A DNA stretch of 64,000 nucleotides, taken from the sequence record PZ862964.1. One strand, given 5' to 3'. Both the position numbers and the translations under genes were made by a program. Numbering within the stretch: position 1 is the stretch's first letter; every line of letters starts with the position of its first letter. Shown here one piece after another: positions 1 to 64,000 of this stretch. The notes under the pieces were generated by a model. That model was not told the DNA's origin and made no database searches. It worked only from the letters and a program-made list of their open reading frames with translations. The DNA is from a phage.

Positions 1-1393
1 GAATTACATTAAGTTTCCAATGGGTTCACTTGATATTGCTCCATCACGCGAAGCTCTTTCATTAGATGATCGTACTCGTAAAAATATTATTGAACGAGTT
101 AAAGAACTCAGTGAGAAAGCATTTAATGAAGATGTAAAACGATTTAAAGAATCTACATCTCCTCGTCATACATACCGTGAATTGATGAAGATGGGGTATT
201 CTGCTCGAGATTATATGATTAGCAATTCAGTCAAATTCACGACTAAAAATCTGTCATATAAAAAGATGCAGAGCATGTTTGAACCTGACAGTAAGTTATG
301 CAATGCAGGGGTTGTGTATGAAGTAAATCTTGACCCTCGACTGAAGCGCATTAAGCAAAGTCATGAAACTTCAGCCGTTGCATCAAGTTATCGTCTGTTT
401 GGTATTAATACAACAAAAATTAATATCGTTATTGATAATATTAAAAATCGTGTTAATATTGTCCGTGGATTAGCACGTGCGTTAGATGATAGTGAATTTA
501 ATAACACTCTGAATATTCATCATAATGAGCGTCTTCTGTTTATTAATCCAGAAGTAGAATCACAGATTGATTTACTCCCTGATATTATGGCGATGTTTGA
601 AAGTGATGAAGTTAACATTCATTATTTGTCAGAAATTGAAGCTTTAGTTAAAAGCTATATTCCAAAGGTAGTTAAAAGTAAAGCTCCTCGTCCTAAAGCT
701 GCTACAGCATTTAAGTTTGAAATTAAAGATGGGCGATGGGAAAAAGAGGAACTATTTACACTTACGTCAGAAGCAGATGAAATTACTGGTTATGTAGCGT
801 ATATGCATCGTTCTGATATTTTCTCTATGGATGGTACTACATCGCTTTGTCATCCATCTATGAATATTTTGATTCGTATGGCTAATCTTATTGGCATTAA
901 TGAATTTTATGTTATTCGTCCGCTTTTGCAGAAAAAGGTAAAAGAGCTTGGTCAGTGCCAATGTATTTTTGAAGCTTTACGTGATTTATATGTAGATGCT
1001 TTTGATGATGTAGATTATGATAAGTATGTAGGTTATTCAAGTTCAGCTCAACGATATATTGATAAAATTATCAAGCATCCTGAACTAGATTTTATGATGA
1101 AGTACTTCAGTACAGATGAAGTTTCTGAAGAATATACACGACTTGGTAATATGGTTAGTTCATTGCGTGGTGTATATTTTAATGGTGGAAAAGATACCAT
1201 CGGTCATGACATCTGGACAGTAACTAATCTTTTTGATGTATTATCAAATAATGCTTCAAAAAACAGTGATAAAATGGTTGCTGAGTTTACCAAGAAATTC
1301 CGTATTGTTTCCGACTTCATCGGATATCGCAACTCTTTAAGTGATGATGAAGTTTCCCAAATCGCCAAAACTATGAAGGCCCTTGCGGCCTAA
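1..1393 (+). CDS. rIIA: rIIA protein, 3' portion (5' end outside window)
   Basis: Frame open from window edge to stop at 1391-1393; directly upstream of rIIB as in T-even phages; identity by synteny only. Confidence 0.7.
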
Positions 1394-1404
1394 TAAGGAA
1401 AATT

Positions 1405-2343
1405 ATGTACAATATTAAATGCCTGACCAAAAACGAACAAGCTGAAATTGTTAAACTGTATTCAAGTGGTAATTACACTCAGCAGGAATTAGCTTATTGG
1501 AAGGATGTATCGGTTGACACAATCCGTCGTGTTTTGAAAAATGCTGAAGAAGCTAAACGCCCTAAAGTTACTATTAGCGGTGATATTACAGTTAAAGTTA
1601 ATAGCGATGCAGTTATTGCTCCAGTTGCTAAATCTGACATTATTTGGAATGCATCTAAAAAATTCATTTCAATTACCGTTGACGGCGTAACTTATAACGC
1701 AACTCCTAATACTCATTCAAACTTCCAGGAAATTCTTAATCTGCTTGTAGCAGATAAGCTGGAAGAAGCTGCGCAAAAAATTAACGTTCGTCGCGCTGTT
1801 GAAAAATATATTTCCGGTGATGTTCGAATTGAAGGTGGAAGCTTGTTCTATCAAAATATTGAATTGCGGTCTGGTTTGGTTGATCGTATTCTTGACTCGA
1901 TGGAAAAAGGTGAAAACTTTGAATTTTATTTTCCGTTCTTGGAAAATCTGCTGGAAAACCCAAGCCAAAAAGCGGTATCTCGACTCTTTGATTTCTTGGT
2001 AGCAAACGATATTGAAATCACCGAAGATGGTTACTTCTATGCTTGGAAAGTAGTTCGCAGCAATTACTTTGACTGTCACTCAAACACCTTTGATAACAGT
2101 CCGGGTAAAGTAGTTAAAATGCCACGTACTCGTGTGAATGACGATGATACACAAACTTGTTCTCGTGGTCTGCATGTGTGTTCTAAATCTTATATTCGTC
2201 ACTTTGGCAGTTCAACTAGCCGAGTTGTAAAAGTTAAAGTACATCCTCGCGATGTAGTATCAATTCCGATTGATTACAACGACGCTAAAATGCGTACCTG
2301 CCAATACGAAGTAGTTGAAGACGTTACTGAACAATTTAAATAA
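1405..2343 (+). CDS. rIIB: rIIB protein
   Basis: 312-aa ORF with SD AAGGAAAAT upstream; length and N-terminus MYNIKCLTKNEQ agree with recalled T4 rIIB. Confidence 0.85.
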   Translation: MYNIKCLTKNEQAEIVKLYSSGNYTQQELAYWKDVSVDTIRRVLKNAEEAKRPKVTISGDITVKVNSDAVIAPVAKSDIIWNASKKFISITVDGVTYNATPNTHSNFQEILNLLVADKLEEAAQKINVRRAVEKYISGDVRIEGGSLFYQNIELRSGLVDRILDSMEKGENFEFYFPFLENLLENPSQKAVSRLFDFLVANDIEITEDGYFYAWKVVRSNYFDCHSNTFDNSPGKVVKMPRTRVNDDDTQTCSRGLHVCSKSYIRHFGSSTSRVVKVKVHPRDVVSIPIDYNDAKMRTCQYEVVEDVTEQFK

Positions 2344-2374
2344 GGGCTTCGGCCCTTAACTAAGGAAAATTATG
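2329..2374 (+). repeat. direct repeat copy 1 (gene end + hairpin + RBS)
   Basis: ACAATTTAAATAA-GGGCTTCGGCCC-TT..TAAGGAAAATTATG; second copy at 2552-2606. Confidence 0.7.
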
Positions 2375-2566
2375 TTAGGTTATCAAGCACGAGTAAAAGA
2401 AGAATACGATCAATTAATGCTCAAAATTAATGCACTGAGCAAATTTTTAGAAAGCGCAAAGTTTCTAACAGTTAGTGCAGTTGAGCAAGAACTGCTACTT
2501 TCACAGTTCATCTCAATGAAATCTTATGCTGAATGTCTAGAGAAAAGAATTGCACAATTCAAATAA
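2372..2566 (+). CDS. hypothetical protein (64 aa)
   Basis: ORF with SD TAAGGAAAA; bracketed by two copies of a GGGCTTCGGCCC hairpin module. Confidence 0.5.
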   Translation: MLGYQARVKEEYDQLMLKINALSKFLESAKFLTVSAVEQELLLSQFISMKSYAECLEKRIAQFK

Positions 2567-2606
2567 AATAAGGGCTTCGGCCCTTTTGTTTTAAGGAAAA
2601 ATTATG
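2552..2606 (+). repeat. direct repeat copy 2 (gene end + hairpin + RBS)
   Basis: ACAATTCAAATAA-aata-GGGCTTCGGCCC-TT..TAAGGAAAAATTATG. Confidence 0.7.
2570..2592 (+). terminator. intrinsic terminator-like hairpin
   Basis: AAGGGC-TTCG-GCCCTT followed by TTTGTTTT. Confidence 0.55.
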
Positions 2607-2933
2607 ATTTATTGTATGAATATCGGTGATTCCGACATAAAAGAGATTAAACTGCACGGAAATCATCACGCTAATATTGTGTACTGTAATAAATTTGAGT
2701 TTGGTCACGAAAAACTTGGGTTTCTTTACTGTAATGATGTTATAGTCATGGATAAAAAGGAGCTCGATGAACTTGACCGCGAGTCTTTAGATGAAAATGA
2801 CCGAATTTATTATGGCACTCTTAAAGTATATAACGCCTATCTCAGTGGTAAAAAGGAAAGTCTAAATGCAGAAAACGAATCCGGGTTTACAGAGACTATT
2901 TCAGATTCCGACATTTACCCTATCGAACAGTGA
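2604..2933 (+). CDS. hypothetical protein (109 aa)
   Basis: ORF with SD TAAGGAAAAA 7 nt upstream; no recognisable motif. Confidence 0.5.
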   Translation: MIYCMNIGDSDIKEIKLHGNHHANIVYCNKFEFGHEKLGFLYCNDVIVMDKKELDELDRESLDENDRIYYGTLKVYNAYLSGKKESLNAENESGFTETISDSDIYPIEQ

Positions 2934-3423
2934 CTTGACTAGTGAAATGAAGGTCAAAATTGCTGATACAGCAAGATACTCTTTAAAACAAAATCCGAAT
3001 CAGGATAAGGCAGAAGTTATCGAAAGATGCCGTATCGCTGTGTACGCAGAGTTTTTTGTAGCAGATTGGCTAAGCGGATATGTCAATAAAGGCCAAGAGG
3101 ATGTTAATGACCCGTATACATACGCATGGGATGTATTGGCGCATCCAAGATACTGCGGGCTTCGTGTAGAAGTTAAGACACACCAAACTGACTCACGTTG
3201 GATTTCTGTAACAACAGGATGCAGCGGAGAGTATCCATACGGTTCTGGAATAAATCTAGGGCCCATTCTGAATCATCAGGTCGCTGACTGTATAATTATA
3301 TTCAACACTAAAGAAATTCATCCAGGTGTCATCCAGTACACTCCGAAGTTCATTGGTGATAGAGAAGACCTTCGTAAGGTTGTAAGAAAAAGCAACTACA
3401 ACGGATGGTATCTTTCCATTTAA
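2866..3423 (+). CDS. denB: endonuclease IV (DenB)-like protein
   Basis: 185-aa ORF, same length as recalled T4 DenB and in its position next to rIIB; start uncertain (68-nt overlap with upstream ORF). Confidence 0.6.
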   Translation: MQKTNPGLQRLFQIPTFTLSNSDLTSEMKVKIADTARYSLKQNPNQDKAEVIERCRIAVYAEFFVADWLSGYVNKGQEDVNDPYTYAWDVLAHPRYCGLRVEVKTHQTDSRWISVTTGCSGEYPYGSGINLGPILNHQVADCIIIFNTKEIHPGVIQYTPKFIGDREDLRKVVRKSNYNGWYLSI

Positions 3424-3439
3424 AAATTTTCACAAAACG

Positions 3440-3469
3440 GTTTACATACCACAAGGACCGTGGTACTAT
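3440..3469 (+). promoter_or_regulatory. early-type promoter
   Basis: GTTTAC, 18-nt spacer, TACTAT; shares TTTTCACAAAACGGTTTACA and GGTACTATACAACTATC blocks with three other loci. Confidence 0.55.
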
Positions 3470-3496
3470 ACAACTATCAGCTACGGAGGAGTAAAA

Positions 3497-3760
3497 ATGA
3501 AATTTAAATTTTATTACGCTAAACATAAAATTACCGGTGAATTTATTGCATTTACGACTTCAACTACAGGTGAAGGAGATATTTTTACTGCAGTATTTTT
3601 ATCAAAATGGGAATCAGATCAACCTTACTTATCATCATGTGAAGATCTCCAACGATTAGTTAATGGAGAATATAATGATTCATGGTCATATTTAGTCCAT
3701 GATTGTGTTAAAAAGGCAATAAAACAAAAACACTTGGAAATCGTTGAGATTGAACTATGA
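3497..3760 (+). CDS. hypothetical protein (87 aa)
   Basis: ORF preceded by early-type promoter and SD GGAGGAG. Confidence 0.55.
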   Translation: MKFKFYYAKHKITGEFIAFTTSTTGEGDIFTAVFLSKWESDQPYLSSCEDLQRLVNGEYNDSWSYLVHDCVKKAIKQKHLEIVEIEL

Positions 3761-3839
3761 GTTCATTATGGTGGTGTTTTGTTTGGTTAATTAGTATTCC
3801 AGTAATTTGTTTAACATTTACTTTTGTGATGAGGTTATT

Positions 3840-3938
3840 ATGAAAATTTTGAATTCTGTACTTATTGCTTGTGCGTGGTGGGTTGTGCAAGTTTCAGCGG
3901 TAGTAGTTGGTATTCACATTTATTACGAATATTTTTAA
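3840..3938 (+). CDS. hypothetical 32-aa hydrophobic peptide
   Basis: ATG 5 nt after GAGG; MKILNSVLIACAWWVVQVSAVVVGIHIYYEYF; too short for ORF track. Confidence 0.3.
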   Translation: MKILNSVLIACAWWVVQVSAVVVGIHIYYEYF

Positions 3939-3945
3939 AAAAGTT

Positions 3946-3975
3946 GTTTACAAGACTGTTCCTCTGTGGTACTAT
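3946..3975 (+). promoter_or_regulatory. early-type promoter nested in inverted repeat
   Basis: GTTTAC, 18 nt, TACTAT; arms CTGTTCCTC (3956-3964) and GAGGAACAG (3992-4000), the latter containing the SD. Confidence 0.55.
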
Positions 3976-4003
3976 ACAACTATCAACTACGGAGGAACAG
4001 AAA

Positions 4004-4117
4004 ATGAAAAAGATTGTTAAAGCTATATGGAATGTAGTTATAATACTAATAGTTTTGAGTATATTCCCAATCGTTTTAATGATTGATGTATTAAACGTTT
4101 ACTTTGGATTTATGTGA
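4004..4117 (+). CDS. hypothetical 37-aa membrane peptide
   Basis: ATG after SD GGAGGA (3991-3996); the longer ORF-track version crosses the promoter and is unlikely. Confidence 0.5.
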   Translation: MKKIVKAIWNVVIILIVLSIFPIVLMIDVLNVYFGFM

Positions 4118-4124
4118 GGAAAAT

Positions 4125-4322
4125 ATGAAGCGTAAACGCAGTGCTTTTACATTTATTGAATGGTTTTTCGATAATATTTTTCCGGCTTTATTCATTTTCA
4201 TGCTGATTTTTGCCTTAGGTTCAGTTGTAGTTGGAATCTATTTGATGACAGTAGTCGGAATTGATATTCATCAAAATGGTTTAAAATCCGTAGTTGAAAC
4301 AATTTGGAATGGTGTAAAATGA
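4125..4322 (+). CDS. hypothetical 65-aa membrane protein
   Basis: ATG after SD GAGGA; hydrophobic core FPALFIFMLIFALGSVVVGIYLMTVVGI. Confidence 0.5.
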   Translation: MKRKRSAFTFIEWFFDNIFPALFIFMLIFALGSVVVGIYLMTVVGIDIHQNGLKSVVETIWNGVK

Positions 4323-4429
4323 TGAATTTACTAAACATTTGGTTTTATATTCTTATGTTTTACATTGGTGCAAATTTCCCATATTGGATGGGATGGTCAA
4401 CAACTGCATTTGGATTTTATACTCCTTGA
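4319..4429 (+). CDS. hypothetical 36-aa hydrophobic peptide
   Basis: ATGA start/stop overlap with preceding ORF; aromatic-rich hydrophobic sequence. Confidence 0.4.
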   Translation: MMNLLNIWFYILMFYIGANFPYWMGWSTTAFGFYTP

Positions 4430-4437
4430 GGTGAATT

Positions 4438-4653
4438 ATGAAAAGTTTTAAAGATGTAAAAGTTGGTGAAATTTTTTGTTTAGATAACGGTGATCAGTTA
4501 ATTCGTATTTCACCTCTTAAGAGCACTAGCGAGAAACCGACAGTTAATGCTACTTTAGCAAATAATAGTAATGAACGTTTCTGTATTGAAAATGATACTG
4601 AAACTTATACCGTAGAAGAATTCTGGGAATTGAGCGTCGACTGCGACGATTAA
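4438..4653 (+). CDS. hypothetical protein (71 aa)
   Basis: ORF with SD GAGGTGA upstream. Confidence 0.5.
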   Translation: MKSFKDVKVGEIFCLDNGDQLIRISPLKSTSEKPTVNATLANNSNERFCIENDTETYTVEEFWELSVDCDD

Positions 4654-4713
4654 TTTAATGGCCGTGTGTATTCATGCGGCCTTGGAGTAGAAAATAATTT
4701 AGAGGAAATTAAT

Positions 4714-5172
4714 ATGAAATATATGACTGTTACTGATCTGAACAACGCAGGCGCTACCGTTATTGGTACAATCAAGAACGGTGAATGGTTTTTGGGAGTT
4801 CCACATAAAGATATTTTATCTAAACCTGGATTTTACTTTTTAGTGTGTAAATTAGATGGTCGTCCATTTAGTAATCCGTGCGTGTCTGCACGATTTTATG
4901 TAGGTAATCAGCGTTCTAAGCAAGGATTCAGTGCGGTTCTAAGTCATATTCGTCAGCGTCGGTCTCAGCTTGCGCGTACTATTGCAAATAACAATGTTCC
5001 ATACACAGTATTTTATCTGCCTGCTTCTAAGATGAAACCTCTGACGACGGGATTTGGTAAAGGTCAGTTAGCTTTGGCGTTTACTCGTAATCATCATTCC
5101 GAGTATCAAACACTTGAAGAAATGAACCGTATGTTGGCTGATAACTTTAAATTTGTTTTGCAGGCATATTAA
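4714..5172 (+). CDS. ndd: nucleoid disruption protein Ndd
   Basis: 152-aa ORF from [11 protein letters not shown] after SD GAGGAAA; agrees with recalled T4 Ndd; ORF-track start 4666 is an upstream extension. Confidence 0.8.
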
Positions 5173-5252
5173 TGAGTAATTTCCATAACGAACACGTGAT
5201 GCAGTTCTATCGTAACAATCTTAAAACCAAAGGCGTCTTCGGACGCCAGTGA
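5172..5252 (+). CDS. stp: Stp peptide (activator of host PrrC anticodon nuclease)
   Basis: 26-aa [29 protein letters not shown], matching recalled T4 Stp; ATG overlaps ndd stop (TAATG). Confidence 0.8.
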
Positions 5253-5259
5253 GGAAAAT

Positions 5260-5418
5260 ATGAATATTGCAAAATTATTAGGAGTTATTTCATTTATTTG
5301 TTGGATAGTAGCATGTGTTTTAACTATCTGTATTGATGCCAGCAGTGTGTTTTCGCAAGCTTTAGCTCAGGGTATGTGTGCATATTTAACATTTGTGTTG
5401 TTATCTACTAATGATTAA
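5260..5418 (+). CDS. ac: small membrane protein, probable Ac (acridine sensitivity)
   Basis: 52-aa hydrophobic ORF after SD GAGGAAAA; position between stp and gene 52 as in T4. Confidence 0.5.
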   Translation: MNIAKLLGVISFICWIVACVLTICIDASSVFSQALAQGMCAYLTFVLLSTND

Positions 5419-5551
5419 GAAAATCTTGGGCTATTCATTAGCCCTTGCTACTTTATTGGTAGCACTATATTATGGAGTAATGTTCGGATTAATTCAAGTC
5501 GTGCTTTTCATTTCTGATGTTATTATGGCACTACATTCACTAGTATGGTAA
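5411..5551 (+). CDS. hypothetical 46-aa membrane peptide
   Basis: ORF MIKKILGYSLALATLLVALYYGVMFGLIQVV; tight packing just upstream of gene 52. Confidence 0.4.
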   Translation: MIKKILGYSLALATLLVALYYGVMFGLIQVVLFISDVIMALHSLVW

Positions 5552-5555
5552 ATTT

Positions 5556-6884
5556 ATGCAACTGAATAATCGCGATTTAAAAAGTATCATTGATAATGAA
5601 GCATTGGCTTATGCTATGTACACGGTTGAAAATCGTGCTATCCCAAATATGATTGACGGATTTAAGCCAGTTCAACGATTTGTTATTGCTCGAGCTCTTG
5701 ATTTGGCACGAGGAAATAAAGATAAGTTTCACAAACTCGCTTCTATTGCAGGTGGTGTAGCGGACCTTGGATATCATCATGGTGAAAACTCTGCGCAAGA
5801 CGCAGGTGCTTTGATGGCTAATACTTGGAATAATAACTTTCCTTTGTTAGATGGTCAAGGAAACTTTGGTTCTCGTACTGTCCAAAAGGCAGCGGCAAGT
5901 CGTTATATTTTTGCTCGTGTAAGTAAAAATTTCTATAACGTATATAAAGATACTGAATATGCTCCGGTACATCAAGATAAAGAACACATTCCGCCTGCTT
6001 TCTATTTGCCTGTTATTCCTACTGTTCTTCTTAATGGCGTTTCCGGTATTGCAACTGGTTATGCAACTTACATTCTTCCTCATAGTGTTTCTTCTGTCAA
6101 GAAAGCTGTACTACAAGCTCTTCAAGGAAAGAAAGTAACTAAACCGAAGGTAGAATTCCCAGAATTTCGCGGTGAAGTCGTTGAAATTGATGGGCAATAT
6201 GAAATTCGTGGAACATATAAGTTTACTTCACGAACTCAAATGCATATCACTGAGATTCCGTATAAGTATGATCGTGAAACTTACGTGAGTAAAATCTTAG
6301 ACCCGCTTGAAGATAAAGGCTTCATTACATGGGATGATGCTTGCGGTGAGCATGGTTTTGGCTTTAAAATTAAATTCCGCAAAGAATACTCTTTGAGCGA
6401 TAATGAAGAAGAACGCCATGCAAAAATCATGAAAGACTTCGGGTTGATTGAGCGTCGTTCCCAGAATATTACCGTTATTAATGAGAAAGGAAAACTACAA
6501 GTTTACGATAACGTAGTTGATTTAATTAAAGACTTTGTTGAAGTTCGTAAAACTTATGTTCAAAAACGAATTGATAACAAAATTAAAGAAACTGAATCAG
6601 CTTTTCGTTTAGCCTTTGCCAAGGCGCATTTCATTAAGAAAGTAATTTCAGGTGAAATCGTTGTGCAGGGTAAAACTCGTAAAGAACTGACCGAAGAACT
6701 TTCGAAAATCGATATGTATTCTTCTTATGTTGATAAACTAGTTGGAATGAATATTTTTCATATGACTTCCGATGAAGCGAAGAAACTTGCTGAAGAAGCT
6801 AAAGCTAAAAAAGAAGAAAACGAATATTGGAAAACTACTGATGTAGTTACAGAATACACCAAAGATTTAGAGGAAATCAAATGA
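5556..6884 (+). CDS. 52: DNA topoisomerase II medium subunit gp52
   Basis: 442-aa ORF with GyrA/ParC-like N-terminal motif KPVQRFV; length as recalled for T4 gp52. Confidence 0.9.
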   Translation: MQLNNRDLKSIIDNEALAYAMYTVENRAIPNMIDGFKPVQRFVIARALDLARGNKDKFHKLASIAGGVADLGYHHGENSAQDAGALMANTWNNNFPLLDGQGNFGSRTVQKAAASRYIFARVSKNFYNVYKDTEYAPVHQDKEHIPPAFYLPVIPTVLLNGVSGIATGYATYILPHSVSSVKKAVLQALQGKKVTKPKVEFPEFRGEVVEIDGQYEIRGTYKFTSRTQMHITEIPYKYDRETYVSKILDPLEDKGFITWDDACGEHGFGFKIKFRKEYSLSDNEEERHAKIMKDFGLIERRSQNITVINEKGKLQVYDNVVDLIKDFVEVRKTYVQKRIDNKIKETESAFRLAFAKAHFIKKVISGEIVVQGKTRKELTEELSKIDMYSSYVDKLVGMNIFHMTSDEAKKLAEEAKAKKEENEYWKTTDVVTEYTKDLEEIK

Positions 6885-7030
6885 GTCCATTCGTAGGTAT
6901 TACAAGCGCAGCATTAGTATCTGGCGGCATTTTACTAGCGGGGGTAGGTGTTGTTCCAGCCGTAGCAGGAGGTCTTCTTGCTTTTGGTATTCAGCGTGTT
7001 ATCACGATAGTTATCGCGTTTGAACAGTAA
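6881..7030 (+). CDS. hypothetical 49-aa glycine-rich membrane peptide
   Basis: ATGA overlap with gene 52 stop; followed by hairpin terminator. Confidence 0.5.
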   Translation: MSPFVGITSAALVSGGILLAGVGVVPAVAGGLLAFGIQRVITIVIAFEQ

Positions 7031-7035
7031 TTTTT

Positions 7036-7059
7036 GGGGAGCTTCGGCTCCCCTTTTTT
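7036..7059 (+). terminator. intrinsic terminator
   Basis: GGGGAGC-TTCG-GCTCCCC followed by TTTTTT. Confidence 0.7.
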
Positions 7060-7084
7060 ATTTCAAAAATTTTTTCACAAAACG

Positions 7085-7114
7085 GTTTACAACCAAAGCA
7101 TACTGTGGTACTAT
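7085..7114 (+). promoter_or_regulatory. early-type promoter upstream of motA
   Basis: GTTTAC, 18 nt, TACTAT; flanks near-identical to the cassette at 24216-24285. Confidence 0.6.
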
Positions 7115-7155
7115 ACAACTATCAACTACTGATACAGAATTACGGAGATTAGAAA

Positions 7156-7791
7156 ATGTCTAAAGTAACTTACATCATCAAAGCTTCTAACGATGTTCTG
7201 AATGAAAAAACTGCTGCGATTTTAATTACTATTGCTAAGAAAGATTTCATTACAGCTGCAGAAGTTCGTGAGGTGCATCCAGATTTAGGTAACGCAGTAG
7301 TTAATAGTAATATTGGGGTATTGATTAAAAAAGGCCTGGTGGAGAAATCAGGTGATGGATTAATCATCACAGGCGAAGCGCAAGATATTATTTCAAACGC
7401 AGCAACTTTATATGCGCAAGAAAATGCTCCAGAACTTCTGAAAAAACGTGCTACTCGTAAAGCTCGTGAGATTACTTCTGATATGGAAGAAGATAAAGAC
7501 TTCATGTTAAAACTTTTAGATGAAAATGGATTTGTTCTTAAAAAGGTTGAAACTTATCGTAGCAATTATCTTGCCATTTTAGAAAAACGTACACATGGAA
7601 TTCGCAATTTTGAAATTAACAACAATGGAAATATGCGAATTTTTGGATACAAAATGATGGAACATCATATTCAGAAATTTACTGATATCGGAATGTCATG
7701 TAAAATCGCTAAAAACGGTAATGTGTATCTTGACATTAAACGCTCGGAAGAAAACATTGAAGCCGTAATCACTGTAGCATCTGAACTGTGA
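7156..7791 (+). CDS. motA: middle-transcription activator MotA
   Basis: 211-aa ORF MSKVTYIIKASNDVLNEK...; agrees with recalled T4 MotA; preceded by early promoter cassette. Confidence 0.9.
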   Translation: MSKVTYIIKASNDVLNEKTAAILITIAKKDFITAAEVREVHPDLGNAVVNSNIGVLIKKGLVEKSGDGLIITGEAQDIISNAATLYAQENAPELLKKRATRKAREITSDMEEDKDFMLKLLDENGFVLKKVETYRSNYLAILEKRTHGIRNFEINNNGNMRIFGYKMMEHHIQKFTDIGMSCKIAKNGNVYLDIKRSEENIEAVITVASEL

Positions 7792-7801
7792 GGAATAAAT
7801 A

Positions 7802-8131
7802 ATGAACAAGTTAGAAATCGTTAATGAACTTCGTCGTTGTGCAGAACCTACTCAAGAGGGTTGGGACATCTGGTATCATGGAGCTTATCTTGGAACTATC
7901 GTAAAGATTAAGACTGGTAAATACATGATTATTCGTGAAAGTAAAGATGCTCCAGTAGGTATTCGCAATAATTTTATGGCAGCGATAAGTTCCTTTACAG
8001 ATGCAGCTTACGAAATTTACCTTGCTGATTATAAAGAATTCCAGGAATCTCAACCGGTTATTCGTTCAATTGGTGTTAACAAAGCTCAACAGAAAACTTT
8101 GTGGCAACGTATTAAAGGATGGTTTAAATGA
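7802..8131 (+). CDS. hypothetical protein (109 aa)
   Basis: ORF with SD GAGGAATAAATAATG; motA-asiA accessory block. Confidence 0.55.
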
Positions 8132-8589
8132 AAACTTTTAAAGAACGTTTAGCTCTGTTAGATAAAGCTTTGTCGCGTGAGACTCCGGAAAGTCTGGCTG
8201 CTAAATTAGCTTCTTACGGTGGTGAATATACAGAACAAAATGTTTTAGATGAAGTTCCTGAAATCTGTTGGCAGACTGTGTATTGGGATGAAAACCAAAA
8301 GTATCAACGACGAATTGTCTGTGCAGCCAACCGTTTTAAATTAAAAGATGGACGAACTCTTATTATTCCAGGTGCTCGTCATTATTCTAAAGATATGGCA
8401 GAAGTTTTAGATGTAGTTAAACCTCAATTAGTTACTCAACAAGTTTGTAATGATGACCAAGGGTTTATTGACCAATATAGTAATTATTGGACACGTGAAG
8501 AAGCAATGATTATTGCAACTTATGCTGGACAAGTACGTATTGAACGTGGTGGTAATGAAAAAGAACTTTACTCTGAGGACCTTTACTAA
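8128..8589 (+). CDS. hypothetical protein (153 aa)
   Basis: ORF with ATGA overlap to upstream ORF. Confidence 0.55.
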
Positions 8590-8885
8590 TGAATATTAAA
8601 AAGTTTCAAATTGATGGAATTATGAATCAAATCCAGGCACTGGAATATGCTAATAAAATGATGTCAACTAATTGGGGAATTTATACCAATGAGCCGGGAT
8701 TTAAGTTCTGCGATATGGAATTCGCCAAAAAGCTTGTAGGAAAAGATTATGTATGTCCATTTAGTTCTCCAGCAAATGGAATGCTAAAACCTGCTTTACG
8801 CGATCTTTATATTGCGATGAACGAAGAAATGATAAAAGAGTTAAAACGTCAACTGAAGGTGATTCAATTTGGCCAGGGAAATTAA
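8589..8885 (+). CDS. hypothetical protein (98 aa)
   Basis: ORF starting at stop of previous gene (TAATG). Confidence 0.5.
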   Translation: MNIKKFQIDGIMNQIQALEYANKMMSTNWGIYTNEPGFKFCDMEFAKKLVGKDYVCPFSSPANGMLKPALRDLYIAMNEEMIKELKRQLKVIQFGQGN

Positions 8886-9087
8886 TTCAAAATCTGATTA
8901 TTTTAATTCTCTCAATGATAAAGATAAAAATCTAATACGGCATTTTATTGTTGAGATGGGATATACGGATACACGCGATTTAAGAGAACATATATTTGAA
9001 TGTGGTGTAGCTAAAAAGTTTTCATTCACATGCAAATGTTTGAGAGAGGTAATTCAGCACTATGAACAATTTAGTCGCAAAACATAA
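8869..9087 (+). CDS. hypothetical protein (72 aa)
   Basis: ORF overlapping previous by 17 nt; start uncertain. Confidence 0.45.
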   Translation: MAREINSKSDYFNSLNDKDKNLIRHFIVEMGYTDTRDLREHIFECGVAKKFSFTCKCLREVIQHYEQFSRKT

Positions 9088-9170
9088 TTTTAATAAAGCT
9101 TCTGTTCATAAGGATAAGAAGAAAGCGTTTAAAGAATCTAATCGCAAACAGAAACATAAGGGGAAGGTCT

Positions 9171-9449
9171 ATGATTATTGATTCTCAATCCGTGGTTCAA
9201 TACACAATCAAAATTGATATTCTAGAAAAGCTATATAAGTTTCTACCAAATTTATACCACTCAATTGTTAATGAATTAGTTGAAGAACTACATCTTGAGA
9301 ATAACGATTTCTTGATTGGAACTTATAAAGACCTCTCAAAAGCAGGATATTTTTACGTAATTCCAGCTCCAGGAAAAAGTATTGATGATGTATTAAAAAC
9401 TATAATGATTTATGTCCATGATTACGAAATTGAAGATTATTTCGAATGA
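9171..9449 (+). CDS. hypothetical protein (92 aa), possible Arn-like anti-restriction protein
   Basis: SD AAGGGGAAGG upstream; 92 aa, same length as recalled T4 Arn, near asiA; assignment unverified. Confidence 0.5.
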   Translation: MIIDSQSVVQYTIKIDILEKLYKFLPNLYHSIVNELVEELHLENNDFLIGTYKDLSKAGYFYVIPAPGKSIDDVLKTIMIYVHDYEIEDYFE

Positions 9450-9598
9450 GTCATAATCTTGAAAAGGTAATCGAGCATAATGTAGCTCAGGAACGTGAAT
9501 CGTTCAAGGAATTCGTAGAAAAAATTTTTGAAGAAAATAACACAGACCAGTTTACAAATCAAGCGTCTGATGATATTATAACAAAGTCAACTAATTGA
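9446..9598 (+). CDS. hypothetical acidic protein (50 aa)
   Basis: ATG overlapping previous stop (ATGA); too short for ORF track. Confidence 0.4.
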   Translation: MSHNLEKVIEHNVAQERESFKEFVEKIFEENNTDQFTNQASDDIITKSTN

Positions 9599-9610
9599 GT
9601 GGTATAGTTA

Positions 9611-9883
9611 ATGAATAAAAATATTGATACAGTTCGTGAAATTATTACTGTTGCGTCTATTTTGATTAAATTTTCCAGAGAAGATATTGTTGAAAATCGT
9701 GCTAATTTTATTGCATTTCTGAATGAGATTGGAGTAACGCATGAAGGTAGAAAATTAAATCAGAATTCATTCCGTAAAATTGTTTCTGAATTAACTCAAG
9801 AAGATAAGAAAACCCTCATCGACGAATTCAACGAGGGTTTTGAGGGTGTATATCGATATCTAGAGATGTATACGAACAAATAA
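9611..9883 (+). CDS. asiA: anti-sigma70 factor AsiA
   Basis: 90-aa ORF MNKNIDTVREIITVASILIKFSREDIVENRANF...; agrees with recalled T4 AsiA. Confidence 0.9.
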   Translation: MNKNIDTVREIITVASILIKFSREDIVENRANFIAFLNEIGVTHEGRKLNQNSFRKIVSELTQEDKKTLIDEFNEGFEGVYRYLEMYTNK

Positions 9884-10540
9884 TTATTTAGCCCTTCCTA
9901 ATATTCTGGCCGCCTGAGCACATATTGATTCAAGGCGGTCATTACTTATATGATCATTTCTATACCAGTACATGGTTATCGTTCCAGCATAGATATTATC
10001 CAAATTAAAATATGGACAACTGTACATGTAGTTTATTTCGGGAGTAGGCTTTTTAGTTGGTAAAAAAGCAAATTTTGAGTTGGAATAATAATGACGTCCA
10101 TTTAAATGAACTGCATATTCATCCATAGTTTTATCAACAGGATATCCTCCAAGTGATTTTTCACTTATTGTTGAAGGTAATTTTCCTTCATATGCTATAA
10201 TATCAACAAAATAGTTTAAGTTTTTAGGGCGGAAAGAATACACCGCACTAAAGTCTGCCTCAGATGATATATGAACTATCTGGAGTTGTTCCAGGGCGAC
10301 AGATTCAAAGCGTGCATTTCTTTCCTTTTCAATAATTTCACTGTATGTTTCATACTTTGATTGCTTATAGTACTCAAAGAAACTATCTCCCCTATACCAA
10401 ACAATCGCCATCATAAATAAAAGAATTACGACAGCTACCCGGGAAGCAAGAACTTTCCCGGTAGCGTTATCTTTGAACAAGCGATCTAGAACACCAAATA
10501 GAATATCAGAGGGCGAAAATGATATTCTAGGTGCTGCCAT
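9884..10540 (-). CDS. t: holin T
   Basis: 218-aa ORF with N-terminal TM segment (VAVVILLFMMAIVWY) and large periplasmic domain; size and position after gene 38 as in T4. Confidence 0.9.
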   Translation of the reverse strand: MAAPRISFSPSDILFGVLDRLFKDNATGKVLASRVAVVILLFMMAIVWYRGDSFFEYYKQSKYETYSEIIEKERNARFESVALEQLQIVHISSEADFSAVYSFRPKNLNYFVDIIAYEGKLPSTISEKSLGGYPVDKTMDEYAVHLNGRHYYSNSKFAFLPTKKPTPEINYMYSCPYFNLDNIYAGTITMYWYRNDHISNDRLESICAQAARILGRAK

Positions 10541-10571
10541 AGACCCTCCTTTTAAGGATATTTATTCAAAA

Positions 10572-11378
10572 TTATACTCTTGAACCGTATATTGTACCAA
10601 CCTTAGTCCATGTTGGGGCATTTCCGGTAACAGCTTTACCCGCAGCGCCAGCGCCACTAGTTTGAAAGTTTGATGTACGAACAGCAGCGCCACCAGCTGA
10701 GCCAACATTACCACCCGCACCACTCATGTTATTACCATCAACAGTTACTTTACCACCTGCGGCGGTTAACGATGCATTACCACCATTACCTCGACCACCT
10801 CGACCACCAGTACCGAAAGGACGTCCGCCTCCACCACCAGCAACATTACCTAATGTGAAGTTATAATCTACGGACCAACCACCACCGCCACCGCCACCGC
10901 CAGCAATTGCGCCATTATTCGTAATACGTAAGCGTGTACCAATACCATTATTAATCGCTGTACCACCAGCAGTTGCTCGAACTAAAGCATCTCCAGAACC
11001 TCCACTAGATCCAGATCCATTACCTCCTCGGCCATAAACAGTAACGCCAGAGTTAATAATCAATGTCACATATTCATTAGTTAATGAACTAGGAAAATCT
11101 AAGCACGGAATAGTTGAAGAACTAGAAACAATATCTCCTGTTATTGTTACAACAGCAGGAGCTGTTCCAATTGATTTAAGCCAATTAATTAAAGTATCTT
11201 TATTATATGAATGATTTGAGCCAATTGAATAAGCTTTTTCAACTGACTTTCCTGCCATTGAACTCATCCAACCGGGAACTGAAACACGAACTGCTCTCAT
11301 CGCAGCATCCATCCAACGTTGTCCAGTTTCATTCACGGCAGATTCGCCAATCCAGCCAGGAACACCTACAATTGCCAT
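10572..11378 (-). CDS. 38: long tail fibre adhesin gp38 (T2-type, glycine-rich motifs)
   Basis: 268 aa; glycine-rich motifs (GGGGGGGGW, GGGGRPFGTGGRGGRGNGGN) between variable segments; located between gene 37 and t. Confidence 0.8.
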   Translation of the reverse strand: MAIVGVPGWIGESAVNETGQRWMDAAMRAVRVSVPGWMSSMAGKSVEKAYSIGSNHSYNKDTLINWLKSIGTAPAVVTITGDIVSSSSTIPCLDFPSSLTNEYVTLIINSGVTVYGRGGNGSGSSGGSGDALVRATAGGTAINNGIGTRLRITNNGAIAGGGGGGGGWSVDYNFTLGNVAGGGGGRPFGTGGRGGRGNGGNASLTAAGGKVTVDGNNMSGAGGNVGSAGGAAVRTSNFQTSGAGAAGKAVTGNAPTWTKVGTIYGSRV

Positions 11379-11408
11379 TAAAAATCCTTAGAGGGCCGAA
11401 GCCCTCTT

Positions 11409-14400
11409 TTACATAAGTTTAGATTCAAGTTCTTTTACACGAGCAGAAAGTGTTTTCACAGCTTCAACCAGAAGAGCAATCTGGGCTTGAGAAGAAACAG
11501 TGAGTATTTTATTACCCTTACTGTCTTCTGTTTCACGGACAGCTTCTGGTAAAACGTCTTGTAACGTTTGAGCCACAATACCCGCTTCAGTTTCAATTGC
11601 CTCTCCACCGATATATTCAGCTTTATCGTAAATGACACCGTTAAGTTTTTCAACTTTATCAAGTGCATTTTCGATAGGTTTGAAGTTAGATTTTAAACGA
11701 ATATCAGAACGAATATAAACGTTTGGAGCATTTATATTTTTGTATGAGTACAAATCACCGTTTTGGAAACGGAAAGTCTGTACACCATTCGCATATATGT
11801 CTAATAATCCATCGCCATTTTGCTTAATACCAGTGTCATTATCGCCAAACGCTATACTATTTCCACCAAGTGCGTTATTGATGTTAATACCAAATGAATT
11901 CATTTGATTAACACCAGCTACAGTAGCATTATTTACTACAAAGCGATTAGCTCCACCTGGTGTTTTTTCAAAGTAAGCAATATAGTTAGTTTCATCGGCA
12001 ATTTCAATACGGTTACCGCGAGAAGCATCGCCAGCATGAAATATTCTCATATTTCTCGGGTTAGCGCCTGATTTATCAAAGTTAATAGAACCATTATCTT
12101 TGACGTTTATGCTATTATAGAATAAAGCAGCGCTGCGAACAGCTATGCCATTATTCATCATCACTTCGCCGGTTGTTAAGTTAATTGCGAAAGGACGTTT
12201 ACTATTCCAATCGCCATTAACAGTTGCTGCGCCATCGGTGGCATTTTTATCTGTAAACAGAATATAAAAACTACCGCCATCATTTCGTAGCATTGTAGCA
12301 ACAGAACCAGTTTTATCGCTGTTGCTTCTGATACGAATACCGGTTTGGCTATTAATAGCTATTTCAGAATCGGCTTCATAACGCTTAACTTTACCGCGAT
12401 CAACCAAGTTATTAAGAACATTAGCAACTTGACCGTTAACTGCTGTGTCTGGAAGAGCATCTACAGGCGATTGTGTAGATGAGTTAATACCAATAACACT
12501 AACAGTAGCATTTTCGGTACATGACCACTCACAAGCTAATTGATTACAATATGTTCCAGCAGAAACATAAATGTCATATGTATCTCCAGAGACGTTATTA
12601 ACTGCAATATCTTTAAATGCAGCTCCAATTGTTCTTGTGTATAATGCAGCATTTAAGTCAGCAGGTCTTTCATTACTAGTACGTAAAACAATTTCAGCAA
12701 TATTACATTGTGTGAATAATCCGCTATTAAATCCAGAACCTCCAACTATTTTAAAGAAAACTGTCGAAGTGGATTGTGGCATTGTTACTGTTGCAAACTT
12801 ATACCATCCAGAGGTTGCTCCATAAGTAATAAATCCAGAATTAACTTTACGATTTAACGTGGTATTTAAGTTGGCAAAGTTTCCTGAACCATTGGTAATA
12901 TTACCGTCAGTTCCTAGTTGGGCGTTTCTGACTTTAAGAGGCTTAGTAATATCGACAGAATCAGAATTTAATGCAATACCATGTGAATATGTGTAGCTGT
13001 GCATACGAACGACGTTGCCGCCATCGCCAATACCCAAATACCATTTATTCACATCAGCCTTACGTCCTTGAATGAAGTTAGAAGACTCTTGTGTTGGAGC
13101 ATTTATTCTAATAGCATCGCTCGCTGCATTAACTATAATACGTTGACCAGCCGTAGTTCCAGCCACTTCTACTTTAAATCTACCGCCGCCGATATCTACA
13201 TCATGATCCATGGAAACTTTACCAGTACTTAATGTAATATAGAACGGACGTAAATTAGAAATACCACCTGATTCACCAGCATTCTGCGGGGTTGGAATAA
13301 TATAAAGCTTATCTTCAGAACGACGGAAAATTGCACCATATTCAGCATTCCAAATTCTTAATGCATCGGCAGTTCCGCCGATTTTAACTTGTCCAGTAAT
13401 AGAAGAACCACCTTGGACAAACAAACCATTAGACATGGTAACATTACCGACTAAAGTGCTTAATCCATTAACTTTAAAACTTCCGTCAGTAATAATACTT
13501 CCTCTAGCATTAACAGCTCCAGCAAACTGGGTTACAACAGGACCAGTAGTTTCTGAGCCGCTTGGGGCTACGCGTTGGGAATAAAAATAATAACCTTGTC
13601 CGTCAGCTACTTCAAAAACCGTTTCACGATTACGATCGCCAGATGCGTTAAATGAATTACCCCATGCTTTAACAGTTACATAGCTTTTATTCTGCCCAGC
13701 ACGAGTACCGCCTTCCCACAAAATTTGCTTAGTACCATCAATACCTGAAGCTGCTTTAAAAATTAGAGAAGCGTTAGTTCCATCACTATTAAAATATAAT
13801 CCATTATTAAGCTTTAATGTTTGAACAGAAGCGACTGTACCGTCAGCACGCAAACTTAATGTATTTGAAGCAGTTTTAATATCTAAAATTCCTGGTTCAA
13901 CAATAAGTCCTTCGGCCATACTAACGGACATTCTTCCTCTGCCTCTAAAATAATGATAAAATTTACCATTACTATTATAGCCAATATGTGTCTGACTATC
14001 TCCGTTATTATTTTGGTCAACTTCAGTACGAACTGAAAGAAGAGCTGCGTTCTGACCAGGAAGAAGCCACGTACTACCTTGGTCTTCCGAGCGCCCAAAA
14101 ATCGCTTTGCGCGTACTACGGAAACTATCAGGAGTAATAGATGCTAAAGAAAGACCACTAGCAACTAAATCATATACTCCAGTTTTTTTGTATGATAAAC
14201 CTGTTGATGCATCACCGATAACTATATAACATTCGCCCATTGCTCCAGCGGAGCCGTAGTTATTAATGTTTTCATCTGTTGTAATTGTACCAATTGCGAG
14301 TGAGCGTCGTAATACTAAAGCCCCATCATTACGAAGACCCATTTGTTTATTAACGGCTGTATTACCAGTCCACCAAGAAAGTTCATCACTTTTTCCGGTT

Positions 14401-15170
14401 TGCGCAGAAGCGATTTCATGGTAAATGGTTCCGCCTGATTTAGCTCGAACTTTACGAAGGTAATTGATTCCGTTTGTTTCACCGGTTCCAGGATAAACAT
14501 ATTGAACTAATGACTGCGAATCGTATTGTCCGAATGCTTTTGTATCAAAAACTATGGTTTTTGTATTAATCTGTGGAGCAGAAACTATTCCAGTAGCTGA
14601 ATTAATATTACCAGAAGCAGAAATATTACCAGTACGAACTTCAATACTACCAGAGTCTACAATGAAATTGCCGTTTCGATTAAAAGTCCAATATTTTGAA
14701 GTTCCCGATTCGTTGATATAATGAATCTTAAAACTTCCTTCATTTACTAATGTACCAGCTGAAAAAGTTCCATCTTTATAGCGTTGCTTAATGAGTGGAT
14801 GATATTCTGAAACAGAAGTAGTTGAACTTAAATCTGTAAAGATAGGAGCTTTATTTACATGTTGATTTGCCCACGCACCATTACCAGCTGTTTTAGGTAA
14901 AAATTCAATATATTTTCCTGCATAAACAAACTGATTTCCATTGAGATTGTATGTACCGTTCTGTAAATAATCACCAGTTTGAGTAATATTACCACTGATA
15001 TTACCACCAGCAGAAATGCTTAAATCAATGATATTTCCTGAATCATCTTTAGTAAAAATTGTTCTATCTTTTAAGTTTATAGCCAATTCACCTTCGGCTA
15101 ATACTGAAGCAGCAGGACGTGCACCTGCGGTTTTGCTTCTTTTAAATTGTATTTGTTTTAAAGTAGCCAT
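11409..15170 (-). CDS. 37: long tail fibre distal subunit gp37 with C-terminal intramolecular chaperone-like domain
   Basis: 1253-aa ORF in 34-35-36-37-38 order; C-terminal ~98 aa (SDIRLKSNF...GIVAQTLQDVLPEAV...) resemble S74-type self-cleaving chaperone domains. Confidence 0.85.
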   Translation of the reverse strand: MATLKQIQFKRSKTAGARPAASVLAEGELAINLKDRTIFTKDDSGNIIDLSISAGGNISGNITQTGDYLQNGTYNLNGNQFVYAGKYIEFLPKTAGNGAWANQHVNKAPIFTDLSSTTSVSEYHPLIKQRYKDGTFSAGTLVNEGSFKIHYINESGTSKYWTFNRNGNFIVDSGSIEVRTGNISASGNINSATGIVSAPQINTKTIVFDTKAFGQYDSQSLVQYVYPGTGETNGINYLRKVRAKSGGTIYHEIASAQTGKSDELSWWTGNTAVNKQMGLRNDGALVLRRSLAIGTITTDENINNYGSAGAMGECYIVIGDASTGLSYKKTGVYDLVASGLSLASITPDSFRSTRKAIFGRSEDQGSTWLLPGQNAALLSVRTEVDQNNNGDSQTHIGYNSNGKFYHYFRGRGRMSVSMAEGLIVEPGILDIKTASNTLSLRADGTVASVQTLKLNNGLYFNSDGTNASLIFKAASGIDGTKQILWEGGTRAGQNKSYVTVKAWGNSFNASGDRNRETVFEVADGQGYYFYSQRVAPSGSETTGPVVTQFAGAVNARGSIITDGSFKVNGLSTLVGNVTMSNGLFVQGGSSITGQVKIGGTADALRIWNAEYGAIFRRSEDKLYIIPTPQNAGESGGISNLRPFYITLSTGKVSMDHDVDIGGGRFKVEVAGTTAGQRIIVNAASDAIRINAPTQESSNFIQGRKADVNKWYLGIGDGGNVVRMHSYTYSHGIALNSDSVDITKPLKVRNAQLGTDGNITNGSGNFANLNTTLNRKVNSGFITYGATSGWYKFATVTMPQSTSTVFFKIVGGSGFNSGLFTQCNIAEIVLRTSNERPADLNAALYTRTIGAAFKDIAVNNVSGDTYDIYVSAGTYCNQLACEWSCTENATVSVIGINSSTQSPVDALPDTAVNGQVANVLNNLVDRGKVKRYEADSEIAINSQTGIRIRSNSDKTGSVATMLRNDGGSFYILFTDKNATDGAATVNGDWNSKRPFAINLTTGEVMMNNGIAVRSAALFYNSINVKDNGSINFDKSGANPRNMRIFHAGDASRGNRIEIADETNYIAYFEKTPGGANRFVVNNATVAGVNQMNSFGININNALGGNSIAFGDNDTGIKQNGDGLLDIYANGVQTFRFQNGDLYSYKNINAPNVYIRSDIRLKSNFKPIENALDKVEKLNGVIYDKAEYIGGEAIETEAGIVAQTLQDVLPEAVRETEDSKGNKILTVSSQAQIALLVEAVKTLSARVKELESKLM

Positions 15171-15178
15171 AAGTCCTC

Positions 15179-15844
15179 TTAATAATAGCCGAAATCTTGA
15201 ACAGAATCCTTAATTACGATTTGGTCAAATCGTGGAACGTGTGAAGGTTGAGATGCAGGATTCTGCGAGAAAAAGTTTGGCGCTGTTAAATTACCTGTCA
15301 TGGTGTCACCAGACCGTAGCACCCTAGAGTTTGCATTTACCGTAACAGTATTTATTGCTCCATCAACATAGTCCTTTCTAGTAAGGTCATTCGCTGCTAT
15401 AGGAGCGGTAACGTTAGAACGGACGGGTCCGATTGCATAAATACCACCCTTAGTGCTGATATCACCAGTACGAGTGTTAACAACAACAGTTCTACCTGCA
15501 GATCCTTGTGATGATTTAAAACCAATGCCATACCATGAAACAATATCAATATTTGCTGTATCAAAAGTAGCAGCGTCACCATTGCCAGGATAAATACCGC
15601 TTTGGTTTGTATTGTTTATAGCATATGGTATTTGCACGCCACTGTTAAATGTTACCTTTGAAGCGTAAGTACCACCATTAGCTTTAGAAACGAAATCGTT
15701 ATCAGCAGCTTGCGGTTTATTATATTCTGAATATATTTTAAATGATTTATAGAGTACATCGTCACCGGCCGGATTCAATGGAAAATTTCCTTGATGCCAA
15801 ATGACAGAGCCTCCAGTTGTTGAACCTACTTTTAAATCAGCCAT
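15179..15844 (-). CDS. 36: long tail fibre distal connector gp36
   Basis: 221-aa ORF, same size as recalled T4 gp36; preceded by TATAAATA late promoter. Confidence 0.85.
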   Translation of the reverse strand: MADLKVGSTTGGSVIWHQGNFPLNPAGDDVLYKSFKIYSEYNKPQAADNDFVSKANGGTYASKVTFNSGVQIPYAINNTNQSGIYPGNGDAATFDTANIDIVSWYGIGFKSSQGSAGRTVVVNTRTGDISTKGGIYAIGPVRSNVTAPIAANDLTRKDYVDGAINTVTVNANSRVLRSGDTMTGNLTAPNFFSQNPASQPSHVPRFDQIVIKDSVQDFGYY

Positions 15845-15867
15845 TGTATGCCCCTTTATTTTAATAG

Positions 15868-15875
15868 TATTTATA
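15868..15875 (-). promoter_or_regulatory. late promoter (TATAAATA) for gene 36
   Basis: TATAAATA on minus strand about 24 nt upstream of gene 36 ATG. Confidence 0.6.
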
Positions 15876-15883
15876 AAGAAAAA

Positions 15884-15901
15884 GGGAACCCGAAGGCTCC
15901 C
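15884..15901 (-). terminator. terminator-like hairpin between genes 35 and 36
   Basis: Minus strand GGGAGCC-TTCG-GGTTCCC followed by TTTTTCTTT. Confidence 0.55.
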
Positions 15902-15906
15902 TCAAT

Positions 15907-17022
15907 TTATACTTCTCTAAATTCTTGCCCAAACACTTTACCAGTTTTAGACGATGCTTGCGTAGGAAGTACCATTATATCTGGAGGTGAAGCAGATTCA
16001 CAGATATAATTAACACGAATACCGTTGACGCCAAATTCAGCAGGTTTTGAAATACCGCCGTTTCTTGATACTTCAGAAAAGCTTAAATTTCTCATGCCAC
16101 CTTGACCTGCTTGTGCAGTTCTCTGTGCGTATATCGTAAATCCTACTGCGTTTTCTGGAACAACTACATAATCTTCCTTTAATTCCCATGACCCAGCTTG
16201 TCCGGTAAATTCAGCTTGTGTCGAGGAAATATATCCATTTGATGCATTATAAAAACGGATAGATATATTTGTAGTTCCAAGAGCAAGTAAATCAGCATCA
16301 GCATATAACTGAGCTTTAAGATAAAGAACATCACCAGGAATTAAATTATAATCGGATAATTTACTTATAGCAGCTGAAGTTGGCAATCTCGCAATTTCGT
16401 TATTAGTTCCACCAACCGCTGACATGAATTGCTCAACGCTTTCATACGTTCTTCTTGGAAACCCGGTAGCTCCGACGTCTTCTAAACTGTCAAATACAAC
16501 ATCTAAAATAGTTTGATAATCATCTGTACTTTTTCTATTACTCAGTTTAACATGCTCTAATGCAATAGCTCTTTTAGAAGAAGTGTAAAAAGCAGCATAT
16601 GATACGTCGAATCTTGACAATATAGAATCAGATGGAAAGGCAGACGTTCCGGCGGTTCTTAGCCAAGATACTACTTCAGGAGGAAAATTAACCTTTCCGT
16701 TAGTTAATATAGCAACAATTCGATTATTCGTCAAAGAATTCATGAAACTAACAAAAGCAGCTGATGTAGTATCATTTGAAGTCGAAAAAGCATATGACTT
16801 ACTATCAACTAATGCTCCTGTAGAAGGGTCAAAAACTCTTAAATGAAGGCCTGCGCTAAATGTTTGACTTCCAACAGGATTATCTTGAAATTTAACGTAT
16901 GGTCCTGCCGTAGAAAGCGGGCAAGAACCCGCTATACTTATTTTATATCTTACTGAATTACTTTCCGATAAAAATGGCGTTTGGACATATCCTTGTCCAA
17001 ACTCTGCCATAAATTTTTCCAT
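15907..17022 (-). CDS. 35: long tail fibre hinge gp35
   Basis: 371-aa ORF between genes 34 and 36; size close to recalled T4 gp35. Confidence 0.85.
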   Translation of the reverse strand: MEKFMAEFGQGYVQTPFLSESNSVRYKISIAGSCPLSTAGPYVKFQDNPVGSQTFSAGLHLRVFDPSTGALVDSKSYAFSTSNDTTSAAFVSFMNSLTNNRIVAILTNGKVNFPPEVVSWLRTAGTSAFPSDSILSRFDVSYAAFYTSSKRAIALEHVKLSNRKSTDDYQTILDVVFDSLEDVGATGFPRRTYESVEQFMSAVGGTNNEIARLPTSAAISKLSDYNLIPGDVLYLKAQLYADADLLALGTTNISIRFYNASNGYISSTQAEFTGQAGSWELKEDYVVVPENAVGFTIYAQRTAQAGQGGMRNLSFSEVSRNGGISKPAEFGVNGIRVNYICESASPPDIMVLPTQASSKTGKVFGQEFREV

Positions 17023-17030
17023 AATACCTC

Positions 17031-20000
17031 TTATTCAACCCATTCAAATTTAACCGTTTTATTCACTGGGTCAGGAATAATGCGAACATTACCAATTCGT
17101 AAGAAATCACGAATAGTAAGATTCCCCATTGTAGCATTATCAGATGGTAAAGCACCGATATCAGATGGTTGAGGAGGGTTACCTCCATCAAATACCTGAA
17201 CAAAACTTGACCAAGAGTTTTTGGTTTTCTGCCATGTACGTGTCCAGCGAGTGGTACGCGCTTCTGGAGTTGTTGGATAAGTAATCCAATCTTGGTAAAG
17301 TGAATCAAGTGTATTACCAAACTGAGTCAGTGTACCAGGAGATTTAACTTCTTCTCCACGTTCTAAGTATGGAAGCCCAGTCACTTCATTAGTTTTTTCA
17401 ACCATTTTAAAATAACCCGGGAATTGGTTATAAGTAGCTGAATCATTAATATCAATTGACCAGAATCCTACAGTATCAGATGTTGGTGCACGGGTGTATA
17501 AATCAGATGTTTTAGTACCCTGAGAACGAATTCTCGAGTTAACAGTCAAACCGCCTGAATTTATAGTAGCACCTTTGGCAATGATTAAGCTTTCACCAAT
17601 TGTGACTTGGCCAGATGCATTATTAATAGCTAAAGGACGTAATCCATTAAATCCGCCAGTCTGATCACCGGATGCAGTAAGCATAAAATATGTACTGCCG
17701 CCATCATTCCTGATAAAGAATCCATAATCACCGTTTATTGCTCTGAAAGCATTTGCAGACTTGCTAATGAATTCACCATTGGCTGTAACTGAACTACCAA
17801 ATGTTGCTACGCCATTCGCATTCAATGAACCGGAAGCGTTAACATTTATTGGCATCACAGTACCATTAATGCTAAACGTAATATTACCAGCTTTATTACG
17901 TTGAGAATAAAAGTGATTAGATGTTTCATCACCAACTTCAAATACAGTAGAACGCGTTGTATCTGATCCGCCACTAAACTGATTTCCCCAAACTCTGATA
18001 GTCATCGTCTGTGCTGGGTTAGTTCCAGTTTGAGGTCCTTTCTCAAAAATCAGACGAGTTGCTGTTCCAGTATTAGAAATAGTTAATGTACTATTTGCCG
18101 AAACTGAACCACCAAACGTAGCAGTACTAGATGATACAAGAGGGGCACTCAGATTCGTTTGTTGGGTTAAGGTTAGTGAACCATTAACCGTCTGTGCAAT
18201 ATCCCTACGAATGAACTGAGATGAATCTAGACCATCCAATAAATTACTATCTGCAGCTTTTGCTTTTAACGGTAAATAATTTGCTAATACACGGTTTAAT
18301 TCATATGGTGATATTGCATAGCTATTTTTCTCATACAGTTCTAAATCTTGGGTAGAACCGACTGTATCATTACCAACGAACGTAATTGAACCAGATGAAG
18401 TTTTAACAAAACCTCTTACCGCAGTAGTAGCTGCCCAGGTAGGTTCACTCTGCACAATCCATTTTAAATTTTTTGGAGATACAGCAGTATTTGCTGACGT
18501 TCCAGTCACAGTTTCAGACTGAGTTGCAACTTTAATAACACCTTCTTGCGATTCGGTAGATTTAGTACCTAAAAGCTTTTTAGGAGTTATTAAAACATTA
18601 TCTAATGTTCCTGCAGCAGCTTCAACTTGTGTAGCTACACGAAGTGTACCACGCTGTGTCTCATTTGCTTCAAGAATATTAAGGGTATAATGGTCCCAGA
18701 GAGTTCCTGATTCAACTAATCCAGATAGAGCAACAACAGAAGTACGATCAGTACTATTAAATCTGGTTTTAATTTTTAATGGTGTAGAGATACGAGTATC
18801 GTCGACGCCTGCGTCGAATTCAACTTGTGTAGCAATTTCAGCTATACCACTTAAACTTTCAGTTGCTCTACGGTCATTTAAAGTTTTAGGAGTGACTGCA
18901 CGAGTATAATCAGTTCCTGTATTAACTTCACTTTGCGTAGCAATTTCAATTAAACCAATTCTTCCATCAGTTGATGTCTTTTTATGTAACGTTTCTGGCG
19001 TTACAACAGCATTTGCCCATCCTTCTTGACTCTGTCCAGCAATTACTTCACTTTCAACTGCTAAAATTACTGCACCTTGTTGCGTTGGAGTAGCTTTATA
19101 CTGATCCAAAGCTTTAGGTGAAACAACTAAATTATTAGTGTTTTTATTATAAACGTTTGTACCATTTAATTCACGACTAGAAGCTGGAGTAGCGCCTGCG
19201 GTAGATACAAAAGTTACAATACCAGATAATGATTCAGAACCTTGACGAGCTTGAAGCTTTTTAGGAGTGATGATTGTAGTATCATCGGTTCCTGCATTAG
19301 TTTCTTGCTGCGTAGCAATTTCAGCAACACCTCTGCGAGTTTCTGTAGCAGTTCTTTCATTCAGCTTTTTAGGAGTAATGATAAGGTCATCTGCAAAAGA
19401 GAATGTGGTGTTCTGATTCACTTGAGCAGTAGTTGCTATTCTTGCAATACCTCTGCGAGTTTCTGTAGCAGTACGGTTAGCTAATGTTTCTGGAGTAATT
19501 GCTAATTCTTTTTGTGGAGAATTTTCTAAATCGACATTAGCTTGAGCTTGTGTAGCTAAAGCAATTACGCCTAATCTTGCTCTAGTAGAATCATTCAAAG
19601 AGTCTACTCTTTCTACGGTTGGAACGTTTTGTTGTACAACCCAGTATTTTCCATCAGAATCTTCTATATAAGCAAGTTGTAAAACTGGAACATAATTAGT
19701 TTCACCGTTAAAAACTAATTCTTGAACAGTTACCCATTCAGCTTCAGGCGGATATTCTGAACGTTTTGGGAATTGCAGCAATTGAACTGAAGAAGCAATT
19801 TTATCTTCACCGGCAGCTTTGATTTTAACTGTTTGTCCTTTTCTCATGTAATTCATGGAAATTTTAACAGTATCACCAACAGAAATATTAGTTGGAAGCT
19901 GAAGCTCAATTGTTTGAGTTGTTCCGTTATTCGCACCAAATACCATAACTTCTTCGTTTGGACGAATATTAGAATTAGTCGTTATAATGCGTAAACGTGC

Positions 20001-20900
20001 TTTACTATCCCCGTCAAACAATCTCCACAATTTCTCATTATCATCAAACATCAAGAAACCGTCAATCGATGTACGGCCTTCAATAGAATGAGTTCCAACT
20101 TCTTGTACTGAAGTCGTTTCATCGTATGTAGTAACAATTGTATGATAAAGTGGATTCAGTTTATCTAAATCAACGAAATTAATAATATCGCCATGATTAG
20201 CAAATCTTGGAAGTTTAACATTAATTGGTGCAGCAGAAGTAAATCTACGTACGATAAAATCATTTGATTGCGCTTGATAAGTATTCGCTGGTGTTACAAC
20301 TACAGCTTCTCTACTATAATCAGCTACATACATTTGCCACAGACGATTACTAAAAATTAAAACTAGCTGTGACTTTGGATGAGTCATTAGTACTGAACGT
20401 ACCTGTTCACCTCTAAAGTTTACAATACTTTGCACTGGAGCTACAATTAAAACTTGGTTAACTCCAGGTTTTCCTCCAATATCTTGGAGAACGATAGTAT
20501 CGCCATCAATTGGAGAAGATGGTAAAGTAAACGTGATGTCATTTCCAGCTGCGGTGTTAACCGAAATTGCTTCACTGGATTTTAATTGATATGAACCAGA
20601 TGAGACTGTAATCCAGTTAGCATCGGTACGTAATGCTCTCCAGCGTCCGCTATTAAAAGCTCCTGCTGGTTTTGGAATATCATTTATAGCAGCCCAAAAG
20701 CGGTTATCATAAATGATTACAAAATCTTTTAAATATCCACGAGTTGGATCATATTGTTGAACTGTGTTTTCTTGAATTAAGTAATCAACGTTAACACCGT
20801 CAGTTCCTACGGTACGATCAGCTAAAGCTACGTTGATTATTTTATCACCACCTGCGTCCAGACCATCTTCTGCTCTGAACTTTCTTTTAATCTCGGCCAT
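17031..20900 (-). CDS. 34: long tail fibre proximal subunit gp34
   Basis: 1289-aa ORF, same size as recalled T4 gp34; internal ~40-aa repeats; TATAAATA late promoter upstream. Confidence 0.9.
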   Translation of the reverse strand: MAEIKRKFRAEDGLDAGGDKIINVALADRTVGTDGVNVDYLIQENTVQQYDPTRGYLKDFVIIYDNRFWAAINDIPKPAGAFNSGRWRALRTDANWITVSSGSYQLKSSEAISVNTAAGNDITFTLPSSPIDGDTIVLQDIGGKPGVNQVLIVAPVQSIVNFRGEQVRSVLMTHPKSQLVLIFSNRLWQMYVADYSREAVVVTPANTYQAQSNDFIVRRFTSAAPINVKLPRFANHGDIINFVDLDKLNPLYHTIVTTYDETTSVQEVGTHSIEGRTSIDGFLMFDDNEKLWRLFDGDSKARLRIITTNSNIRPNEEVMVFGANNGTTQTIELQLPTNISVGDTVKISMNYMRKGQTVKIKAAGEDKIASSVQLLQFPKRSEYPPEAEWVTVQELVFNGETNYVPVLQLAYIEDSDGKYWVVQQNVPTVERVDSLNDSTRARLGVIALATQAQANVDLENSPQKELAITPETLANRTATETRRGIARIATTAQVNQNTTFSFADDLIITPKKLNERTATETRRGVAEIATQQETNAGTDDTTIITPKKLQARQGSESLSGIVTFVSTAGATPASSRELNGTNVYNKNTNNLVVSPKALDQYKATPTQQGAVILAVESEVIAGQSQEGWANAVVTPETLHKKTSTDGRIGLIEIATQSEVNTGTDYTRAVTPKTLNDRRATESLSGIAEIATQVEFDAGVDDTRISTPLKIKTRFNSTDRTSVVALSGLVESGTLWDHYTLNILEANETQRGTLRVATQVEAAAGTLDNVLITPKKLLGTKSTESQEGVIKVATQSETVTGTSANTAVSPKNLKWIVQSEPTWAATTAVRGFVKTSSGSITFVGNDTVGSTQDLELYEKNSYAISPYELNRVLANYLPLKAKAADSNLLDGLDSSQFIRRDIAQTVNGSLTLTQQTNLSAPLVSSSTATFGGSVSANSTLTISNTGTATRLIFEKGPQTGTNPAQTMTIRVWGNQFSGGSDTTRSTVFEVGDETSNHFYSQRNKAGNITFSINGTVMPINVNASGSLNANGVATFGSSVTANGEFISKSANAFRAINGDYGFFIRNDGGSTYFMLTASGDQTGGFNGLRPLAINNASGQVTIGESLIIAKGATINSGGLTVNSRIRSQGTKTSDLYTRAPTSDTVGFWSIDINDSATYNQFPGYFKMVEKTNEVTGLPYLERGEEVKSPGTLTQFGNTLDSLYQDWITYPTTPEARTTRWTRTWQKTKNSWSSFVQVFDGGNPPQPSDIGALPSDNATMGNLTIRDFLRIGNVRIIPDPVNKTVKFEWVE
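18465..19598 (-). repeat. tandem ~40-aa coding repeats within gp34
   Basis: About 8 repeats of pattern T.E.R.G.A.IAT...TP..L between residues ~435-812. Confidence 0.6.
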
Positions 20901-20934
20901 TCTTCCGGGCTCCTATTGTGTTTTCAATAATAAG

Positions 20935-20942
20935 TATTTATA
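20935..20942 (-). promoter_or_regulatory. late promoter (TATAAATA) for gene 34
   Basis: TATAAATA on minus strand 34 nt upstream of gene 34 ATG. Confidence 0.6.
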
Positions 20943-20945
20943 CTT

Positions 20946-20975
20946 GTTTACTTTAAGATTTGGATGGTATATAAT
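20946..20975 (+). promoter_or_regulatory. early-type promoter for rnh operon
   Basis: GTTTAC, spacer, TGGTATATAAT; divergent from the gene 34 late promoter. Confidence 0.55.
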
Positions 20976-21004
20976 AGAAATCTCACTAATTGAACGAGGT
21001 TCAT

Positions 21005-21922
21005 ATGGATTTAGAAATGATGCTGGATGAAGATTACAAAGAAGGAATTTGCTTAATTGACTTTAGTCAAATTGCGCTTTCAACTGCTTTAGTAAACTTC
21101 CCAGATAAAGAAAAAATTAATTTATCAATGGTTCGTCATTTGATATTGAACTCAATTAAGTTTAATGTCAAAAAAGCAAAAACGCTTGGATACACTAAAA
21201 TTGTACTGTGTATTGATAACGCGAAATCTGGATACTGGCGTCGTGATTTCGCGTATTATTACAAGAAAAACCGTGGAAAAGCACGAGAAGAATCTACTTG
21301 GGACTGGGAAGGTTATTTTGAATCCAGTCATAAAGTTATAGATGAATTGAAAGCTTATATGCCATACATCGTTATGGATATTGATAAGTATGAAGCAGAT
21401 GACCATATTGCTGTTTTGGTTAAAAAGTTCTCTTTAGAAGGACATAAGATTTTAATCATTTCGTCGGATGGTGACTTTACTCAACTTCACAAATACCCAA
21501 ATGTTAAGCAATGGTCACCGATGCACAAGAAATGGGTTAAAATTAAAAGCGGTTCTGCTGAAATTGACTGTATGACTAAAATCCTTAAAGGTGACAAAAA
21601 GGATAACGTTGCTTCAGTTAAAGTACGATCTGACTTCTGGTTTACCAGAGTTGAAGGTGAACGAACTCCTTCAATGAAAACTTCAATCGTTGAAGCTATT
21701 GCTAATGACCGTGAGCAAGCTAAGGTGCTTCTCACTGAATCTGAATATAATCGATATAAAGAAAATTTAGTTCTAATTGATTTTGATTATATTCCTGATA
21801 ATATTGCTTCAAACATTGTGAATTACTATAATTCATATAAATTACCACCGCGTGGCAAAATTTATTCATATTTTGTAAAAGCGGGTCTTTCTAAATTAAC
21901 TAATAGCATTAATGAATTTTGA
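21005..21922 (+). CDS. rnh: RNase H (5'-3' exonuclease)
   Basis: 305-aa ORF from MDLEMMLDEDYKEG after SD GAGG; agrees with recalled T4 RNase H; ORF-track start 20990 is TTG. Confidence 0.9.
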   Translation: MDLEMMLDEDYKEGICLIDFSQIALSTALVNFPDKEKINLSMVRHLILNSIKFNVKKAKTLGYTKIVLCIDNAKSGYWRRDFAYYYKKNRGKAREESTWDWEGYFESSHKVIDELKAYMPYIVMDIDKYEADDHIAVLVKKFSLEGHKILIISSDGDFTQLHKYPNVKQWSPMHKKWVKIKSGSAEIDCMTKILKGDKKDNVASVKVRSDFWFTRVEGERTPSMKTSIVEAIANDREQAKVLLTESEYNRYKENLVLIDFDYIPDNIASNIVNYYNSYKLPPRGKIYSYFVKAGLSKLTNSINEF

Positions 21923-21930
21923 GGTGAATA

Positions 21931-22200
21931 ATGGCTAAAAAAGAAATGGTTGAATTTGATGAAGCTATCCACGGCGAAGACTTGGCTAAATTTATTAAAG
22001 AAGCATCTGATCATAAACTGAAAATTTCTGGTTATAATGAATTGATTAAAGATATTCGAATTCGTGCCAAAGATGAACTTGGCGTTGATGGTAAGATGTT
22101 TAATCGTCTATTAGCTTTGTATCATAAAGATAATCGTGATGTGTTTGAAGCTGAAACTGAAGAGGTAGTTGAACTTTATGACACAGTTTTCTCTAAATGA
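21931..22200 (+). CDS. dsbA: dsDNA-binding protein DsbA
   Basis: 89-aa ORF MAKKEMVEFDEAIHGEDLAKF...; size and position as T4 dsbA. Confidence 0.85.
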   Translation: MAKKEMVEFDEAIHGEDLAKFIKEASDHKLKISGYNELIKDIRIRAKDELGVDGKMFNRLLALYHKDNRDVFEAETEEVVELYDTVFSK

Positions 22201-22516
22201 TATTCGTCCGGTCGATGAGACCGGTCTTTCAGAAAAAGAACTTTCAATTAAGAAAGAAAAGGATGAAATAGCAAAGCTTCTTGACCGCCAAGAAAATGGA
22301 TTTATTATTGAAAAAATGGTAGAAGAGTTTGGAATGAGTTATCTTGAAGCTACAACAGCGTTCTTAGAAGAAAATTCTATTCCTGAAACTCAATTTGCTA
22401 AATTTATTCCTTCGGGTATAATTGAAAAAATTCAGTCAGAAGCTATCGACGAAAATCTTTTACGTCCTTCTGTTGTTCGTTGTGAAAAAACTAATACATT
22501 AGATTTTCTACTATGA
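22178..22516 (+). CDS. 33: late transcription co-activator gp33
   Basis: 112-aa ORF from MTQFSLNDIRPV; overlaps dsbA 3' end; SD GAGG upstream. Confidence 0.8.
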   Translation: MTQFSLNDIRPVDETGLSEKELSIKKEKDEIAKLLDRQENGFIIEKMVEEFGMSYLEATTAFLEENSIPETQFAKFIPSGIIEKIQSEAIDENLLRPSVVRCEKTNTLDFLL

Positions 22517-23166
22517 TTAAACTCCGCATGCCTGCTGGTGGTGAAAGATACATTGATGGTAAATCAGTTTATAAATTATACTTAATGATAAAACAACATA
22601 TGAATGGAAAGTATGATGTAATTAAGTATAATTGGTGCATGCGGGTGTCTGATGCCGCTTATCAAAAGCGAAGGGATAAGTATTTTTTCCAGAAGTTATC
22701 AGAAAAATATAAATTAAAGGAACTTGCTTTAATCTTTATAAGCAATCTTGTTGCTAACCAAGATGCTTGGATTGGTGACATCTCTGACGCTGATGCACTT
22801 GTGTTTTATCGTGAATATATCGGACGCTTAAAGCAAATTAAATTTAAGTTTGAAGAAGATATTCGCAACATTTATTATTTTAGTAAAAAAGTTGAAGTTT
22901 CTGCTTTTAAAGAAATCTTTGAGTATAATCCAAAAGTTCAATCAAGTTATATTTTTAAACTACTTCAATCGAACATAATTTCGTTTGAGACGTTTATCTT
23001 GCTTGATTCGTTTTTAAATATAATCGATAAACATGATGAACAGACTGATAATTTAGTCTGGAATAATTATTCTATAAAGTTAAAGGCTTATAGAAAAATT
23101 TTAAATATTGATTCACAGAAAGCTAAAAGTGTTTTCATTGAAACTGTGAAATCTTGCAAGTATTAA
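22513..23166 (+). CDS. 59: helicase loader gp59
   Basis: 217-aa ORF MIKLRMPAGGERYIDGKSVYKLYLMIKQHMNG; agrees with recalled T4 gp59. Confidence 0.9.
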   Translation: MIKLRMPAGGERYIDGKSVYKLYLMIKQHMNGKYDVIKYNWCMRVSDAAYQKRRDKYFFQKLSEKYKLKELALIFISNLVANQDAWIGDISDADALVFYREYIGRLKQIKFKFEEDIRNIYYFSKKVEVSAFKEIFEYNPKVQSSYIFKLLQSNIISFETFILLDSFLNIIDKHDEQTDNLVWNNYSIKLKAYRKILNIDSQKAKSVFIETVKSCKY

Positions 23167-23174
23167 TTGCTTAT

Positions 23175-23182
23175 TATAAATA
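23175..23182 (+). promoter_or_regulatory. late promoter-like TATAAATA upstream of gene 32
   Basis: TATAAATAGATTATAAT about 85 nt upstream of gene 32 ATG. Confidence 0.45.
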
Positions 23183-23199
23183 GATTATAATTATCTCAC

Positions 23200-23265
23200 T
23201 GACCAGCTATGAGGTCATACATCGTCATAGCACCAACTGTTAATTAAATTAAAAAGGAAATAAAA
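23200..23265 (+). promoter_or_regulatory. gene 32 translational operator (pseudoknot plus A/U-rich leader)
   Basis: Interleaved pairings TGACC/GGTCA and GCTATGA/TCATAGC (23200-23231) followed by TTAATTAAATTAAAAAGGAAATAAAA. Confidence 0.7.
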
Positions 23266-24174
23266 ATGTTTAAACGTAAATCTACTGCTGAACTCGCTGC
23301 ACAAATGGCTAAACTGGCTGGAAATAAAGGTGGTTTTTCTTCTGAAGATAAAGGTGAGTGGAAACTGAAACTCGACAATGCGGGTAACGGTCAAGCAGTA
23401 ATTCGTTTTCTTCCGTCTAAAAATGATGAACAAGCACCATTCGCAATTCTTGTAAATCACGGTTTCAAGAAAAACGGTAAATGGTATATTGAAAACTGTT
23501 CATCTACCCACGGTGATTACGATTCTTGTCCAGTATGTCAGTACATCAGTAAAAATGATTTGTACAATACTGACAATAAAGAGTACGGTCTTGTTAAACG
23601 TAAAACTTCTTACTGGGCTAACATTCTTGTAGTAAAAGACCCAGCTGCTCCAGAAAATGAAGGTAAAGTATTTAAATACCGCTTCGGTAAGAAAATCTGG
23701 GATAAAATCAATGCAATGATTGCAGTTGATGTTGAAATGGGTGAAACTCCGGTTGATGTAACTTGTCCGTGGGAAGGTGCTAACTTTGTACTGAAAGTTA
23801 AACAAGTTTCTGGTTTTAGTAACTACGACGAATCTAAATTCCTGAATCAATCTGCGATTCCAAACATTGATGATGAATCTTTCCAGAAAGAACTGTTCGA
23901 ACAAATGGTTGACCTTTCTGAAATGACTTCTAAAGATAAATTCAAATCGTTTGAAGAACTGAGCACTAAATTCGGTCAAGTTATGGGAACTGCTGTGATG
24001 GGCGGTGCTGCTGCAACTGCTGCTAAGAAAGCTGATAAAGTTGCTGATGATTTGGATGCATTCAATGTTGATGACTTCAATACAAAAACTGAAGATGATT
24101 TTATGAGCTCAAGCTCTGGCAGTTCATCTAGTGCTGATGACACGGACCTGGATGACCTTTTGAATGACCTTTAA
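23266..24174 (+). CDS. 32: ssDNA-binding protein gp32
   Basis: 302-aa ORF with zinc site [14 protein letters not shown] and acidic C-terminus; agrees with recalled T4 gp32. Confidence 0.95.
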
Positions 24175-24196
24175 TAGATTATATTACTAATTAATT

Positions 24197-24221
24197 GGGG
24201 ACCTCTAGGGTCCCCTTTTTT
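24197..24221 (+). terminator. intrinsic terminator after gene 32
   Basis: GGGGACC-TCTA-GGGTCCCC followed by TTTTTT. Confidence 0.7.
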
Positions 24222-24246
24222 ATTTCAAAAATTTTTTCACAAAATG

Positions 24247-24276
24247 GTTTACATCCTTGTCCTTCCATGGTACTAT
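24247..24276 (+). promoter_or_regulatory. early-type promoter
   Basis: GTTTAC, 18 nt, TACTAT; flanks near-identical to the motA cassette. Confidence 0.6.
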
Positions 24277-24319
24277 ACAACTATCGGCAATACTGCTGAT
24301 GATTAAAGAGGAAAATAAT

Positions 24320-24550
24320 ATGGCTAAAGTTGATATTGACATCGTTGATTTTGAATATATCGAAGAAATTATTCGTAATCGTTATCCTGAACTTAGTATC
24401 ACAAGTATTCACGATGATCCCAATTATTGTAATTTTTCTATTGTCATTGAAGGTCCTCTTGAAGACCTCACCCGCTTTATGGCTAATGAATACTGTGATG
24501 GCATGGATTCTGAAGACGCAGAATTTTACATGGGATTGATTGAACAATAA
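24320..24550 (+). CDS. hypothetical acidic protein (76 aa)
   Basis: ATG after SD AAAGAGGAAAA; strongly acidic; ORF-track start 24257 crosses the promoter. Confidence 0.55.
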
Positions 24551-24594
24551 TTATCAAGGGGCTATTACAGCCCCGTTAAAATGAGGAAAACGTA

Positions 24595-24960
24595 ATGTAT
24601 ATCGGCAAAAAGTATGAACTTGTTCCAAGACTTATTGATACATTTATTAATTATCGCCCACGTTCTAATTCATCAATAGTTAAAATTATTCAAGAAAATG
24701 GAGGATGGTTTGAAGTTAAAGAAGCTTTCTTTGTTGATGGATTTAGAGTAATAAAACACATTGAATGCGCAAATGGAAAGCATTTTTACTTTAACGTTTG
24801 TGAAGACGAATTTCATTGTTTTCGTGAGTATAAAGAACCGACTTCTGAAGAAGATGAAGTCAAAGACGAGGTTTATGGCGTAACAAAAATTCACTGCATT
24901 GTTGACGAAAACAATGTAGATGAAATCATTGAACTTTTGCGAAAAACTTTCAAAAAGTAG
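24595..24960 (+). CDS. hypothetical protein (121 aa)
   Basis: ORF with SD GAGGAAAACGTAATG. Confidence 0.55.
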   Translation: MYIGKKYELVPRLIDTFINYRPRSNSSIVKIIQENGGWFEVKEAFFVDGFRVIKHIECANGKHFYFNVCEDEFHCFREYKEPTSEEDEVKDEVYGVTKIHCIVDENNVDEIIELLRKTFKK

Positions 24961-24989
24961 TTTACAGAAGGGTAGTAGTGTGATACTAT
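24960..24989 (+). promoter_or_regulatory. early-type promoter nested in inverted repeat
   Basis: GTTTAC, 18 nt, TACTAT; arms GGGTA (24970-24974) and TACCC (24990-24994). Confidence 0.45.
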
Positions 24990-25019
24990 TACCCTATCAA
25001 AACTAATGGAGAAAAGAAA

Positions 25020-25088
25020 ATGTTCGCACCTTATATTATGGCAGCAGTTATGTTGGTCTGTTTATATCTTTTGATTAAAGCTTGCTAA
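25020..25088 (+). CDS. hypothetical 22-aa hydrophobic peptide
   Basis: MFAPYIMAAVMLVCLYLLIKAC after SD GGAG and an early-type promoter; weak evidence. Confidence 0.3.
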   Translation: MFAPYIMAAVMLVCLYLLIKAC

Positions 25089-25098
25089 GGAGAATAAA

Positions 25099-25341
25099 AT
25101 GAGATTACAACGCCAGAGCATCAAAGATTCAGAAGTTAGAGGTAAATGGTATTTTAATATCATCGGTAAAGATTCTGAACTTGTTGAAAAAGCTGAACAC
25201 CTTTTACGTGGCATGGGATGGGAAGATGAATGTGATGGGTGTCCGCTTTATGAAGACGGTGAAAGCGCAGGATTTTGGATTTATCACTCTGACGTCGAGC
25301 AGTTTAAAGCTGATTGGAAAATTGTGAAAAAGTCTATTTGA
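25099..25341 (+). CDS. hypothetical protein (80 aa)
   Basis: ORF with SD TAAGGAG. Confidence 0.55.
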   Translation: MRLQRQSIKDSEVRGKWYFNIIGKDSELVEKAEHLLRGMGWEDECDGCPLYEDGESAGFWIYHSDVEQFKADWKIVKKSI

Positions 25342-25351
25342 GGAAAATATT

Positions 25352-25684
25352 ATGTCTGACATTCATGTAACTGGAATTTCACAAGTAAACATCCGCTGCC
25401 AATTTAAAACTGTACCTGGGGTGACTCATATTACTTTATCACACGACCCATATTCTCGTGGAAGACAGTTAACTGGTATAATTAAGTTTTTCGGTGGAAT
25501 TGGCGGAAACGAATTTACTATAGGCGATGACGAAATTGTTGGCTGTAAATTAAAAGTTCAGAAGGGCGTGTTAGAACTTTTTAGTGATGAAGTTTTTGAT
25601 GAAATCTCACGAGCAGTTAACAAAGGAATGTTAACGTTAATTAAAATGATTAAAGCTAGCGGATATGTTCCTGATCCTTTTTAA
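25352..25684 (+). CDS. hypothetical protein (110 aa)
   Basis: ORF with SD GAGGAAAATATTATG. Confidence 0.55.
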   Translation: MSDIHVTGISQVNIRCQFKTVPGVTHITLSHDPYSRGRQLTGIIKFFGGIGGNEFTIGDDEIVGCKLKVQKGVLELFSDEVFDEISRAVNKGMLTLIKMIKASGYVPDPF

Positions 25685-25695
25685 TAGGAGATAAT

Positions 25696-26522
<827 letters not shown>

Positions 26523-26541
26523 AATAACGCGTGGCGGAAAT

Positions 26542-26889
26542 ATGAATTTTAATTATTACCCTATTCTATTAGAAAAAGACGTGAAACAACCTAAATGGCA
26601 GGGTCCTCAGTTTATTAAAGGCGTCTATCAATTAGTAGTTCCTAAAGACAAAATTTATAGCAGTTGTTTCACTGAATCCGCTTGCAGTATTTTCGGTAAT
26701 AGTTCTTCGTATTGGAATTTTGACATAAAGCTGGATAGAAATATCGATATTTGGTTGAAAGCTATGGATATTGGTAATATCACGTTTGATGAGAATAATT
26801 ATCATATTATTGGTCGCTTTTCCAAACGCGGTAAAGAATTATATTTCACGCCTGAAATTGAAAGAAAATTTGATGCTAAACCGTATTGA
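26542..26889 (+). CDS. hypothetical protein (115 aa), orphan ORF inserted between frd and td
   Basis: ORF in a ~410-bp segment separating frd and td; no recognisable nuclease or other motif. Confidence 0.5.
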   Translation: MNFNYYPILLEKDVKQPKWQGPQFIKGVYQLVVPKDKIYSSCFTESACSIFGNSSSYWNFDIKLDRNIDIWLKAMDIGNITFDENNYHIIGRFSKRGKELYFTPEIERKFDAKPY

Positions 26890-26934
26890 TTATTCAGCTT
26901 CATAAAATGTATTATAATTTATATAAGGTACTAA

Positions 26935-27795
26935 ATGAAACAATACCAAGATTTAATTAAAGACATTTTTGAAAATGGCTATGAAACCGATGACCGAACA
27001 GGCACAGGAACAATTGCTTTGTTCGGTACTAAATTACGCTGGGATTTAACTAAAGGTTTTCCTGCAGTAACAACTAAGAAGCTCGCCTGGAATGCATGTA
27101 TTGCTGAGCTTCTATGGTTTATTTCCGGTTCTACCAATGTTAATGATTTACGTCTTCGCACTCATGGCAGTCTTATTCAAGGTAAAACTATTTGGGACGA
27201 TAACTATGAAAACCAGGCTAAAGACCTAGGATATCATAGTGGTGAACTTGGTCCTATATACGGTAAACAATGGCGTGATTTCGGTGGTGTGGATCAATTA
27301 GTTGAAACTATTGATCGTATTAAAAAATTACCAACTGATCGACGTCAAATCGTTTCAGCATGGAATCCAGCTGAAATCAATCAAATGGCATTACCGCCCT
27401 GTCATATGTTCTATCAGTTTAATGTGCGTAATGGTTATCTTGATTTACAATGGTACCAAAGAAGTGTAGATGTTTTCTTGGGCTTGCCATTCAACATTGC
27501 CTCGTACGCTGCCTTGACGCATATTGTGGCTAAGATGTGTAATCTTATCCCAGGAGATTTGATATTTTCCGGTGGTAATACTCACATCTATATGAATCAT
27601 ACTGAGCAATGTAAAGAAATTTTACGTCGTGAGCCTAAAGAACTGTGTGAACTTAAAATTGATTGGCCTATAGAGTTTGGAAATTGTGACACCGAAACGC
27701 AGCTTTACTGGTTAACTGAATACATGAAACCGAAAGATTTTATCCTTGAAAATTATGAATCGCATCCAGCAATTAAAGGGAAAATGGCAATATGA
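26935..27795 (+). CDS. td: thymidylate synthase (uninterrupted, no intron)
   Basis: Continuous 286-aa ORF with TS active-site motif LPPCH and N-terminus [15 protein letters not shown]. Confidence 0.95.
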
Positions 27796-28055
27796 TTTTA
27801 CGATTTAAAGATACTTCTGGCGTTGTTCTTTTTACACTTCCTAACCCAAGCGAGTTAGAAGTTCCAGGACCAGAACAGCCTATTACCATTTATGGTAAAA
27901 AATACTATACTCATAAAATGACTCGTGAGTATTTTGATAATAAAATTTCCACAGTTAAAACTTCTTCTGACTGTTACTACGATATTACTGTTTTAACGGA
28001 AAAACAATATGACGAATTATTCCAGCGTGGGCCGTCTATGCCGGGTAGTGAATAA
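27792..28055 (+). CDS. hypothetical protein (87 aa)
   Basis: ORF overlapping td stop (ATGA). Confidence 0.55.
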
Positions 28056-28335
28056 ATACAAATCCGACTTTGATGTTAATATTCACCGCGGTACATTTTG
28101 GGGAAATTACGTCGGTAAAGATGCTGGCAGCCGGGAGGCTGCCATTGAATTATTCAAAAAAGATTTTATACGTCGAATTAAATCCGGAGAAATAACTAAA
28201 GCACATTTAGAGCCTTTACGTGGAATGAGGCTAGGATGCACATGTAAACCAAAGCCGTGTCATGGTGATATAATAGCTCATATAGTTAACCGATTGTTTA
28301 AAGACGATTTTCAAGTTGAGGACTTATGCAATTAA
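28009..28335 (+). CDS. hypothetical protein (108 aa)
   Basis: ORF overlapping previous by 47 nt; Cys/His cluster CTCKPKPCH. Confidence 0.5.
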
Positions 28336-30590
28336 TTAATGTTATCAAAAGTAGTGGTGTTTCTCAGAGCTTTGACCCGCAAAAAATTATTAAAGTTTTA
28401 TCTTGGGCAGCTGAAGGAACATCAGTAGATCCTTATGAATTATATGAAAACATTAAATCTTATCTCCGTGATGGAATGACAACTGATGATATTCAGACTA
28501 TTGTCATTAAGGCCGCTGCGAATTCTATTTCGGTTGAAGAACCTGATTATCAATATGTAGCTGCACGCTGTTTAATGTTCGCTCTTCGTAAGCATGTTTA
28601 TGGGCAGTATGAACCACGTTCATTTATTGACCATATTTCTTACTGTGTAAATGCAGGTAAATACGACCCTGAATTATTGTCAAAATATTCAGCAGAAGAA
28701 ATTACATTTTTAGAATCAAAAATTAAGCACGAACGGGATATGGAATTTACTTATTCCGGGGCGATGCAATTAAAAGAAAAATATCTAGTTAAAGATAAAA
28801 CCACTGGTCAAATTTATGAAACTCCACAGTTTGCATTTATGGCTATTGGAATGGCATTGCATCAAGATGAACCTGTTGATAGATTAAAACATGTTATTCG
28901 TTTTTATGAAGCAGTATCTACTCGACAGATTTCATTGCCAACTCCTATTATGGCTGGTTGCCGTACTCCGACTCGACAGTTTAGTTCATGCGTTGTTATT
29001 GAAGCTGGTGATTCATTGAAGTCAATTAATAAAGCTTCTGCTTCAATTGTTGAATATATTTCTAAACGCGCTGGAATTGGAATTAACGTTGGTATGATTC
29101 GTGCCGAAGGTTCTAAGATTGGCACTGGTGAAGTACGTCATACTGGTGTTATTCCTTTTTGGAAACATTTTCAGACTGCAGTTAAATCATGTTCACAGGG
29201 TGGAATTCGTGGCGGCGCTGCTACTGCTTATTATCCTATTTGGCATTTGGAAGTTGAAAATCTTCTCGTTTTGAAAAATAACAAAGGCGTAGAAGAAAAC
29301 CGCATTCGTCATATGGATTATGGTGTTCAGCTGAATGATTTGATGATGGAACGTTTTGGAAAGAACGATTACATTACTTTGTTCAGTCCACATGAAATGG
29401 GTGGAGAGCTTTATTATTCTTATTTTAAAGACCAAGACCGTTTCCGTGAATTATACGAAGCAGCAGAAAAAGACCCTAATATTCGCAAAAAGCGTATTAA
29501 AGCCCGTGAACTATTTGAATTGCTCATGACTGAACGTTCAGGAACAGCAAGGATTTATGTACAGTTCATTGATAATACGAATAACTATACTCCATTTATT
29601 CGTGAAAAGGCACCTATTCGTCAGAGCAACTTGTGCTGTGAAATTGCTATTCCAACAAATGATGTGAATAGCCCCGATGCTGAAATTGGATTGTGTACTC
29701 TCTCTGCATTCGTACTGGATAATTTTGACTGGCAAGACCAAGATAAAATTAATGAATTGGCAGAAGTCCAAGTTCGTGCTCTTGATAATCTTTTGGATTA
29801 CCAAGGATATCCAGTTCCTGAAGCAGAAAAAGCTAAAAAGCGTCGTAACCTCGGTGTAGGTGTTACCAACTATGCAGCTTGGCTGGCAAGTAACTTTGCT
29901 TCTTATGAAGATGCTAACGATTTAACACATGAACTATTTGAGAGATTACAGTATGGACTCATTAAAGCATCCATTAAGCTCGCCAAAGAAAAAGGACCTT
30001 GCGAATATTATTCAGACACTCGTTGGTCTCGAGGCGAATTACCTATCGACTGGTACAATAAAAAGATTGACCAAATCGCAGCTCCAAAATACGTTTGTGA
30101 CTGGTCGTCGCTGCGGGAAGACCTTAAGCTCTTTGGCATCCGTAATAGCACATTATCAGCACTTATGCCATGTGAGTCATCTTCCCAAGTTTCTAACAGT
30201 ACAAACGGTATCGAGCCTCCACGTGGACCAGTCTCTGTTAAAGAATCAAAAGAGGGCTCCTTTAATCAAGTCGTGCCCAATATTGAGCATAACATAGACC
30301 TCTATGATTATACATGGAAATTAGCTAAGAAAGGTAATAAACCTTATCTTACGCAGGTAGCTATTATGCTGAAATGGGTATGTCAATCAGCTTCAGCGAA
30401 TACATACTATGACCCGCAGATTTTTCCAAAAGGAAAGGTTCCAATGTCAATAATGATTGATGACATGCTATACGGATGGTATTATGGCATTAAAAACTTC
30501 TATTATCATAATACCCGCGATGGTTCTGGTACTGATGATTATGAAATAGAAACTCCAAAAGCTGAAGATTGTTCATCCTGTAAATTATGA
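28326..30590 (+). CDS. nrdA: ribonucleotide reductase large subunit NrdA
   Basis: 754-aa ORF, same size as recalled T4 NrdA; class I RNR features. Confidence 0.95.
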   Translation: MQLINVIKSSGVSQSFDPQKIIKVLSWAAEGTSVDPYELYENIKSYLRDGMTTDDIQTIVIKAAANSISVEEPDYQYVAARCLMFALRKHVYGQYEPRSFIDHISYCVNAGKYDPELLSKYSAEEITFLESKIKHERDMEFTYSGAMQLKEKYLVKDKTTGQIYETPQFAFMAIGMALHQDEPVDRLKHVIRFYEAVSTRQISLPTPIMAGCRTPTRQFSSCVVIEAGDSLKSINKASASIVEYISKRAGIGINVGMIRAEGSKIGTGEVRHTGVIPFWKHFQTAVKSCSQGGIRGGAATAYYPIWHLEVENLLVLKNNKGVEENRIRHMDYGVQLNDLMMERFGKNDYITLFSPHEMGGELYYSYFKDQDRFRELYEAAEKDPNIRKKRIKARELFELLMTERSGTARIYVQFIDNTNNYTPFIREKAPIRQSNLCCEIAIPTNDVNSPDAEIGLCTLSAFVLDNFDWQDQDKINELAEVQVRALDNLLDYQGYPVPEAEKAKKRRNLGVGVTNYAAWLASNFASYEDANDLTHELFERLQYGLIKASIKLAKEKGPCEYYSDTRWSRGELPIDWYNKKIDQIAAPKYVCDWSSLREDLKLFGIRNSTLSALMPCESSSQVSNSTNGIEPPRGPVSVKESKEGSFNQVVPNIEHNIDLYDYTWKLAKKGNKPYLTQVAIMLKWVCQSASANTYYDPQIFPKGKVPMSIMIDDMLYGWYYGIKNFYYHNTRDGSGTDDYEIETPKAEDCSSCKL

Positions 30591-30641
30591 TATAATTTGA
30601 CTCATGGACGAGTCACCAACTATTAACTAAGCGGAAAATTT

Positions 30642-31820
30642 ATGAGCACAGTTTTTAATACAAATCCAGTTGATGTTTTAAAAGAACCTATGTTTTTTGG
30701 TTCAGGTCTTGGTATTGCGCGTTATGATATTCAACGGCATCGAGTATTTGAAGAACTTACAGAGAAGTCCTTATCATTTTTCTGGCGTCCCGAAGAAGTA
30801 AACTTGATGATGGATGCTGCACAGTTTAATAAGCTTCCTCAGTATCAGCAAAATATTTTTACTAATAATCTGAAGTATCAATCACTTTTGGATAGCATTC
30901 AGGGTCGTGCGCCGTCTGCTGTACTTATGTCATTAATTTCAGACCCAAGCCTTGATACATGGGTTGCTACGTGGACTTTTAGTGAAACTATTCACAGCCG
31001 TTCATATACACATATCATGCGAAATCTTTATACTGATCCATCGAAGGTATTTGATGAGATTGTATTAGATGAAGCTATTATGAAACGTGCTGAATCCATT
31101 GGGCGTTATTATGATGATGTTCTGATTAAAACCCGTGAATGGGAAAATGCTAAAGAATTTGTAGAACTAGCTAAAGAATCTCCTGATGCTGTCTTTCGTT
31201 TAAACCGAGCTATTAAACAAGAAGCCGAAGCTAAACGTGCTTTAATGAAATCTCTTTACCTCTGTTTGCATGTAATCAACGCATTGGAAGCTATTCGTTT
31301 TTATGTATCTTTCGCATGTACCTTTAACTTCCATAAAAACATGGAAATCATGGAAGGTAATGCCAAAATTATGAAGTTCATTGCACGTGATGAGCAGCTT
31401 CACCTTAAAGGCACTCAATATATTATTCGTCAACTTCAATCTGGTACTGATGGCGATGAATGGGTTAAAATTGCTCAAGAGTGTGAACAAGAAGCAGTTG
31501 ATATTTTCATGGAAGTTAACCGCCAAGAAAAAGATTGGGCAGTTCATTTATTTAAAGACGGCGATGTTCCTGGATTAAATACAAATAGCATGTGGAGCTT
31601 TATTGATTACTTAACTGTATCTCGTATGAAACAGTGTGGTCTTCCATGCCCAATTACCGATGCTCCGGTTAAACATCCGTATCCTTGGATTCGTGAATAT
31701 CTTAATTCTGATAATGTTCAATCCGCGCCACAAGAAGTAGAACTGTCATCTTATCTTGTAGCACAGATTGATAATGATGTTGATGATAAAGTTATGATGA
31801 GTTTTAAAAAATATTTTTAA
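30642..31820 (+). CDS. nrdB: ribonucleotide reductase small subunit NrdB (uninterrupted, no intron)
   Basis: Continuous 392-aa ORF with di-iron E..H motifs (SETIHSRSY; ARDEQLH). Confidence 0.95.
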   Translation: MSTVFNTNPVDVLKEPMFFGSGLGIARYDIQRHRVFEELTEKSLSFFWRPEEVNLMMDAAQFNKLPQYQQNIFTNNLKYQSLLDSIQGRAPSAVLMSLISDPSLDTWVATWTFSETIHSRSYTHIMRNLYTDPSKVFDEIVLDEAIMKRAESIGRYYDDVLIKTREWENAKEFVELAKESPDAVFRLNRAIKQEAEAKRALMKSLYLCLHVINALEAIRFYVSFACTFNFHKNMEIMEGNAKIMKFIARDEQLHLKGTQYIIRQLQSGTDGDEWVKIAQECEQEAVDIFMEVNRQEKDWAVHLFKDGDVPGLNTNSMWSFIDYLTVSRMKQCGLPCPITDAPVKHPYPWIREYLNSDNVQSAPQEVELSSYLVAQIDNDVDDKVMMSFKKYF

Positions 31821-31847
31821 GGAGTGGGCCGCAAGGCCCATTTTATT

Positions 31848-31850
<3 letters not shown>
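31819..31850 (+). promoter_or_regulatory. possible hairpin-split ribosome-binding site for denA
   Basis: SD AAGGAG 23 nt from ATG, separated by TGGGCC-GCAA-GGCCCA hairpin. Confidence 0.45.
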
Positions 31851-33435
<1,585 letters not shown>

Positions 33436-33438
33436 GCT

Positions 33439-33499
33439 GTTTACAAGTCCCTCGTGTTGTGTTATAGTAGTCTTACTGACACAACATGAGGACTTTATG
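33439..33499 (+). promoter_or_regulatory. promoter/stem-loop cassette upstream of alc (copy 1 of 2)
   Basis: GTTTAC, 18 nt, TATAGT; 13-bp arms 33450-33462 and 33479-33491 enclose the -10 and pair with SD GAGGA. Confidence 0.6.
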
Positions 33500-34003
33500 A
33501 TGGATTTGCAGCTTATTACTACTGAAATGGTCGTTGAAGCATACGGTGATACTACAGATGGGATTTCTGTATTCAAAGGAAATCGTCGAGTTGGATATAT
33601 CACCGATCTTAAGAAAGATTTAGCTAAGCAAGTCAAGCGGAAAACGACCATTAAAGAATATCGAAATCGTCGTCTTGAGCAAGCCCGTGATATGCTTCCT
33701 GATGCGGTTGAGGAGATGAAAGTCTTTTTAGAAAATCAACTCGCTAAGTATGATTGTGAAGTGTTCATTAATCAGACTCAACCTAATGTTCATATCAATA
33801 GCTGTAAATGCTATATCATCGTTAATCCTTTAACGGGAAAACATCGTCTTGGAATTAGTAATCCAAATCGTAGCGCATCGGATATGGCAGAAGATGTTGC
33901 GGCATGCTTTAAAATTTCTAAATCTCCGGCGGAACATCATATTTTAATTAACGGTCTTTCTCAAGACGATATTATAGAGGTTATTAAAACTTTATGCAAT
34001 TAA
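33500..34003 (+). CDS. alc: Alc-like protein (inhibitor of host transcription)
   Basis: 167-aa ORF in the T4 alc position between rnlA and pseT; identity by size and synteny. Confidence 0.65.
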   Translation: MDLQLITTEMVVEAYGDTTDGISVFKGNRRVGYITDLKKDLAKQVKRKTTIKEYRNRRLEQARDMLPDAVEEMKVFLENQLAKYDCEVFINQTQPNVHINSCKCYIIVNPLTGKHRLGISNPNRSASDMAEDVAACFKISKSPAEHHILINGLSQDDIIEVIKTLCN

Positions 34004-34347
34004 GTAATACGACAGCAGGTTTGCTATTACTTGTAATAGTATTTGGCGGAACATCTATTATTTTAAAAAATAAGGTAGAAAGATTAGAAACATCAGTTAC
34101 TGAAATTACAAAAACGGCCAATGAAAACGCCTTAGCATTAAATAATTTGCGAATTCAGTATAATTATATTGATGCGATGAATAATAAAAATCGTGAGGCA
34201 ATTGCTGCTATTGAGCGTGAAAATGAAAAACTGCGCAAAGACGCAAAGAAGGCGGATGTGGTGGCTCATAAGCCAGGATTGGTTGAAAAACAAATCAACA
34301 ACTCCTTCAACAAGTTCGCAGAAGACATCCAGGACCTTTCTAAATGA
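33994..34347 (+). CDS. hypothetical membrane-anchored protein (117 aa)
   Basis: N-terminal TM segment LLLLVIVFGGTSIIL followed by charged helical region. Confidence 0.5.
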   Translation: MQLSNTTAGLLLLVIVFGGTSIILKNKVERLETSVTEITKTANENALALNNLRIQYNYIDAMNNKNREAIAAIERENEKLRKDAKKADVVAHKPGLVEKQINNSFNKFAEDIQDLSK

Positions 34348-34643
34348 TTAAACTATCAGCAGTAATATTATCTATTGGTCTTCTAGTTGGTTGTTCGACA
34401 AAGCCTCTAGAAGTAAATAAAGAAACAGTTCATCCTAATTGGCCTGTGCAAATAAAGTCATATGACGAAGCTAAACTATCTTGGCAAGTTAAAGTTATCG
34501 ATGGTAGAGCTTGGGTCGGTATGCCATTTGAAGATTCCCAGGAATTTCGTATTTGGCTTAATGATGTAAAACGATATGTACATGACCAGAAAACTATGAT
34601 ATGTTATTATCGTCAAGAGCTAAAAGAGGATAAATGTAAATGA
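34344..34643 (+). CDS. hypothetical lipoprotein (99 aa)
   Basis: Signal peptide with lipobox-like LLVGCS (MIKLSAVILSIGLLVGCSTKP). Confidence 0.5.
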   Translation: MIKLSAVILSIGLLVGCSTKPLEVNKETVHPNWPVQIKSYDEAKLSWQVKVIDGRAWVGMPFEDSQEFRIWLNDVKRYVHDQKTMICYYRQELKEDKCK

Positions 34644-34864
34644 TTTCATGGCATCAATTTGAACATCTCAAAGGATTGATTTATGAATCCGAGATGGCTG
34701 CAATGATTTATGGACGCCAGATTCAGCGGTTAGAATCTTTACCTCCAACTAATGATGTTTTATTAGCTCAATCACGTGCTAATCTCAAAAATGAATATCA
34801 AAATAAGTGGGGTAAAGCATCTAAAGACCTACATGATTATATTCAATCATTAGTTGAGAAATAA
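34640..34864 (+). CDS. hypothetical protein (74 aa)
   Basis: ORF with ATGA overlap to upstream ORF. Confidence 0.5.
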   Translation: MISWHQFEHLKGLIYESEMAAMIYGRQIQRLESLPPTNDVLLAQSRANLKNEYQNKWGKASKDLHDYIQSLVEK

Positions 34865-34867
34865 TAA

Positions 34868-36074
<1,207 letters not shown>

Positions 36075-36075
<1 letters not shown>

Positions 36076-36272
36076 TGGCGTGGCATCATGAAACTTGGTC
36101 TATTGTTATTGTAAATAGTGGTTTAGTTGGTACTAGTAATGGGCAATTTTGTGTATTCACCAGTGAAATCAGAGCTTGGGAGGAATGCCTTAAATTAAGA
36201 GAAAAGAATCCTGATGTTGAACTAACAGTAAAGAAAACTAAACTGCCTTTACCATGGAAAACGTATGAATAA
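36075..36272 (+). CDS. hypothetical protein (65 aa)
   Basis: ATG overlapping pseT stop (TAATG). Confidence 0.45.
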
Positions 36273-36465
36273 CCTAGAAAAGATTTATCGTCTTTGTGAT
36301 AAAATTGAAAAAGAAAAGAAATATCTATTTTGTTTATGGCCTATTGTTAATGGAAGAGTAGGTTTAGATGTTCTTGATTATGAAACAGAAGACAAAGTAG
36401 ATGGCGCAACTTTTGATAACGCTTTGGATGTTATTGATTGGCTCGAAGAAAATTATGTGAGGTAA
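36265..36465 (+). CDS. hypothetical protein (66 aa)
   Basis: ORF overlapping previous. Confidence 0.5.
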   Translation: MNNLEKIYRLCDKIEKEKKYLFCLWPIVNGRVGLDVLDYETEDKVDGATFDNALDVIDWLEENYVR

Positions 36466-36467
36466 AT

Positions 36468-36743
36468 ATGTTTCCGACTTATTCTAAAATCGTAGAAGTA
36501 GTGTTTAGCCAAATTATCGCTAATAATATGTTTGAAAAGCTTGATAACGCAGCTGAGCTTCGAATTCATGCTCAAGTGACTCATGTATTGAATACTTTGC
36601 TTCCAGGCCAGGTGGATTCTATTGCAATTACGTTGTATCCAGGTTCAGCACATATCATTGTCGTATTCGGTCTTGATGCTGAGCTAGTCATCAAAGGTGA
36701 TATTCGCTTTGAATCACAGACATCAGAATTCAAAGCAATTTAA
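36468..36743 (+). CDS. hypothetical protein (91 aa)
   Basis: ATG after SD GAGG; ORF-track start 36438 overlaps upstream ORF. Confidence 0.5.
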   Translation: MFPTYSKIVEVVFSQIIANNMFEKLDNAAELRIHAQVTHVLNTLLPGQVDSIAITLYPGSAHIIVVFGLDAELVIKGDIRFESQTSEFKAI

Positions 36744-36745
36744 TA

Positions 36746-36775
36746 GTTTACTTTACGGTAGAGTTGTGATATTAT
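36746..36775 (+). promoter_or_regulatory. early-type promoter nested in inverted repeat
   Basis: GTTTAC, 18 nt, TATTAT; arms GGTAGAG (36757-36763) and CTCTACC (36778-36784). Confidence 0.5.
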
Positions 36776-36805
36776 AGCTCTACCAAAACAAATGAGGAAA
36801 TTGAA

Positions 36806-37333
36806 ATGAGCGAATGGTTTGAAGAAGATAAGGTTTATCGCTTTAAAACTGGGTATAAAGATATTTTTAATGAAACTTGCGGGGCTAATAAACGAATTGC
36901 CCAGTTTATTGGGGAAAATTCATTTAAAGTAAAAATAGATCCTGCGAAGAATGTTATTAGCATTAAACGCGAAATTGATGACTGCTGGTATAAAGCTATT
37001 GATGTAATGGGCGAATCCTATAAAGATAGCCCGTTATTTTCAATTGCTTATATGTTAGAATATTCTTTTTTCGAAGAAGTTCAAAAAGATGATTCTGTCA
37101 GTAAATTTGAAATTAAAGCTGATAAAGAAATTAAGTGGAAAGTAGTAGGTATTACTGGTTGTATGTTTTATATCTATGCTCAAACTGATACGAAGGAAGA
37201 AGCTAAAAAGAAAGCTCTAGAATATCTTGAAGAGCATGAAGAAGGTCCGGTAATGATTACTCAAGATGCTGAATTAGTTTCTGTCAAATTAGTTAAAAAT
37301 GTTGAAAGTAAGGAGCTGGGATCAACATGCTAA
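36806..37333 (+). CDS. hypothetical protein (175 aa)
   Basis: ORF with SD GAGGAAATTGAAATG downstream of an early-type promoter. Confidence 0.55.
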   Translation: MSEWFEEDKVYRFKTGYKDIFNETCGANKRIAQFIGENSFKVKIDPAKNVISIKREIDDCWYKAIDVMGESYKDSPLFSIAYMLEYSFFEEVQKDDSVSKFEIKADKEIKWKVVGITGCMFYIYAQTDTKEEAKKKALEYLEEHEEGPVMITQDAELVSVKLVKNVESKELGSTC

Positions 37334-37563
37334 GTGAAAAACCGATTACTGTTAAAGAATTCCAAGAAAAAGTTAAACTATTTGCACAGGAATTAGTAAA
37401 TAAGGTTTCTGAACGATTTCCTGAAACATCGGTTCGTGTTATTACCGAAACTCCTCGTTCAGTATTAGTAATTGTGAATCCAGGTGATGGCGATCAAATA
37501 TCGCATCTTAAACTGGATTTTGATGGATTAGTTGAAGCACAAAGGGTGTATGGCGTACTATGA
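37327..37563 (+). CDS. hypothetical protein (78 aa)
   Basis: ORF overlapping previous stop. Confidence 0.5.
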   Translation: MLSEKPITVKEFQEKVKLFAQELVNKVSERFPETSVRVITETPRSVLVIVNPGDGDQISHLKLDFDGLVEAQRVYGVL

Positions 37564-37898
37564 TGAATTTAACTGATATAATTGATAATTGTCTTGAAAA
37601 TGATACTGGCGATCATAGAGCGCTTGATTCTGAAACAGCACAGTTCATTAGAATAACTTTAATGAATGACACTCTAGTGAATAGTATTCATCCTTCTGTA
37701 TATGATGCTATTATTGTGACGAAGTATCCAGTTGAGCTTCACAAAAAGATGGTTGGCGCAATTTTTATTGATAAGAAAAACCGCTTTAAAGATGGGCAGA
37801 ATATAATTAGTTCTGTTATTAAAAGTATAACTAAACTTCGTCACGAAATTTATCGTGTTGAAACTGCTAAATCTGCTTATCTGGTGATTATGAAATGA
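37560..37898 (+). CDS. hypothetical protein (112 aa)
   Basis: ORF with ATGA overlap. Confidence 0.5.
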   Translation: MMNLTDIIDNCLENDTGDHRALDSETAQFIRITLMNDTLVNSIHPSVYDAIIVTKYPVELHKKMVGAIFIDKKNRFKDGQNIISSVIKSITKLRHEIYRVETAKSAYLVIMK

Positions 37899-38476
37899 AA
37901 GCGAGTACAGTACTTCAAATTGCATATTTAGTATCACAGGAATCAAAATGTTGCTCCTGGAAGGTAGGAGCAGTAATTGAAAAGAATGGACGTATTATTT
38001 CTACTGGGTATAATGGTTCACCCGCAGGGGGTGTGAACTGTTGTGATTATGCTGCTGAGCAAGGTTGGTTGTTGAATAAGCCTAAACACACTATCATTCA
38101 AGGTCATAAGCCTGAATGCGTATCATTTGGTTCAACTGATCGTTTTGTTTTGGCGAAAGAACATCGTAGCGCTCACTCTGAATGGTCGTCTAAAAATGAA
38201 ATTCATGCTGAACTAAATGCAATTTTGTTTGCTGCACGAAATGGTTCTTCTATTGAAGGTGCTACTATGTATGTAACACTTTCTCCTTGCCCAGATTGTG
38301 CAAAAGCGATAGCTCAATCTGGTATTAAAAAGCTGGTTTATTGCGAAACATACGATAAAAATAAACCTGGCTGGGATGATATTCTGCGAAATGCGGGTAT
38401 TGAAGTGTTTAATGTTCCTAAGAAAAACTTGAATAAGTTAAATTGGGAAAATATCAACGAATTCTGTGGTGAATAA
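37895..38476 (+). CDS. cd: dCMP deaminase
   Basis: 193-aa ORF with cytidine/dCMP deaminase zinc motifs HAE and PCPDC. Confidence 0.9.
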   Translation: MKASTVLQIAYLVSQESKCCSWKVGAVIEKNGRIISTGYNGSPAGGVNCCDYAAEQGWLLNKPKHTIIQGHKPECVSFGSTDRFVLAKEHRSAHSEWSSKNEIHAELNAILFAARNGSSIEGATMYVTLSPCPDCAKAIAQSGIKKLVYCETYDKNKPGWDDILRNAGIEVFNVPKKNLNKLNWENINEFCGE

Positions 38477-38712
38477 TGAAATTTCGTTTGGTAAAGCTCA
38501 CAGCAATTAGTTCTTATTCTAATGAGAACATCTCATTTGCTGTAGAGTATAAGAAATATTTTTTCTCTAAATGGAAACAGTATTATAAAACTGATTGGAC
38601 TAGTATTGATAGACCATATAGTTGGAAATCTGATTTAGAAAAATGCCAAAAATTACTTTCCACCCTTAAAGAACGTGGAACAACTCATATTAAAACTGTA
38701 ATAGGTAAATAA
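38476..38712 (+). CDS. hypothetical protein (78 aa)
   Basis: ORF starting at cd stop. Confidence 0.5.
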   Translation: MKFRLVKLTAISSYSNENISFAVEYKKYFFSKWKQYYKTDWTSIDRPYSWKSDLEKCQKLLSTLKERGTTHIKTVIGK

Positions 38713-39021
38713 ATGAAACTGACAACTGAGCAGAAAGTAGCAATTCGTGAAATTTTGAAAACTAAATTGTCCATGGGTGTTTCAAACGTAGTTTTTGAAA
38801 AGTCTGACGGTACTATTCGTACTATGAAAGGTACTCGTGATGCAGACTTTATGCCAACCATGCAAACTGGTAAATTGACTGAATCTACTCGGAAAGAATC
38901 TACTGACATGATTCCAGTATTTGATGTTGAACTTGGTGCATGGCGAGGTTTTTCTATTGACAAATTGATTTCCGTTAATGGTATGAAAGTTGAGCATTTG
39001 CTCCAATTTATTGGTAAATAA
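38713..39021 (+). CDS. hypothetical protein (102 aa)
   Basis: ORF directly following previous. Confidence 0.5.
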   Translation: MKLTTEQKVAIREILKTKLSMGVSNVVFEKSDGTIRTMKGTRDADFMPTMQTGKLTESTRKESTDMIPVFDVELGAWRGFSIDKLISVNGMKVEHLLQFIGK

Positions 39022-39078
39022 ATGCTTTAAGAATTATTTGTTATTATTAATTCATCTGTTAACAAAAAAGGAAAAACG

Positions 39079-39414
39079 ATGTCTGAAGTACAACAGCTAC
39101 CAATTCGTGCTGTCGGTGAATATGTTATTTTAGTTTCTGAACCTGCACAAGCTGGTGATGAAGAAGTTACAGAATCAGGACTTATTATTGGTAAACGTGT
39201 CCAAGGTGAAGTTCCTGAACTGTGTGTAGTTCACTCTGTTGGTCCTGATGTTCCTAAAGGTTTCTGCGAAGTTGGCGATTTGACTTCTCTTCCAGTTGGT
39301 CAAATTCGAAATGTTCCGCATCCTTTTGTAGCTCTGGGTCTTAAGCAGCCAAAAGAAATTAAACAAAAATTCGTTACTTGTCACTATAAAGCTATTCCGT
39401 GTCTTTATAAGTGA
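39079..39414 (+). CDS. 31: co-chaperonin gp31 (GroES-like)
   Basis: 111-aa [22 protein letters not shown]...; agrees with recalled T4 gp31. Confidence 0.9.
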
Positions 39415-39422
39415 TATAAATA
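39415..39422 (+). promoter_or_regulatory. late promoter-like TATAAATA upstream of rIII
   Basis: TATAAATA immediately after gene 31 stop, 118 nt upstream of rIII ATG. Confidence 0.5.
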
Positions 39423-39540
39423 ATAATATGAATTGAGTTTCAATTCTATGTGGTAGTCTACAACTGAGAGATCTGTCGAAAGAAGATGAAATTCAGAAGA
39501 ACGTGACTACCGAGTTTTAATCTCTAACGAGAATTTTTAA

Positions 39541-39789
39541 ATGATTAAACAATTACAACACGCTCTTGAACTGCAACGAAACGCATGGAATAATGGTCAC
39601 GAAAACTATGGCGCATCTATTGATGTTGAAGCCGAAGCTCTTGAAATCCTGCGTTATTTCAAACATCTGAATCCTGCTCAAACTGCATTAGCTGCTGAGC
39701 TTCAGGAAAAAGATGAACTTAAGTATGCTAAGCCTCTGGCTTCTGCTGCACGAAAAGCAGTTCGTCATTTTGTGGTAACACTGAAGTAA
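39541..39789 (+). CDS. rIII: lysis inhibition accessory protein RIII
   Basis: 82-aa ORF MIKQLQHALELQRNAWNNGHENYG; agrees with recalled T4 rIII. Confidence 0.85.
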   Translation: MIKQLQHALELQRNAWNNGHENYGASIDVEAEALEILRYFKHLNPAQTALAAELQEKDELKYAKPLASAARKAVRHFVVTLK

Positions 39790-39909
39790 TTATGTTGACG
39801 AGGTTTATGGTTATCCTGTCGGTAAATATTCAAAACCTAAGTACCCCCTTGAGGGCTTGCGCAGGCAATGCCAATAAGTCCTGCATTTTCGTTTAAAAGA
39901 GAATTTATA

Positions 39910-40086
39910 ATGGCAAAACAAGTTAAAGCAAAGAAAGCAGTTGAAAAGAAAGTTGGTGATTCTAAACGCGCTGGTTACAAGCGTGGGTCGAACTCTCGTA
40001 TCAATCAAACTGTTGAGAAGATCATGCGCCGAGCACGTGCGGTTCTTCGAGATGATGCTTCTCGTTTTGGTAAGCAGAAAGCATAA
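39910..40086 (+). CDS. hypothetical basic protein (58 aa)
   Basis: ATG after AAGAGA; lysine/arginine rich; followed by strong terminator. Confidence 0.45.
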   Translation: MAKQVKAKKAVEKKVGDSKRAGYKRGSNSRINQTVEKIMRRARAVLRDDASRFGKQKA

Positions 40087-40090
40087 GTTG

Positions 40091-40116
40091 AGGACTCCTT
40101 CGGGAGTCCTTTTTTA
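40091..40116 (+). terminator. intrinsic terminator
   Basis: AGGACTCC-TTCG-GGAGTCCT followed by TTTTTTATTTT. Confidence 0.75.
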
Positions 40117-40139
40117 TTTTCCAAAGATTGCACAAAGTT

Positions 40140-40169
40140 GTTTACAGTACGGTTCCTTTGTGATAGTAT
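40140..40169 (+). promoter_or_regulatory. early-type promoter
   Basis: GTTTAC, 18 nt, TAGTAT; imperfect flanking repeat CCTTTG / CAAAGG overlapping SD. Confidence 0.5.
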
Positions 40170-40196
40170 TATCTTACACAAACAAAGGAGAATAAA

Positions 40197-40529
40197 ATGA
40201 AAACGATTAATCTGAACTCTACAGTTAAAACTAAATGTTTCAATGGTAAATATAATGAAACTATGTGGTTCTTAATGGCAGTTGAAGGTGATATTATTGA
40301 AGTAGAAACAACAGAAGGTATGGGAACAGATTTCACCTTTACAATTCAAGTTCATAATTTCTTTACTGGTTGGATTTATGAATTGAATACAATAATCGTT
40401 GGAAAAATTGAACAAAATGAATTAGGCGAATGGCATTATGTTACAGCTCGCCAACGTGCCGAACGCTTAATTGAGAAGATGAAAAAAGTTGGTAAACTTG
40501 ACATGCAGCATTGGAAAGTAGTAAAATAA
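40197..40529 (+). CDS. hypothetical protein (110 aa)
   Basis: ORF after early-type promoter and SD AAGGAG. Confidence 0.55.
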   Translation: MKTINLNSTVKTKCFNGKYNETMWFLMAVEGDIIEVETTEGMGTDFTFTIQVHNFFTGWIYELNTIIVGKIEQNELGEWHYVTARQRAERLIEKMKKVGKLDMQHWKVVK

Positions 40530-40531
40530 TT

Positions 40532-40560
40532 GTTTACTTTGGTACAAGATATGATATTAT
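40532..40560 (+). promoter_or_regulatory. early-type promoter nested in inverted repeat
   Basis: GTTTAC, 17 nt, TATTAT; arms GGTACAAG (40541-40548) and CTTGTACC (40564-40571). Confidence 0.5.
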
Positions 40561-40596
40561 ATACTTGTACCGCAATTAAACATCTTGGAGAATAAA

Positions 40597-40962
40597 ATGA
40601 ACTACATTAACTTTGAACGTAAATATGTTTCTAATGGTATTGCAGGTTCTATTGATACCATCTGCCTTTGGAAACATCAAAATGGATCAGTATGCGAAAT
40701 TGAACAATATATGACTCCTAATTACGTTTATATGCGATTTGAAAACGGTATCACGGTTTCAATCACGATGGAAGGTTCCAACTTCAAAATCGCTCTGGAT
40801 GATGATTTCCGTCAACGCGATTTAGGGACTCATCCTTGCTGGAATGGCGTTAATCGCAAGCTTTTGGTTAAAACTTGGATTCGTCATATTCTGAGTAACA
40901 GAGCTAAACCTGAGCATCTTGAAGCAATCTTTGATGTAGTTCTTAATGAATTTGATATTTAA
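40597..40962 (+). CDS. hypothetical protein (121 aa)
   Basis: ATG after SD GGAG; ORF-track start 40585 is TTG. Confidence 0.5.
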   Translation: MNYINFERKYVSNGIAGSIDTICLWKHQNGSVCEIEQYMTPNYVYMRFENGITVSITMEGSNFKIALDDDFRQRDLGTHPCWNGVNRKLLVKTWIRHILSNRAKPEHLEAIFDVVLNEFDI

Positions 40963-41002
40963 AATAAAATGGGGGCTTCGGCCCCTTACTGAGGAAAATA
41001 TT

Positions 41003-41290
41003 ATGTTTATGACTACTTATTTTGATACCCGCAAAAATTTCTGCGAAGTGGTTTTCTCAAAGGCGCCTAAAGACCTTCCTGCTCATTTGCAGCCTACCAG
41101 TGAATCGATTAAAAACTACGTTGATGTGGTTTGTCCTTTAGAGTTCCGTACTGTAAATGGGCGCGATACTTTAGCTATCACTAAACTCAATCGCGAAATT
41201 GACATTGACCCTTCAATTGCGCGTGAAATTAACATTTCTGATATTGGCGGCGGTAATGTTAAATCGCACGGTTTTCAGATGAGGTTCTAA
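41003..41290 (+). CDS. hypothetical protein (95 aa)
   Basis: ATG after SD GAGGAAAA; ORF-track N-terminal extension crosses a hairpin. Confidence 0.45.
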   Translation: MFMTTYFDTRKNFCEVVFSKAPKDLPAHLQPTSESIKNYVDVVCPLEFRTVNGRDTLAITKLNREIDIDPSIAREINISDIGGGNVKSHGFQMRF

Positions 41291-41487
41291 TGAAATTCTT
41301 TTTAGGTCAAACTGTTGAATTAAAGGGAGTTGGTATACCTGGATTAATTTCTAAGGTTCTACCTCCATTTAAATGGAGTGGTATTCAAATAAAAGAGGCT
41401 TATATTGTTTCCTGGGTAGATGGAAATGAAGACCTTCGTATGGGTGATGAATTATCTCCTATTTACGGATTAAAGGAATTAGTATGA
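41290..41487 (+). CDS. hypothetical protein (65 aa)
   Basis: ORF with TAATG overlap. Confidence 0.45.
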   Translation: MKFFLGQTVELKGVGIPGLISKVLPPFKWSGIQIKEAYIVSWVDGNEDLRMGDELSPIYGLKELV

Positions 41488-41690
41488 ATATAATTAATAA
41501 GATTTTTGGAATTCAGTACATTAAGGTCACATATAAAGTAACAGATAAAAATCCATATACTGATGAACATGAAGAACCACAAGTTGAGTCTATTATATTA
41601 GAAAAGGACCCTAACTGGCCAGTTGAATTTCGTCTTCCTTGCTATGGTCATTGGGCTGATGTTGAAATTATAAGCATTGAAAATGTCTGA
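41484..41690 (+). CDS. hypothetical protein (68 aa)
   Basis: ORF with ATGA overlap. Confidence 0.45.
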   Translation: MNIINKIFGIQYIKVTYKVTDKNPYTDEHEEPQVESIILEKDPNWPVEFRLPCYGHWADVEIISIENV

Positions 41691-42141
41691 GTTAGAGATT
41701 AGAAGCAATTTTAGATGGCCATCATGTGCATTAAGTAATTTCGCCCATTGGCCTTTCGTTATGGATGGTATTCAATTTGGAGGTCTCGAAGGATTCCTTC
41801 AAGGGTGTAAGGTGAAAAATGTTGAACAACAACGTCGTATATTTGGGTTATCCGGTCTTGCCGCCCAACAAGCTGGAAGGTCTTATGCAAGAGCTCAGGA
41901 CCGTGGGACCCTCTTCTGGCTTGGAGTTCCGTTTTCAAGATACTCCCCAGCGTGGAAAGAATTATACACAAATGCATATTTTGAAGCAGCGATCCAAAAC
42001 AGGGGCTTTCGTGATGCATTACAAGCCTCGAAAGGAAAAGTTTTGAAGCACAGCATGGCTAGTGGTCTAACAAAAGATGATACAATACTAACCGAAGCTG
42101 AATTTATTGATGTGTTAAACCTATTAAGAGACTCTCTATGA
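41677..42141 (+). CDS. hypothetical protein (154 aa), possibly NADAR/YbiA-like
   Basis: Motifs SNF...W/F resembling NADAR-domain proteins (recalled pattern); locally higher GC by eye. Confidence 0.45.
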   Translation: MKMSELEIRSNFRWPSCALSNFAHWPFVMDGIQFGGLEGFLQGCKVKNVEQQRRIFGLSGLAAQQAGRSYARAQDRGTLFWLGVPFSRYSPAWKELYTNAYFEAAIQNRGFRDALQASKGKVLKHSMASGLTKDDTILTEAEFIDVLNLLRDSL

Positions 42142-42974
42142 AGCCTACTATTTTAACTGATATTGATGGAGTATGTTTAAGCTGGCAATCAGGCCTTCCT
42201 TATTTTGCTCAGAAATATAATCTTCCGTTAGAACATATTTTAAAAATGATCCAGGATGAGAAATTTATTTCTCCTGGTAAACTCTTTAACTGTGATGAAG
42301 AACTTGGCGTCAAGTTAATTGAAAAATACAATCGATCAGATTTTATTCGTTACTTGTCTCCATATAAAGATGCTCTGTGTGTAATTAACAAATTAAAAGA
42401 AGATTATAATTTTGTAGCTGTTACAGCATTGGGTGATTCTATTGACGCTCTGTTGAATCGCCAATTTAATTTGAATGCTCTTTTTCCTGGTGCCTTCTCA
42501 GAAGTAATGATGTGTGGTCATGATTCTTCAAAAGAAGAGTTGTTCAAAAAGGCAAAAGAGAAATATAACGTAATTTGTTATATTGACGATCTCGCTCACC
42601 ACTGCGATCATGCGAGTGAAATATTACGTGTTCCTGTGTATTGGATGGCTCGAGGGGAACGTGACAGTATTCCAAAAACCGCTCAGCGAGTTTATACATG
42701 GAACGATGTAGAGAATAAGCTTTTTTCACCGAAGGAAAATAAAGAAAGTTTTGATAGTGAAAAAGCTATAAAAGATGTAATTGAAAAGATGATTAAAAAT
42801 GATTCTTTTCGTTGGAACACTACCTGGAGAACTCCTGGATTTAATCCTTATAATCCATATCATCCATATCAGACGCATCCGTTTCAGACATGGAACTATA
42901 TTAAACCCGGTGGTATAGAGTATTTGTATAATAGACCTACTAGTGGTGATAATATTTTCCAAGGAGCATTCTAA
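42138..42974 (+). CDS. hypothetical protein (278 aa), HAD-like N-terminus
   Basis: N-terminal DIDGV motif typical of HAD-superfamily hydrolases. Confidence 0.5.
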   Translation: MKPTILTDIDGVCLSWQSGLPYFAQKYNLPLEHILKMIQDEKFISPGKLFNCDEELGVKLIEKYNRSDFIRYLSPYKDALCVINKLKEDYNFVAVTALGDSIDALLNRQFNLNALFPGAFSEVMMCGHDSSKEELFKKAKEKYNVICYIDDLAHHCDHASEILRVPVYWMARGERDSIPKTAQRVYTWNDVENKLFSPKENKESFDSEKAIKDVIEKMIKNDSFRWNTTWRTPGFNPYNPYHPYQTHPFQTWNYIKPGGIEYLYNRPTSGDNIFQGAF

Positions 42975-43243
42975 TGTTTGTTGTTCACACTATTTATGAA
43001 AATGAAGGTAATACTACACGTGATTACGGTCACGTAAATCAATTTTTTAGATGCAATCCAGAATTCCGAGCTCAAAAAGACGAACGAATTTTTAAAAAAT
43101 GTGTAGAGCAAGGTTTCATTTACGTCAAGCATTGGATGCAAGGAAATAAAGTTAGAACCACGTACCATAGGTCTTTGACTGAGCTTAATGATGAATTGAT
43201 TTATAATAGAGCTGTAAACCAAACTCTAAAGGATGAACAATGA
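42974..43243 (+). CDS. hypothetical protein (89 aa)
   Basis: ORF with TAATG overlap upstream of ligase. Confidence 0.5.
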   Translation: MFVVHTIYENEGNTTRDYGHVNQFFRCNPEFRAQKDERIFKKCVEQGFIYVKHWMQGNKVRTTYHRSLTELNDELIYNRAVNQTLKDEQ

Positions 43244-44703
43244 TTCTTAAAATTCTGAACGAAATAGCATCTATTGGTTCAACTAAGCAGAAGCAAGCAA
43301 TTCTTGAAAAGAATAAAGATAATGAATTGCTCAAACGAGTATATCGTCTGACTTATTCTCGTGGGTTACAGTATTATATAAAGAAATGGCCTAAACCCGG
43401 TATTGCTACCCAGAGTTTTGGGATGCTGACTATTACCGATATGCTCGATTTTATTGAATTCACGTTAGCTACTCGGAAATTAACTGGAAATGCAGCAATT
43501 GAGGAATTAATCGGATATATCACCGATGGTAAAAAAGATGATGTTGAAGTATTACGTCGAGTAATGATGCGAGACCTTGAATGTGGTGCTTCTGTATCTA
43601 TTGCAAACAAAGTTTGGCCAGGTTTAATTCCTGAACAACCTCAAATGCTCGCAAGTTCTTATGATGAAAAAGGCATTAGTAAGAATATCAAATTTCCAGC
43701 CTTTGCCCAGTTAAAAGCTGATGGAGCTCGGTGTTTTGCTGAAGTTAGAGGTGATGAATTAGATGATGTTCGTCTTTTATCACGAGCTGGTAATGAATAT
43801 CTAGGATTAGATCTTCTTAAAGAAGAGTTAATCAAAATGACCGCTGAAGCCCGCCAGATTCATCCAGAAGGTGTGTTAATTGATGGCGAATTGGTATACC
43901 ATGAGCAAGTTAAAAAGGAGCCAGAAGGCCTAGATTTTCTTTTTGATGCTTATCCTGAAATTAGTAAAGCTAAAGAGTTTGCTGAAGTAGCTGAATCACG
44001 TACTACTTCTAATGGAATCGCTAATAAATCTTTAAAGGGAACTATTTCAGAAAAAGAAGCTCAATGCATGAAGTTTCAGGTCTGGGATTATGTTCCGTTG
44101 GTAGAAATATACGGTCTTCCAGCATTTCGTTTAAAATATGATGTACGTTTTTCTAAATTAGAACAAATGACATCAGGATATGATAAAGTAATTTTAATTG
44201 AAAACCAAGTAGTAAATAACCTAGATGAAGCTAAGGTAATTTATAAAAAGTATATTGACCAAGGTCTTGAAGGTATTATTCTCAAAAATATTGATGGATT
44301 ATGGGAAAATGCTCGTTCAAAAAATCTCTATAAATTTAAAGAAGTAATTGATGTTGATTTAAAAATTGTAGGAATTTATCCTCACCGTAAAGACCCTACT
44401 AAAGCAGGTGGATTTATTCTTGAGTCAGAGTGTGGAAAAATTAAGGTAAATGCTGGTTCAGGCTTAAAAGATAAAGCCGGCGTAAAATCACATGAACTTG
44501 ACCGTACTCGCATTATGGAAAACCAAAATTATTATATTGGAAAAATTCTAGAGTGCGAATGCAACGGTTGGTTAAAATCCGATGGCCGCACTGATTACGT
44601 TAAATTATTTCTTCCGATTGCGATTCGTTTACGCGAAGATAAAACTAAAGCTAATACGTTCGAAGATGTATTTGGTGATTTTCATGAGGTAACTGGTTTA
44701 TGA
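43240..44703 (+). CDS. 30: ATP-dependent DNA ligase gp30
   Basis: 487-aa ORF with adenylylation motif KADGAR; agrees with recalled T4 ligase. Confidence 0.95.
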   Translation: MILKILNEIASIGSTKQKQAILEKNKDNELLKRVYRLTYSRGLQYYIKKWPKPGIATQSFGMLTITDMLDFIEFTLATRKLTGNAAIEELIGYITDGKKDDVEVLRRVMMRDLECGASVSIANKVWPGLIPEQPQMLASSYDEKGISKNIKFPAFAQLKADGARCFAEVRGDELDDVRLLSRAGNEYLGLDLLKEELIKMTAEARQIHPEGVLIDGELVYHEQVKKEPEGLDFLFDAYPEISKAKEFAEVAESRTTSNGIANKSLKGTISEKEAQCMKFQVWDYVPLVEIYGLPAFRLKYDVRFSKLEQMTSGYDKVILIENQVVNNLDEAKVIYKKYIDQGLEGIILKNIDGLWENARSKNLYKFKEVIDVDLKIVGIYPHRKDPTKAGGFILESECGKIKVNAGSGLKDKAGVKSHELDRTRIMENQNYYIGKILECECNGWLKSDGRTDYVKLFLPIAIRLREDKTKANTFEDVFGDFHEVTGL

Positions 44704-44888
44704 AAGCTTACTTAGAAACAATTGTCGTGGCTCAAAAAGAAGGTGGAGATGTTTCTACTTCTGTATCACAAATCATGATTGAATTTATCGATGCATATGC
44801 TTATAATAAATTCACAGAAACTTTTGATGCTTATGAAAAAGGTCCAAAGTTTGAAATATATCGTACTCTCTTACCTATAGATTATTAA
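44700..44888 (+). CDS. hypothetical protein (62 aa)
   Basis: ORF with ATGA overlap to ligase stop; followed by terminator. Confidence 0.5.
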   Translation: MKAYLETIVVAQKEGGDVSTSVSQIMIEFIDAYAYNKFTETFDAYEKGPKFEIYRTLLPIDY

Positions 44889-44910
44889 AGGCCTTCGGGC
44901 CTTTAATTTT
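44887..44910 (+). terminator. terminator-like hairpin
   Basis: AAAGGCC-TTCG-GGCCTTT followed by AATTTT. Confidence 0.55.
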
Positions 44911-44917
44911 ATAAATA
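44910..44917 (+). promoter_or_regulatory. late promoter (TATAAATA) upstream of alt
   Basis: TATAAATA 23 nt upstream of alt ATG. Confidence 0.55.
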
Positions 44918-44940
44918 GAATAAACACTAGAGAGGATATG

Positions 44941-47034
44941 ATGGAACTCATTACAGAATTATTTGACGAAGATACTACTCTTCCGATTACAAACTTAAAT
45001 CCAAAGAAGAAAATACCACAAATTTTTTCAGTTCATGTTGATGATGCAATTGAACAACCAGGCTTTCGTTTATGTACCTATACGTCTGGAGGTGATACTA
45101 ATCGTGATTTAAAGATGGGCGATAAAATGATGCATATTGTTCCTTTTACATTAACTGCTAAAGGTTCAATTGCTAAATTAAAAGGTCTTGGTCCAAGCCC
45201 AATTAATTATATCAATTCAGTTTTTACTGTTGCAATGCAAACAATGCGTCAGTATAAAATTGATGCTTGTATGCTCCGTATTCTTAAGTCTAAAACTGCT
45301 GGTCAAGCTAGACAAATTCAAGTTATTGCTGATAGACTTATCCGTAGTCGTTCAGGTGGCAGATACGTCCTTCTTAAGGAACTCTGGGATTACGATAAAA
45401 AGTATGCATATATTCTTATACATCGCAAAAATGTATCACTAGAAGACATTCCAGGAGTTCCGGAAATTAGTACCGAGCTCTTTACTAAAGTTGAATCGAA
45501 GGTCGGTGATGTTTATATCAATAAAGATACTGGAGCTCAAGTAACTAAAAATGAGGCAATTGCAGCATCTATTGCACAAGAAAATGATAAACGTTCTGAC
45601 CAAGCTGTAATCGTTAAAGTTAAAATTTCCCGTAGAGCAATTGCGCAAAGTCAATCGTTAGAGTCTTCTAGATTTGAAAGTGAATTATTCCAGAAGTATG
45701 AATCTACAGCAGCTAATTTTAATAAACCTGCTACCGCTCCTTTAATTCCCGAAGCAGAAGAAATGAAGCTTGGAATTAATTCATTAGCTTCTAAAACCAA
45801 GGCAGCAAAAATTATTGCCGAAGGAACTGCAGATGAACTTCATTATGACTATAAATTCTTTTCAAAAAGTGAGGTTAATGAAGTTTCTGAAAAAATTAAA
45901 GATGTAATTCTTAATGCGATTAAAAATGAACCAACTACTTCAATAAAATGTTTAGAGAAATACGCAGCAGCTGTTAATCAACTCTTTGAAGAATATAAAG
46001 ATAATTGGCTTGATAAACATAATAAAACTCGTAAAGGGCAGCCAGATGAAGTCTGGGAAGAAATGACTAAAAATTCCTGGAACGCAGCAAAAACTAAATT
46101 CCTCAAAAGAATGATTTATAGTTTTTCTGGAATTGGTGCAGGTCCAATGATTGATATTACTATTGCCCGTGATGGTTCTAAATATACTCCATCACAAAAG
46201 CGCGGCATTAGAGAGTATTGTGGTTCAGGATATACTGACATCAATAATCTTCTTTTAGGTCGTTACAATCCAGAACGATATGATGTAATGAGTGAAAAAG
46301 AAATTGAATCTGCTATAACTAATTTAGATTCAGCTTTTGAAAATGGTGACCGCATACCGGAAGGCATTACAGTTTATCGTGCTCAAAGTATGACTGCTCC
46401 TATATACGAAGCGCTAGTTAAAAATAAAGTGTTCTACTTCAGAAATTTTGTATCTACTTCTTTAACTCCTATCATTTTTGGACGTTTTGGAATTACACAT
46501 GCTGGTATTGGTCTTTTAGAACCAGAATCTCGCAATGAATTAACAGTTGATAAAAATGAAGAAGGAATAACTATTAATCCAAACGAAATAAGAGCGTATA
46601 AAGAAAATCCTGAATACGTTAAAGTTCAAATAGGATGGGCAATTGATGGAGCTCATAAAGTTAATGTTGTATATCCAGGAAGTCTCGGAATAGCAACAGA
46701 AGCTGAAGTTATTCTACCGCGTGGATTGATGGTCAAAGTTAATAAAATAACTGATGCTTCTAATAATGACGGAACAACATCTAATAATACAAAACTCATT
46801 CAAGCTGAAGTTATGACCACGGAAGAGCTCACCGAATCGGTAATCTATGATGGAGACCATTTAATGGAAACTGGTGAATTGGTTGCAATGACAGGTGATA
46901 TTGAAATAGAAGACAGAGTTGACTTTGCATCATTTGTTTCATCAAATGTTAAACAGAAAGTAGAATCATCTCTTGGAATTATTGCGTCTTGCATAGATAT
47001 TACAAACATGCCTTACAAGTTCGTTCAAGGATAA
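44941..47034 (+). CDS. alt: Alt-like ADP-ribosyltransferase (paralog 1)
   Basis: 697-aa ORF MELITELFDEDTTLP; C-terminal R-S-E motif series (VYRAQS, FVSTS, EAEVILPRG); TATAAATA late promoter upstream. Confidence 0.85.
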   Translation: MELITELFDEDTTLPITNLNPKKKIPQIFSVHVDDAIEQPGFRLCTYTSGGDTNRDLKMGDKMMHIVPFTLTAKGSIAKLKGLGPSPINYINSVFTVAMQTMRQYKIDACMLRILKSKTAGQARQIQVIADRLIRSRSGGRYVLLKELWDYDKKYAYILIHRKNVSLEDIPGVPEISTELFTKVESKVGDVYINKDTGAQVTKNEAIAASIAQENDKRSDQAVIVKVKISRRAIAQSQSLESSRFESELFQKYESTAANFNKPATAPLIPEAEEMKLGINSLASKTKAAKIIAEGTADELHYDYKFFSKSEVNEVSEKIKDVILNAIKNEPTTSIKCLEKYAAAVNQLFEEYKDNWLDKHNKTRKGQPDEVWEEMTKNSWNAAKTKFLKRMIYSFSGIGAGPMIDITIARDGSKYTPSQKRGIREYCGSGYTDINNLLLGRYNPERYDVMSEKEIESAITNLDSAFENGDRIPEGITVYRAQSMTAPIYEALVKNKVFYFRNFVSTSLTPIIFGRFGITHAGIGLLEPESRNELTVDKNEEGITINPNEIRAYKENPEYVKVQIGWAIDGAHKVNVVYPGSLGIATEAEVILPRGLMVKVNKITDASNNDGTTSNNTKLIQAEVMTTEELTESVIYDGDHLMETGELVAMTGDIEIEDRVDFASFVSSNVKQKVESSLGIIASCIDITNMPYKFVQG

Positions 47035-47037
47035 ATC

Positions 47038-49095
47038 ATGGAACTTATTACAGAATTATTTGACGGCGCTTCGGCGCCGGTTGTTAACTTAAATCCTAAG
47101 CATAAAATACCTCAAATTTTTGCTATTCAAGCCGGTGAAGAAAGTGTGCTTCCTGGATTTAGATTTTGTACATACACCTCTGGTGGTGATACAAATAAAA
47201 ACGTTAAGCCAGGCGATAAAATGATGCATATCGTAATGATAGGTGTCAACGAGAAATTATCGCTGGTTAAGCTTAGAAACTTGGGTGGAAATCCAATTGG
47301 CGTCATTAATGCTGTTTTTGATACTGCTCTTCAAACAATGAAGCAGTACAAAATTGACGCGTGCTTATTCCGTGTACTAAAGAGTAAAACAAATGGCGCA
47401 GCTCGTCAAATGCAAGTTATTGCTGACCGTTTAGTACGTACTAAAGGAGCAGGTCGATATGTTCTTTTAAAGGAAATCTGGGACTATGATAAAAAGTATG
47501 CATATATTATGGTTTACCGTAAAAATGCCAATTTAGAAGACATTCCAGGTGTACCTCCTATTTCAACTGAGTTATTCACAAAAGTTGAATCAAAGGTTGG
47601 TGATGTTTATGTAGACGTTAAAACAGGTAATGCTGTTCCTAAAGCTGTCGCTGTTGCTGCTTCTATTGCTTTAGAAAATGATAAGCGCACTGATCAAGCT
47701 GTTATTCAGAAAACTAAAATTAGTCGTCGATTAGCAGCACAAGCTCAATATTCTACTGTTGATGCTTCACTTCAGGGCGATAGCTTCGCTGCCAAGAAAT
47801 ATCAAGAGTTTGAATCTAAAGTTCCGGTATATAAAGCAGAAGGACCAATGAACTCTGGCGTTATCCAGATTGGTTCAAACTTCAGCAAAGGAGCTATCGG
47901 TGGTATGAGAAGTGCTTCTCGTTTTAAATCTAATGATTATGAACTAGAAAGTTTCCGAAATCATATTGCATTAGCTCATGCACGTTTACGCGATCCATCT
48001 ATCAAGCTGCAGAGCGATATAACATATCAAGGTTCTCAAGAATATTTAAAGAATAAAGAATTTTTTGATTATAAAACTGATAAAATTTTAAGCGATCTTG
48101 CTGACATTAATATTTCTAATAGCTTTGATGTTATTAAGAAAATTATCAATGATTTAGTTAAAGGTTCTAAAGCTACATCAGATGAAAAGACAGCTATTAT
48201 TCAATTTGTAATGAATGGCATTTATAAATTGATTAATGAATCTGCTGCTCAGGCATATGAATACGCAAGCACCGAAGTAACTCCAAAAGGATTAACTCAA
48301 GCTGAATCTGATGTAATTGAAGATTATTGTGCAGATTCATATGTTGAAATGAACTCGTTCCTTTTGGGTAAACCAGATTCTACCCGTGAAGAATATATGG
48401 AACGAGCTATTAAACATATTGAGACGCTGGATTCTGCATTCGCCAAAGGATCAGTTCTTCCTCCAGGAACTACACTTTACCGTGGACAAGAAGTTACCTT
48501 TAAAACTTTGCGTCATAACATTGAAAATAAAATGTTCTATTTCAAGAACTTCGTATCGACATCACTTAAACCAAATATCTTCGGTGAGCATGGTAAAAAC
48601 TATATGGCTCTAGATGATTCCGGCGCAGTATTTTCTGGCGAAGGAGAAGGTTCCGTTGATGCAGAAGATTTAATGCATATGGGTAGTCATTCTACATATG
48701 CCAATGAAGATGCTGAAACTAGCGTGGGTATGGTAATTAAAGGAGCTGAGCGAATCAAAGTTATCGTTCCAGGTCATTTATCAGGATTTCCATCAGAAGC
48801 TGAAGTTATTCTACCGCGTGGAATTTTACTGAAGATTAATAAAGTAAGTACGTACTTTATGAAAGAAACTGCTTATAACAAGTATCTAATCGAAGGTACA
48901 ATCGTTCCTCCTTCTGAACAATTAGAAGAATCAGTATATGATGGAGACCATCTAATGGAAACTGGTGAAGTTCGTCCAATGGCTGGATTTAATCAATTCC
49001 TTGTAGAAGAATCAAAAGAAGAGGAAAACGAAGTTTCTCAAATCTTAGCTTCTTTGGTTAACATCAACGGAATGTCTAAAAAGTTCAAGATGTAG
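47038..49095 (+). CDS. Alt-like ADP-ribosyltransferase (paralog 2)
   Basis: 685-aa ORF MELITELFDGASAPV; same N-terminal block and R-S-E motifs (LYRGQE, FVSTS, EAEVILPRG); divergent middle. Confidence 0.8.
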   Translation: MELITELFDGASAPVVNLNPKHKIPQIFAIQAGEESVLPGFRFCTYTSGGDTNKNVKPGDKMMHIVMIGVNEKLSLVKLRNLGGNPIGVINAVFDTALQTMKQYKIDACLFRVLKSKTNGAARQMQVIADRLVRTKGAGRYVLLKEIWDYDKKYAYIMVYRKNANLEDIPGVPPISTELFTKVESKVGDVYVDVKTGNAVPKAVAVAASIALENDKRTDQAVIQKTKISRRLAAQAQYSTVDASLQGDSFAAKKYQEFESKVPVYKAEGPMNSGVIQIGSNFSKGAIGGMRSASRFKSNDYELESFRNHIALAHARLRDPSIKLQSDITYQGSQEYLKNKEFFDYKTDKILSDLADINISNSFDVIKKIINDLVKGSKATSDEKTAIIQFVMNGIYKLINESAAQAYEYASTEVTPKGLTQAESDVIEDYCADSYVEMNSFLLGKPDSTREEYMERAIKHIETLDSAFAKGSVLPPGTTLYRGQEVTFKTLRHNIENKMFYFKNFVSTSLKPNIFGEHGKNYMALDDSGAVFSGEGEGSVDAEDLMHMGSHSTYANEDAETSVGMVIKGAERIKVIVPGHLSGFPSEAEVILPRGILLKINKVSTYFMKETAYNKYLIEGTIVPPSEQLEESVYDGDHLMETGEVRPMAGFNQFLVEESKEEENEVSQILASLVNINGMSKKFKM

Positions 49096-49155
49096 TTTAC
49101 AAGTTCCTTATGTTGTGTTATAGTAGTCTTACTGACATAACATGAGGAACACAAA
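49095..49155 (+). promoter_or_regulatory. promoter/stem-loop cassette (copy 2 of 2)
   Basis: GTTTAC, 18 nt, TATAGT; 13-bp arms 49106-49118 and 49135-49147 with compensatory changes relative to copy 1. Confidence 0.6.
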
Positions 49156-49446
49156 ATGAAATCTTCTTTACGCTTTTTAGGTCAAGAACTTGTAGTTGAA
49201 GGCGTTATTCCTGCTGATAATGCTTTTAATGAAGCAGTTTATGATGAATTTATCAAAATTTTTGGAACAGATAAAAAGTTCGGAATTTTTCCTTCTGAAA
49301 ATTTTTCAAAGCCAGAACAGACTGAAAGTATTTTTCAGGGTGTAGTAACAGGTAAATTTGAGTCAGAAGCTCCGGTAAAAATTGAAGTTTATATTGAAGA
49401 CAGTTTAGTTGCTTCAGTTGCTGCTTTCATTTCATTCCGTAAATAA
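49156..49446 (+). CDS. hypothetical protein (96 aa)
   Basis: ORF with SD GAGGA behind an early-type promoter/hairpin cassette. Confidence 0.55.
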   Translation: MKSSLRFLGQELVVEGVIPADNAFNEAVYDEFIKIFGTDKKFGIFPSENFSKPEQTESIFQGVVTGKFESEAPVKIEVYIEDSLVASVAAFISFRK

Positions 49447-49452
49447 AAATAT

Positions 49453-49470
49453 GGGGACCGAAAGGTCCCC
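49453..49470. terminator. bidirectional terminator-like hairpin
   Basis: GGGGACC-GAAA-GGTCCCC with A-run on one side and T-rich tract on the other, between convergent genes. Confidence 0.6.
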
Positions 49471-49474
49471 ATTG

Positions 49475-50440
49475 TTATATTGCTCCTAATATTTTACTCT
49501 GCGAATTGACAATTCCTGTCATAGTATTAATGTTTGAAATGCTTCCTGCAGTTCCTCCTAATCTACTAAGTCGTGAAAGCGAATTAGATAGTCCAGTAAC
49601 ACCTCCACTATTTCCGAGAACGCTTTGAATACCATTTATAGCAGCAGATTCAAGCCATTCAAGCGCAGCTTGCCTATCAACTGCTCCAGCCTGCATCACT
49701 CTGTACGCAAAAGTAACATCAAATGTAGTTATTTGGTTATCTCCATCATATGATAACTCAGGAGCGCTCACCGACACCGGAATGCATCCAGTGAACATCA
49801 CCGCAGTATGAGGCAATCCATTACGAGCATGAAGATTAACTTGAATATCTGCTTCAACATCTTGTGGTAAAGCACGTAATCCAGTTACTGGGTCTTGAAC
49901 AGCGTTAACCCAGTCTTGCATTGCACGATAGTTACATGCTTCTGAATCCATCCTAAATGAAATAACCAAAGGGTCTAATTCTCTCCCAGTTATACGAATA
50001 TTAGGGGAATTATAGTTCCAGTCAGTTTCGTAGGATAATCTATTCTCTGGCATTTTTACAGAATATATCATCAATCCAGATGAGTTATATGCCATGTTAA
50101 AGAAGTCAATTAAATATGTACCAACTGTAAATGAGCCTAATAAACTTTGAACTGTACGTTGACTCATGGCACCAATAAGATATTTACTAACCCCTGATTT
50201 TCTTATCAGTTTTTGTGTGCCAGCTGTAATTAGCGTAGTAATTCCCTGATTAATATCACCTTGAGTTAATCCTAACCAATCTGAATTTAGGCCCAAGTTA
50301 TTATAAGAAAAGTTGCTAATTGAACTTATCAACGAAGAGCTTTTAGTTGATGGAGTTGTTGCAAAAACGCAGCTAAACATATTATTACGTTGGAAATCTG
50401 CGTTTATTGCTTGATTATTAAATTCCTCTAAAGAATACAT
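49475..50440 (-). CDS. 54: baseplate tail-tube initiator gp54
   Basis: 321-aa ORF at the position and size of T4 gp54. Confidence 0.8.
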   Translation of the reverse strand: MYSLEEFNNQAINADFQRNNMFSCVFATTPSTKSSSLISSISNFSYNNLGLNSDWLGLTQGDINQGITTLITAGTQKLIRKSGVSKYLIGAMSQRTVQSLLGSFTVGTYLIDFFNMAYNSSGLMIYSVKMPENRLSYETDWNYNSPNIRITGRELDPLVISFRMDSEACNYRAMQDWVNAVQDPVTGLRALPQDVEADIQVNLHARNGLPHTAVMFTGCIPVSVSAPELSYDGDNQITTFDVTFAYRVMQAGAVDRQAALEWLESAAINGIQSVLGNSGGVTGLSNSLSRLSRLGGTAGSISNINTMTGIVNSQSKILGAI

Positions 50441-51534
50441 TAAAAAGTCCCCGCATATAAAGAAGCACGGTTTAACGTGATAATTTCTCTCATAGTAATC
50501 TCGAGAGTAAATGTACTAGGGAGGTTTGGAGCAATAGCTAATCCGTTAAAGTTACCATTAGGTGTTTTATCAAATCTAATGCTCTGTATTTGGCATGGAC
50601 CAAATATTTCCGTTTTTCCATCAAACTTAGATGTTGCACCAAAGTTTTTCACCATCCAAATTGTCGGGTTTGAAACTACAAGAACGTTCGTTAAACTTGC
50701 TGTCATTTTCTCAAATAGTGTTTTATTTTTAGCTGCGTCTTCCGGAGATAAAGGTTCAATTAACGTAGAACGATACCAATCATCTAAATACCCCTTTATT
50801 TCAGCAGCGTATTGAGATTTACCTGTTTCACCATAAGAAAAATAGTTAAAATACTGATAGATATTAATAATAGCCATTAAATCTTCTGTTGAACGTGGAG
50901 TCAAATCCCATGTAAACACTTTAGTTCTATTTTCAGCACCACCGTACATACTTCTGGCTGTCGTATAAATCTGCTCATTATTATCAGCCATTATACCTTG
51001 TGTTATACTTTCCAGTGCCCCAAATACTGCGGTTGAAGCAATATTACTTAGCACACCAGTAGCAGTACCTCCGCCTCTACTAATAAGGCTTTCTTGAACA
51101 TCATTAAATCTATGTGATGATGTGTCAACATCAGATTTAGATCTCGGTAAAAGAATGTTTGCGACAGGAGCTTTACTTATTGTTCCTGAATTATTATTTG
51201 ATATTAATCCATTTGATAGTTTTGATACTGTACTACTAATAGTGTTTCTAGCTGTACTTAAAATACTCGAAGATGAAGAAGAGTAGTTAGATCTCATCGA
51301 TCTAAGACTTCCAGAATCCCTAGATGACATATTGTATGCAGTAAATAATAATCCATTCTTATATAGATCTGTTACCTGGAAGTCCCCTGTAGTGTCATTA
51401 CCACTAGCACGCCCAGTTGGAAACTGGGCAGTGTATGTTTTAGTTACTACTTCTGATTTAGTGCTCTGTCCGGCTGAAATTTTCTCACCGGACTTTTTAA
51501 TTAAATCAGCAGTTATTTCTTTAACAATTGCCAT
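50440..51534 (-). CDS. 48: baseplate tail-tube cap gp48
   Basis: 364-aa ORF, size and position as T4 gp48. Confidence 0.8.
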   Translation of the reverse strand: MAIVKEITADLIKKSGEKISAGQSTKSEVVTKTYTAQFPTGRASGNDTTGDFQVTDLYKNGLLFTAYNMSSRDSGSLRSMRSNYSSSSSSILSTARNTISSTVSKLSNGLISNNNSGTISKAPVANILLPRSKSDVDTSSHRFNDVQESLISRGGGTATGVLSNIASTAVFGALESITQGIMADNNEQIYTTARSMYGGAENRTKVFTWDLTPRSTEDLMAIINIYQYFNYFSYGETGKSQYAAEIKGYLDDWYRSTLIEPLSPEDAAKNKTLFEKMTASLTNVLVVSNPTIWMVKNFGATSKFDGKTEIFGPCQIQSIRFDKTPNGNFNGLAIAPNLPSTFTLEITMREIITLNRASLYAGTF

Positions 51535-51542
51535 ATTATTCC

Positions 51543-53315
51543 TTAATTAACTCCAGTCGCATCAAATACACCAGGAGCAGTCGTGCTCGTTACGGGTGTC
51601 ATATTATGAACGACAGTATTTTTCTTAATAACATTATTAGTATTATTGATTGAAGGAGATGCTTGTTGAACAGGAGCTTGCTGTGCTTTGTTCTTTTCAA
51701 TCACCTGGACTTGTTTCGCTTCTGGTGATTTAGCAGAAGTTTCAGGTTTGGCATTAGGCTGATTTTTCTTGAGCTCTTGATAAGTAGCATCAATTTTAGA
51801 AAATCTAGCAGCAAGTTCTTTTTTAACTGCCGGTGAATTATTTAAATCCGGGTCATCCATCCGTTTTTTAAGGTCTTCATAGGCAGCTTCAACTGATTTA
51901 ACCGTTGAGTCTTTACTCATATCAGCTGAATCAGCATATTTTTCAAAACGATTCATAGCAGCACGAGCTTCATTAGCTTTCATTAAAGCAATTTTAGCTT
52001 CCTCTGGAGAAAGCTGCTTTAATTTTTCTTCTTCCTCTGCTCTCTCTTCATCAGTTGTTAGTGCTTCTTTATTATCTACACCACGAATCCAGTTAGATGC
52101 ACGAGTTTTCCAGTTCGCAATTTTGTCTAATCCTTTTGCTATCGGGCCAAGGTCTCCATTCATTCTTTTGTACTGATAATTTGCAACTTTTTCCTGGTCT
52201 TCTTTATTGAGAGATGCTCCAGTAGTATTTTGGAAATTTTCCAGTGCTCTTCCTTCTACTTCATCAGCAGTGTCTTTCATGCCAGGAATGACTCGAAGAA
52301 TTGCAGCAGATAATTTAGCCATGCCTAATTGAATAAGCTCTCCTAAATTAAAAAGAACACTTCCGAGTCCTTCTATGATAGCTGCCGTCAATCCGCCCCA
52401 GTCTCCCTTTTCCCAAAATTGTTGAATTTTATCAATAGAACCAAAGATGCTCTGTAATAAAGGACCCCATGTTCCGGTTTCGCTAGAGAATTTAGTAAAG
52501 TTTGCACTAAACAAGTCCCAGGCTTGTGAAAATTTACCTGACCAGTATTTAAAGTGAACCATCAAAAGGTCTATTCCAACAACAACAGCCAGTATCATTG
52601 CAGTCATTTTAGCAGCTTCAATAGCAGCACTGACGGTGTACTTAAATAGCATGCTTGATATTTTATCAGTAATTGAAATAGATTTCTTAAATCCAAAATC
52701 AACTGTCTTTGTTAATTTATCTAAAGCTTGAGATAATTTTAAGTTAAATGCTTCTTTTTTCTGTTTTTCTTCTGGTGATTCTTGCTTTGGCTCAACTGGC
52801 TGAGGGGTCGGGAAAAAATCAGCATCAGGATCATTATTAACTGCTTCAGGAGTCGGTAATAAAGGACCCACAGATTCAGCAGTATCATCCTCAACGACTT
52901 TAACAGGAATAGCGCTTTCAACTGTGGCTAAACTAGTTCCAGTCTGTTGAATTCCAGCTGTCTGAATTTTTTGCTCTAGTAAACTTGTTAATTTATCTAA
53001 TTTGCTTCCGAGTGATTCACCGATTTCTTTATTAATATTGTTGCCAATTTCGACAGTTTCAGCAATTAACTCAGAACCGGCAGTAGTATCACTCACTGCG
53101 CTTTCTACGTTACCAATTGCTCCAACTATTTCATTCGATTTTTCTTCGACAGTTTGAGCTATTAATTCAGAAGCAGCTTGAGCATCATCCAATTTCGTAG
53201 ATATATCATTAAGTCCAGATAAAGTGTTAGAAGCGGATTTAGCCGCTTCCTGTGTTGGTTTATTATCTGAAATAACTTTTCTACGCATCGTTTGCATTTC
53301 TTGTGGCTTTTTCAT
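51543..53315 (-). CDS. 29: tail tube length determinant gp29
   Basis: 590-aa ORF, helical and charged, size as T4 gp29. Confidence 0.8.
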   Translation of the reverse strand: MKKPQEMQTMRRKVISDNKPTQEAAKSASNTLSGLNDISTKLDDAQAASELIAQTVEEKSNEIVGAIGNVESAVSDTTAGSELIAETVEIGNNINKEIGESLGSKLDKLTSLLEQKIQTAGIQQTGTSLATVESAIPVKVVEDDTAESVGPLLPTPEAVNNDPDADFFPTPQPVEPKQESPEEKQKKEAFNLKLSQALDKLTKTVDFGFKKSISITDKISSMLFKYTVSAAIEAAKMTAMILAVVVGIDLLMVHFKYWSGKFSQAWDLFSANFTKFSSETGTWGPLLQSIFGSIDKIQQFWEKGDWGGLTAAIIEGLGSVLFNLGELIQLGMAKLSAAILRVIPGMKDTADEVEGRALENFQNTTGASLNKEDQEKVANYQYKRMNGDLGPIAKGLDKIANWKTRASNWIRGVDNKEALTTDEERAEEEEKLKQLSPEEAKIALMKANEARAAMNRFEKYADSADMSKDSTVKSVEAAYEDLKKRMDDPDLNNSPAVKKELAARFSKIDATYQELKKNQPNAKPETSAKSPEAKQVQVIEKNKAQQAPVQQASPSINNTNNVIKKNTVVHNMTPVTSTTAPGVFDATGVN

Positions 53316-53845
53316 TCAAATAATCCAATAATATTGCCAATTCCAGTTATTGGACCATTAGGGCCAGGAATTGCTAAAGTTGTAAAAATATCATTTGCCC
53401 ATTTTAAAACGAATGCTGGCATCTCAAGAAAATTAATTTCTTTAACTTCATCGTTGACCCTAAGTAAGCATTTAGATAACATATCGCTCACCGTTAAAAA
53501 TTGTTCAAATTTTCCAGGAGGTCTAAAATAAAATGTATTTCCTTGGTATTGAAATTCCAATCTTTGGCATACATAAACATCATTAATGTCATAAGTATAA
53601 CCATCTATTTCTTTACGAGATTTAATCTTTCCATTAAATTCCAATAAATGAATAGAAACGAAATCAACTTCTGCCGGTGATAAATTCGGACAAATAGAAT
53701 CAATAAGAAGTTTTAAATTTTCATCAGGACCTTTAACATCTTTTAAAATGTTATAATGTTTAAGACCCATTTTAGGAATAGAAACTTCTTTATTGCTTAT
53801 TGGAAGAACTACTTTCTTCAGTGGTAGTATCAGATTTAAATTCAT
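53312..53845 (-). CDS. 28: baseplate hub distal subunit gp28
   Basis: 177-aa ORF, size and position as T4 gp28; start may be internal. Confidence 0.75.
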
Positions 53846-54965
53846 TTTTAACCTTAACTGGGTCTATTGTTTCCAGTTTCGTTGCATTAGTGAACATATA
53901 TAGATGAGTTACTGAATTATTATTGGATAATTCATGGATAACTTCATCAACGTAAAATTCTGTTTTAAATTGGTTTTTACTATCATTAAAAATAATTTTA
54001 ACACCAGGAGTCAAGTTAAAATTACCGACAGTAGAACATTTAGCATAGCCGTCATATTGTGCCATAGTTTGAAGACGAATAGCTTCTTCATATCCATTCC
54101 TATAAGTCATTTCAGAATAAGCACCTGACCTTGACACTACAATAGAGTTTTCACCCTTTCCTGTAGTAATCATTGGCAATGAAGAATCTAAAAATGAATG
54201 AGCATAGATAGTAGCATTTTTCATTGGGTCACGTTTGTGAGGATTCGATTTAGTCAACCAAACGAAATCATATGCTAATGGATATTTTAATTCTTGGACA
54301 AATTGACCTATTAAAGATGGCTCACCGACAATCATTGGATATGGTTCTTGATTTATCATCATATCATAGTCCATCATGTTAACTCCCATGATGTCTTGCC
54401 ATACAAATACAAATTTGTCGCTTCCTACAGCTAGAGCAACTTCTCTTACATATGACAAATAGTTTTCAAATGTGCTAGTCCATGGAATATCAGGAACATA
54501 AGCATTTATAGCATTTATTGCTGGAGTTAATAATGTGCGATCCTGATAAATGACACCAAGCATTTCTTTTATAGATTCACCTGCATCAGGGAAAAATGGT
54601 CGACCAAATTTAAGATTTTCTATAGAATGAATAGTTCCCAATTCAATAGCAATGATGTTATCACCTTTTGAATCTACTGACACGGAAAAATGCTTACACC
54701 CATAAATTCGTGTTTTAACATTATTAATATCATTTGCATTAGCTACAGAAATCTGAATTATTTCATTTCCATCCATTTTTGTGTGGATATTTTTAGAATC
54801 ATAAAACTGCAGCATTCCTTCATTTCGGCCATAAAGAGAATCCCGCATAGTTAATGTGGTAATAGTAGCAGCTAATTCAACAAATCTATTATTACTCCAA
54901 GCGTCGTAGCTATCAAATAATTTAACGCTGAGATTTGGATATCCGGGGCGTTGCAACATACTCAT
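53790..54965 (-). CDS. 27: baseplate hub subunit gp27
   Basis: 391-aa ORF, size and position as T4 gp27. Confidence 0.8.
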
Positions 54966-55714
54966 TATTGTTTATCCTTCTCAATCAGTTTTAATACGAA
55001 TCCGCGCTCAGCAGGAATCATTTTCATTATTGAATTTAAGCTATAATTACTTTTTACGAGTGTGTGATTAATTTGATAAAAAGTAAATATCTCATCCGGG
55101 TTAACTAATAGCTTAAACACGTCTACTATATCAGTGTATTTTTTAATGTACTTATTACAACATGACATATGTAAAGTTAAATTAATAGGATTCATTGCAT
55201 CGAGAATTTTTTCTAATGTTTCTATCTCGATGGCATCAACAAGTTCTATTTGGCTTGATTCACTAATTTCCTTCCAATCATACCAAATTTCATCTACTTG
55301 AACAGAATGAATATTTTCAGTAATCATCTTTGCTTTATTTTCATAAAACTCAGAAGGAAACTTTAATTTAATTTTAACATTAGCTACATCAAAAACAGGT
55401 TCCTTTAATTCTTTTTGATATATTTCAAATGGAACTGTCTTTTCTTTTTTACATTTTGGACATACAAATGTGACCGGTACTTTAGTTTTACCTATCGACC
55501 CTACAAATACCTGCAAAAATATAAATGGTTGCCAAGTCTTCGGATAGTCTCCAAAATAATCATCAATTAAATCAGTAATTATTTCTTTTTGTTCTTGTGG
55601 TGACCGATGTTCTATATCGTTTCGAACTAACAAAAAATCTCGATAATCTTCTACCGTAAATGGTTTAAAACGATGAACACCATCTGGTAATTTACAACGA
55701 ATAATGTTTGCCAT
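54965..55714 (-). CDS. 51: baseplate hub assembly protein gp51
   Basis: 249-aa ORF with SD AAGGAG; size and position as T4 gp51. Confidence 0.8.
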
Positions 55715-55731
55715 AGATGCTCCTTTTATTC

Positions 55732-55743
55732 TATTTATAAATA
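55732..55743. promoter_or_regulatory. overlapping divergent late promoters for genes 51 and 26
   Basis: TATTTATAAATA reads TATAAATA on both strands in the 50-bp gap between gene 51 and gene 26. Confidence 0.6.
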
Positions 55744-55764
55744 TGATAAATAAAGGAGCTAAAT

Positions 55765-56391
55765 ATGTATGAATACAAATTTGATGTGAGAGTTGGTTCT
55801 AAAATAATCAATTGTCGCGCATTCACGCTTAAAGAATATCTAGAACTTATTACTGCCAAAAATAATGGTTCCGTAGAAGTAATTGTTAAAAAGCTAATCA
55901 AAGACTGCACAAATGCAAAAGATTTAAACCGCCAAGAATCAGAACTATTGCTGATTCATTTATGGGCACATTCTCTTGGCGAAGTTAATCACGAAAACTC
56001 CTGGAAGTGCACCTGTGGAACTGAAATACCAACCCATATAAATCTATTACATACACAAATAGATGCACCAGAAGACCTCTGGTATACACTGGGTGACATT
56101 AAAATTAAATTCCGATACCCTAAAATTTTTGATGATAAAAATATAGCACACATGATAGTATCATGCATAGAAACGATTCATGCTAACGGGGAAAGCATTC
56201 CAGTTGAAGACTTAAATGAAAAAGAACTGGAAGATTTATATTCTATCATCACAGAGTCAGATATTGTAGCTATAAAAGATATGCTTTTAAAACCTACTGT
56301 TTATTTGGCTGTTCCAATTAAGTGTCCAGAGTGTGGAAAAACCCATGCTCACGTAATAAGAGGCCTCAAAGAGTTCTTTGAGTTACTATAA
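55765..56391 (+). CDS. 26: baseplate hub subunit gp26
   Basis: 208-aa ORF with SD AAAGGAG behind a TATAAATA late promoter. Confidence 0.8.
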
Positions 56392-56393
56392 TG
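56359..56393 (+). promoter_or_regulatory. hairpin-split ribosome-binding site of gene 25
   Basis: SD AGAGG 27 nt from ATG, separated by CTCAAAG-AGTT-CTTTGAG hairpin. Confidence 0.55.
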
Positions 56394-56789
56394 TCAAATA
56401 TTAATAAGCTTTATTCTGACATTGACCCGGAAATGAAAATGGATTGGAACAAAGACGTTTCCAGATCGCTTGGATTAAGGTCAATTAAAAACAGTCTTTT
56501 GGGAATTATTACAACAAGAAAAGGTTCAAGACCGTTTGACCCTGAATTTGGATGTGATTTATCAGACCAGCTTTTTGAAAATATGACTCCTCTTACTGCT
56601 GACACAGTTGAGCGCAATATCGAAAGCGCAGTAAGAAACTATGAGCCACGTATTGATAAATTAGCAGTTAATGTGATACCAGTTTATGATGATTATACTC
56701 TGATAGTAGAAATACGCTTTTCGGTCATCGATAATCCTGATGATATTGAGCAGATAAAACTGCAACTGGCTTCCAGTAATAGAGTATAA
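56391..56789 (+). CDS. 25: baseplate wedge protein gp25
   Basis: 132-aa ORF, size as T4 gp25; SD separated from ATG by a hairpin. Confidence 0.85.
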   Translation: MSNINKLYSDIDPEMKMDWNKDVSRSLGLRSIKNSLLGIITTRKGSRPFDPEFGCDLSDQLFENMTPLTADTVERNIESAVRNYEPRIDKLAVNVIPVYDDYTLIVEIRFSVIDNPDDIEQIKLQLASSNRV

Positions 56790-56815
56790 TGCTTCACGTA
56801 TAAACGTGGTATAAT
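56787..56815 (+). promoter_or_regulatory. MotA-dependent middle promoter upstream of uvsY
   Basis: MotA-box-like TAATGCTTCA, 13 nt, extended -10 TGGTATAAT. Confidence 0.6.
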
Positions 56816-56855
56816 GAATCTAAGTCCATCCAATAACAATTGAATAGAGAACAAT

Positions 56856-57269
56856 ATGAGATTAGAAGATCTTCAAGAAGAATTGAAGAAAGATGTGTTT
56901 ATAGATTCGACTAAATTGCAGTATGAAGCAGCTAATAATGTGATGTTATATAGTAAATGGCTTAATAAGCATTCAAGTATTAAAAAGGAAATGCTTAGAA
57001 TTGATGCACAGAAAAAAGTTGCTCTTAAAGCTAGATTAGACTACTACTCGGGACGAGGAGATGGTGATGAATTTAGTATGGATCGTTACGAGAAATCAGA
57101 AATGAAAACAGTTCTATCAGCTGATAAGGATGTTTTAAAGGTTGATACCTCGTTACAGTATTGGGGGATTTTATTGGATTTCTGTAGCGGAGCTCTTGAT
57201 GCTATTAAATCACGTGGATTTGCTATTAAGCATATTCAAGACATGCGAGCATTTGAGGCTGGAAAATAA
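56856..57269 (+). CDS. uvsY: recombination mediator UvsY
   Basis: 137-aa ORF MRLEDLQEELKKDVFIDSTKLQYEAANN; agrees with recalled T4 UvsY; MotA-box promoter upstream. Confidence 0.9.
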   Translation: MRLEDLQEELKKDVFIDSTKLQYEAANNVMLYSKWLNKHSSIKKEMLRIDAQKKVALKARLDYYSGRGDGDEFSMDRYEKSEMKTVLSADKDVLKVDTSLQYWGILLDFCSGALDAIKSRGFAIKHIQDMRAFEAGK

Positions 57270-57493
57270 TGAGATATAGCATTGATGATGCTTTTAATTA
57301 TGAAGAAGAATTTGAAACTGAGATTCAATTCTTAATGAAAAAGCATAATCTTAAGCGTCAGGATATTCGTATCCTGGCCGACCACCCGTGTGGTGAAGAT
57401 GTCCTTTATATTAAAGGAAAATTTTCCGGATATCTTGATGAATATTTTTATTCTAAAGATATGGGCATTGATATGCATATGAGAGTTGTATAA
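57269..57493 (+). CDS. hypothetical protein (74 aa)
   Basis: ORF starting at uvsY stop (TAATG). Confidence 0.55.
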   Translation: MRYSIDDAFNYEEEFETEIQFLMKKHNLKRQDIRILADHPCGEDVLYIKGKFSGYLDEYFYSKDMGIDMHMRVV

Positions 57494-57496
57494 ATA
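57489..57496 (+). promoter_or_regulatory. late promoter-like TATAAATA
   Basis: TATAAATAGATATATAAT 26 nt upstream of the 55-aa ORF at 57522. Confidence 0.45.
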
Positions 57497-57521
57497 GATA
57501 TATAATTCAGAGGAGACAATC

Positions 57522-57689
57522 ATGTCAGATAAGATTTGTGTTGTCTGTAAAACTCCAATCGATTCTGCATTGGTTGTTGAAACAGACAAAGGTCCTGTAC
57601 ATCCTGGGCCTTGCTATAATTACATTAAAGAACTACCAGTTTCAGAAAGTTCGGAAGAACAATTAAATGAAACACAACTTTTGCTATAG
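57522..57689 (+). CDS. hypothetical 55-aa Cys-containing protein
   Basis: ATG after SD AGGAG; CVVC...GPC cluster; too short for ORF track. Confidence 0.45.
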   Translation: MSDKICVVCKTPIDSALVVETDKGPVHPGPCYNYIKELPVSESSEEQLNETQLLL

Positions 57690-57712
57690 TGTGACCTTTA
57701 GTCTATAGTTTT

Positions 57713-57742
57713 GGCCCTTCCTTTTTGGTTGGGCCTTTTTTA
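57713..57742. terminator. bidirectional terminator-like hairpin
   Basis: GGCCC...GGGCC stem followed by TTTTTTAA between convergent genes. Confidence 0.5.
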
Positions 57743-57744
57743 AT

Positions 57745-57975
57745 TTAAAAGCTTTCTTCTACTTCATCGTCTGAATCTTCTAATTCAGCTCTTTTTCCTG
57801 CCAAAGCATCTCTCACAGAGATGTCATCAGTATCTTTTAATTCAGTTTCTTTAACTCTTTTCTTATAATAAGCTTCAAGTTCTTCTAAACCTTCTAATGT
57901 TTGACAAGAGGCAATTTTACCCATAAATTCATCAATAGAAGCTTCATAAAGAAATTGTTTAAATTCTAGTAACAT
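57745..57975 (-). CDS. small acidic protein UvsW.1-like
   Basis: 76-aa ORF from MLLEF after SD GGAG (minus strand), immediately downstream of uvsW. Confidence 0.6.
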   Translation of the reverse strand: MLLEFKQFLYEASIDEFMGKIASCQTLEGLEELEAYYKKRVKETELKDTDDISVRDALAGKRAELEDSDDEVEESF

Positions 57976-58000
57976 CTTTTTCTCCAAAGGGCCGAAGCCC

Positions 58001-59512
58001 TTATAAATTAACTGTTTTCATTACGTAATTGAATTTTTCATCTGCGTAGCGCTGAATACGATCAATGCCGTGTTTTAAAAGATAGTTCAAATGAACATAT
58101 TTCTTTTTCGTATTAGCAGATTTTGGCTTAACACCACAATCATCTATGAGGTCCCAGACTGTTGCTATTGTCTTAGAACCATGCTTACGTAATACACGAC
58201 CGATTGTTTGTAATACAATGATTTTTGATTTAACACCGTGCGCTAAAACAACGTGATGCAGATTTTTAACTGAAATACCAGTAGAAAATACGCCATAACT
58301 CGCTACTATAATTATTCCTTTACCATTTTCAGCTAAGGTTTTCATTATATTGCGGGTTTCGGTATCAACTTCCCCTGATACGTAATAAACTTTATCATAT
58401 TCATTTTTAATTAAATCGAAAATAGCTTTACCATGCGATACATGTTTAAACATGACAAAAGCGTTTTCATCTTTTTGCGCAAGCTTAATAGCTAATTTAG
58501 CGATCCATTTATTTCTTTTACTGAGCCCAGTAATAATTTTTATTTCTTCTTGGTAAGTTTTTCCCTTTAATTTAGTAGTGAACTCATCGGGATAGCGAAG
58601 AAAAATACTATTAATTTTTAGCTCAGTTACTTGTCCATCTTCCATTAATTTAGAAGTCGTTACTGGTTTAAATATTTCACCAAACATTCCAACATACTGC
58701 ATGATATTGGCTTTGCCATCACGTAATGAACCTGATAGACCAAATTTAAACATGCAGTTATTTAAACCTGATATGATAGATGAAATACTTTTTCCTGTAG
58801 CAAGATGGCATTCATCATTCATCATCATTCCAAACTGTGAGAACCATTCTTTTGGTTGTTTTACTACAGTTTGCCATGTACCAACAACGACTGGTGCATC
58901 ATTTTTATATTTATCATCTTTTGATGCTCCGCCACCAATTTTCTTTATCATTGCATGACTGAATAAACGATAGTCAACAAAGTCATCAGCCATCTGAGTT
59001 GTTAGAGCAGTTGTTGGAACAATGATAAGAATTTTACCTTCATAATTTTCCAAATAATATCGCGCAAGCAAAGCTTGAATTAAAGATTTACCTGCAGATG
59101 TTGGAAGATTAAGAATTCTACGACGATTAACTAATCCTTCGAACACTGCATCTTTTTGATACCAGTGCGGTTCAATTCTTTTATTTCCTGAATAGATTTC
59201 TAATTTAGAAAGCCATTCATCAAAATCTTTTCTTGATAATTCTTCTTTTTCGTTAATTTGTGGATCAATCCAGGCTTTATAGCCAAAATTATCACAGAAC
59301 TTTTTAATTTGCCCGACTAAGCCGAATGGAAGAAGACGATTATAATCTAAAAGACGGATTCGTCCATCCCAGTGGCCATATTTGTATTTCGGATTAAAAC
59401 GATACCCATCAGCTTCAAAGCTAAAGAAATCACGGAGTTCATGAAATGTACTTTCTTCACAATCAATTCTCACGTGACTAAAATCATAAAAATGTACTTT
59501 AATGTCAGTCAT
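58001..59512 (-). CDS. uvsW: DNA helicase UvsW
   Basis: 503-aa ORF with helicase motifs TSAGKS and DECH; TATAAATA late promoter upstream. Confidence 0.9.
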   Translation of the reverse strand: MTDIKVHFYDFSHVRIDCEESTFHELRDFFSFEADGYRFNPKYKYGHWDGRIRLLDYNRLLPFGLVGQIKKFCDNFGYKAWIDPQINEKEELSRKDFDEWLSKLEIYSGNKRIEPHWYQKDAVFEGLVNRRRILNLPTSAGKSLIQALLARYYLENYEGKILIIVPTTALTTQMADDFVDYRLFSHAMIKKIGGGASKDDKYKNDAPVVVGTWQTVVKQPKEWFSQFGMMMNDECHLATGKSISSIISGLNNCMFKFGLSGSLRDGKANIMQYVGMFGEIFKPVTTSKLMEDGQVTELKINSIFLRYPDEFTTKLKGKTYQEEIKIITGLSKRNKWIAKLAIKLAQKDENAFVMFKHVSHGKAIFDLIKNEYDKVYYVSGEVDTETRNIMKTLAENGKGIIIVASYGVFSTGISVKNLHHVVLAHGVKSKIIVLQTIGRVLRKHGSKTIATVWDLIDDCGVKPKSANTKKKYVHLNYLLKHGIDRIQRYADEKFNYVMKTVNL

Positions 59513-59541
59513 GTCTAAATACCATGTAATAAATATATCTA

Positions 59542-59549
59542 TATTTATA
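59542..59549 (-). promoter_or_regulatory. late promoter (TATAAATA) for uvsW
   Basis: TATAAATA on minus strand 30 nt upstream of uvsW ATG. Confidence 0.55.
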
Positions 59550-59562
59550 CTGAGGAAATATT

Positions 59563-60243
59563 ATGATAGATAAAGATTATATTGCAGAGCTGAAGGCTCT
59601 TGATGATAATAAAGAAGCTAAAGCTAAATTAGCTGAATATGCTGAACAGTTTGGTATAAAGGTCAAAAAGAATAAATCTTTTGATAATATCGTTGTTGAT
59701 ATTGAAGAAGCCCTCCAGAAGCTCGCTAGTGAACCTATGCCGGAGACTGATGGGTTATCTATTAAAGACTTAATTGATGCTGCTGATGCTGCAGAGGGGT
59801 TAAAATATGACGATGAAGAAGTCAATCCAGAAGCAGCACTTCTGATTGATTCTCCGGTTAAATCTGACATTAAAATTGAAGTAGTAGAAACGGATAAAAT
59901 TCCTGAAAATACCGATGTTTTGATTGAAGATACTCCTTTTGTTGAAGAAAAATTTGAACAGGCTGTAGCTGAGATTATTGAATCTGAAAAGCCGTCTGTA
60001 TTTACTCTTCCAGAAAACTTTAGTCCGAATCTTCAACTGATTGGAAAAAATCCAGGATTCTGTACTGTTCCTTGGTGGATTTATCAATGGATTGCTGAAA
60101 CTCCGGATTGGAAATCTCATCCAACAAGTTTTGAGCATGCGTCAGCACACCAAACTTTATTTAGCTTAATTTATTACATTAATCGTGATGGATCAGTTTT
60201 AATTCGTGAAACACGCAATTCTTCTTTCGTAACATTAAAATAA
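59563..60243 (+). CDS. inh: Inh-like protein (possible prohead protease inhibitor)
   Basis: 226-aa acidic ORF immediately upstream of hoc; identity by synteny and size only. Confidence 0.5.
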   Translation: MIDKDYIAELKALDDNKEAKAKLAEYAEQFGIKVKKNKSFDNIVVDIEEALQKLASEPMPETDGLSIKDLIDAADAAEGLKYDDEEVNPEAALLIDSPVKSDIKIEVVETDKIPENTDVLIEDTPFVEEKFEQAVAEIIESEKPSVFTLPENFSPNLQLIGKNPGFCTVPWWIYQWIAETPDWKSHPTSFEHASAHQTLFSLIYYINRDGSVLIRETRNSSFVTLK

Positions 60244-60252
60244 GGATAACTT

Positions 60253-61671
60253 ATGGCTTTTACAGTTGATATAACTCCTAAAACACCGACAGGGGTTATT
60301 GATGAAACTAAGCAGTTTACTGCTACACCCAGTGGTGAAACTGGAGGCGGAACTATTACATATGCTTGGACTGTAGATGATGCTCCACAAGATGGAGCTG
60401 AAGCAACTTTTGATTATGTATTAAAAGGACCTGCTGGACAAAAGACTATTAAAGTAGTTGCAACAAATACAGTTCCAGAAGCTGAAGCTGAAACAGCAGA
60501 AGCTTCTACAACTATCACAGTTCAAAATAAGACACAAACGACTACCTTAGCTGTAACTCCTAATAGCCCTGACACTGGAGTAATCGGAACATCTATTGAA
60601 TTTACTGCCGCTTTAGCTTCGCAGCCATCGGGCGCAAACGCTACTTATCAATGGTATGTAGATGATTCTCCTGTTGGAGAAGCAACTTCTGCTACATTCA
60701 ATTACACTCCTGCCGAAAGCGGGGTAAAAAGAATTAAGTGTGTGGCTCAAGTAACCGCAACAGATTATGATGCACTAAGCGTTACTTCTAATGAAGTGTC
60801 ACTGACTGTTAATAAAAAGACACAGACAACTACTTTGGCAGTAACTCCCGATAGTCCTTCAGCTGGAGTAATTGGAACCCCAGTTCAATTTACTGCTGCC
60901 TTAGCTTCTCAACCAGTTGGAGCGTCTGCTACGTATCAGTGGTATGTAGATGATTCACAGGTTGGTGGAGAAACTAACTCTACATTTAGCTATACTCCAA
61001 CTACAAGTGGAGTAAAAAGAATTAAATGCGTAGCCCAAGTAACCGCGACAGATTATGATGCAAAGGAAGTTACTTCGAATGAAGTATCATTAACGGTTAA
61101 TAAGAAGACAATGAATCCACAGGTTACATTGACTCCTCCTTCTATTAACGTGCAGCAAGATGCTTTGGCTACATTTACTGCTAATGTCACTGATGCTCCA
61201 GAGGAAGCACAAATCGAATACTCATGGAAGAAAGATTCTTCTCCAGTAGAAGGGTCAACTAATGTATACACTGTTGATACATCATCTATTGGAAGTCAAA
61301 CTATTGAAGTTACTGCAACTGTTACTGCTACTGATTATGATAGCAAAACTATCACAGCAGAAGGTCAAGTTCAGGTAACTGATAAAGTTGCTCCAGAACC
61401 AGAAGGTGAATTGCCTTATGTTCATCCTCTTCCACATCGCACTTCAGCTTACATCTGGTGCGGTTGGTGGGTTATGGATGAAATCCAAAAAATGACCGAA
61501 GAAGGTAAAGATTGGAAAACTGACGATCCAGATAGTAAATACTACCTGCATCGTTACACTCTTCAGAAGATGATGAAAGACTATCCAGAAGTTGATGTCC
61601 AAGAATCGCGTAATGGATACATCATTCATAAAACTGCTTTAGAAACTGGTATCATCTATACCTATCCATAA
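60253..61671 (+). CDS. hoc: outer capsid protein Hoc with an extra tandem Ig-like domain
   Basis: 472-aa ORF MAFTVDITPKTPTGVIDE; two adjacent 96-aa repeats about 81 percent identical; conserved C-terminal region. Confidence 0.85.
   Translation: MAFTVDITPKTPTGVIDETKQFTATPSGETGGGTITYAWTVDDAPQDGAEATFDYVLKGPAGQKTIKVVATNTVPEAEAETAEASTTITVQNKTQTTTLAVTPNSPDTGVIGTSIEFTAALASQPSGANATYQWYVDDSPVGEATSATFNYTPAESGVKRIKCVAQVTATDYDALSVTSNEVSLTVNKKTQTTTLAVTPDSPSAGVIGTPVQFTAALASQPVGASATYQWYVDDSQVGGETNSTFSYTPTTSGVKRIKCVAQVTATDYDAKEVTSNEVSLTVNKKTMNPQVTLTPPSINVQQDALATFTANVTDAPEEAQIEYSWKKDSSPVEGSTNVYTVDTSSIGSQTIEVTATVTATDYDSKTITAEGQVQVTDKVAPEPEGELPYVHPLPHRTSAYIWCGWWVMDEIQKMTEEGKDWKTDDPDSKYYLHRYTLQKMMKDYPEVDVQESRNGYIIHKTALETGIIYTYP
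60529..61104 (+). repeat. tandem 288-bp coding duplication inside hoc
   Basis: Units 60529-60816 and 60817-61104 each encode KTQTTTLAVTP...VKRIKCVAQVTATDYDA..VTSNEVSLTVNK. Confidence 0.85.
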
Positions 61672-61676
61672 TCATA

Positions 61677-61704
61677 AGGGGCTTCGGCCCCTTTCTTCAT
61701 TTTT
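61677..61704 (+). terminator. intrinsic terminator after hoc
   Basis: AGGGGC-TTCG-GCCCCT followed by TTCTTCATTTTT. Confidence 0.65.
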
Positions 61705-61760
61705 AAAGCACGCAAAACACAATCAGAAAATGATGTATATAATGGCACCAACTCGATAAC

Positions 61761-61976
61761 ATGAGATTGATTATGAGAACTGAGGTTGTGGTGTTTACTC
61801 TTCATGAGTCTGGAAAGTCATTCATTGAAATTGCTCGTGAATTAAACTTACAGGCAAAAGAAGTGGCTGTATTATGGGCTCGAGCTATGACTGCTAAGAA
61901 TAAATTTGAAACTCGAGAAAAAGTTGTCTATAGAAAAAGACATATTAATAAAAAGGTGAAAAATGGAACAGTATGA
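61761..61976 (+). CDS. hypothetical protein (71 aa)
   Basis: ORF downstream of hoc terminator; start may be 61773. Confidence 0.45.
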   Translation: MRLIMRTEVVVFTLHESGKSFIEIARELNLQAKEVAVLWARAMTAKNKFETREKVVYRKRHINKKVKNGTV

Positions 61977-62241
61977 TCTTTATGAAAATGAATCTTTTGC
62001 TAATCAATTACGCGAAAAAGCATTCAAAAGTAAACAGTTTAAGCTAGAGTGTTTTATTAAAGATTTTTCGGAACTTGCTAATAAAGCAGCTGAACAGGGT
62101 AAAACACATTTTAATTATTATTGTATTGCTCGTGATAAATTGATTACTGAAGAAATTGGTGATTGGCTGAGAAAAGAAGGATTCAGCTTTAAAGTTAATA
62201 GTGATCAGCGTGATGGTGATTGGTTAGAAATTACATTTTGA
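61963..62241 (+). CDS. hypothetical protein (92 aa)
   Basis: ORF overlapping previous by 14 nt. Confidence 0.5.
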   Translation: MEQYDLYENESFANQLREKAFKSKQFKLECFIKDFSELANKAAEQGKTHFNYYCIARDKLITEEIGDWLRKEGFSFKVNSDQRDGDWLEITF

Positions 62242-62250
62242 GGATTAATT

Positions 62251-63255
62251 ATGTTTAAAAAGTATAGCAGTCTTGAAAATCATTACAACTCTAAATTTAT
62301 TGAAAAACTTTATAGCTTGGGATTGACTGGTGGGGAGTGGGTAGCTCGTGAAAAGATTCACGGCACAAATTTCTCATTGATTATTGAGCGTGATAAAGTA
62401 ACTTGCGCTAAACGTACTGGTCCTATTCTTCCTGCTGAAGATTTCTTTGGGTATGAAATTATTTTAAAGAATTACGCTGATTCCATTAAAGCAGTACAAG
62501 ATATTATGGAAACCTCAGCGGTTGTATCTTATCAAGTCTTTGGCGAATTCGCTGGACCTGGCATTCAGAAGAATGTCGATTATGGTGATAAAGATTTTTA
62601 TGTATTTGACATTATTGTCACTACAGAAAGTGGCGATGTGACTTATGTCGACGATTATATGATGGAATCATTCTGCAATACATTTAAATTTAAAATGGCT
62701 CCACTTTTAGGTCGCGGTAAATTTGAAGAGCTTATTAAATTGCCAAATGATTTAGATTCTGTCGTCCAAGATTATAATTTTACAGTAGACCATGCTGGAT
62801 TAGTTGATGCAAATAAATGCGTTTGGAATGCCGAAGCAAAAGGCGAAGTATTTACCGCTGAAGGATATGTATTGAAACCTTGTTATCCTTCTTGGCTGCC
62901 TAATCGCAATCGTGTAGCGATTAAATGCAAGAATTCCAAATTTAGTGAAAAGAAAAAGTCTGATAAGCCTATTAAAGCTAAAGTTGAACTATCAGAAGCT
63001 GATAACAAATTGGTGGGAATTTTAGCTTGTTACGTTACACTGAACCGGGTAAATAACGTTATTTCTAAAATTGGCGAAATTGGTCCAAAGGATTTTGGAA
63101 AGGTGATGGGGCTAACTGTTCAAGATATTTTGGAAGAAACTTCTCGTGAAGGTATTATTCTAACTCAAGCGGATAATCCTTCTTTGATTAAGAAGGAATT
63201 AGTTAAAATGGTACAAGATGTACTTCGTCCGGCTTGGATTGAATTGGTAAGTTAA
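62251..63255 (+). CDS. rnlB: RNA ligase 2
   Basis: 334-aa ORF with adenylylation motif EKIHGTN; agrees with recalled T4 Rnl2. Confidence 0.9.
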
Positions 63256-63261
63256 ATAAAA

Positions 63262-63279
63262 AGGGACCTTTCGGTCCCT
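63262..63279. terminator. bidirectional terminator-like hairpin
   Basis: AGGGACC-TTTC-GGTCCCT between convergent rnlB and gene 24. Confidence 0.6.
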
Positions 63280-63284
63280 TTGCT

Positions 63285-64000
63285 TTATTCATCAATAATA
63301 ATTTTTGGTAATTTAACACCTAATAAAACAGACAAATCTGAACGACCTGCCATTTTATCCATGTCTCCACCGTCAATTATTCTTGCTTCTTTTTCATCTT
63401 TTGCTACAGTATAAGGATTTGCTGATAAAGCATATCTAACTAATAAACCGATAGACGGTTGTAAGCTTTCTGGATCAACAACAACTTTAAATGCACCCAC
63501 ATGTTCAGGGTCATCTAAGTCAAGACCTTCTGTATACGGAGCATAGAAAATTGAACCAACAATTTCTTTTTCACCGATATTTTCTACTACGCCAACGATT
63601 ACATAATCTAATGGGCTGTTGGTATCGCAATAAAGCGGTAAACCATTAGCTAAGAACCCGTAGGCATTTTGTGAAAGATATTTATCATCTTCTGGTTTAT
63701 GTTTTAACCAACCTGATGCAGCAAGAATCGCAGCGGCACGAGCTGAAGCAACACAGAACGTTGCTGTATAAGTTGATTCTTTTTGGATATGCGAAACCAT
63801 TTCACATACCATTCGGTATAATGAACGACCAGCTTCAGGAGCAGATGCATAACTCAAATCGATGAATCCACTATCAGTAATTCCTGTAACTTTATAGCGT
63901 TTTGACACTGTAATCAAAGACTGTAGAATATCTTTATTGATTTCATCTGCCATTTCAGTTGCAAGCAAATCTTCCAAGAAATTAGGAGCATCGAATCCAT
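63285..64000 (-). CDS. 24: head vertex protein gp24, 3' portion (5' end outside window)
   Basis: Frame runs from stop at 63285 to the window edge; convergent with rnlB as in T4; identity by synteny. Confidence 0.6.
   Translation of the reverse strand, partial: GFDAPNFLEDLLATEMADEINKDILQSLITVSKRYKVTGITDSGFIDLSYASAPEAGRSLYRMVCEMVSHIQKESTYTATFCVASARAAAILAASGWLKHKPEDDKYLSQNAYGFLANGLPLYCDTNSPLDYVIVGVVENIGEKEIVGSIFYAPYTEGLDLDDPEHVGAFKVVVDPESLQPSIGLLVRYALSANPYTVAKDEKEARIIDGGDMDKMAGRSDLSVLLGVKLPKIIIDE

Follow-up and report, generated by a model that had tools for sequence, protein, structure and literature searches.

A conserved small gene, denB.1, lies between two copies of an intercistronic hairpin cassette in the rIIB-denB interval of a T-even phage

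Gene content and conservation of the rIIB-denB interval

The DNA analysed here, a 64-kb stretch of phage record PZ862964.1 (the window), carries a conserved T-even operon segment in which rIIB is followed by denB.1, a DUF7418 gene and denB (Table 1). The 64-amino-acid reading frame, which immediately follows rIIB and precedes denB, has the same place as denB.1 in T4, and comparison of its product with known proteins identified it as that gene, with 98% amino acid identity to DenB.1 NP_049888 ("ORF64" in GenBank D16359). The T4 region has the same two hairpin/RBS repeats, each hairpin being one base shorter (GGCTTCGGCCC; GGGCTTCGGCC) than in PZ862964.1. The product of the following gene matches Pfam PF24193 (E=3.6e-37) and PHROG 2237 and is homologous to RB69 ORF272c; the gene has a 213-bp internal deletion in T4 and is intact here. 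The T4-style start of denB lies at 2866, and its true start is probably 2947. A perfect 14-nt inverted repeat between rIIB (1880-1893) and denB.1 (2400-2413) is not conserved outside Tequatrovirus and was set aside as a coincidence.

Table 1. Positions of genes, repeats and repeat parts in the window
Feature	Position	Strand	Description
rIIA/rIIB junction	1377..1407	+	hairpin AGGCC-CUUGC-GGCCU within rIIA 3' end, then rIIB start region TAAGGAAAATTATG (fold)
rIIB CDS	1405..2343	+	312 aa, C-terminus ...EDVTEQFK-stop; 99% identity to T4 rIIB
Repeat R1	2331..2374	+	rIIB end, hairpin, spacer, SD/start region
R1 codon part	2331-2343	+	ACAATTTAAATAA; Q-F-K-stop of rIIB at 2332-2343
R1 hairpin	2344-2355	+	GGGCTTCGGCCC, C(UUCG)G type; extended stem 2341-2358
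R1 SD/start region, denB.1	2361-2374	+	TAAGGAAAATTATG
denB.1	2372..2566	+	64 aa, ends Q-F-K-stop; small helical-hairpin protein, function not assigned
Repeat R2	2554..2606	+	denB.1 end, AATAA insert, hairpin, T-run, SD/start region
R2 codon part	2554-2566	+	ACAATTCAAATAA; Q-F-K-stop of denB.1 at 2555-2566
R2 insert	2567-2571	+	additional AATAA, missing from R1
R2 hairpin	2572-2583	+	GGGCTTCGGCCC
R2 T-run	2584-2592	+	TTTTGTTTT
R2 SD/start region, DUF7418 gene	2592-2606	+	TAAGGAAAAATTATG
DUF7418 gene	2604..2933	+	109 aa; start region is the 3' part of R2
denB (endonuclease IV)	2866..3423	+	PHROG 1360, E=1.8e-97
Third cassette-family member	40960..41005	+	TAAAATAAAATGG-GGGCTTCGGCCC-CTTACTGAGGAAAATATTATG, at T4 30.7/30.6 junction

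DenB.1 belongs to a widespread family of conserved small helical proteins and is always found beside rIIB/denB. It matches Pfam PF21825 (crAss001_48-related protein; 68.7 bits against a cut-off of 24.8, E=4.1e-19), with residues 4-61 aligned to profile positions 3-60 of 61, and PHROG 774 (E=1.9e-22). Among 1.84 billion proteins the family accounts for 204 representative clusters, and its invariant residues, as judged from 117 diverse representatives (R7, E11, L15, L22, F25, Q45, M49, Y52, L56 and R59), are all present in the window protein. An AF2 model (pLDDT 94.7) consists of two long helices, for which Foldseek returned generic helical hairpins only (E>0.5); the search for a solved relative gave a best PDB match at E=0.51. 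No match that would suggest a function was found in NCBIfam or PADLOC, a word-indexed homolog search returned close T4-like copies only, and a literature search turned up a single incidental mention of denB.1 and nothing relevant on crAss001 gp48.

The first-pass annotation, made from the letters of the window, had read the 64-amino-acid frame as a unit that looks acquired. Comparison across genera does not support this. The order rIIB-denB.1-DUF7418-denB is also found in Dhakavirus, Gaprivervirus, Kanagawavirus, Marfavirus and Winklervirus, and denB.1 is present in ~497 Tequatrovirus records (at least 80% amino acid identity) as compared to ~498 matches to the region. With dN/dS of 0.02-0.32 and dS of up to 0.48, denB.1 is under purifying selection; it is an ancestral gene that has been retained by selection.

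Two copies of a dispersed intercistronic cassette

As the first-pass annotation had described, denB.1 is bracketed by two direct repeats, R1 and R2, spaced by 228 bp. The two have in common the QFK-stop codons (12 of 13 nt), a GGGCTTCGGCCCTT hairpin that does not differ between them and the start region TAAGGAAAA(A)TTATG, and a repeat search returned a gapless match of 26 nt at 92% identity with the same spacing. In phage UGKSEcP2 the two copies are identical (27/27 nt), and in other Tequatrovirus they agree at 26/27 nt when the AATAA slip is not counted; the R2 variants of SHFML-11 and UGKSEcP2 are more R1-like than those of the remaining Tequatrovirus. Flanks as similar to those of R1 as R2's are were drawn from random window positions 3 times in 20,000. 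The exact 12-nt hairpin GGGCTTCGGCCC occurs six times in the 64 kb as compared to 0.49 expected copies, so that the hairpin itself is a motif dispersed over the genome rather than one private to this locus. No other CUUCGG stem is as common in the window, and the majority of its copies are arranged as stop, hairpin, Shine-Dalgarno sequence (SD) and ATG. When the CUUCGG-hairpin junctions of the window are compared pairwise (55 pairs), R1/R2 rank second, with R1 scoring 20 against the flanks of the junction at 40973 and 18 against those of R2. R1 and R2 thus belong to a family of repeated cassettes rather than forming a pair of their own: they are two copies of a standard T-even intercistronic cassette made up of a stop codon, a C(UUCG)G hairpin and a Shine-Dalgarno/RegA-type start. 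The rIIA/rIIB junction is the first in a row of three junctions that join a hairpin to a start region.

C(UUCG)G tetraloop hairpins were reportedly described in intercistronic regions of T4 mRNA by Tuerk et al. in 1988. The hairpins at this locus (GGGC-UUCG-GCCC, in both repeats between the stop codon and the following SD) are alike in their exact CUUCGG loop and closing pair on a G/C stem and in their position between cistrons. The literature treats such hairpins as stable elements that stand alone, whereas the two described here lie within longer repeats that extend into the codons before them and the start region after them. The UUCG tetraloop, discovered in T4 mRNA, has exceptional stability (PMC4371310). 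In the window such hairpins are over-represented, and they are conserved with covariation. Across 13 sequences from seven genera, 93.6% of cells in the R1 hairpin are paired, as compared to 32-68% in slid controls, and four of the six pairs show compensatory change while CUUCGG is invariant, which points to an ancient hairpin on the rIIB side. Fold z-scores against shuffles are modest for both repeats (-1.4 to -1.6) because the hairpins are short. No known RNA family was matched in Rfam at E<=1 over positions 1000-4500.

The hairpin after denB.1 has a narrower distribution. It is present in 16/16 Tequatrovirus sequences read and missing in Dhakavirus, Gaprivervirus, Kanagawavirus and Marfavirus; in Winklervirus denB.1 is followed by a hairpin whose stem differs, such that a denB.1-side hairpin is found in Tequatrovirus and Winklervirus only among the genera compared. 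On the + strand R2 resembles an intrinsic terminator, a G/C hairpin followed by TTTTGTTTT (hairpin AAGGGCTTCGGCCCTT, then T-run TTGTTTTAAG), whereas R1 lacks the T-run and is not terminator-like. Similarly, the annotation of phage GiZh marks R2 as a rho-independent terminator, and the equivalent single-hairpin junction is annotated as a terminator in Mosigvirus records. Termination at R2 is a prediction from sequence, and since the stem is short (4-6 bp) it is probably partial.

The start regions resemble operators of the translational repressor RegA. The rIIB start AAAAUUAUGUAC is a RegA-repressed site (PMC3014915). A 15-mer, TAAGGAAAATTATGT, is exactly repeated at the rIIB start (1394-1408) and the denB.1 start (2361-2375), the latter containing the core AAAAUUAUGU of the RegA-repressed rIIB site. 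The DUF7418 start within R2 contains AAAUUAUGAUU, which is identical to the gene 44 site of the same study. Both start regions are A/U-rich and unstructured, with a 5' A-tract and an overlapped AUG, and this likeness makes the denB.1 and DUF7418 starts putative RegA-type sites.

Origin of the downstream repeat and meaning of the arrangement

It had been proposed that R2 copies the 3' end of rIIB and that denB.1 therefore ends in QFK. The C-termini suggest a smaller role for copying. In 117 DenB.1-family proteins the C-terminal hallmark R-I-x-x-F has R in 100%, I in 80% and F in 75%, with K after F (F63/K64) in 25%; the window protein carries this hallmark. The rIIB tail ...DVTEQF is common to Dhakavirus and Gaprivervirus and is ancestral. 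Together, the family statistics and the rIIB tails indicate that the F(K) C-terminus is native to the DenB.1 family and not derived from rIIB, leaving at most the K-stop-hairpin, and perhaps the Q, to have been copied. Among the genera compared, a K-stop that directly abuts the same hairpin plus TT after both genes is found in Tequatrovirus only. Most likely, then, the R2 copy (K-stop and GGGCTTCGGCCCTT, perhaps with the Q codon and start region) arose or was homogenised in the stem lineage of Tequatrovirus. This event is deduced from just ~20 nt, and independent convergence on the phage's favourite hairpin could explain them instead. Since rIIB and DenB identities leave the branching of Tequatrovirus, Mosigvirus and Dhakavirus unsettled, the timing of the origin of R2 is uncertain.

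The reading we favour, with a probability of about 75%, is that the locus is an old conserved gene arrangement with two punctuation cassettes and not a recent mobile unit. Each cassette combines an extra-stable C(UUCG)G hairpin, preceded by a stop codon in A-rich sequence, with a downstream Shine-Dalgarno/AUG region of the A/U-rich type to which the T4 repressor RegA binds. On the polycistronic early/middle mRNA the hairpins may fold autonomously, shield every start region from structure upstream and stabilise or punctuate the message. R2, the sole repeat with a U-run, could serve as an attenuator or terminator after denB.1, and the near-identical start regions might place rIIB, denB.1 and the next gene in one translational regime. 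R2 itself probably arose through ectopic copying of a short tract, or through gene conversion, from the junction next to it, starting at the ...(Q/R)-F codons that already existed in both genes. In a T-even genome, an open reading frame enclosed by direct repeats can thus represent regulatory punctuation around an old selected gene rather than a footprint of mobility.

Excision and the empty site in Mosigvirus

The repeats, at 27-45 bp, are potential substrates of T4 homologous recombination, and a comparison of the rIIB-denB interval in relatives did reveal a natural empty site. In Mosigvirus (RB69-type) denB.1 is absent from 153/153 records, and the junction consists of the rIIB stop, one CUUCGG hairpin, a T-run, an SD and the ATG of the DUF7418 homolog. 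It is now documented that denB.1 is fixed in Tequatrovirus and absent in Mosigvirus with a single-hairpin junction. This junction is the exact product expected of repeat recombination; other deletion routes fit as well. It resembles an R1/R2 hybrid and shows that denB.1 can be lost. In view of that loss and of the hybrid-like junction, recombination between such cassettes may matter more than our favoured reading allows. Promoter-less cassettes of stop, CUUCGG hairpin and RBS, in addition to the promoter-bearing PeSL (promoter-early stem-loop) cassettes, would then serve T4-type recombination as movable patches of homology: an R1xR2 exchange would account for the loss of denB.1 in the Mosigvirus ancestor, and occasional gene conversion from R1 to R2, seen in the SHFML-11 and UGKSEcP2 variants, would be ongoing in Tequatrovirus. 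If so, the denB.1 unit would be excisable and kept in Tequatrovirus by selection for a DenB.1 function linked to rIIB/denB. We regard this extended scenario as unlikely.

Also unlikely is that denB.1 with one repeat (~230 bp) is a cassette that entered, or can leave, by recombination between the repeats, like the PeSL-bounded modules and mini-circles of RB49/phi1. The 228-bp spacing of two direct repeats of 27-45 bp, the precedent of cassette shuffling and mini-circles in T4-type phages (PMC2839356; PMC4122927), the Mosigvirus junction and the R1-like R2 of SHFML-11 and UGKSEcP2, which could reflect gene conversion, are all consistent with such movement. However, denB.1 is ancestral and keeps its gene order across six genera, of which four lack any second repeat, and the ~497 Tequatrovirus genomes, despite dS of up to 0.48, show no presence/absence polymorphism of denB.1. 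The Mosigvirus junction could equally be a deletion from an ancestor without R2, since R1 of Marfavirus and Winklervirus also carries a T-run. The claim that the unit is excisable at present found no support either: using a match threshold calibrated beforehand, the predicted R1xR2 deletion junction was found in 0 of 50,697 phage records. It was likewise not found in the IMG/VR or JGI metagenomes, where the wild-type junction occurs just 2 and 6 times, respectively, so that these negatives weigh little. Deletions do arise at this locus, as the DUF7418 gene has repeatedly lost sequence through 5-7 nt microhomologies in Tequatrovirus, yet they never fall between R1 and R2; in Tequatrovirus any deletants are evidently purged by selection. 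The first-pass annotation had named, as what would refute its reading, an identical arrangement in all relatives with both repeats diverged; all close relatives do carry the identical arrangement, but their repeats are conserved and not decayed. Hairpin cassettes as general indel boundaries were rejected: no break in the alignment of the window with T4 coincides with a CUUCGG hairpin, and the closest break, the DUF7418 deletion, starts 56-73 nt downstream of the R2 hairpin.

Pure convergence, in which each junction gained the preferred hairpin and start region independently and the shared Q-F-K-stop is coincidental, seems improbable: the family-native F63 and K64, the ancestral ...EQF of rIIB, the abundance of the GGGCTTCGGCCC stem, the unrelated 40973 junction, which matches R1 no less closely than R2 does, and the different Winklervirus stem, by which such hairpins arise repeatedly, all speak for it, but the Tequatrovirus-specific abutment after both genes, the 26-27 nt of identity and a rough, post hoc product of per-feature frequencies that would come to ~1e-4 speak against it. 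A transposon with target-site duplication is dismissed on inspection: a transposase and terminal inverted repeats are both lacking, and what is repeated is regulatory sequence common to other junctions.

A close published parallel is the PeSL of T4-type phages, a repeated intergenic cassette that flanks small accessory open reading frames and consists of an upstream stop within A/T-rich sequence, then a stem-loop, then SD and ATG of the next gene (PMC2839356; PMC4122927). PeSL cassettes are proposed substrates for recombination and mini-circles (PMC2839356, Arbiol et al. 2010; PMC4122927, Comeau et al. 2014). R1 and R2 share the stable stem-loop, the upstream stop in A/T-rich sequence and the 3' SD and ATG. 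A PeSL also has a sigma70-like early promoter (-35/N17/-10; TTTACW...TAYWAT in the T4/PST pair), whereas no sigma70-type promoter was found on the + strand within 2344-2371 or 2567-2603, where the stop-to-ATG gaps are just 28 nt (R1) and 37 nt (R2). Membership was rejected on this ground. Furthermore, the flanked denB.1 is conserved and not an ORFan, and there is no indel polymorphism at R1/R2 within Tequatrovirus, the absence in Mosigvirus fitting at the genus level only. T4 denB.1, the CUUCGG hairpin type and PeSL-like repeated cassettes around small open reading frames are all already established, and the locus is ordinary and largely known. Promoter-bearing repeats are located a little downstream of the locus, at 3436-3497 and 3942-4005.

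Direct repeats around denB.1 and their cassette family

The 64-aa ORF that follows rIIB is T4 DenB.1, which it matched at 98% identity in the database comparison proposed by the first-pass annotation; an old GenBank entry for T4 has the identical protein (100%) as "ORF64". The annotation correctly observed that direct repeats bracket this ORF, and its interpretation was supported in part. The copies, R1 at the end of rIIB and R2 at the end of denB.1, are spaced 228 bp apart, and their similarity is not noise, because only 3 of 20,000 random positions had flanks this similar. Both are present in T4, each hairpin one base shorter there. We best read the repeats as conserved regulatory punctuation around a known T4 gene. 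The arrangement itself was already known, since the T4 reference genome is annotated rIIB - denB.1 - denB across the same interval and every component was established before this analysis; its interest for discovery is therefore low.

Features of the first 6 kb, with segments of the two repeats and a third cassette
Feature	Position	Strand	Sequence
rIIA, 3' part	window start	+	
rIIB	1405-2343	+	
R1, Q-F-K-stop of rIIB	2331-2343		ACAATTTAAATAA
R1, hairpin	2344-2355		GGGCTTCGGCCC; then TTAAC
R1, start region	2361-2374		TAAGGAAAATTATG
64-aa ORF (denB.1)	2372-2566	+	
R2, Q-F-K-stop of 64-aa ORF	2554-2566		ACAATTCAAATAA; then AATAA
R2, hairpin	2572-2583		GGGCTTCGGCCC; then TTTTGTTT
R2, start region	2592-2606		TAAGGAAAAATTATG
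109-aa ORF (DUF7418)	2604-2933	+	
denB, then small ndd-region ORFs up to gene 52		+	
Third cassette, T4 30.7/30.6 junction	40960-41005		TAAAATAAAATGG-GGGCTTCGGCCC-CTTACTGAGGAAAATATTATG

R1 and R2 are not the only such copies. The 64 kb contain the exact 12-mer GGGCTTCGGCCC six times (0.49 expected), besides three near-copies, and most copies share a layout of stop codon, hairpin, 5-10 nt, Shine-Dalgarno sequence and ATG. The third cassette scores 20 against R1, as compared with 18 for R2. The start region also has a 15-mer, TAAGGAAAATTATGT, that recurs unchanged at the rIIB start; a hairpin within the end of rIIA (1377-1407) precedes that start. Three successive junctions thus carry a hairpin and the same start region, and R1 and R2 are therefore two members of a cassette family. 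A 14-nt perfect inverted repeat between rIIB (1880-1893, TTGATCGTATTCTT) and denB.1 (2400-2413, AAGAATACGATCAA), also found in T4, is probably coincidence, because the complementarity is not kept in Dhakavirus or Marfavirus.

Hairpins and start regions

The hairpin after rIIB was found in all genera examined by alignment, with CUUCGG invariant and compensatory changes in four of its six stem pairs (stems GGGC/GCCC, GGAGGC/GCCUCC, GGGGAC/GUCCCC and GGAGAC/GUCUCC). Paired cells made up 93.6% of the alignment, versus 32-68% in controls with the 3' side slid; together, covariation and pairing excess are good evidence that this hairpin is under selection as a structure. UUCG tetraloops have exceptional stability, and it was in T4 mRNA that they first came to notice (PMC4371310). 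The region is not covered by any Rfam family. After denB.1, Tequatrovirus has a hairpin, and so does Winklervirus, where the stem differs; Dhakavirus, Gaprivervirus, Kanagawavirus and Marfavirus have none, and their denB.1 runs up to or into the following ATG. The sense-strand T-run of an intrinsic terminator is present in R2 and not in R1, and other annotators have marked R2 as a terminator.

Published T4 sites repressed by the translational repressor RegA include rIIB AAAAUUAUGUAC and gene 44 AAAUUAUGAUU (PMC3014915). The DUF7418 start shares AAAUUAUGAUU with gene 44, and the denB.1 start contains AAAAUUAUGU, which resembles the rIIB site, so that RegA may reasonably be proposed as a common translational control of these starts.

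Inheritance and loss of denB.1, and a search for its excision

DenB.1 is a member of Pfam PF21825 (68.7 bits against a cut-off of 24.8) and PHROG 774. An exhaustive profile-free search returned 204 representative clusters; most are proteins of 60-75 aa that stand alone. Its AlphaFold model is a confident helical hairpin (pLDDT 94.7); structure and sequence searches of the PDB gave no informative relative, and defence families and NCBIfam gave no match.

The suggestion that the unit was acquired is contradicted by its distribution. Dhakavirus, Gaprivervirus, Kanagawavirus, Marfavirus and Winklervirus all retain the order rIIB - denB.1 - DUF7418 - denB, with DenB.1 identities of 46-59%, and DenB.1 and rIIB identities rank the genera alike, so that inheritance looks vertical. 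The 1.6 kb around denB.1 matched 527 phage records, 498 of them at ≥90% identity (Tequatrovirus in those examined; best matches 98.8%), and 497 Tequatrovirus records encode DenB.1 at ≥80% identity. Its dN/dS is 0.02-0.32; with dS, a measure of neutral divergence, reaching 0.48, the conserved repeats are kept by function and not by youth. In Krischvirus RB49 (L014 1981-3314), denB.1, DUF7418, denB and the post-rIIB CUUCGG hairpin are all missing, and an unrelated 108-aa ORF lies 14 nt after rIIB.

The unit had also been called excisable, and no deletant was found. The predicted deletion junction was used as a BLAST query calibrated locally, wild-type genomes giving a best E-value of ~5e-31 and simulated deletants (crossover in any of three repeat segments, ≤5% divergence) 4e-39 or lower; at E≤1e-36 there was no match in 50,697 phage records. 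Among 520 records matching a longer chimeric query, the 30 listed all aligned as two pieces spanning the query plus 228 bp. IMG/VR and JGI metagenomes, in which only 2 and 6 wild-type junctions occur, were scanned for exact patterns and likewise gave no deletant, and alignment of the window with T4 had no break at any CUUCGG hairpin. Neighbouring deletions do arise. DUF7418, intact here, has lost 213 bp in T4 (about 2639-2851) at a TAAAAG/TAAAAAG microhomology, so the "intergenic" denB.1-denB spacer of T4 is a gene remnant; a further deletion (ATGATT|CCGACAT) occurs in PhiZZ23, Shfl2 and a metagenome contig (L027). DUF7418 thus decays recurrently beside an always-intact denB.1, and products of recombination between R1 and R2, if formed, do not persist. 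From the T4-style start at 2866, denB (185 aa) shares 68 nt with the intact DUF7418 ORF, which is read in a different frame; in RB69 and in several Tequatrovirus annotations denB begins at the ATG that corresponds to 2947 (158 aa), probably the true start.

The proposed comparison of relatives revealed a real empty site only in Mosigvirus. In RB69, rIIB ends ...TELFAE-stop, followed by TAATT, GGGGACTTCGGTCCCC, TTTTTTCTTTAGGGGTAATT and the ATG of ORF272c, a DUF7418 homolog (34% identity, E=7e-17), with no denB.1 at the locus; this junction is one contiguous match in 153 Mosigvirus records. Because six other genera carry denB.1, its absence here is a loss. Recombination between R1 and R2 fits, the single-hairpin junction being its expected product. 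Deletion from an ancestor without R2 fits equally well, since R1 of Marfavirus and Winklervirus carries a T-run too and the compared proteins leave the Tequatrovirus/Mosigvirus/Dhakavirus branching order unsettled.

Repeat identity and comparison with PeSL-type modules

The claim that R2 copies the rIIB 3' end holds at most for a small part, the K-stop, hairpin and TT. Across 117 diverse DenB.1-family members the C-terminal R59-I60-x-x-F63 hallmark is conserved at 100%, 80% and 75%; residue 64 is K in 25% of them and absent in 26%. The C-termini of orthologs from other genera are RIARF, RIQRF, RISYFGE or RISNFDF. The rIIB tail reads ...DVTEQF in Gaprivervirus, ...DVTEQFANEYKY in Dhakavirus and ...DVTEKF... 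in Kanagawavirus, so that an ending around x-F is native to both proteins. The K-stop abutting an identical hairpin and TT, in both genes together, is Tequatrovirus-specific. From these sequences we read the extra identity as a short, lineage-specific copy or gene conversion between neighbouring junctions, which would have been seeded on microhomology already present at both gene ends; pure convergence is the weaker alternative. R2 variants in SHFML-11 (L016 750-790, GAACAATTCAAATAAGGGC; DenB.1 end RIEQFK) and UGKSEcP2 (L018 1080-1120, ACAATTTAAATAAGGGC) lack the AATAA insert and are nearer R1 than the majority R2 form (26/27 and 27/27 nt identical, respectively), and could derive from R1-to-R2 gene conversion or from slippage in the A/T run.

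Promoter-early stem-loop (PeSL) cassettes combine a strong sigma70-type promoter with a stem-loop, a stop upstream and SD/ATG downstream; ORFans lie beside them, and both indels and mini-circles are mediated by these cassettes (PMC2839356; PMC4122927). R1 and R2 have the same arrangement of stop, stem-loop and SD/ATG and are PeSL-like in architecture and potential, but were rejected as PeSLs: they have no promoter, the gene between them is conserved, and indels within the genus are not bounded by them. A closely similar pair of early-promoter cassettes at 3436-3497 and 3942-4005 (TTTACA-N17-TACTAT, ...CTACGGAGGA..., SD, ATG) encloses ORFs of 87 aa (3497-3760) and 43 aa (3807-3938), and segment 3487-3735 is missing from T4; by its sequence, the 3436-4005 region appears to be a true module of the PeSL type. 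Compared with T4, the window is missing segG, the td intron/I-TevI, mobE with nrdB.1, the nrdB intron and segE (sites of missing sequence at 23167-23203, 27482-27487, 30586-30642, 31315-31318 and 59506-59526), and carries extra DNA, roughly 300-560 bp each, near frd/frd.1, pseT/cd.5 and cd.2/cd.3 (25363-25925, 34874-35170 and 36808-37328).

Follow-up and report, generated by a model that had tools for sequence, protein, structure and literature searches.

The closest known kinds of element to the one analysed here are PeSL cassettes and the hairpins at the late promoters of the T4 genes e, soc, 49 and I-TevI. In RB49, PeSL stem-loops lie most commonly between the -35 and -10 elements or overlap the -10 (Arbiol et al. 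2010, PMC2839356), and the same authors call the T-even elements analogues, not homologues. Elements at the T-even IP locus were described by Repoila et al. 1994, as cited in Comeau et al. 2014 (PMC4122927). For e, soc, 49 and I-TevI, gating by a promoter within a hairpin is established: the promoter lies in the 5' arm or loop and the Shine-Dalgarno sequence or AUG in the 3' arm, with long transcripts untranslatable and own transcripts translatable. According to a 2010 review, all promoter-in-hairpin genes are late genes. Here, we analyse a related architecture at early promoters of a T4-like phage. Since it has already been described as PeSLs and at T-even IP loci, our results represent an extension and not a discovery.

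Seven early promoters and their hairpins

The window, i.e., the whole 64,000-nucleotide stretch of DNA analysed (PZ862964.1), is of a Tequatrovirus with ~95-97% identity to T4 and reversed orientation relative to it, as obtained from megablast and mapping to T4; 890 GenBank records match a window segment. A preliminary description had singled out seven loci with GTTTAC, a 17/18-nt spacer, a -10-like hexamer and inverted-repeat arms bracketing the -10. Every one of these elements is present, and the arms are longer than first noted (15 bp instead of 9 bp at the first locus). All seven loci are T4-type early promoters of the form GTTTAC-N17/18-TAnnnT, which in sigma-70 numbering corresponds to TTTACA-N16/17 with a TG extended -10. 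By sequence, they show the TTTACA -35, 17-nt spacer, TG before the -10, TAnnnT and A/T-rich upstream region of T4-type early promoters, and the orthologous T4 sites include the annotated Pe133295. The downstream homologues are ndd.4, frd.1, alc, cd.2, 30.8, 30.7 and alt.-3; of these genes, alc is of known function, and ndd.4, those of the frd.1 region, cd.2, 30.7, 30.8 and alt.-3 are of unknown function. The remaining 14 plus-strand GTTTAC sites, without a -10 or promoter context, were left out of the analysis. Transcription starts are estimates from the -10 position (about 7 nt past it). The features, with loci named by the first position of the -35, are as follows:

3946-3975, + strand: early promoter of the ndd.4 homologue; -35 GTTTAC 3946-3951, 18-nt spacer, -10 TACTAT 3970-3975; estimated start about 3982; T4 map position 166807
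3956-3970, + strand: 5' arm of the 3946 hairpin, CTGTTCCTCTGTGGT; within the spacer, ahead of the estimated start
3986-4000, + strand: 3' arm of the 3946 hairpin, ACTACGGAGGAACAG; holds Shine-Dalgarno GGAGG 3991-3995; ATG at 4004 opens a 37-aa ORF, 4004-4117
24960-24989, + strand: early promoter, frd.1 region; -35 24960-24965, its G overlapped by the TAG stop of the upstream ORF; -10 TACTAT 24984-24989
24967-24980, + strand: 5' arm of the 24960 hairpin; core GGGTAGTAGTG 24970-24980
24984-24998, + strand: 3' arm of the 24960 hairpin; -10 hexamer plus TACCCTATC; Shine-Dalgarno GGAG 25008-25011 and ATG 25020 outside the stem
33439-33468, + strand: early promoter, alc; -35 33439-33444, -10 TATAGT 33463-33468; upstream rnlA stop codon ends at 33435
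33445-33463, + strand: 5' arm of the 33439 hairpin, AAGTCCCTCGTGTTGTGTT; one bulged C
33478-33495, + strand: 3' arm of the 33439 hairpin, ACACAACATGAGGACTT; holds Shine-Dalgarno GAGG 33488-33491; ATG 33497
36746-36775, + strand: early promoter, equivalent of T4 Pe133295 (cd.2); -35 36746-36751, -10 TATTAT 36770-36775; upstream cd.3 stop codon ends at 36743
36757-36768, + strand: 5' arm of the 36746 hairpin, GGTAGAGTTGTG; core GGTAGAG 36757-36763
36773-36784, + strand: 3' arm of the 36746 hairpin, TATAGCTCTACC; core CTCTACC 36778-36784; Shine-Dalgarno GAGG 36794-36797 and ATG 36806 outside the stem
40140-40169, + strand: early promoter, 30.8; -35 40140-40145, -10 TAGTAT 40164-40169
40153-40161, + strand: 5' arm of the 40140 hairpin, TTCCTTTGT; marginal fold
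40182-40190, + strand: 3' arm of the 40140 hairpin, ACAAAGGAG; holds Shine-Dalgarno AAGGAG; ATG 40197
40532-40560, + strand: early promoter, 30.7; -35 40532-40537, 17-nt spacer, -10 TATTAT 40555-40560; upstream 30.8 stop codon ends at 40529
40538-40553, + strand: 5' arm of the 40532 hairpin; core GGTACAAG 40541-40548
40558-40575, + strand: 3' arm of the 40532 hairpin; core CTTGTACC 40564-40571; Shine-Dalgarno GGAG 40587-40590 and ATG 40597 outside the stem
49095-49124, + strand: early promoter, alt.-3; -35 49095-49100, its G overlapped by the TAG stop of the upstream 685-aa ORF; -10 TATAGT 49119-49124
49103-49119, + strand: 5' arm of the 49095 hairpin, GTTCCTTATGTTGTGTT
49134-49150, + strand: 3' arm of the 49095 hairpin, ACATAACATGAGGAAC; holds Shine-Dalgarno GAGG 49144-49147; ATG 49156

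In an ORF scan, the stop codon of the upstream ORF abuts the -35 at five of the seven loci. The inverted repeats span 9-20 bp, with folding energies from -12 to -26 kcal/mol. The strongest hairpins are those at 33439 (about 18 bp plus an inner stem; -26.3 kcal/mol, z -6.31), 49095 (-25.7 kcal/mol, z -6.32) and 3946 (15 bp, 3956-3970 with 3986-4000; -23.2 kcal/mol, z -6.32), followed by 40532 (-17.0 kcal/mol, z -4.60), 24960 (-16.6 kcal/mol, z -3.95) and 36746 (-16.3 kcal/mol, z -4.19). At these six loci, the observed energy was matched by none of 200 dinucleotide shuffles. The fold at 40140 is marginal (-12.1 kcal/mol, z -2.29, with 4 of 200 shuffles as good). When duplex formation between spacer and downstream sequence was scored with the -35 and -10 excluded, three loci gave z -6 to -7 and two gave p 0.003-0.006, with p 0.03 at 40140 and 0.06 at 24960.

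The placement of the -10 in the loop, as initially proposed, holds strictly for 3946, 33439, 49095 and 40140 and for the short cores of 36746 and 40532. It does not hold for 24960, where the -10 hexamer is itself the 3' arm and the loop is UGA, nor for the extended folds of 36746 and 40532, where the -10 is split half in loop and half in stem. The architecture recurs at 6-7 of the 12 strong window promoters but is not general, as by fold z-scores none of the five other exact-GTTTAC promoters in the window (3440, 7085, 9550, 20946 and 24247) has a significant hairpin.

Early-promoter hairpins in T4 and related genera

Complementarity is specific to each promoter's own flanks and is enriched at T4 early promoters. 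A GTTTAC motif search with shuffled controls, the check named in the preliminary description, found flanking repeats in excess of shuffles: 17 of 36 T4 GTTTAC promoters carry a hairpin spanning the -10 at p <= 0.005, with about 0.2 expected by chance. In a comparison of own with cross pairing, the own partner ranked first of 36 for 14 T4 promoters (permutation p < 1e-4), and pairing between promoters, a control that retains the promoter consensus bases, averaged -8 kcal/mol versus -15 to -25 kcal/mol for significant own pairs. Minimum free energies of -15 kcal/mol or lower were found at 15 of 36 promoter-bearing T4 gene starts versus 6 of 148 others (Fisher p 3.6e-8). Among the control gene starts, the most stable outliers comprise I-TevII and gene 49, whose late-promoter hairpins are already known; further outliers have GC-rich terminator-like stems.

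These results bear on whether the repeats arose by chance, or are an artefact produced by the copying of cassettes and by the consensus bases of the promoter (TGTG before the -10). Copying does occur: one cassette is present twice, as the paralogues 33439 and 49095, which reduces the seven loci to about 5-6 independent arm sequences, and the promoters 3440, 3946, 7085 and 24247 have in common a block, TGGTACTATACAACTATC, with a weak internal repeat GTGGT..ACTAC. Yet five or six unrelated arm sequences remain in the window and 17 hairpins in T4, cross pairs stay well short of own pairs in energy, and 7085 and 24247, which have the block without a matching 3' arm, score at background. We therefore consider this explanation hardly credible; shuffles, own-versus-cross pairing and gene-start controls uphold the earlier judgement that the arrangement is too regular for chance.

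The imperfections of the stems point to sense-strand RNA structure rather than a DNA operator. In stems detected with Watson-Crick pairs only, internal mismatches comprise 14 of the G·T type (G·U in RNA) and one of the A·C type (p 0.001), an excess expected of sense-strand RNA and not of a duplex palindrome. The sense fold was on average 5.3 kcal/mol stabler than the antisense fold, and stabler in 16 of 18 cases, in a set biased by having been picked on sense-strand folding. Operator-like protein sites had been among the roles first suggested, and the repeats are indeed centred on the promoter core, while the shut-off of early promoters is described in the literature as not fully understood; a dimeric phage protein, e.g., one acting in that shut-off, might bind them in double-stranded DNA, or they might extrude as cruciforms. 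Action at the DNA level is nevertheless very unlikely, and we rejected the operator and cruciform reading on strand asymmetry and arm diversity: arms are unrelated between loci except for the paralogues, loci differ by up to 10 nt in the length of the arms and in their distance from the -10, and the repeat is missing from half of the early promoters.

Sequence variation among relatives is consistent with an RNA stem, although formal covariation support is thin. In the ndd.4 stem, all three variable sites retain pairing via wobble and the loop is free to vary. The core stem of alc/alt.-3 has seven variable pairs, each changed on one side only, with pairing lost in one sequence at one pair and no double change in the alignment. 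The 30.7 stem shows an A-U to G-C double change in nine other Tequatrovirus genomes, one Mosigvirus and one Gaprivervirus; this is the one double change in an alignment of four distinct sequences, and 134 of 500 shuffles do as well. An A-U to U-A change at the ninth 30.7 pair in Mosigvirus was not counted, as the register differs (bulged A in T4). In addition, the T4 paralogues 57990 and 20612 differ via compensating changes. Across genera, Mosigvirus, Gaprivervirus or both retain hairpins at the promoters of 30.7 and cd.2 as well as in frd.1-like cassettes, where the arms have changed in sequence or register; this, too, points to a structure in sense-strand RNA. Mosigvirus lacks the alc hairpin, however, so that deep conservation does not extend to the version that masks the Shine-Dalgarno sequence, and the teqhad cd.2 stem has been weakened without compensation. 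As covariation counts are too shallow, support for the stems comes from wobble-only substitutions, strand asymmetry and the own-versus-cross test. These comparisons used GenBank phage records, since a search of IMG/VR with the Alc protein gave five near-identical loci that were of no use for covariation. No Rfam family reached its gathering score in the whole window.

Ribosome-binding sites and read-through transcripts

Because the 5' arm reaches the -10 at most and so stays upstream of the inferred transcription start, folding should be possible in read-through transcripts only. At 3946, 33439, 40140 and 49095, the 3' arm holds the Shine-Dalgarno sequence, with a predicted unpaired probability of 0.00-0.02 on read-through RNA. 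On RNA from the gene's own promoter, this probability is predicted to rise from 0.00 to 0.86 at 3946, from 0.01 to 0.52 at 33439 and from 0.02 to 0.84 at 40140; at 49095, the Shine-Dalgarno sequence is predicted to be paired in its own transcript too (0.02). At 24960, 36746 and 40532, it lies 9-13 nt beyond the stem and is predicted to stay accessible. Translational gating of read-through transcripts, as originally suggested, thus fits the anatomy of the former four loci and not of the latter three, and as the Shine-Dalgarno sequence is free at these three of seven, gating is not a common function. By our reading of the folds in T4, 9 of 18 hairpins include the Shine-Dalgarno sequence.

With moderate confidence, we interpret these loci as T4-type early sigma-70 cassettes in which the spacer of the promoter also serves as the 5' arm of an RNA hairpin, with the 3' arm at or just past the transcription start, and which fall into two sub-types whose functions we infer. 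From this geometry, RNA begun at the gene's own promoter would lack the 5' arm and would not fold, and RNA from an upstream early or middle promoter would hold both arms and fold. In the first sub-type, type a (3946, 33439, 40140 and 49095), read-through RNA would be poorly translated with the Shine-Dalgarno sequence in the 3' arm. The hairpin may also shield this RNA from RegB, which cuts single-stranded GGAG and is blocked by RNA structure according to the literature. Type a genes would consequently be expressed essentially only via their own immediate-early promoter. In type b (24960, 36746 and 40532), the hairpin starts 6-13 nt past the stop codon of the upstream gene and extends to about +1 to +12, leaving the Shine-Dalgarno sequence free. 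Our guess is that type b hairpins most likely bound the upstream cistron at its 3' end, as attenuators or as barriers to exonucleases, or else hide AU-rich promoter RNA from endonucleases. The intercistronic space of ~60 nt is filled by the promoter and ribosome-binding region, and any RNA structure there must therefore overlap the promoter; the AT-rich -10 is tolerated within or beside the loop.

More tentatively, about one quarter of T4-type early promoters may carry an uncatalogued form of transcript-specific translation, in which a gene can be translated solely from RNA of its own immediate-early promoter and stays silent on transcripts of the read-through and middle-mode kind, where its GGAG would be RegB-shielded. 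Its T4 members might comprise ndd.4, alc, alt.-3, 30.8, denV, regB, the nrdC.8 region, dexA and mrh.2. Such a layer, if real, would provide a hard-wired 'immediate-early only' window for nucleases and host shut-off proteins and extend to the early class a mechanism thought to be confined to late genes such as e, soc, 49 and I-TevI. If Shine-Dalgarno masking works as predicted, several early genes would be translated from their own promoter only, which could explain discrepancies between RNA and protein timing for early and delayed-early genes, and the rule reserving promoter-in-hairpin control for late genes would have to be revised. In a classic model phage, half of the strongest promoters overlap an RNA element, at which the fate of upstream-derived transcripts would be decided. 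Where T4 early cassettes are re-used or T4-like genomes annotated, spacer and 5' UTR should be expected to be co-constrained.

An alternative, which we regard as possible rather than probable, is that the hairpins insulate each early cassette by stopping or capping transcripts that arrive from upstream, acting as terminators or attenuators of the PeSL type or as barriers to 3' exonucleases, with Shine-Dalgarno masking incidental. As with intrinsic terminators, a stable hairpin stands directly past a stop codon, beginning 6-13 nt after it at five of the seven loci, and a PeSL stem-loop of RB49 is reported to cut downstream lacZ to the same extent as a strong terminator (Arbiol et al. 2010, PMC2839356). 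The hairpins conserved across genera are, moreover, those of type b. Against termination, A-rich sequence and no U-tract follows each of the seven 3' arms; the loops of 3-16 nt hold promoter elements; and a terminator scan flagged none of the seven. Near the seven loci, only 40090-40111 and 40048-40064 qualify as intrinsic terminators. The former stands apart from the hairpins, upstream of the 30.8 promoter; canonical in its UUCG loop and T-run, it shows what form real terminators take in this genome. The intrinsic-terminator reading was rejected for lack of U-tracts, and a mere barrier would not need the Shine-Dalgarno sequence that half of the T4 hairpins include.

A stem-loop preceded by an AU-rich single-stranded stretch is the classical setting for RNase E, as in T4 gene 32 mRNA. 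The hairpins might position an endonuclease (RNase E, RNase G or another) within the AU-rich UP-element/-35 RNA just upstream, cutting polycistronic RNA to units resembling own transcripts. The sense-strand RNA bias is compatible with such processing signals, but reviews describe processing at GGAG (RegB) and at specific RNase E sites and not at early promoters, and a cut upstream of the hairpin would leave the type a Shine-Dalgarno sequence masked. We consider this explanation improbable.

Relation to late-gene hairpins and PeSL cassettes

For the cassettes with the spacer as 5' arm, the type a loci (3946, 33439, 40140 and 49095) have a geometry identical to that of the e, soc, 49 and I-TevI hairpins, with the transcription start inferred. 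The latter contain late (TATAAATA) or middle promoters and delay expression, whereas the promoters here are early sigma-70 promoters, so that the predicted effect is confinement of expression to the immediate-early burst.

The PeSLs of PST and T4 come from the same phage group and have the same consensus, TTTACW-N17-TAYWAT, in Comeau et al. 2014 (PMC4122927), in which the ndd.4/ndd.5 region, i.e., locus 3946, serves as an example of cassette exchange. In that text, stem-loops of the form AGNA-loop-TCNT are placed 'just upstream of the promoter'; this form matches the separate UUCG terminator at 40090-40111 and not the arms bracketing the -10.

With the PeSLs of RB49 and phi1 (PMC2839356), the loci share a strong early promoter with an AT-rich upstream region and a stem-loop at or near the -10, followed by Shine-Dalgarno sequence and ATG, as well as intergenic repetition beside small genes of unknown function and a location at insertion or replacement junctions between close relatives. 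In RB49, the consensus is TTGACA/TATAAT and the stems are polyG/polyC; here, promoters are of the GTTTAC type and stems are AT-richer with many G·U pairs and no U-tract. The RB49 elements were interpreted as terminators and recombination sites (PMC2839356), and Arbiol et al. 2010 (PMC2839356) do not bring up inclusion of the Shine-Dalgarno sequence, which is found in half of the hairpins here.

At six loci, the early promoter overlaps a stable stem-loop (z -3.9 to -6.3) that is followed by Shine-Dalgarno sequence and ATG. Mutually similar intergenic copies also occur, namely the 33439/49095 paralogues, 3946 with its match at T4 53943, and the block shared by four promoters. Like PeSL cassettes, these repeated modules mark junctions of recombination between related phages, and copies are found where close relatives differ by an insertion, deletion or replacement. 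A 520-bp gene that follows the cd.2 promoter in the window is missing from T4, and phages also differ in what lies downstream of 3440. Different genes stand under the frd.1 promoter in Shfl2, teqhad, EcNP1 and ELT1, the break coming directly after the hairpin.

Hairpins at the early promoters of the window

In blast searches, a 5-kb piece of the window had matches, up to 97.6% identical, in hundreds of T4-like phages, and the whole window maps to T4 (NC_000866) from ~168.9 kb down to 107.9 kb at roughly 95-97% identity. Because this map runs in reverse orientation, the window + strand is the early-transcription strand of T4. Two stretches of T4 are absent from the map: 144565-143543 (the td intron, which includes I-TevI), at window 26527-27487, and 139058-138457 (the nrdB intron region), at window 30586-31318; Rfam found no group I intron in the window, and the phage appears to lack the td intron, the nrdB intron and mobE.

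Searching for GTTTAC (at most one mismatch), a 16-19 nt spacer and TAnnnT yielded twelve convincing + strand promoters; all have an exact GTTTAC, are preceded by an A/T-rich region and lead into a Shine-Dalgarno sequence and ATG. The remaining fourteen GTTTAC sites on this strand lack a -10 element and promoter context. We folded each segment from the -35 element to the ATG and compared its minimum free energy (MFE) with 200 dinucleotide shuffles.

Table. Early promoters on the + strand, named by the window start of their -35 GTTTAC, with T4 counterpart, MFE in kcal/mol, z score and, for four loci, the predicted unpaired probability of the Shine-Dalgarno sequence in RNA begun upstream (read-through) and at the promoter itself (own)
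3946; T4 166807, upstream of ndd.4; MFE -23.2, z -6.32; read-through 0.00, own 0.86
24960; T4 146143, upstream of frd.1 region; MFE -16.6, z -3.95
33439; T4 136336, upstream of alc; MFE -26.3, z -6.31; read-through 0.01, own 0.52
36746; T4 133331, upstream of cd.2, early promoter Pe133295 in the T4 record; MFE -16.3, z -4.19
40140; T4 130310, upstream of 30.8; MFE -12.1, z -2.29; read-through 0.02, own 0.84
40532; T4 129918, upstream of 30.7; MFE -17.0, z -4.60
49095; T4 123093, upstream of alt.-3; MFE -25.7, z -6.32; read-through 0.00, own 0.02
3440; MFE -9.0, z -0.48
7085; MFE -6.3, z 0.30
9550; MFE -5.3, z 1.10
20946; MFE -5.6, z 0.79
24247; MFE -13.7, z -1.61

The preliminary description had reported inverted-repeat arms bracketing the -10 element at the first seven of these promoters and had proposed a GTTTAC search with shuffled controls. 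The arms are real, the repeats exceed shuffles at most of the seven loci, and the stems are much longer than described: that of 3946 has 15 bp, and those of 33439 and 49095 have about 18 bp and, in addition, a small inner stem. Placement of the -10 element in the loop is less general: at 24960 the -10 hexamer itself forms the 3' arm, and for 36746 and 40532 the statement is only half true once their extended folds are considered. When only the spacer was paired with the downstream region, leaving out -35 and -10, z was -6 to -7 at three loci and p 0.003-0.006 at two, with marginal values at 40140 (p 0.03) and at 24960 (p 0.06), the latter weak because the test excludes the hexamer that serves as 3' arm.

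Spread among T4 early promoters

The assembled T4 genome contains 36 promoters with an exact GTTTAC and, downstream, both a Shine-Dalgarno sequence and an ATG. At p <= 0.005, 17 of them carry a hairpin spanning the -10 element, versus about 0.2 expected, and two further promoters are marginal.

Table. T4 promoters (NC_000866 coordinates) with a hairpin spanning the -10 element and the gene each precedes, by position
166807, ndd.4
146143, frd.1 region
136336, alc
133331, cd.2
129918, 30.7
123093, alt.-3
73939, ipI
70359, e.8
65799, ipII
65413, denV
62797, regB
57990, mobD.2
53943, nrdC.8 region
20612, dmd
15288, mrh.2
8218, dexA
7215, motB

Pairing each T4 spacer with each of the 36 downstream regions ranked the own partner first for 14 promoters (permutation p < 1e-4), with a mean energy of -12.5 kcal/mol for own pairs vs -7.8 for cross pairs. 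Since this control keeps all consensus bases, the consensus does not create the hairpin signal. Folds of <= -15 kcal/mol in the last 58 nt before the start occur at 15/36 promoter-bearing starts vs 6/148 other same-strand starts (Fisher p 3.6e-8); among these six outliers, I-TevII (one of the two most stable) and gene 49 have established late-promoter hairpins, and others carry GC-rich, terminator-like stems. The architecture, suspected from the outset of being too regular for chance, thus lies far beyond it by shuffles, cross-pairing and gene-start controls. Such hairpins also occur at 4/12 GTTTAC promoters of one Mosigvirus genome and at 2/3 of one Gaprivervirus genome (one marginal, p 0.013).

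RNA structure and predicted masking of ribosome-binding sites

An operator-like DNA site, one of the roles initially considered, would be a duplex palindrome without strand preference. Although stems were sought with Watson-Crick pairs only, a strand-symmetric rule, their internal mismatches comprise 14 of G·T type and 1 of A·C type (p 0.001). G·U pairs are tolerated in sense-strand RNA and equal A·C mismatches on the opposite strand; the excess therefore argues for a sense-strand transcript. The sense fold is better than the antisense fold by 5.3 kcal/mol on average (16/18 cases), in a set picked on sense folding and hence biased. Substitutions among relatives keep the stems paired, which likewise points to a sense-strand transcript. 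In the ndd.4 stem all three variable sites stay G-C or G·U, and its loop varies freely (ACAACTATCA, TACCCTATCA, TACTCTATCA; TACTAT or TATTAT). The core stem of the alc/alt.-3 family has seven varying pairs, each one-sided, with pairing lost at one pair in one sequence; the 30.7 stem has A-U in the window vs G-C in nine other Tequatrovirus, one Mosigvirus and one Gaprivervirus; and the cd.2 stem is weakened in phage teqhad. Compensating changes distinguish the T4 paralogues 57990 and 20612 (GTTGACAAGATT/AATCTTGTCAAC vs GCTGACAAGACT/AGTCTTGTCGGT), and frd.1-like cassettes from three genera have 5' arms GGGTAGTA, GATAGGG and GGTCTAT with 3' arms that differ to match. Statistical support from formal covariation is weak, as the genomes sampled resemble each other so closely. 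The feature belongs to sense-strand RNA and is tied to T4-type early promoters; an operator role is disfavoured.

The 5' arm lies within the promoter spacer, at times reaching into the -35 element. With sigma-70 promoters the first transcribed base lies some 7 nt beyond the -10 element, so own-promoter RNA should lack this arm and, with starts placed from the -10, folding should be limited to RNA arriving from upstream. The Shine-Dalgarno sequence is part of the 3' arm at 3946, 33439, 40140 and 49095, a geometry that fits the translational gating of read-through RNA proposed earlier; at 24960, 36746 and 40532 this sequence lies outside the stem and is predicted to be accessible, and gating does not extend to them. 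Overall, the ribosome-binding site of read-through RNA is predicted to be masked in about half of the instances. An early promoter within a hairpin is predicted to limit gene expression to the immediate-early burst, leaving masked genes untranslated from the read-through or middle-mode RNA made later. As RNA structure is published to block RegB, a paired GGAG would also escape this nuclease. The promoter preceding regB itself (T4 62797) lies within a hairpin with an 11-bp core (CCTCTTGACTG/CAGTTAAGAGG, -22.4 kcal/mol, z -6.1) and the Shine-Dalgarno sequence in its 3' arm; RegB cuts at GGAG, and in read-through RNA the GGAG of its own gene would be masked. At two promoters where no significant hairpin was seen, the Shine-Dalgarno sequence is even so predicted to be much less accessible on read-through than on own RNA: rnh (20946-21007; 0.02 vs 0.72) and frd.3 (24247-24322; 0.34 vs 0.97).

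The hairpins at 24960, 36746 and 40532 begin 6-13 nt past the stop codon of the upstream ORF, itself adjacent to or overlapping the -35 element, and end near +1 to +12. Our guess is that they are boundary structures of the upstream cistron, which might act as attenuators, exonuclease barriers or shields of AU-rich promoter RNA. No U-tract follows the 3' arm at any of the seven loci, and a terminator scan flagged none of their hairpins. A canonical UUCG intrinsic terminator does occur at 40090-40111 (GAGGACTCC-TTCG-GGAGTCCTT then TTTTATTTTC), between the upstream ORF stop (40086) and the 30.8 promoter and separate from the hairpin of the latter.

Relation to known elements and cassette exchange

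The gating principle is that of known T4 late-promoter hairpins, by analogy: for e, soc, 49 and I-TevI, inner-promoter transcripts are translated and long ones cannot be, with the same geometry as at the four masked loci. There the inner promoter is late, whereas here it is early, reversing the predicted outcome; in a 2010 review, genes with promoter-in-hairpin control are all late genes. The architecture itself belongs to a described kind, the promoter-early stem-loop (PeSL) cassettes defined in RB49 and phi1, where they are repeated beside small genes of unknown function and were proposed as terminators and recombination sites, with a measured drop in downstream lacZ (Arbiol et al. 2010, PMC2839356). 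As relayed there from Repoila et al. 1994, analogous elements at T-even internal-protein loci are built on T4 early promoters and have stems that are AT-rich and weaker. In our T4 census, the promoters ahead of ipI and ipII carry hairpins. PeSLs were extended to PST and T4, with promoters TTTACW-N17-TAYWAT and a stem-loop of AGNA-loop-TCNT form "just upstream of the promoter" (Comeau et al. 2014, PMC4122927), a description that fits the terminator at 40090-40111, not the -10-bracketing arms. Two points may be under-appreciated, although older T4 literature may already describe them: how far the hairpins are spread among T4 early promoters, and that they would restrict some early genes to transcripts from their own promoter.

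The window shows cassette behaviour as well: one cassette occurs twice, at 33439 and at 49095, and 3946 matches T4 promoter 53943. The gene directly after the cd.2 promoter and 5' UTR (520 bp; a 175-aa ORF at 36806-37333) has no counterpart in T4 (the alignment passes directly from 133269 to 133267) and is present in Shfl2, ZN18, EcNP1, teqhad, ELT1 and EO1. The junction falls within the 5' UTR, immediately ahead of the ATG, so this ORF was apparently lost from T4, or acquired by the other phages, at the edge of the cassette. Which genes the frd.1 promoter drives varies between phages, and the break comes right after the hairpin; in the window, the first ORF behind this promoter (25020-25088) has a good Shine-Dalgarno sequence, GGAG, and encodes a hydrophobic peptide of 22 aa, MFAPYIMAAVMLVCLYLLIKAC. 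The peptide sequence also occurs, unannotated, in T4 (about 146083-146015).

A block, TGGTACTATACAACTATC(A), covering the -10 element and first transcribed bases, is common to four promoters (3464-3483, 3970-3989, 7109-7128 and 24271-24288). Since their spacers are unrelated, and that of 24247 differs over its whole length from phage to phage, the block suggests recombination within it. In the imm.1 region, the T4 promoter at 27080 has an ndd.4-type 5' arm (AAGACTGTTCTTCC) and a downstream region without a matching 3' arm, as if recombination had left a "half cassette" behind.

Follow-up and report, generated by a model that had tools for sequence, protein, structure and literature searches.

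The 64,000-nucleotide stretch of phage DNA analysed here (PZ862964.1; hereafter the window) is a Tequatrovirus genome sequence that matches many deposited phages at about 97% identity. Within a long-tail-fibre operon, genes 37, 38 and t follow one another on one strand, the minus strand, in synteny with all phages compared, and all features described below lie on this strand. In the ORF listing of the window, gene 38 is an intact open reading frame of 268 amino acids with an ATG start, occupying 10572..11378 including the stop codon. Its neighbour gene 37 (11409..15170) encodes a 1253-residue distal long-tail-fibre subunit, recognized from its ORF and PHROG 1699, with a shaft that DNA identity places with the JLBYU22/JK38/Sf22 type. 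Downstream lies gene t (9884..10540), which encodes a holin of 218 residues (Pfam Phage_holin_T, E 5.9e-117; synteny). The gap between genes 37 and 38 is 30 nt; between the gp37 stop codon and the gp38 ribosome binding site (AAGGA), it harbours a GGC-UUCG-GCC tetraloop hairpin (11390..11407; fold −13.4 kcal/mol, z −2.4). The record of phage G8 annotates the equivalent hairpin site as a putative terminator. The T4 late-promoter motif TATAAATA was not found directly ahead of gene 38 and is not in excess in the window as a whole (10 occurrences vs 9.7 expected), with one copy upstream of gene 36 (15868-15875). A scan of the whole window against Rfam returned no matches.

The gene 38 product is rich in glycine, which accounts for 60 of its 268 residues and for 47 of the 135 residues between positions 116 and 250. 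A sequence-only reading of this locus had described a 268-residue gp38 with poly-glycine blocks; we recovered the exact ORF and all three of the strings that it quoted, GGGGGGGGW at residues 160-168, GGGG(G)RPFGTGGRGGRGNGGN at residues 181-201 and GAGGNVGSAGGAA at residues 221-233. This glycine richness is not chance low complexity, as the Pfam GP38 profile (PF05268) is matched end to end (positions 1-218 of 218, residues 47-268, E 8.4e-67) with a score of 225.6 bits against a curated cut-off of 25 bits. The same cut-off applies to Gp38_N (PF21721), the gp37-attachment domain, which was detected at residues 1-42 with 64.5 bits (E 8.5e-18). Among the PHROG families, the protein belongs to phrog_2056, 'tail fiber protein; host specificity' (E 5e-91, covering 1-267 of 267). 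A PDB sequence search matched the gp38 proteins of phages S16 (6F45 chain D, E 3.6e-43, residues 8-266) and PP01 (9V85 chain A, the receptor-binding domain, E 4e-41), both near full length, and nothing besides these two entries. The GC content climbs to 0.51 over gene 38, relative to ~0.33-0.38 in the flanking windows, because of the GGN and GCN codons that glycine and alanine require; as this codon load accounts for the spike, a foreign origin was dropped as its source.

Identical gp38 is encoded by phage vB_EcoM_FJ1 (MZ170040), in which it is annotated as 'hypothetical protein'. Identity is 99.6% to phage Lutter and 97% to phage G8 and the Hafnia phage IsaacDaniel over all 268 residues, 85% to the Shigella boydii phages SH-1 and SH-2, and 60.5% to T2 gp38; in FJ1, Lutter, G8 and IsaacDaniel the gene is located between gp37 and the holin, as it is in the window. 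On the combined evidence of the ORF, the Pfam, PHROG and PDB matches and the identity to FJ1, we assign 10572-11378 as gene 38, encoding the receptor-recognizing adhesin of a T2/S16-type long tail fibre, with a probability of roughly 0.95. The family, predicted fold, synteny and mosaic structure are read directly from the data, and no evidence contradicts the family assignment.

The sequence-only reading had set this adhesin type against the gp38 of T4, to which it gave a length of 183 residues; the length is correct, and the window protein is of the adhesin type by sequence, predicted fold, gene position and gp37 type. The two proteins have a gene name and a map position in common but differ in family and role. 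BLASTP of the window gp38 against T4 gp38 found no similarity (E 7.7 over 7 residues), and T4 gp38 has no Pfam GP38 match and falls in phrog_105, 'tail fiber assembly', rather than in phrog_2056. The difference extends to gp37, the C-terminus of which consists in T4 of Collar and Phage_fiber repeat modules without S74, whereas the window gp37 carries Peptidase_S74, a self-chaperone, without the Collar and fibre-repeat tip. That the window protein could instead be an assembly chaperone of the T4 type, which aids gp37 folding, is absent from the virion and has no receptor role, is refuted at the level of sequence and fold and retains next to no probability: all that speaks for it is a common gene name, a common location between genes 37 and t, and several GenBank records in which homologues of the adhesin type are labelled 'distal long tail fiber assembly catalyst', and the RefSeq note for T4 itself terms the two gp38 proteins unrelated. 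The 181-position profile phrog_1121, which matches residues 1-102 of the window gp38, was considered as the T4-type family and rejected, since T4 gp38 belongs to phrog_105 and shows no similarity. Finding the adhesin type in place of the T4 type is unsurprising, because most T4-like phages carry it (Dunne and Leiman, CASP13, PMC6851490; likewise Trojet et al. 2011) and homologues occur in 763 records of the phage collection searched.

We modelled the window gp38 with AlphaFold2 from 62 homologues. The model has high confidence (pLDDT 90.9, pTM 0.86), which dips only at the loops of the variable segments HVS1-4, and predicts a three-domain fold with a beta-helix and a polyglycine-II sandwich. 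Foldseek comparison of this model with the PDB returned S16 gp38 (6F45 chain D, TM 0.80/0.86) and PP01 gp38 (9V85 chain C, TM 0.75/0.90) and no further fold below E 0.6, so that the structure prediction bears out the proposed relationship to adhesins. S16 gp38, which comes from a Salmonella phage that binds Salmonella OmpC and is the family's structural prototype, has the three-domain layout, the docking tryptophans, the poly-glycine helix 3 (GGGGGGGG), the GGGGGRP motif and the C-terminal strands in common with the window protein; the two are 43% identical overall but 24% identical in the loops, and the difference in length (249 vs 268 residues) is due mainly to a longer HVS1 and HVS2 in the window.

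We aligned 18 gp38 sequences, including those of phages with experimentally assigned receptors (Table S1 of bioRxiv 10.64898/2026.04.02.716166; for the OmpC phages Sf22 and KRT47, Tinney et al. 2022, as far as it is reported in PMC12892980). The window gp38 aligns over its full length with the T2, T6, S16 and PP01 proteins; the lack of alignment to adhesin-type gp38 proteins that would have refuted the sequence-only reading was not seen. Three tryptophans, the glycine runs, RPFG and a C-terminal motif are kept across the alignment, and HVS1-4 diverge. The conserved glycine-rich motifs (GRMs) of the window protein, GRGGNG, GG, GGGGGGGG, GGGGGRPFG and GAGGNVG, alternate with the four variable segments, in agreement with the earlier description of glycine blocks as separators, and invariant glycine columns are present across the 62 homologues. 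In relatives outside the clade of FJ1, Lutter, G8, IsaacDaniel and SH-1, the GRM regions are 43-100% identical to the window (mostly at least 71%), compared with 0-39% for the HVS.

The N-terminal gp37-attachment domain comprises residues 1-45 (11244..11378) and is delineated by Gp38_N, the alignment and the model. Here, W9, W22 and W37 each start a short helix (predicted at residues 10-18, 23-29 and 38-41) and align with the three tryptophans of S16 gp38; W9 and W22 are conserved in at least 90% of the 62 homologues. Identity over residues 1-45 is 96-100% in the Tequatrovirus relatives compared, including 96-98% in T2, JK38 and Bas45, with IsaacDaniel (91%), Bas38 (67%) and T6 (67%) as exceptions. 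The central beta-helix domain begins with residues 46-115 (11034..11243), as judged from the predicted beta strands (pLDDT 89-98) and the alignment with S16 and PP01. The receptor-binding region that follows, residues 116-244 (10647..11033), combines the glycine-rich motifs, predicted to form the polyglycine-II sandwich, with the four HVS, and is defined by the alignment, the glycine columns and the match to 6F45_D and 9V85.

Within this region, HVS1 (SGSSGGSGDALVRATA, residues 122-137, 10968..11015) is 6-25% identical to the receptor-typed references, contains a 6-residue insertion restricted to the clade, and coincides with a dip in pLDDT to 76. The third glycine-rich motif, GRM3, is encoded by eight consecutive glycine codons that alternate between GGC and GGT (residues 160-167, 10878..10901). 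HVS2 (WSVDYNFTLGNVA, residues 168-180, 10839..10877; 0-23% identity to typed references) corresponds to loop B of PP01 gp38, HVS3 (TGGRGGRGNGGNASLTAAGGKVTVDGNNMSG, residues 190-220, 10719..10811; 19-39%) to the two distal loops C and D, and HVS4 (SAGGAAVRTSNFQTSGA, residues 228-244, 10647..10697; 12-35%) to loop E. The second of the quoted strings is a poly-glycine block in part: GGGGGRPFG is conserved, but the remainder (TGGRGGRGNGG) is an allele-specific, glycine-rich part of HVS3. Substitutions within the clade concentrate at positions 170, 171, 177 and 178 of HVS2 and at F241, Q242 and T243 of HVS4 (FQT, YNT or YNA), with F241 aligned to Tyr230 of PP01; these hotspots coincide with PP01 K168/Y169, implicated in proximity to LPS sugars, and Y230, implicated in loop-E function. 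Residues 245-268 and the stop codon (10572..10646, ending in GNAPTWTKVGTIYGSRV) supply the C-terminal beta-helix strands, recognized from the alignment and from DNA identity; these residues are 96-100% identical in 10 of the 16 full-length comparison phages and 54-83% identical in T2, IME341, T6, Bas38, S16 and PP01.

The adjoining end of gp37 is of the T2 type and fits an adhesin-bearing fibre. Residues 1156-1253 (11412..11705) constitute a C-terminal intramolecular chaperone, with Peptidase_S74 (PF13884) detected at residues 1155-1212 (E 3.3e-15), and the predicted cleavage point after Ser1155 falls in the conserved motif NVYIRS/DIRLK (slash, cleavage). Self-cleavage of S74 chaperones and processing of T2 gp37 are established, and form the basis for expecting a cut after Ser1155. 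Residues 1100-1155 (11706..11873) would then be the conserved mature tip and, following the description of 6F45 (PMC6851490), the expected docking site for gp38; this segment is near-invariant in the Tequatrovirus relatives compared and more divergent in FJ1, JK38, Bas38 and T6.

From homology with S16, PP01 and T2 we infer that the window gp38 resides on the virion, that gp37 is cleaved at Ser1155 and that gp38 contacts the receptor, which suggests the following mechanism. The gp37 subunits would trimerize with the aid of their own C-terminal Peptidase_S74 chaperone domain, which would be cut off after Ser1155 to expose the conserved gp37 tip. One gp38 monomer would then cap the gp37 trimer through its N-terminal three-helix domain and W9, W22 and W37; in the S16 gp37-gp38 tip complex (6F45), the stoichiometry is A3B1, a monomer on a trimer, and three tryptophans plug into gp37 (PMC6851490). 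At the far end, the glycine-rich motifs would pack as a rigid polyglycine-II sandwich, and the four HVS would present distal loops that contact the outer-membrane receptor and set primary adsorption specificity. Precedents for such a role come from related phages: phage CM8 came to use OmpA in place of Tsx after a gp38 swap that in fact replaced no more than the part of the gene from HVS2 onward, its distal half, and a single HVS3 substitution switched a phage from OmpF to OmpW (both bioRxiv 10.64898/2026.04.02.716166), while in PP01, which has a T2-type fibre, gene 38 is essential and residues of loops B, D and E decide OmpC binding (PMC12892980). The sequence-only reading had named this locus the likely host-range determinant. 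It stands as a determinant of the primary receptor, but not as 'the' determinant of host range, given that phages with identical Gp38 differ in their infection patterns (PMC12032242).

To place the allele among its relatives, we computed DNA identity in sliding 60-nt windows between the window and 10 phages, complemented by blastn against FJ1. Upstream of about 11550, the window tracks JLBYU22, JK38 and Sf22 (98-100% identity to JLBYU22, with gp37 of equal length), whereas FJ1, which has a gp37 of 1318 residues instead of the 1253-residue, JLBYU22-type gp37 of the window, is 40-90% identical over the shaft DNA. Between about 11550 and 11250, a zone that contains the end of gp37, the UUCG hairpin and gp38 codons 1-43, identity is 92-100% in all ten phages, save for a single 60-nt window in which IsaacDaniel falls to 83%. 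The next zone, 10591..11250 (~660 bp), is allele-specific: FJ1 is 97-100% identical, in contrast to 38-90% for the JLBYU22, JK38, Sf22, T2 and Bas45 types. From about 10590 on, through the gp38 C-terminus and the holin, the ten phages are again 93-100% identical. This four-zone pattern identifies gp38 as a cassette of ~660 bp between near-universal homology arms, the C-terminal strands lying in the downstream arm, and in the window an FJ1-type gp38 lies behind a JLBYU22-type gp37. A reading in which the gp37 C-terminus, together with gp38, was of FJ1 type was dropped, as the gp37 C-terminus is conserved in nearly all phages and only ~10591-11250 is allele-specific.

Recombination also reaches into the gene. 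Gene 38 of SH-1 is of KRT47 type up to nucleotide 498 of the gene and of the window's allelic type from nucleotide 500, a parental switch that falls within the eight glycine codons 160-167; the DNA of the glycine runs thus offers internal crossover points. The metagenomic clusters P0003-P0006 carry the HVS2-4 of the window allele joined to N-terminal halves that differ widely, HVS1 being long in some and short in others. Modular shuffling of this kind has already been described for the gp38 family (Trojet et al. 2011).

Outside the loops, the scaffold is for the most part 70-100% identical to that of the other adhesins. Across HVS1-4, identity to receptor-typed adhesins is 15-28% overall: 28% to Sf22 and KRT47 (OmpC), 26% to Bas38 (OmpF), 25% to PP01, 24% to S16, 24% to T2 (FadL), 20% to Bas45 and FL18 (OmpA), and 15-19% to T6 and JK38 (Tsx). 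The loops are therefore too divergent from typed adhesins for a receptor to be assigned from sequence, and the sequence-only reading named none. The gp38 proteins of T2, T6, JK38, Bas45, FL18 and Bas38 are of the same family as the window protein, with a common scaffold and gene position; however, at 15-26% identity the window loops do not cluster with the Tsx (T6/JK38), OmpA (Bas45/FL18), OmpF (Bas38) or FadL (T2) members, and their specificities are not transferable. Querying 50,697 phage records by tblastn with the receptor-binding half only gave the group of Sf22, KRT47, CrRp10 and ime09 as the best matches outside the clade, at about 65%; no receptor-typed phage exceeded about 66%.

We regard recognition of the porin OmpC, as in Sf22 and KRT47 and in the more distant PP01 and S16, as a tentative possibility. 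Among receptor-typed relatives, the Shigella phages Sf22 and KRT47 come closest (70% identity overall, about 65% in the receptor-binding half), their group, with CrRp10 and ime09, leads the matches after the window's own clade, and both depend on OmpC (Tinney et al. 2022, as far as it is reported in PMC12892980). SH-1 joins the HVS2-4 of the clade to an N-terminal half and HVS1 of Sf22 type, and aromatic residues are found where PP01 has them, after the poly-glycine run (W168 vs PP01 Y159) and at F/Y241, the counterpart of Tyr230. Most of the ~65%, however, is glycine scaffold: HVS1-4 identity to Sf22 and KRT47 falls to 21% at non-glycine positions, and the 28% over all positions is no better than to the adhesin of the Dhakavirus IME341 (28%, untyped) and hardly above T2 or Bas38. 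PP01 gp38, from an E. coli O157 phage (9V85), has its fold in common with the window model, but the critical motifs are absent: GYY of PP01, Sf22 and KRT47, which includes the Tyr209 essential in PP01, is GNNMS in the window, and the loop-B GKYV is GNVA. A comparison with the OmpC subgroup of PP01, Sf22 and KRT47 thus found in the window gp38 neither close loops nor Tyr209 (GYY) nor the loop-B GKY motif; another loop solution to the same porin is possible.

The only wet-laboratory data on an identical gp38 are adsorption assays of FJ1. In the accessible text of PMC10035155, periodate treatment reduced adsorption of FJ1 by 48%, proteinase K had no effect on it, and resistant mutants had lost adsorption; on these results the FJ1 authors assigned LPS as the receptor. 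This periodate-sensitive, proteinase-K-insensitive adsorption is not a neat fit for a purely protein receptor, though the assay is crude. That text reports no mapped LPS mutant for FJ1, which weakens the case for LPS.

It is unlikely, on balance, that the loop set recognizes a carbohydrate, be it LPS core or O-antigen, instead of or besides a protein, although the FJ1 results speak for it, as does the range of hosts whose phages carry the same adhesin (E. coli, Shigella boydii, Hafnia paralvei). Outer-membrane beta-barrels often resist proteinase K, which counts against this reading, as does the indirect and crude nature of the periodate and proteinase K assay; the gp37 shaft of FJ1, moreover, differs from that of the window. 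Short tail fibres of T-even phages also need LPS, with Gp12 targeting LPS core sugars (bioRxiv 10.64898/2026.04.02.716166). In favour of carbohydrate binding, Pet-CM3-4, which has a gp38-type adhesin in which basic HVS residues matter, uses LPS core, and one HVS substitution shifts it to O-antigen (PMC10194368); in PP01, residues of loop B are located close to LPS sugars (PMC12892980). As a rough apportioning, the probability that is left after OmpC and LPS or another carbohydrate goes to another known porin and to an untyped protein.

The adhesin itself carries little weight as a discovery. The identical protein is already deposited, the family has been characterized structurally and functionally, and adhesin structure, modular evolution and a role in receptor choice are well documented. 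What is added here is the cassette map, the SH-1 crossover in the poly-glycine codons, and the recognition of a clade of loop sets distinct from the typed adhesins, carried by phages whose isolation hosts were ETEC, STEC, Shigella boydii and Hafnia. Because this clade has no assigned receptor, current schemes that predict the receptor from Gp38 phylogeny are unable to place it. It is conceivable, if doubtful, that the loop set of FJ1, Lutter, G8, IsaacDaniel and SH-1 recognizes a target outside the typed Tsx, OmpA, OmpC, OmpF, FadL and OmpW, which could be an LPS core structure, contacted directly, or an outer-membrane protein outside the typed set that is conserved across E. coli, Shigella boydii and Hafnia paralvei; if true, such a target would explain both the spread of the clade over those hosts and the adsorption pattern of FJ1. 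In practical terms, the analysis marks gene 38 as the gene to examine or swap for predicting or re-engineering adsorption specificity, and the cassette map supplies ready homology arms for such gp38 swaps.

Shigella phage SH-1 (PQ642266, a record without annotation that is flagged UNVERIFIED) carries a gp38 (1501-2289) that is a natural chimera of two adhesin types; a KRT47/Sf22-type N-terminal half and HVS1, the first hypervariable segment, are followed by HVS2-4 of the clade to which FJ1 belongs, and the junction between the two parental types falls within poly-Gly codons. In the window, the poly-Gly stretches of gp38 (10878-10901, minus strand, together with the other Gly runs in 10647-11033) are encoded by GGC and GGT codons in alternation (ggc ggt ggc ggt ggc ggt ggt ggt) rather than by a single repeated codon. 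This alternation avoids long homopolymers or perfect tandem repeats, while the Gly runs so encoded still leave short stretches of identity between alleles.

The gp37 shaft (11409-15170, minus strand), set against FJ1 and JLBYU22, is itself mosaic. The JLBYU22/JK38 type matches along the entire shaft at 98-100%; the Sf22 type follows it for most of its length, but with dips to 62-73% around 11850-11970. The Bas45 type is found only downstream of about 12390, and G8, T2, and KRT47 are largely unalignable upstream of about 12700.

The gp37 stop codon is separated from the Shine-Dalgarno sequence of gp38 by a C(UUCG)G tetraloop hairpin (11390-11407, minus strand; AGAGGGC-UUCG-GCCCUCU) with a fold energy of -13.4 kcal/mol (z -2.4). 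The 60-nt stretch that contains it (11430-11371) is 97-100% identical across all ten phages compared, and a putative terminator is annotated at the equivalent site in phage G8. Because no promoter match for gp38 itself was found directly upstream of the gene, the hairpin may stabilize the mRNA or serve as an attenuator instead of being a full terminator. An exact T4 late-promoter motif, TATAAATA, is located just upstream of the expected gene 36 start (15868-15875, minus strand), a position that fits a single late transcription unit comprising genes 36-37-38-t; with 10 copies in the window against 9.7 expected, the motif shows no enrichment. Elsewhere, a gap of about 270 nt (6885-7155) that separates the topoisomerase subunit gene (5556-6884) from motA (7156-7791) holds no ORF of at least 50 aa; the equivalent gap in FJ1 is without annotation, and a 150-nt ORF is annotated in the corresponding stretch of Bas38.

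Gene 38 is labeled inconsistently across public records: it is a ‘hypothetical protein’ in FJ1 (MZ170040) and one T2 record (MH751506), and carries the T4-type label ‘distal long tail fiber assembly catalyst’ in T6 (MH550421), ime09 (JN202312), teqsoen, and others. For FL18, an in-frame ATG 20 codons upstream of the annotated start, and 12 codons past the preceding stop, restores the conserved N-terminus.

The adhesin of vB_HpaM_IsaacDaniel (MW749000; 1501-2304), isolated on Hafnia paralvei, is 97% identical to that of E. coli phages overall and 97.5% identical in the receptor-binding half. This cross-genus identity suggests a receptor epitope common to Hafnia and Escherichia.

Follow-up and report, generated by a model that had tools for sequence, protein, structure and literature searches.

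In a T-even phage with a fiber of the T2 type, the distal tip of the long tail fiber is most likely uncovered by the fiber protein itself. We propose, with a probability of roughly 0.93, that gp37 of the phage analyzed here is produced as a 1,253-residue precursor whose C-terminal Peptidase S74 chaperone folds the end of the fiber and then cleaves itself off at the Arg1154-Ser1155 bond, exposing the tip. In the window, that is, the whole 64,000-nucleotide stretch of phage DNA that was analyzed (PZ862964.1), gene 37 encodes the precursor of the distal subunit of the long tail fiber and occupies 11409..15170 on the minus strand, an assignment based on its open reading frame, its Pfam domains and its similarity to T4. 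The encoded protein, 1,253 aa long with a computed mass of 134.3 kDa, displays three Pfam domains (gp37_trimer, Gp34_trimer and Peptidase_S74) and is 56% identical to T4 gp37 across residues 1 to ~657. The source is a T-even phage (Tequatrovirus): the gene order in the window is 34-35-36-37-38-t-asiA, as is typical of T-even phages, and an adjacent 24-kb stretch shows ~97% identity to several Escherichia Tequatrovirus genomes.

The intramolecular chaperone domain at the C terminus (Peptidase S74, or CIMCD) extends from Ser1155 to Met1253 (11412..11708, minus strand; 99 aa, 10.8 kDa) and is predicted to be released once the trimer has folded. The initial annotation had placed it at 11412-11705, and translation of this range on the minus strand indeed gives the exact C-terminal 98 residues of gp37, DIRLKSNF...KELESKLM (in full, DIRLKSNFKPIENALDKVEKLNGVIYDKAEYIGGEAIETEAGIVAQTLQDVLPEAVRETEDSKGNKILTVSSQAQIALLVEAVKTLSARVKELESKLM), but the string that it quoted starts one codon outside the range. 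Since the codon of Ser1155 (11706-11708) lies beyond that boundary, the domain is composed of 99 residues rather than 98. When gp37 was searched with the Pfam Peptidase_S74 HMM (PF13884, "chaperone of endosialidase"), which had been suggested as a check, residues 1155-1212 matched profile positions 1-58 of 58 with an E value of 3.3e-15 and a score of 56.5 bits, the gathering cut-off being 22, and the alignment begins exactly at Ser1155. The domain sits at the extreme C terminus of a fiber protein that also bears gp37_trimer and Gp34_trimer, and its modeled fold matches solved intramolecular chaperone domains, namely those of the K1F endosialidase and of the T5 L-shaped fiber. The likeness to endosialidase and T5 chaperone domains, pointed out in the initial annotation, is thus borne out by the S74 profile, by a conserved Ser-Lys dyad and by the K1F and T5 fold matches.

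Searches of the PDB lead to the same family. The last 163 residues of gp37 match gp37 of Salmonella phage S16 (6F45_A) with an E value of 3.8e-13, in an alignment that sets YIR-SDIRLKS opposite NVS-SDRRIKK. A seven-sequence profile retrieved the tail fiber 8JOV (1e-9), the auto-processing ICA domain of MyRF (7DC3; 6e-9) and, from the neck appendage of Bacillus phage GA-1, the chaperone in its released form (3GUD; 7e-5), the chain of which starts with SDERHK. For the K1F endosialidase and the L-shaped fiber, neither phmmer nor the small profile gave a significant sequence match in the PDB (3GW6, E 1.1; 8HQZ, E 0.17). Matches to influenza hemagglutinin HA2 in the PDB search (E 0.3-0.9) were dismissed as coiled-coil noise. 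By tblastn, the S74 domain occurs in 1703 phage records, T5-like L-shaped fibers included. Used as a word-indexed protein query, the 99-residue domain returned seven proteins, and a 204-residue query returned 524, mostly prophage tail proteins that match the pre-cleavage segment only and have no S74 domain. Because the protein searches yielded so few S74-bearing proteins, the alignment available for structure prediction was shallow (10 sequences).

The start of the domain carries the residues expected of a self-cleaving enzyme. Ser1155 (codon TCT, 11706..11708, minus strand) is the predicted nucleophile, as judged from its conservation in 10 homologues and from comparison with S16, GA-1 and T5, while Lys1160 (11691..11693, minus strand), at the Ser+5 spacing, is the predicted general base; together they form the Ser(i)/Lys(i+5) dyad of SDIRLK. 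Among the 10 homologues, which are 38-86% identical, four positions of the SDxRLK motif (S, D, L and K) never vary, and R hardly does. The spacing is the same as that of Ser1264 and Lys1269 in T5, where Ser1264, activated by Lys1269, cuts the Thr1263-Ser1264 bond, and where an S1264A change abolishes cleavage of the recombinant protein in E. coli (PMC4690869). In T5, an arginine from the neighboring subunit makes cleavage conditional on correct folding of the trimer, the upstream folding-sensor residues contributed by that subunit being Arg1250 and Asp1239 (PMC4690869). Ser1155 aligns with the serine of SDRRIKK in S16 and with the residue that opens the GA-1 domain after release. According to a secondary account of S16, the chaperone domain of that phage is autocleaved after trimerization between the two serines of DLNVS^SDRRIKK, which exposes the docking surface for gp38 (PMC7917993), and in Yersinia fPS phages the predicted cut is DVYIR^SDGRLKI (PMC7917993). 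Because the S16, fPS and T5 sites, as well as the SDERHK start of the GA-1 domain, all place the cut immediately before the serine, we locate the predicted scissile bond of the window sequence, NVYIR-SDIRLKS, between Arg1154 and Ser1155, that is, between window bases 11709 and 11708. The earlier proposal of a cut at about Ser-Asp therefore had the right region of the protein but not the exact bond, which homologues place N-terminal to the serine.

A model of the C-terminal 134 residues as a monomer, whose native state is an obligate trimer, reached a mean pLDDT of 68.7 and falls below 50 over model residues 28-41 (gp37 1147-1160), which span the cleavage site. The model ends in a long α-helix (gp37 ~1227-1252; 11415..11492, minus strand; model positions 108-133) with a pLDDT of 78-89. 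By analogy with the T5 chaperone, which is built around a central trimeric coiled coil (PMC4690869), this helix probably forms a trimeric coiled-coil core. The region coding for the chaperone domain also contains, in another reading frame, a 70-aa ORF (11456..11668, minus strand), which no observation marks as a gene.

The chaperone role, the autoproteolysis, the exact cut site and the docking of gp38 are proposed by analogy with homologues and from the literature, and may be pictured as follows. Three chaperone domains would nucleate and register the distal end of the trimeric fiber and, after correct folding of the trimer, Ser1155 activated by Lys1160 would attack the Arg1154-Ser1155 bond. 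Departure of the chaperone trimer would then expose a new C-terminal tip, ...NAPNVYIR, to which gp38 could bind on a predicted mature gp37 consisting of residues 1-1154 (computed mass, 123.5 kDa). T-even fibers also need the general chaperone gp57A, so folding probably does not depend on the S74 domain alone.

The predicted tip and its putative partner are both encoded as this scheme would have it. The 15 residues with which mature gp37 is predicted to end, LYSYKNINAPNVYIR (11709..11753, minus strand), are the same as in T2 and, by analogy, would form both the new C terminus and the docking surface for gp38; their VYIR motif recurs in the tip strand of fPS phages, DVYIR (PMC7917993). Gene 38 (10572..11378, minus strand) starts 30 nt past the stop codon of gene 37 and encodes a 268-aa glycine-rich adhesin of the T2 type, with Pfam matches to Gp38_N (E 8.5e-18) and GP38 (E 8.4e-67) and a match to 6F45_D (E 3.6e-43). 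An attachment domain and a glycine-rich adhesin domain thus directly follow gene 37, as in T2-type capped fibers. The N-terminal attachment domain (residues 1-42; 11253-11378, minus strand) contains Trp9, Trp22 and Trp37, which align with the conserved N-terminal tryptophans of S16 gp38 that are described as docking on the gp37 tip (PMC7917993). The first 43 residues of gp38 are nearly identical to those of T2 and Kha5h. The claim that the exposed tip binds gp38 accordingly finds support in a T2-type gp38 immediately downstream, with an attachment domain and the three tryptophans that dock in S16.

The 30-nt spacer between the two genes reads TAA-AGAGGGC-TTCG-GCCCTCT-AAGGATTTTTA-ATG and contains a hairpin (window 11390-11407, minus strand) with a perfect 7-bp GC-rich stem and a UUCG tetraloop, adjoining the ribosome-binding site of gene 38. 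This hairpin may be an mRNA-stabilizing or translational-coupling element.

Could the end of gp37 be removed by another enzyme, its S74 likeness reflecting nothing but a folding or trimerization module? Two secondary sources describe T2 gp37 as "proteolytically cleaved" with the protease unnamed (PMC3157838; PMC13030884), and our low-confidence model yields no catalytic geometry, both of which would suit a separate host or phage protease. However, neither Ser1155 nor Lys1160 varies among homologues and they are spaced exactly like the catalytic dyad, the homologous S16 domain is reported to be autocleaved (PMC7917993), and a single Ser-to-Ala change stops processing of recombinant T5 protein in E. 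coli (PMC4690869). Since the dyad is intact and S16 and T5 behave in this way, we consider cleavage by a separate protease unlikely. Less probable again is a degenerate relative of the S74 family that does not cleave and is kept on the mature fiber, capping its C terminus or clamping it as a coiled coil. It is true that cleavage is here deduced from homologues and the literature, and that the Arg preceding the serine is unlike the corresponding residues of S16 and T5, but the catalytic residues are intact and the protein sequence is the same as that of T2, for which processing is reported. A retained domain would moreover block the tip that the N-terminal domain of gp38 needs, and a full gp38 is encoded next door. 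As the tip needed by gp38 would be occupied and the sequence equals that of T2, such retention is unlikely.

As for a chance or compositional match, of the kind that any amphipathic helix or coiled coil might give when it stands at the C terminus of a fiber, the last ~26 residues do form a simple long helix, and the weak PDB matches to hemagglutinin HA2 (E 0.3-0.9) are of the kind that a coiled coil would produce. The Pfam match, in contrast, covers the N-terminal 58 residues of the domain, which are not helical, at an E value of 3.3e-15, and independent sequence and fold matches converge on one family. Taken with the match of the seven-sequence profile to the PDB, they leave chance similarity a negligible prospect, which we regard as excluded. 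We found no data that contradict a self-cleaving chaperone, an explanation that draws on family membership, conservation of the dyad, similarity of fold, absence of the domain from T4, a matching gp38 and identity to T2.

The coding region for the tip and its chaperone belongs to a conserved island (window 11250-11870, minus strand), which comprises gp37 ~1101-1253, the spacer and gp38 1-43, and in which protein identity to T2 and Kha5h is 92-100%. Outside it, the proteins diverge: gp37 is overall 63% identical to that of T2 and 54% to that of Kha5h, and gp38 is ~63% identical to both. This difference between conserved ends and a divergent remainder marks the region as an island in a mosaic locus. 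The island fits the published view that C-terminal subtypes of gp37 are always paired with N-terminal subtypes of gp38, like lock and key (PMC3157838). It is conceivable, though doubtful, that the island goes beyond such a lock-and-key role and is a fixed recombination linker around which fiber shafts and adhesin specificity loops are exchanged independently among T-even phages.

Other parts of the locus bear signs of module reuse. The segment gp37 ~1089-1151 (window 11718-11906, minus strand) shows ~70% identity to tail proteins that number in the hundreds and come from prophages of E. coli and Shigella; in these "phage tail proteins" of ~336 aa, the 63-residue segment is internal (residues 130-192 of P0023) and there is no S74 domain. 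One and the same fiber module is therefore used with and without a self-cleaving end. A 114-aa protein corresponding to window 11412-11753 (minus strand) was also called as a gene of its own on a public 168,860-bp contig labeled Escherichia coli; this call takes the TTG codon of Leu1140 in gp37 as its start and includes nothing but the tip and the chaperone domain. The contig probably represents a phage genome that was deposited under the name of its host, with gene 37 split or miscalled. Nearer the N terminus, gp37 residues 92-189 (window 14604-14897, minus strand) have no counterpart at the equivalent place in T4 gp37 and resemble T4 gp37 683-795 instead (36% identity, E 2e-11), which indicates a fiber module placed differently in the two proteins. 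In the neighboring hinge protein gp35 (window 15907-17022, minus strand), residues 58-127 match the Pfam family ILEI (interleukin-like EMT inducer, PF15711) with an E value of 6.2e-9 and a score of 36.7 bits, which exceeds the threshold of 27.

The S74 family, the C-terminal processing of T2-type gp37, the capping by gp38 and the T2 sequence itself are already known. The feature consequently carries little weight as a discovery, and its value is practical, in annotation and engineering. For annotation, residues 1-1154 are the span to record as mature gp37. When the fiber or the adhesin is expressed or swapped, the 99-residue pro-domain must be retained, together with a matching gp38 N terminus.

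Comparison with known systems sets the window phage apart from T4 and close to T2. T4 gp37 (L001:4543-7620) occupies the same genomic position, but its homology to window gp37 ends near residue 657, and it has no S74 match even at E<=1; Collar and Phage_fiber repeats (needle domains) are found at its end instead. The initial annotation was hence right that T4 gp37 lacks the domain. Conversely, a Pfam search of window gp37 gave no Collar or Phage_fiber match, so that it is not a gp37 of the T4 type. T4 gp38, for its part, is unrelated: it acts as an assembly chaperone and is absent from the fiber. The T5 and K1F domains resemble that of the window only at profile level in sequence (E 0.17-1.1 with the small profile) and are larger, the T5 chaperone having ~133 residues and long β-hairpin tentacles. 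In both systems the exposed mature end is itself receptor-binding or enzymatic, without a separate adhesin cap. The S16 gp37-gp38 complex (PDB 6F45), on the other hand, has the same architecture as that predicted here, with an S74 domain following the gp37 tip and gp38 docked by its N-terminal tryptophans. Its cleavage site S^SDRRIKK (PMC7917993) aligns with R^SDIRLKS of the window, although the tip sequence upstream of the cut differs and the S16 chaperone domain is reported to have 113 residues, compared with 99. Before the serine, window gp37 has Arg, S16 has Ser and T5 has Thr.

T2 is the system nearest to this one, and Kha5h has the same gp37 end. In the last 114 residues of gp37 (15 of the tip and 99 of the domain), T2 (AP018813) and Kha5h are each 100% identical to the window phage, and the nucleotide differences in these 114 codons, five from T2 and two from Kha5h, all fall in third codon positions. 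T2 gp37, which at 1,341 aa is 88 residues longer, has the same S74 match (residues 1243-1300), and the gene order of T2, 34-35-36-37-38-t, is that of the window. For T2 and T6, a secondary source describes C-terminal proteolytic cleavage of gp37 followed by capping with gp38 (PMC3157838, citing Drexler et al. 1986). The specificity region of gp38 is ~50-60% identical to that of T2. Given the divergence of gp37 and gp38 outside the shared end, the window phage is a different mosaic that carries the end cassette of T2.
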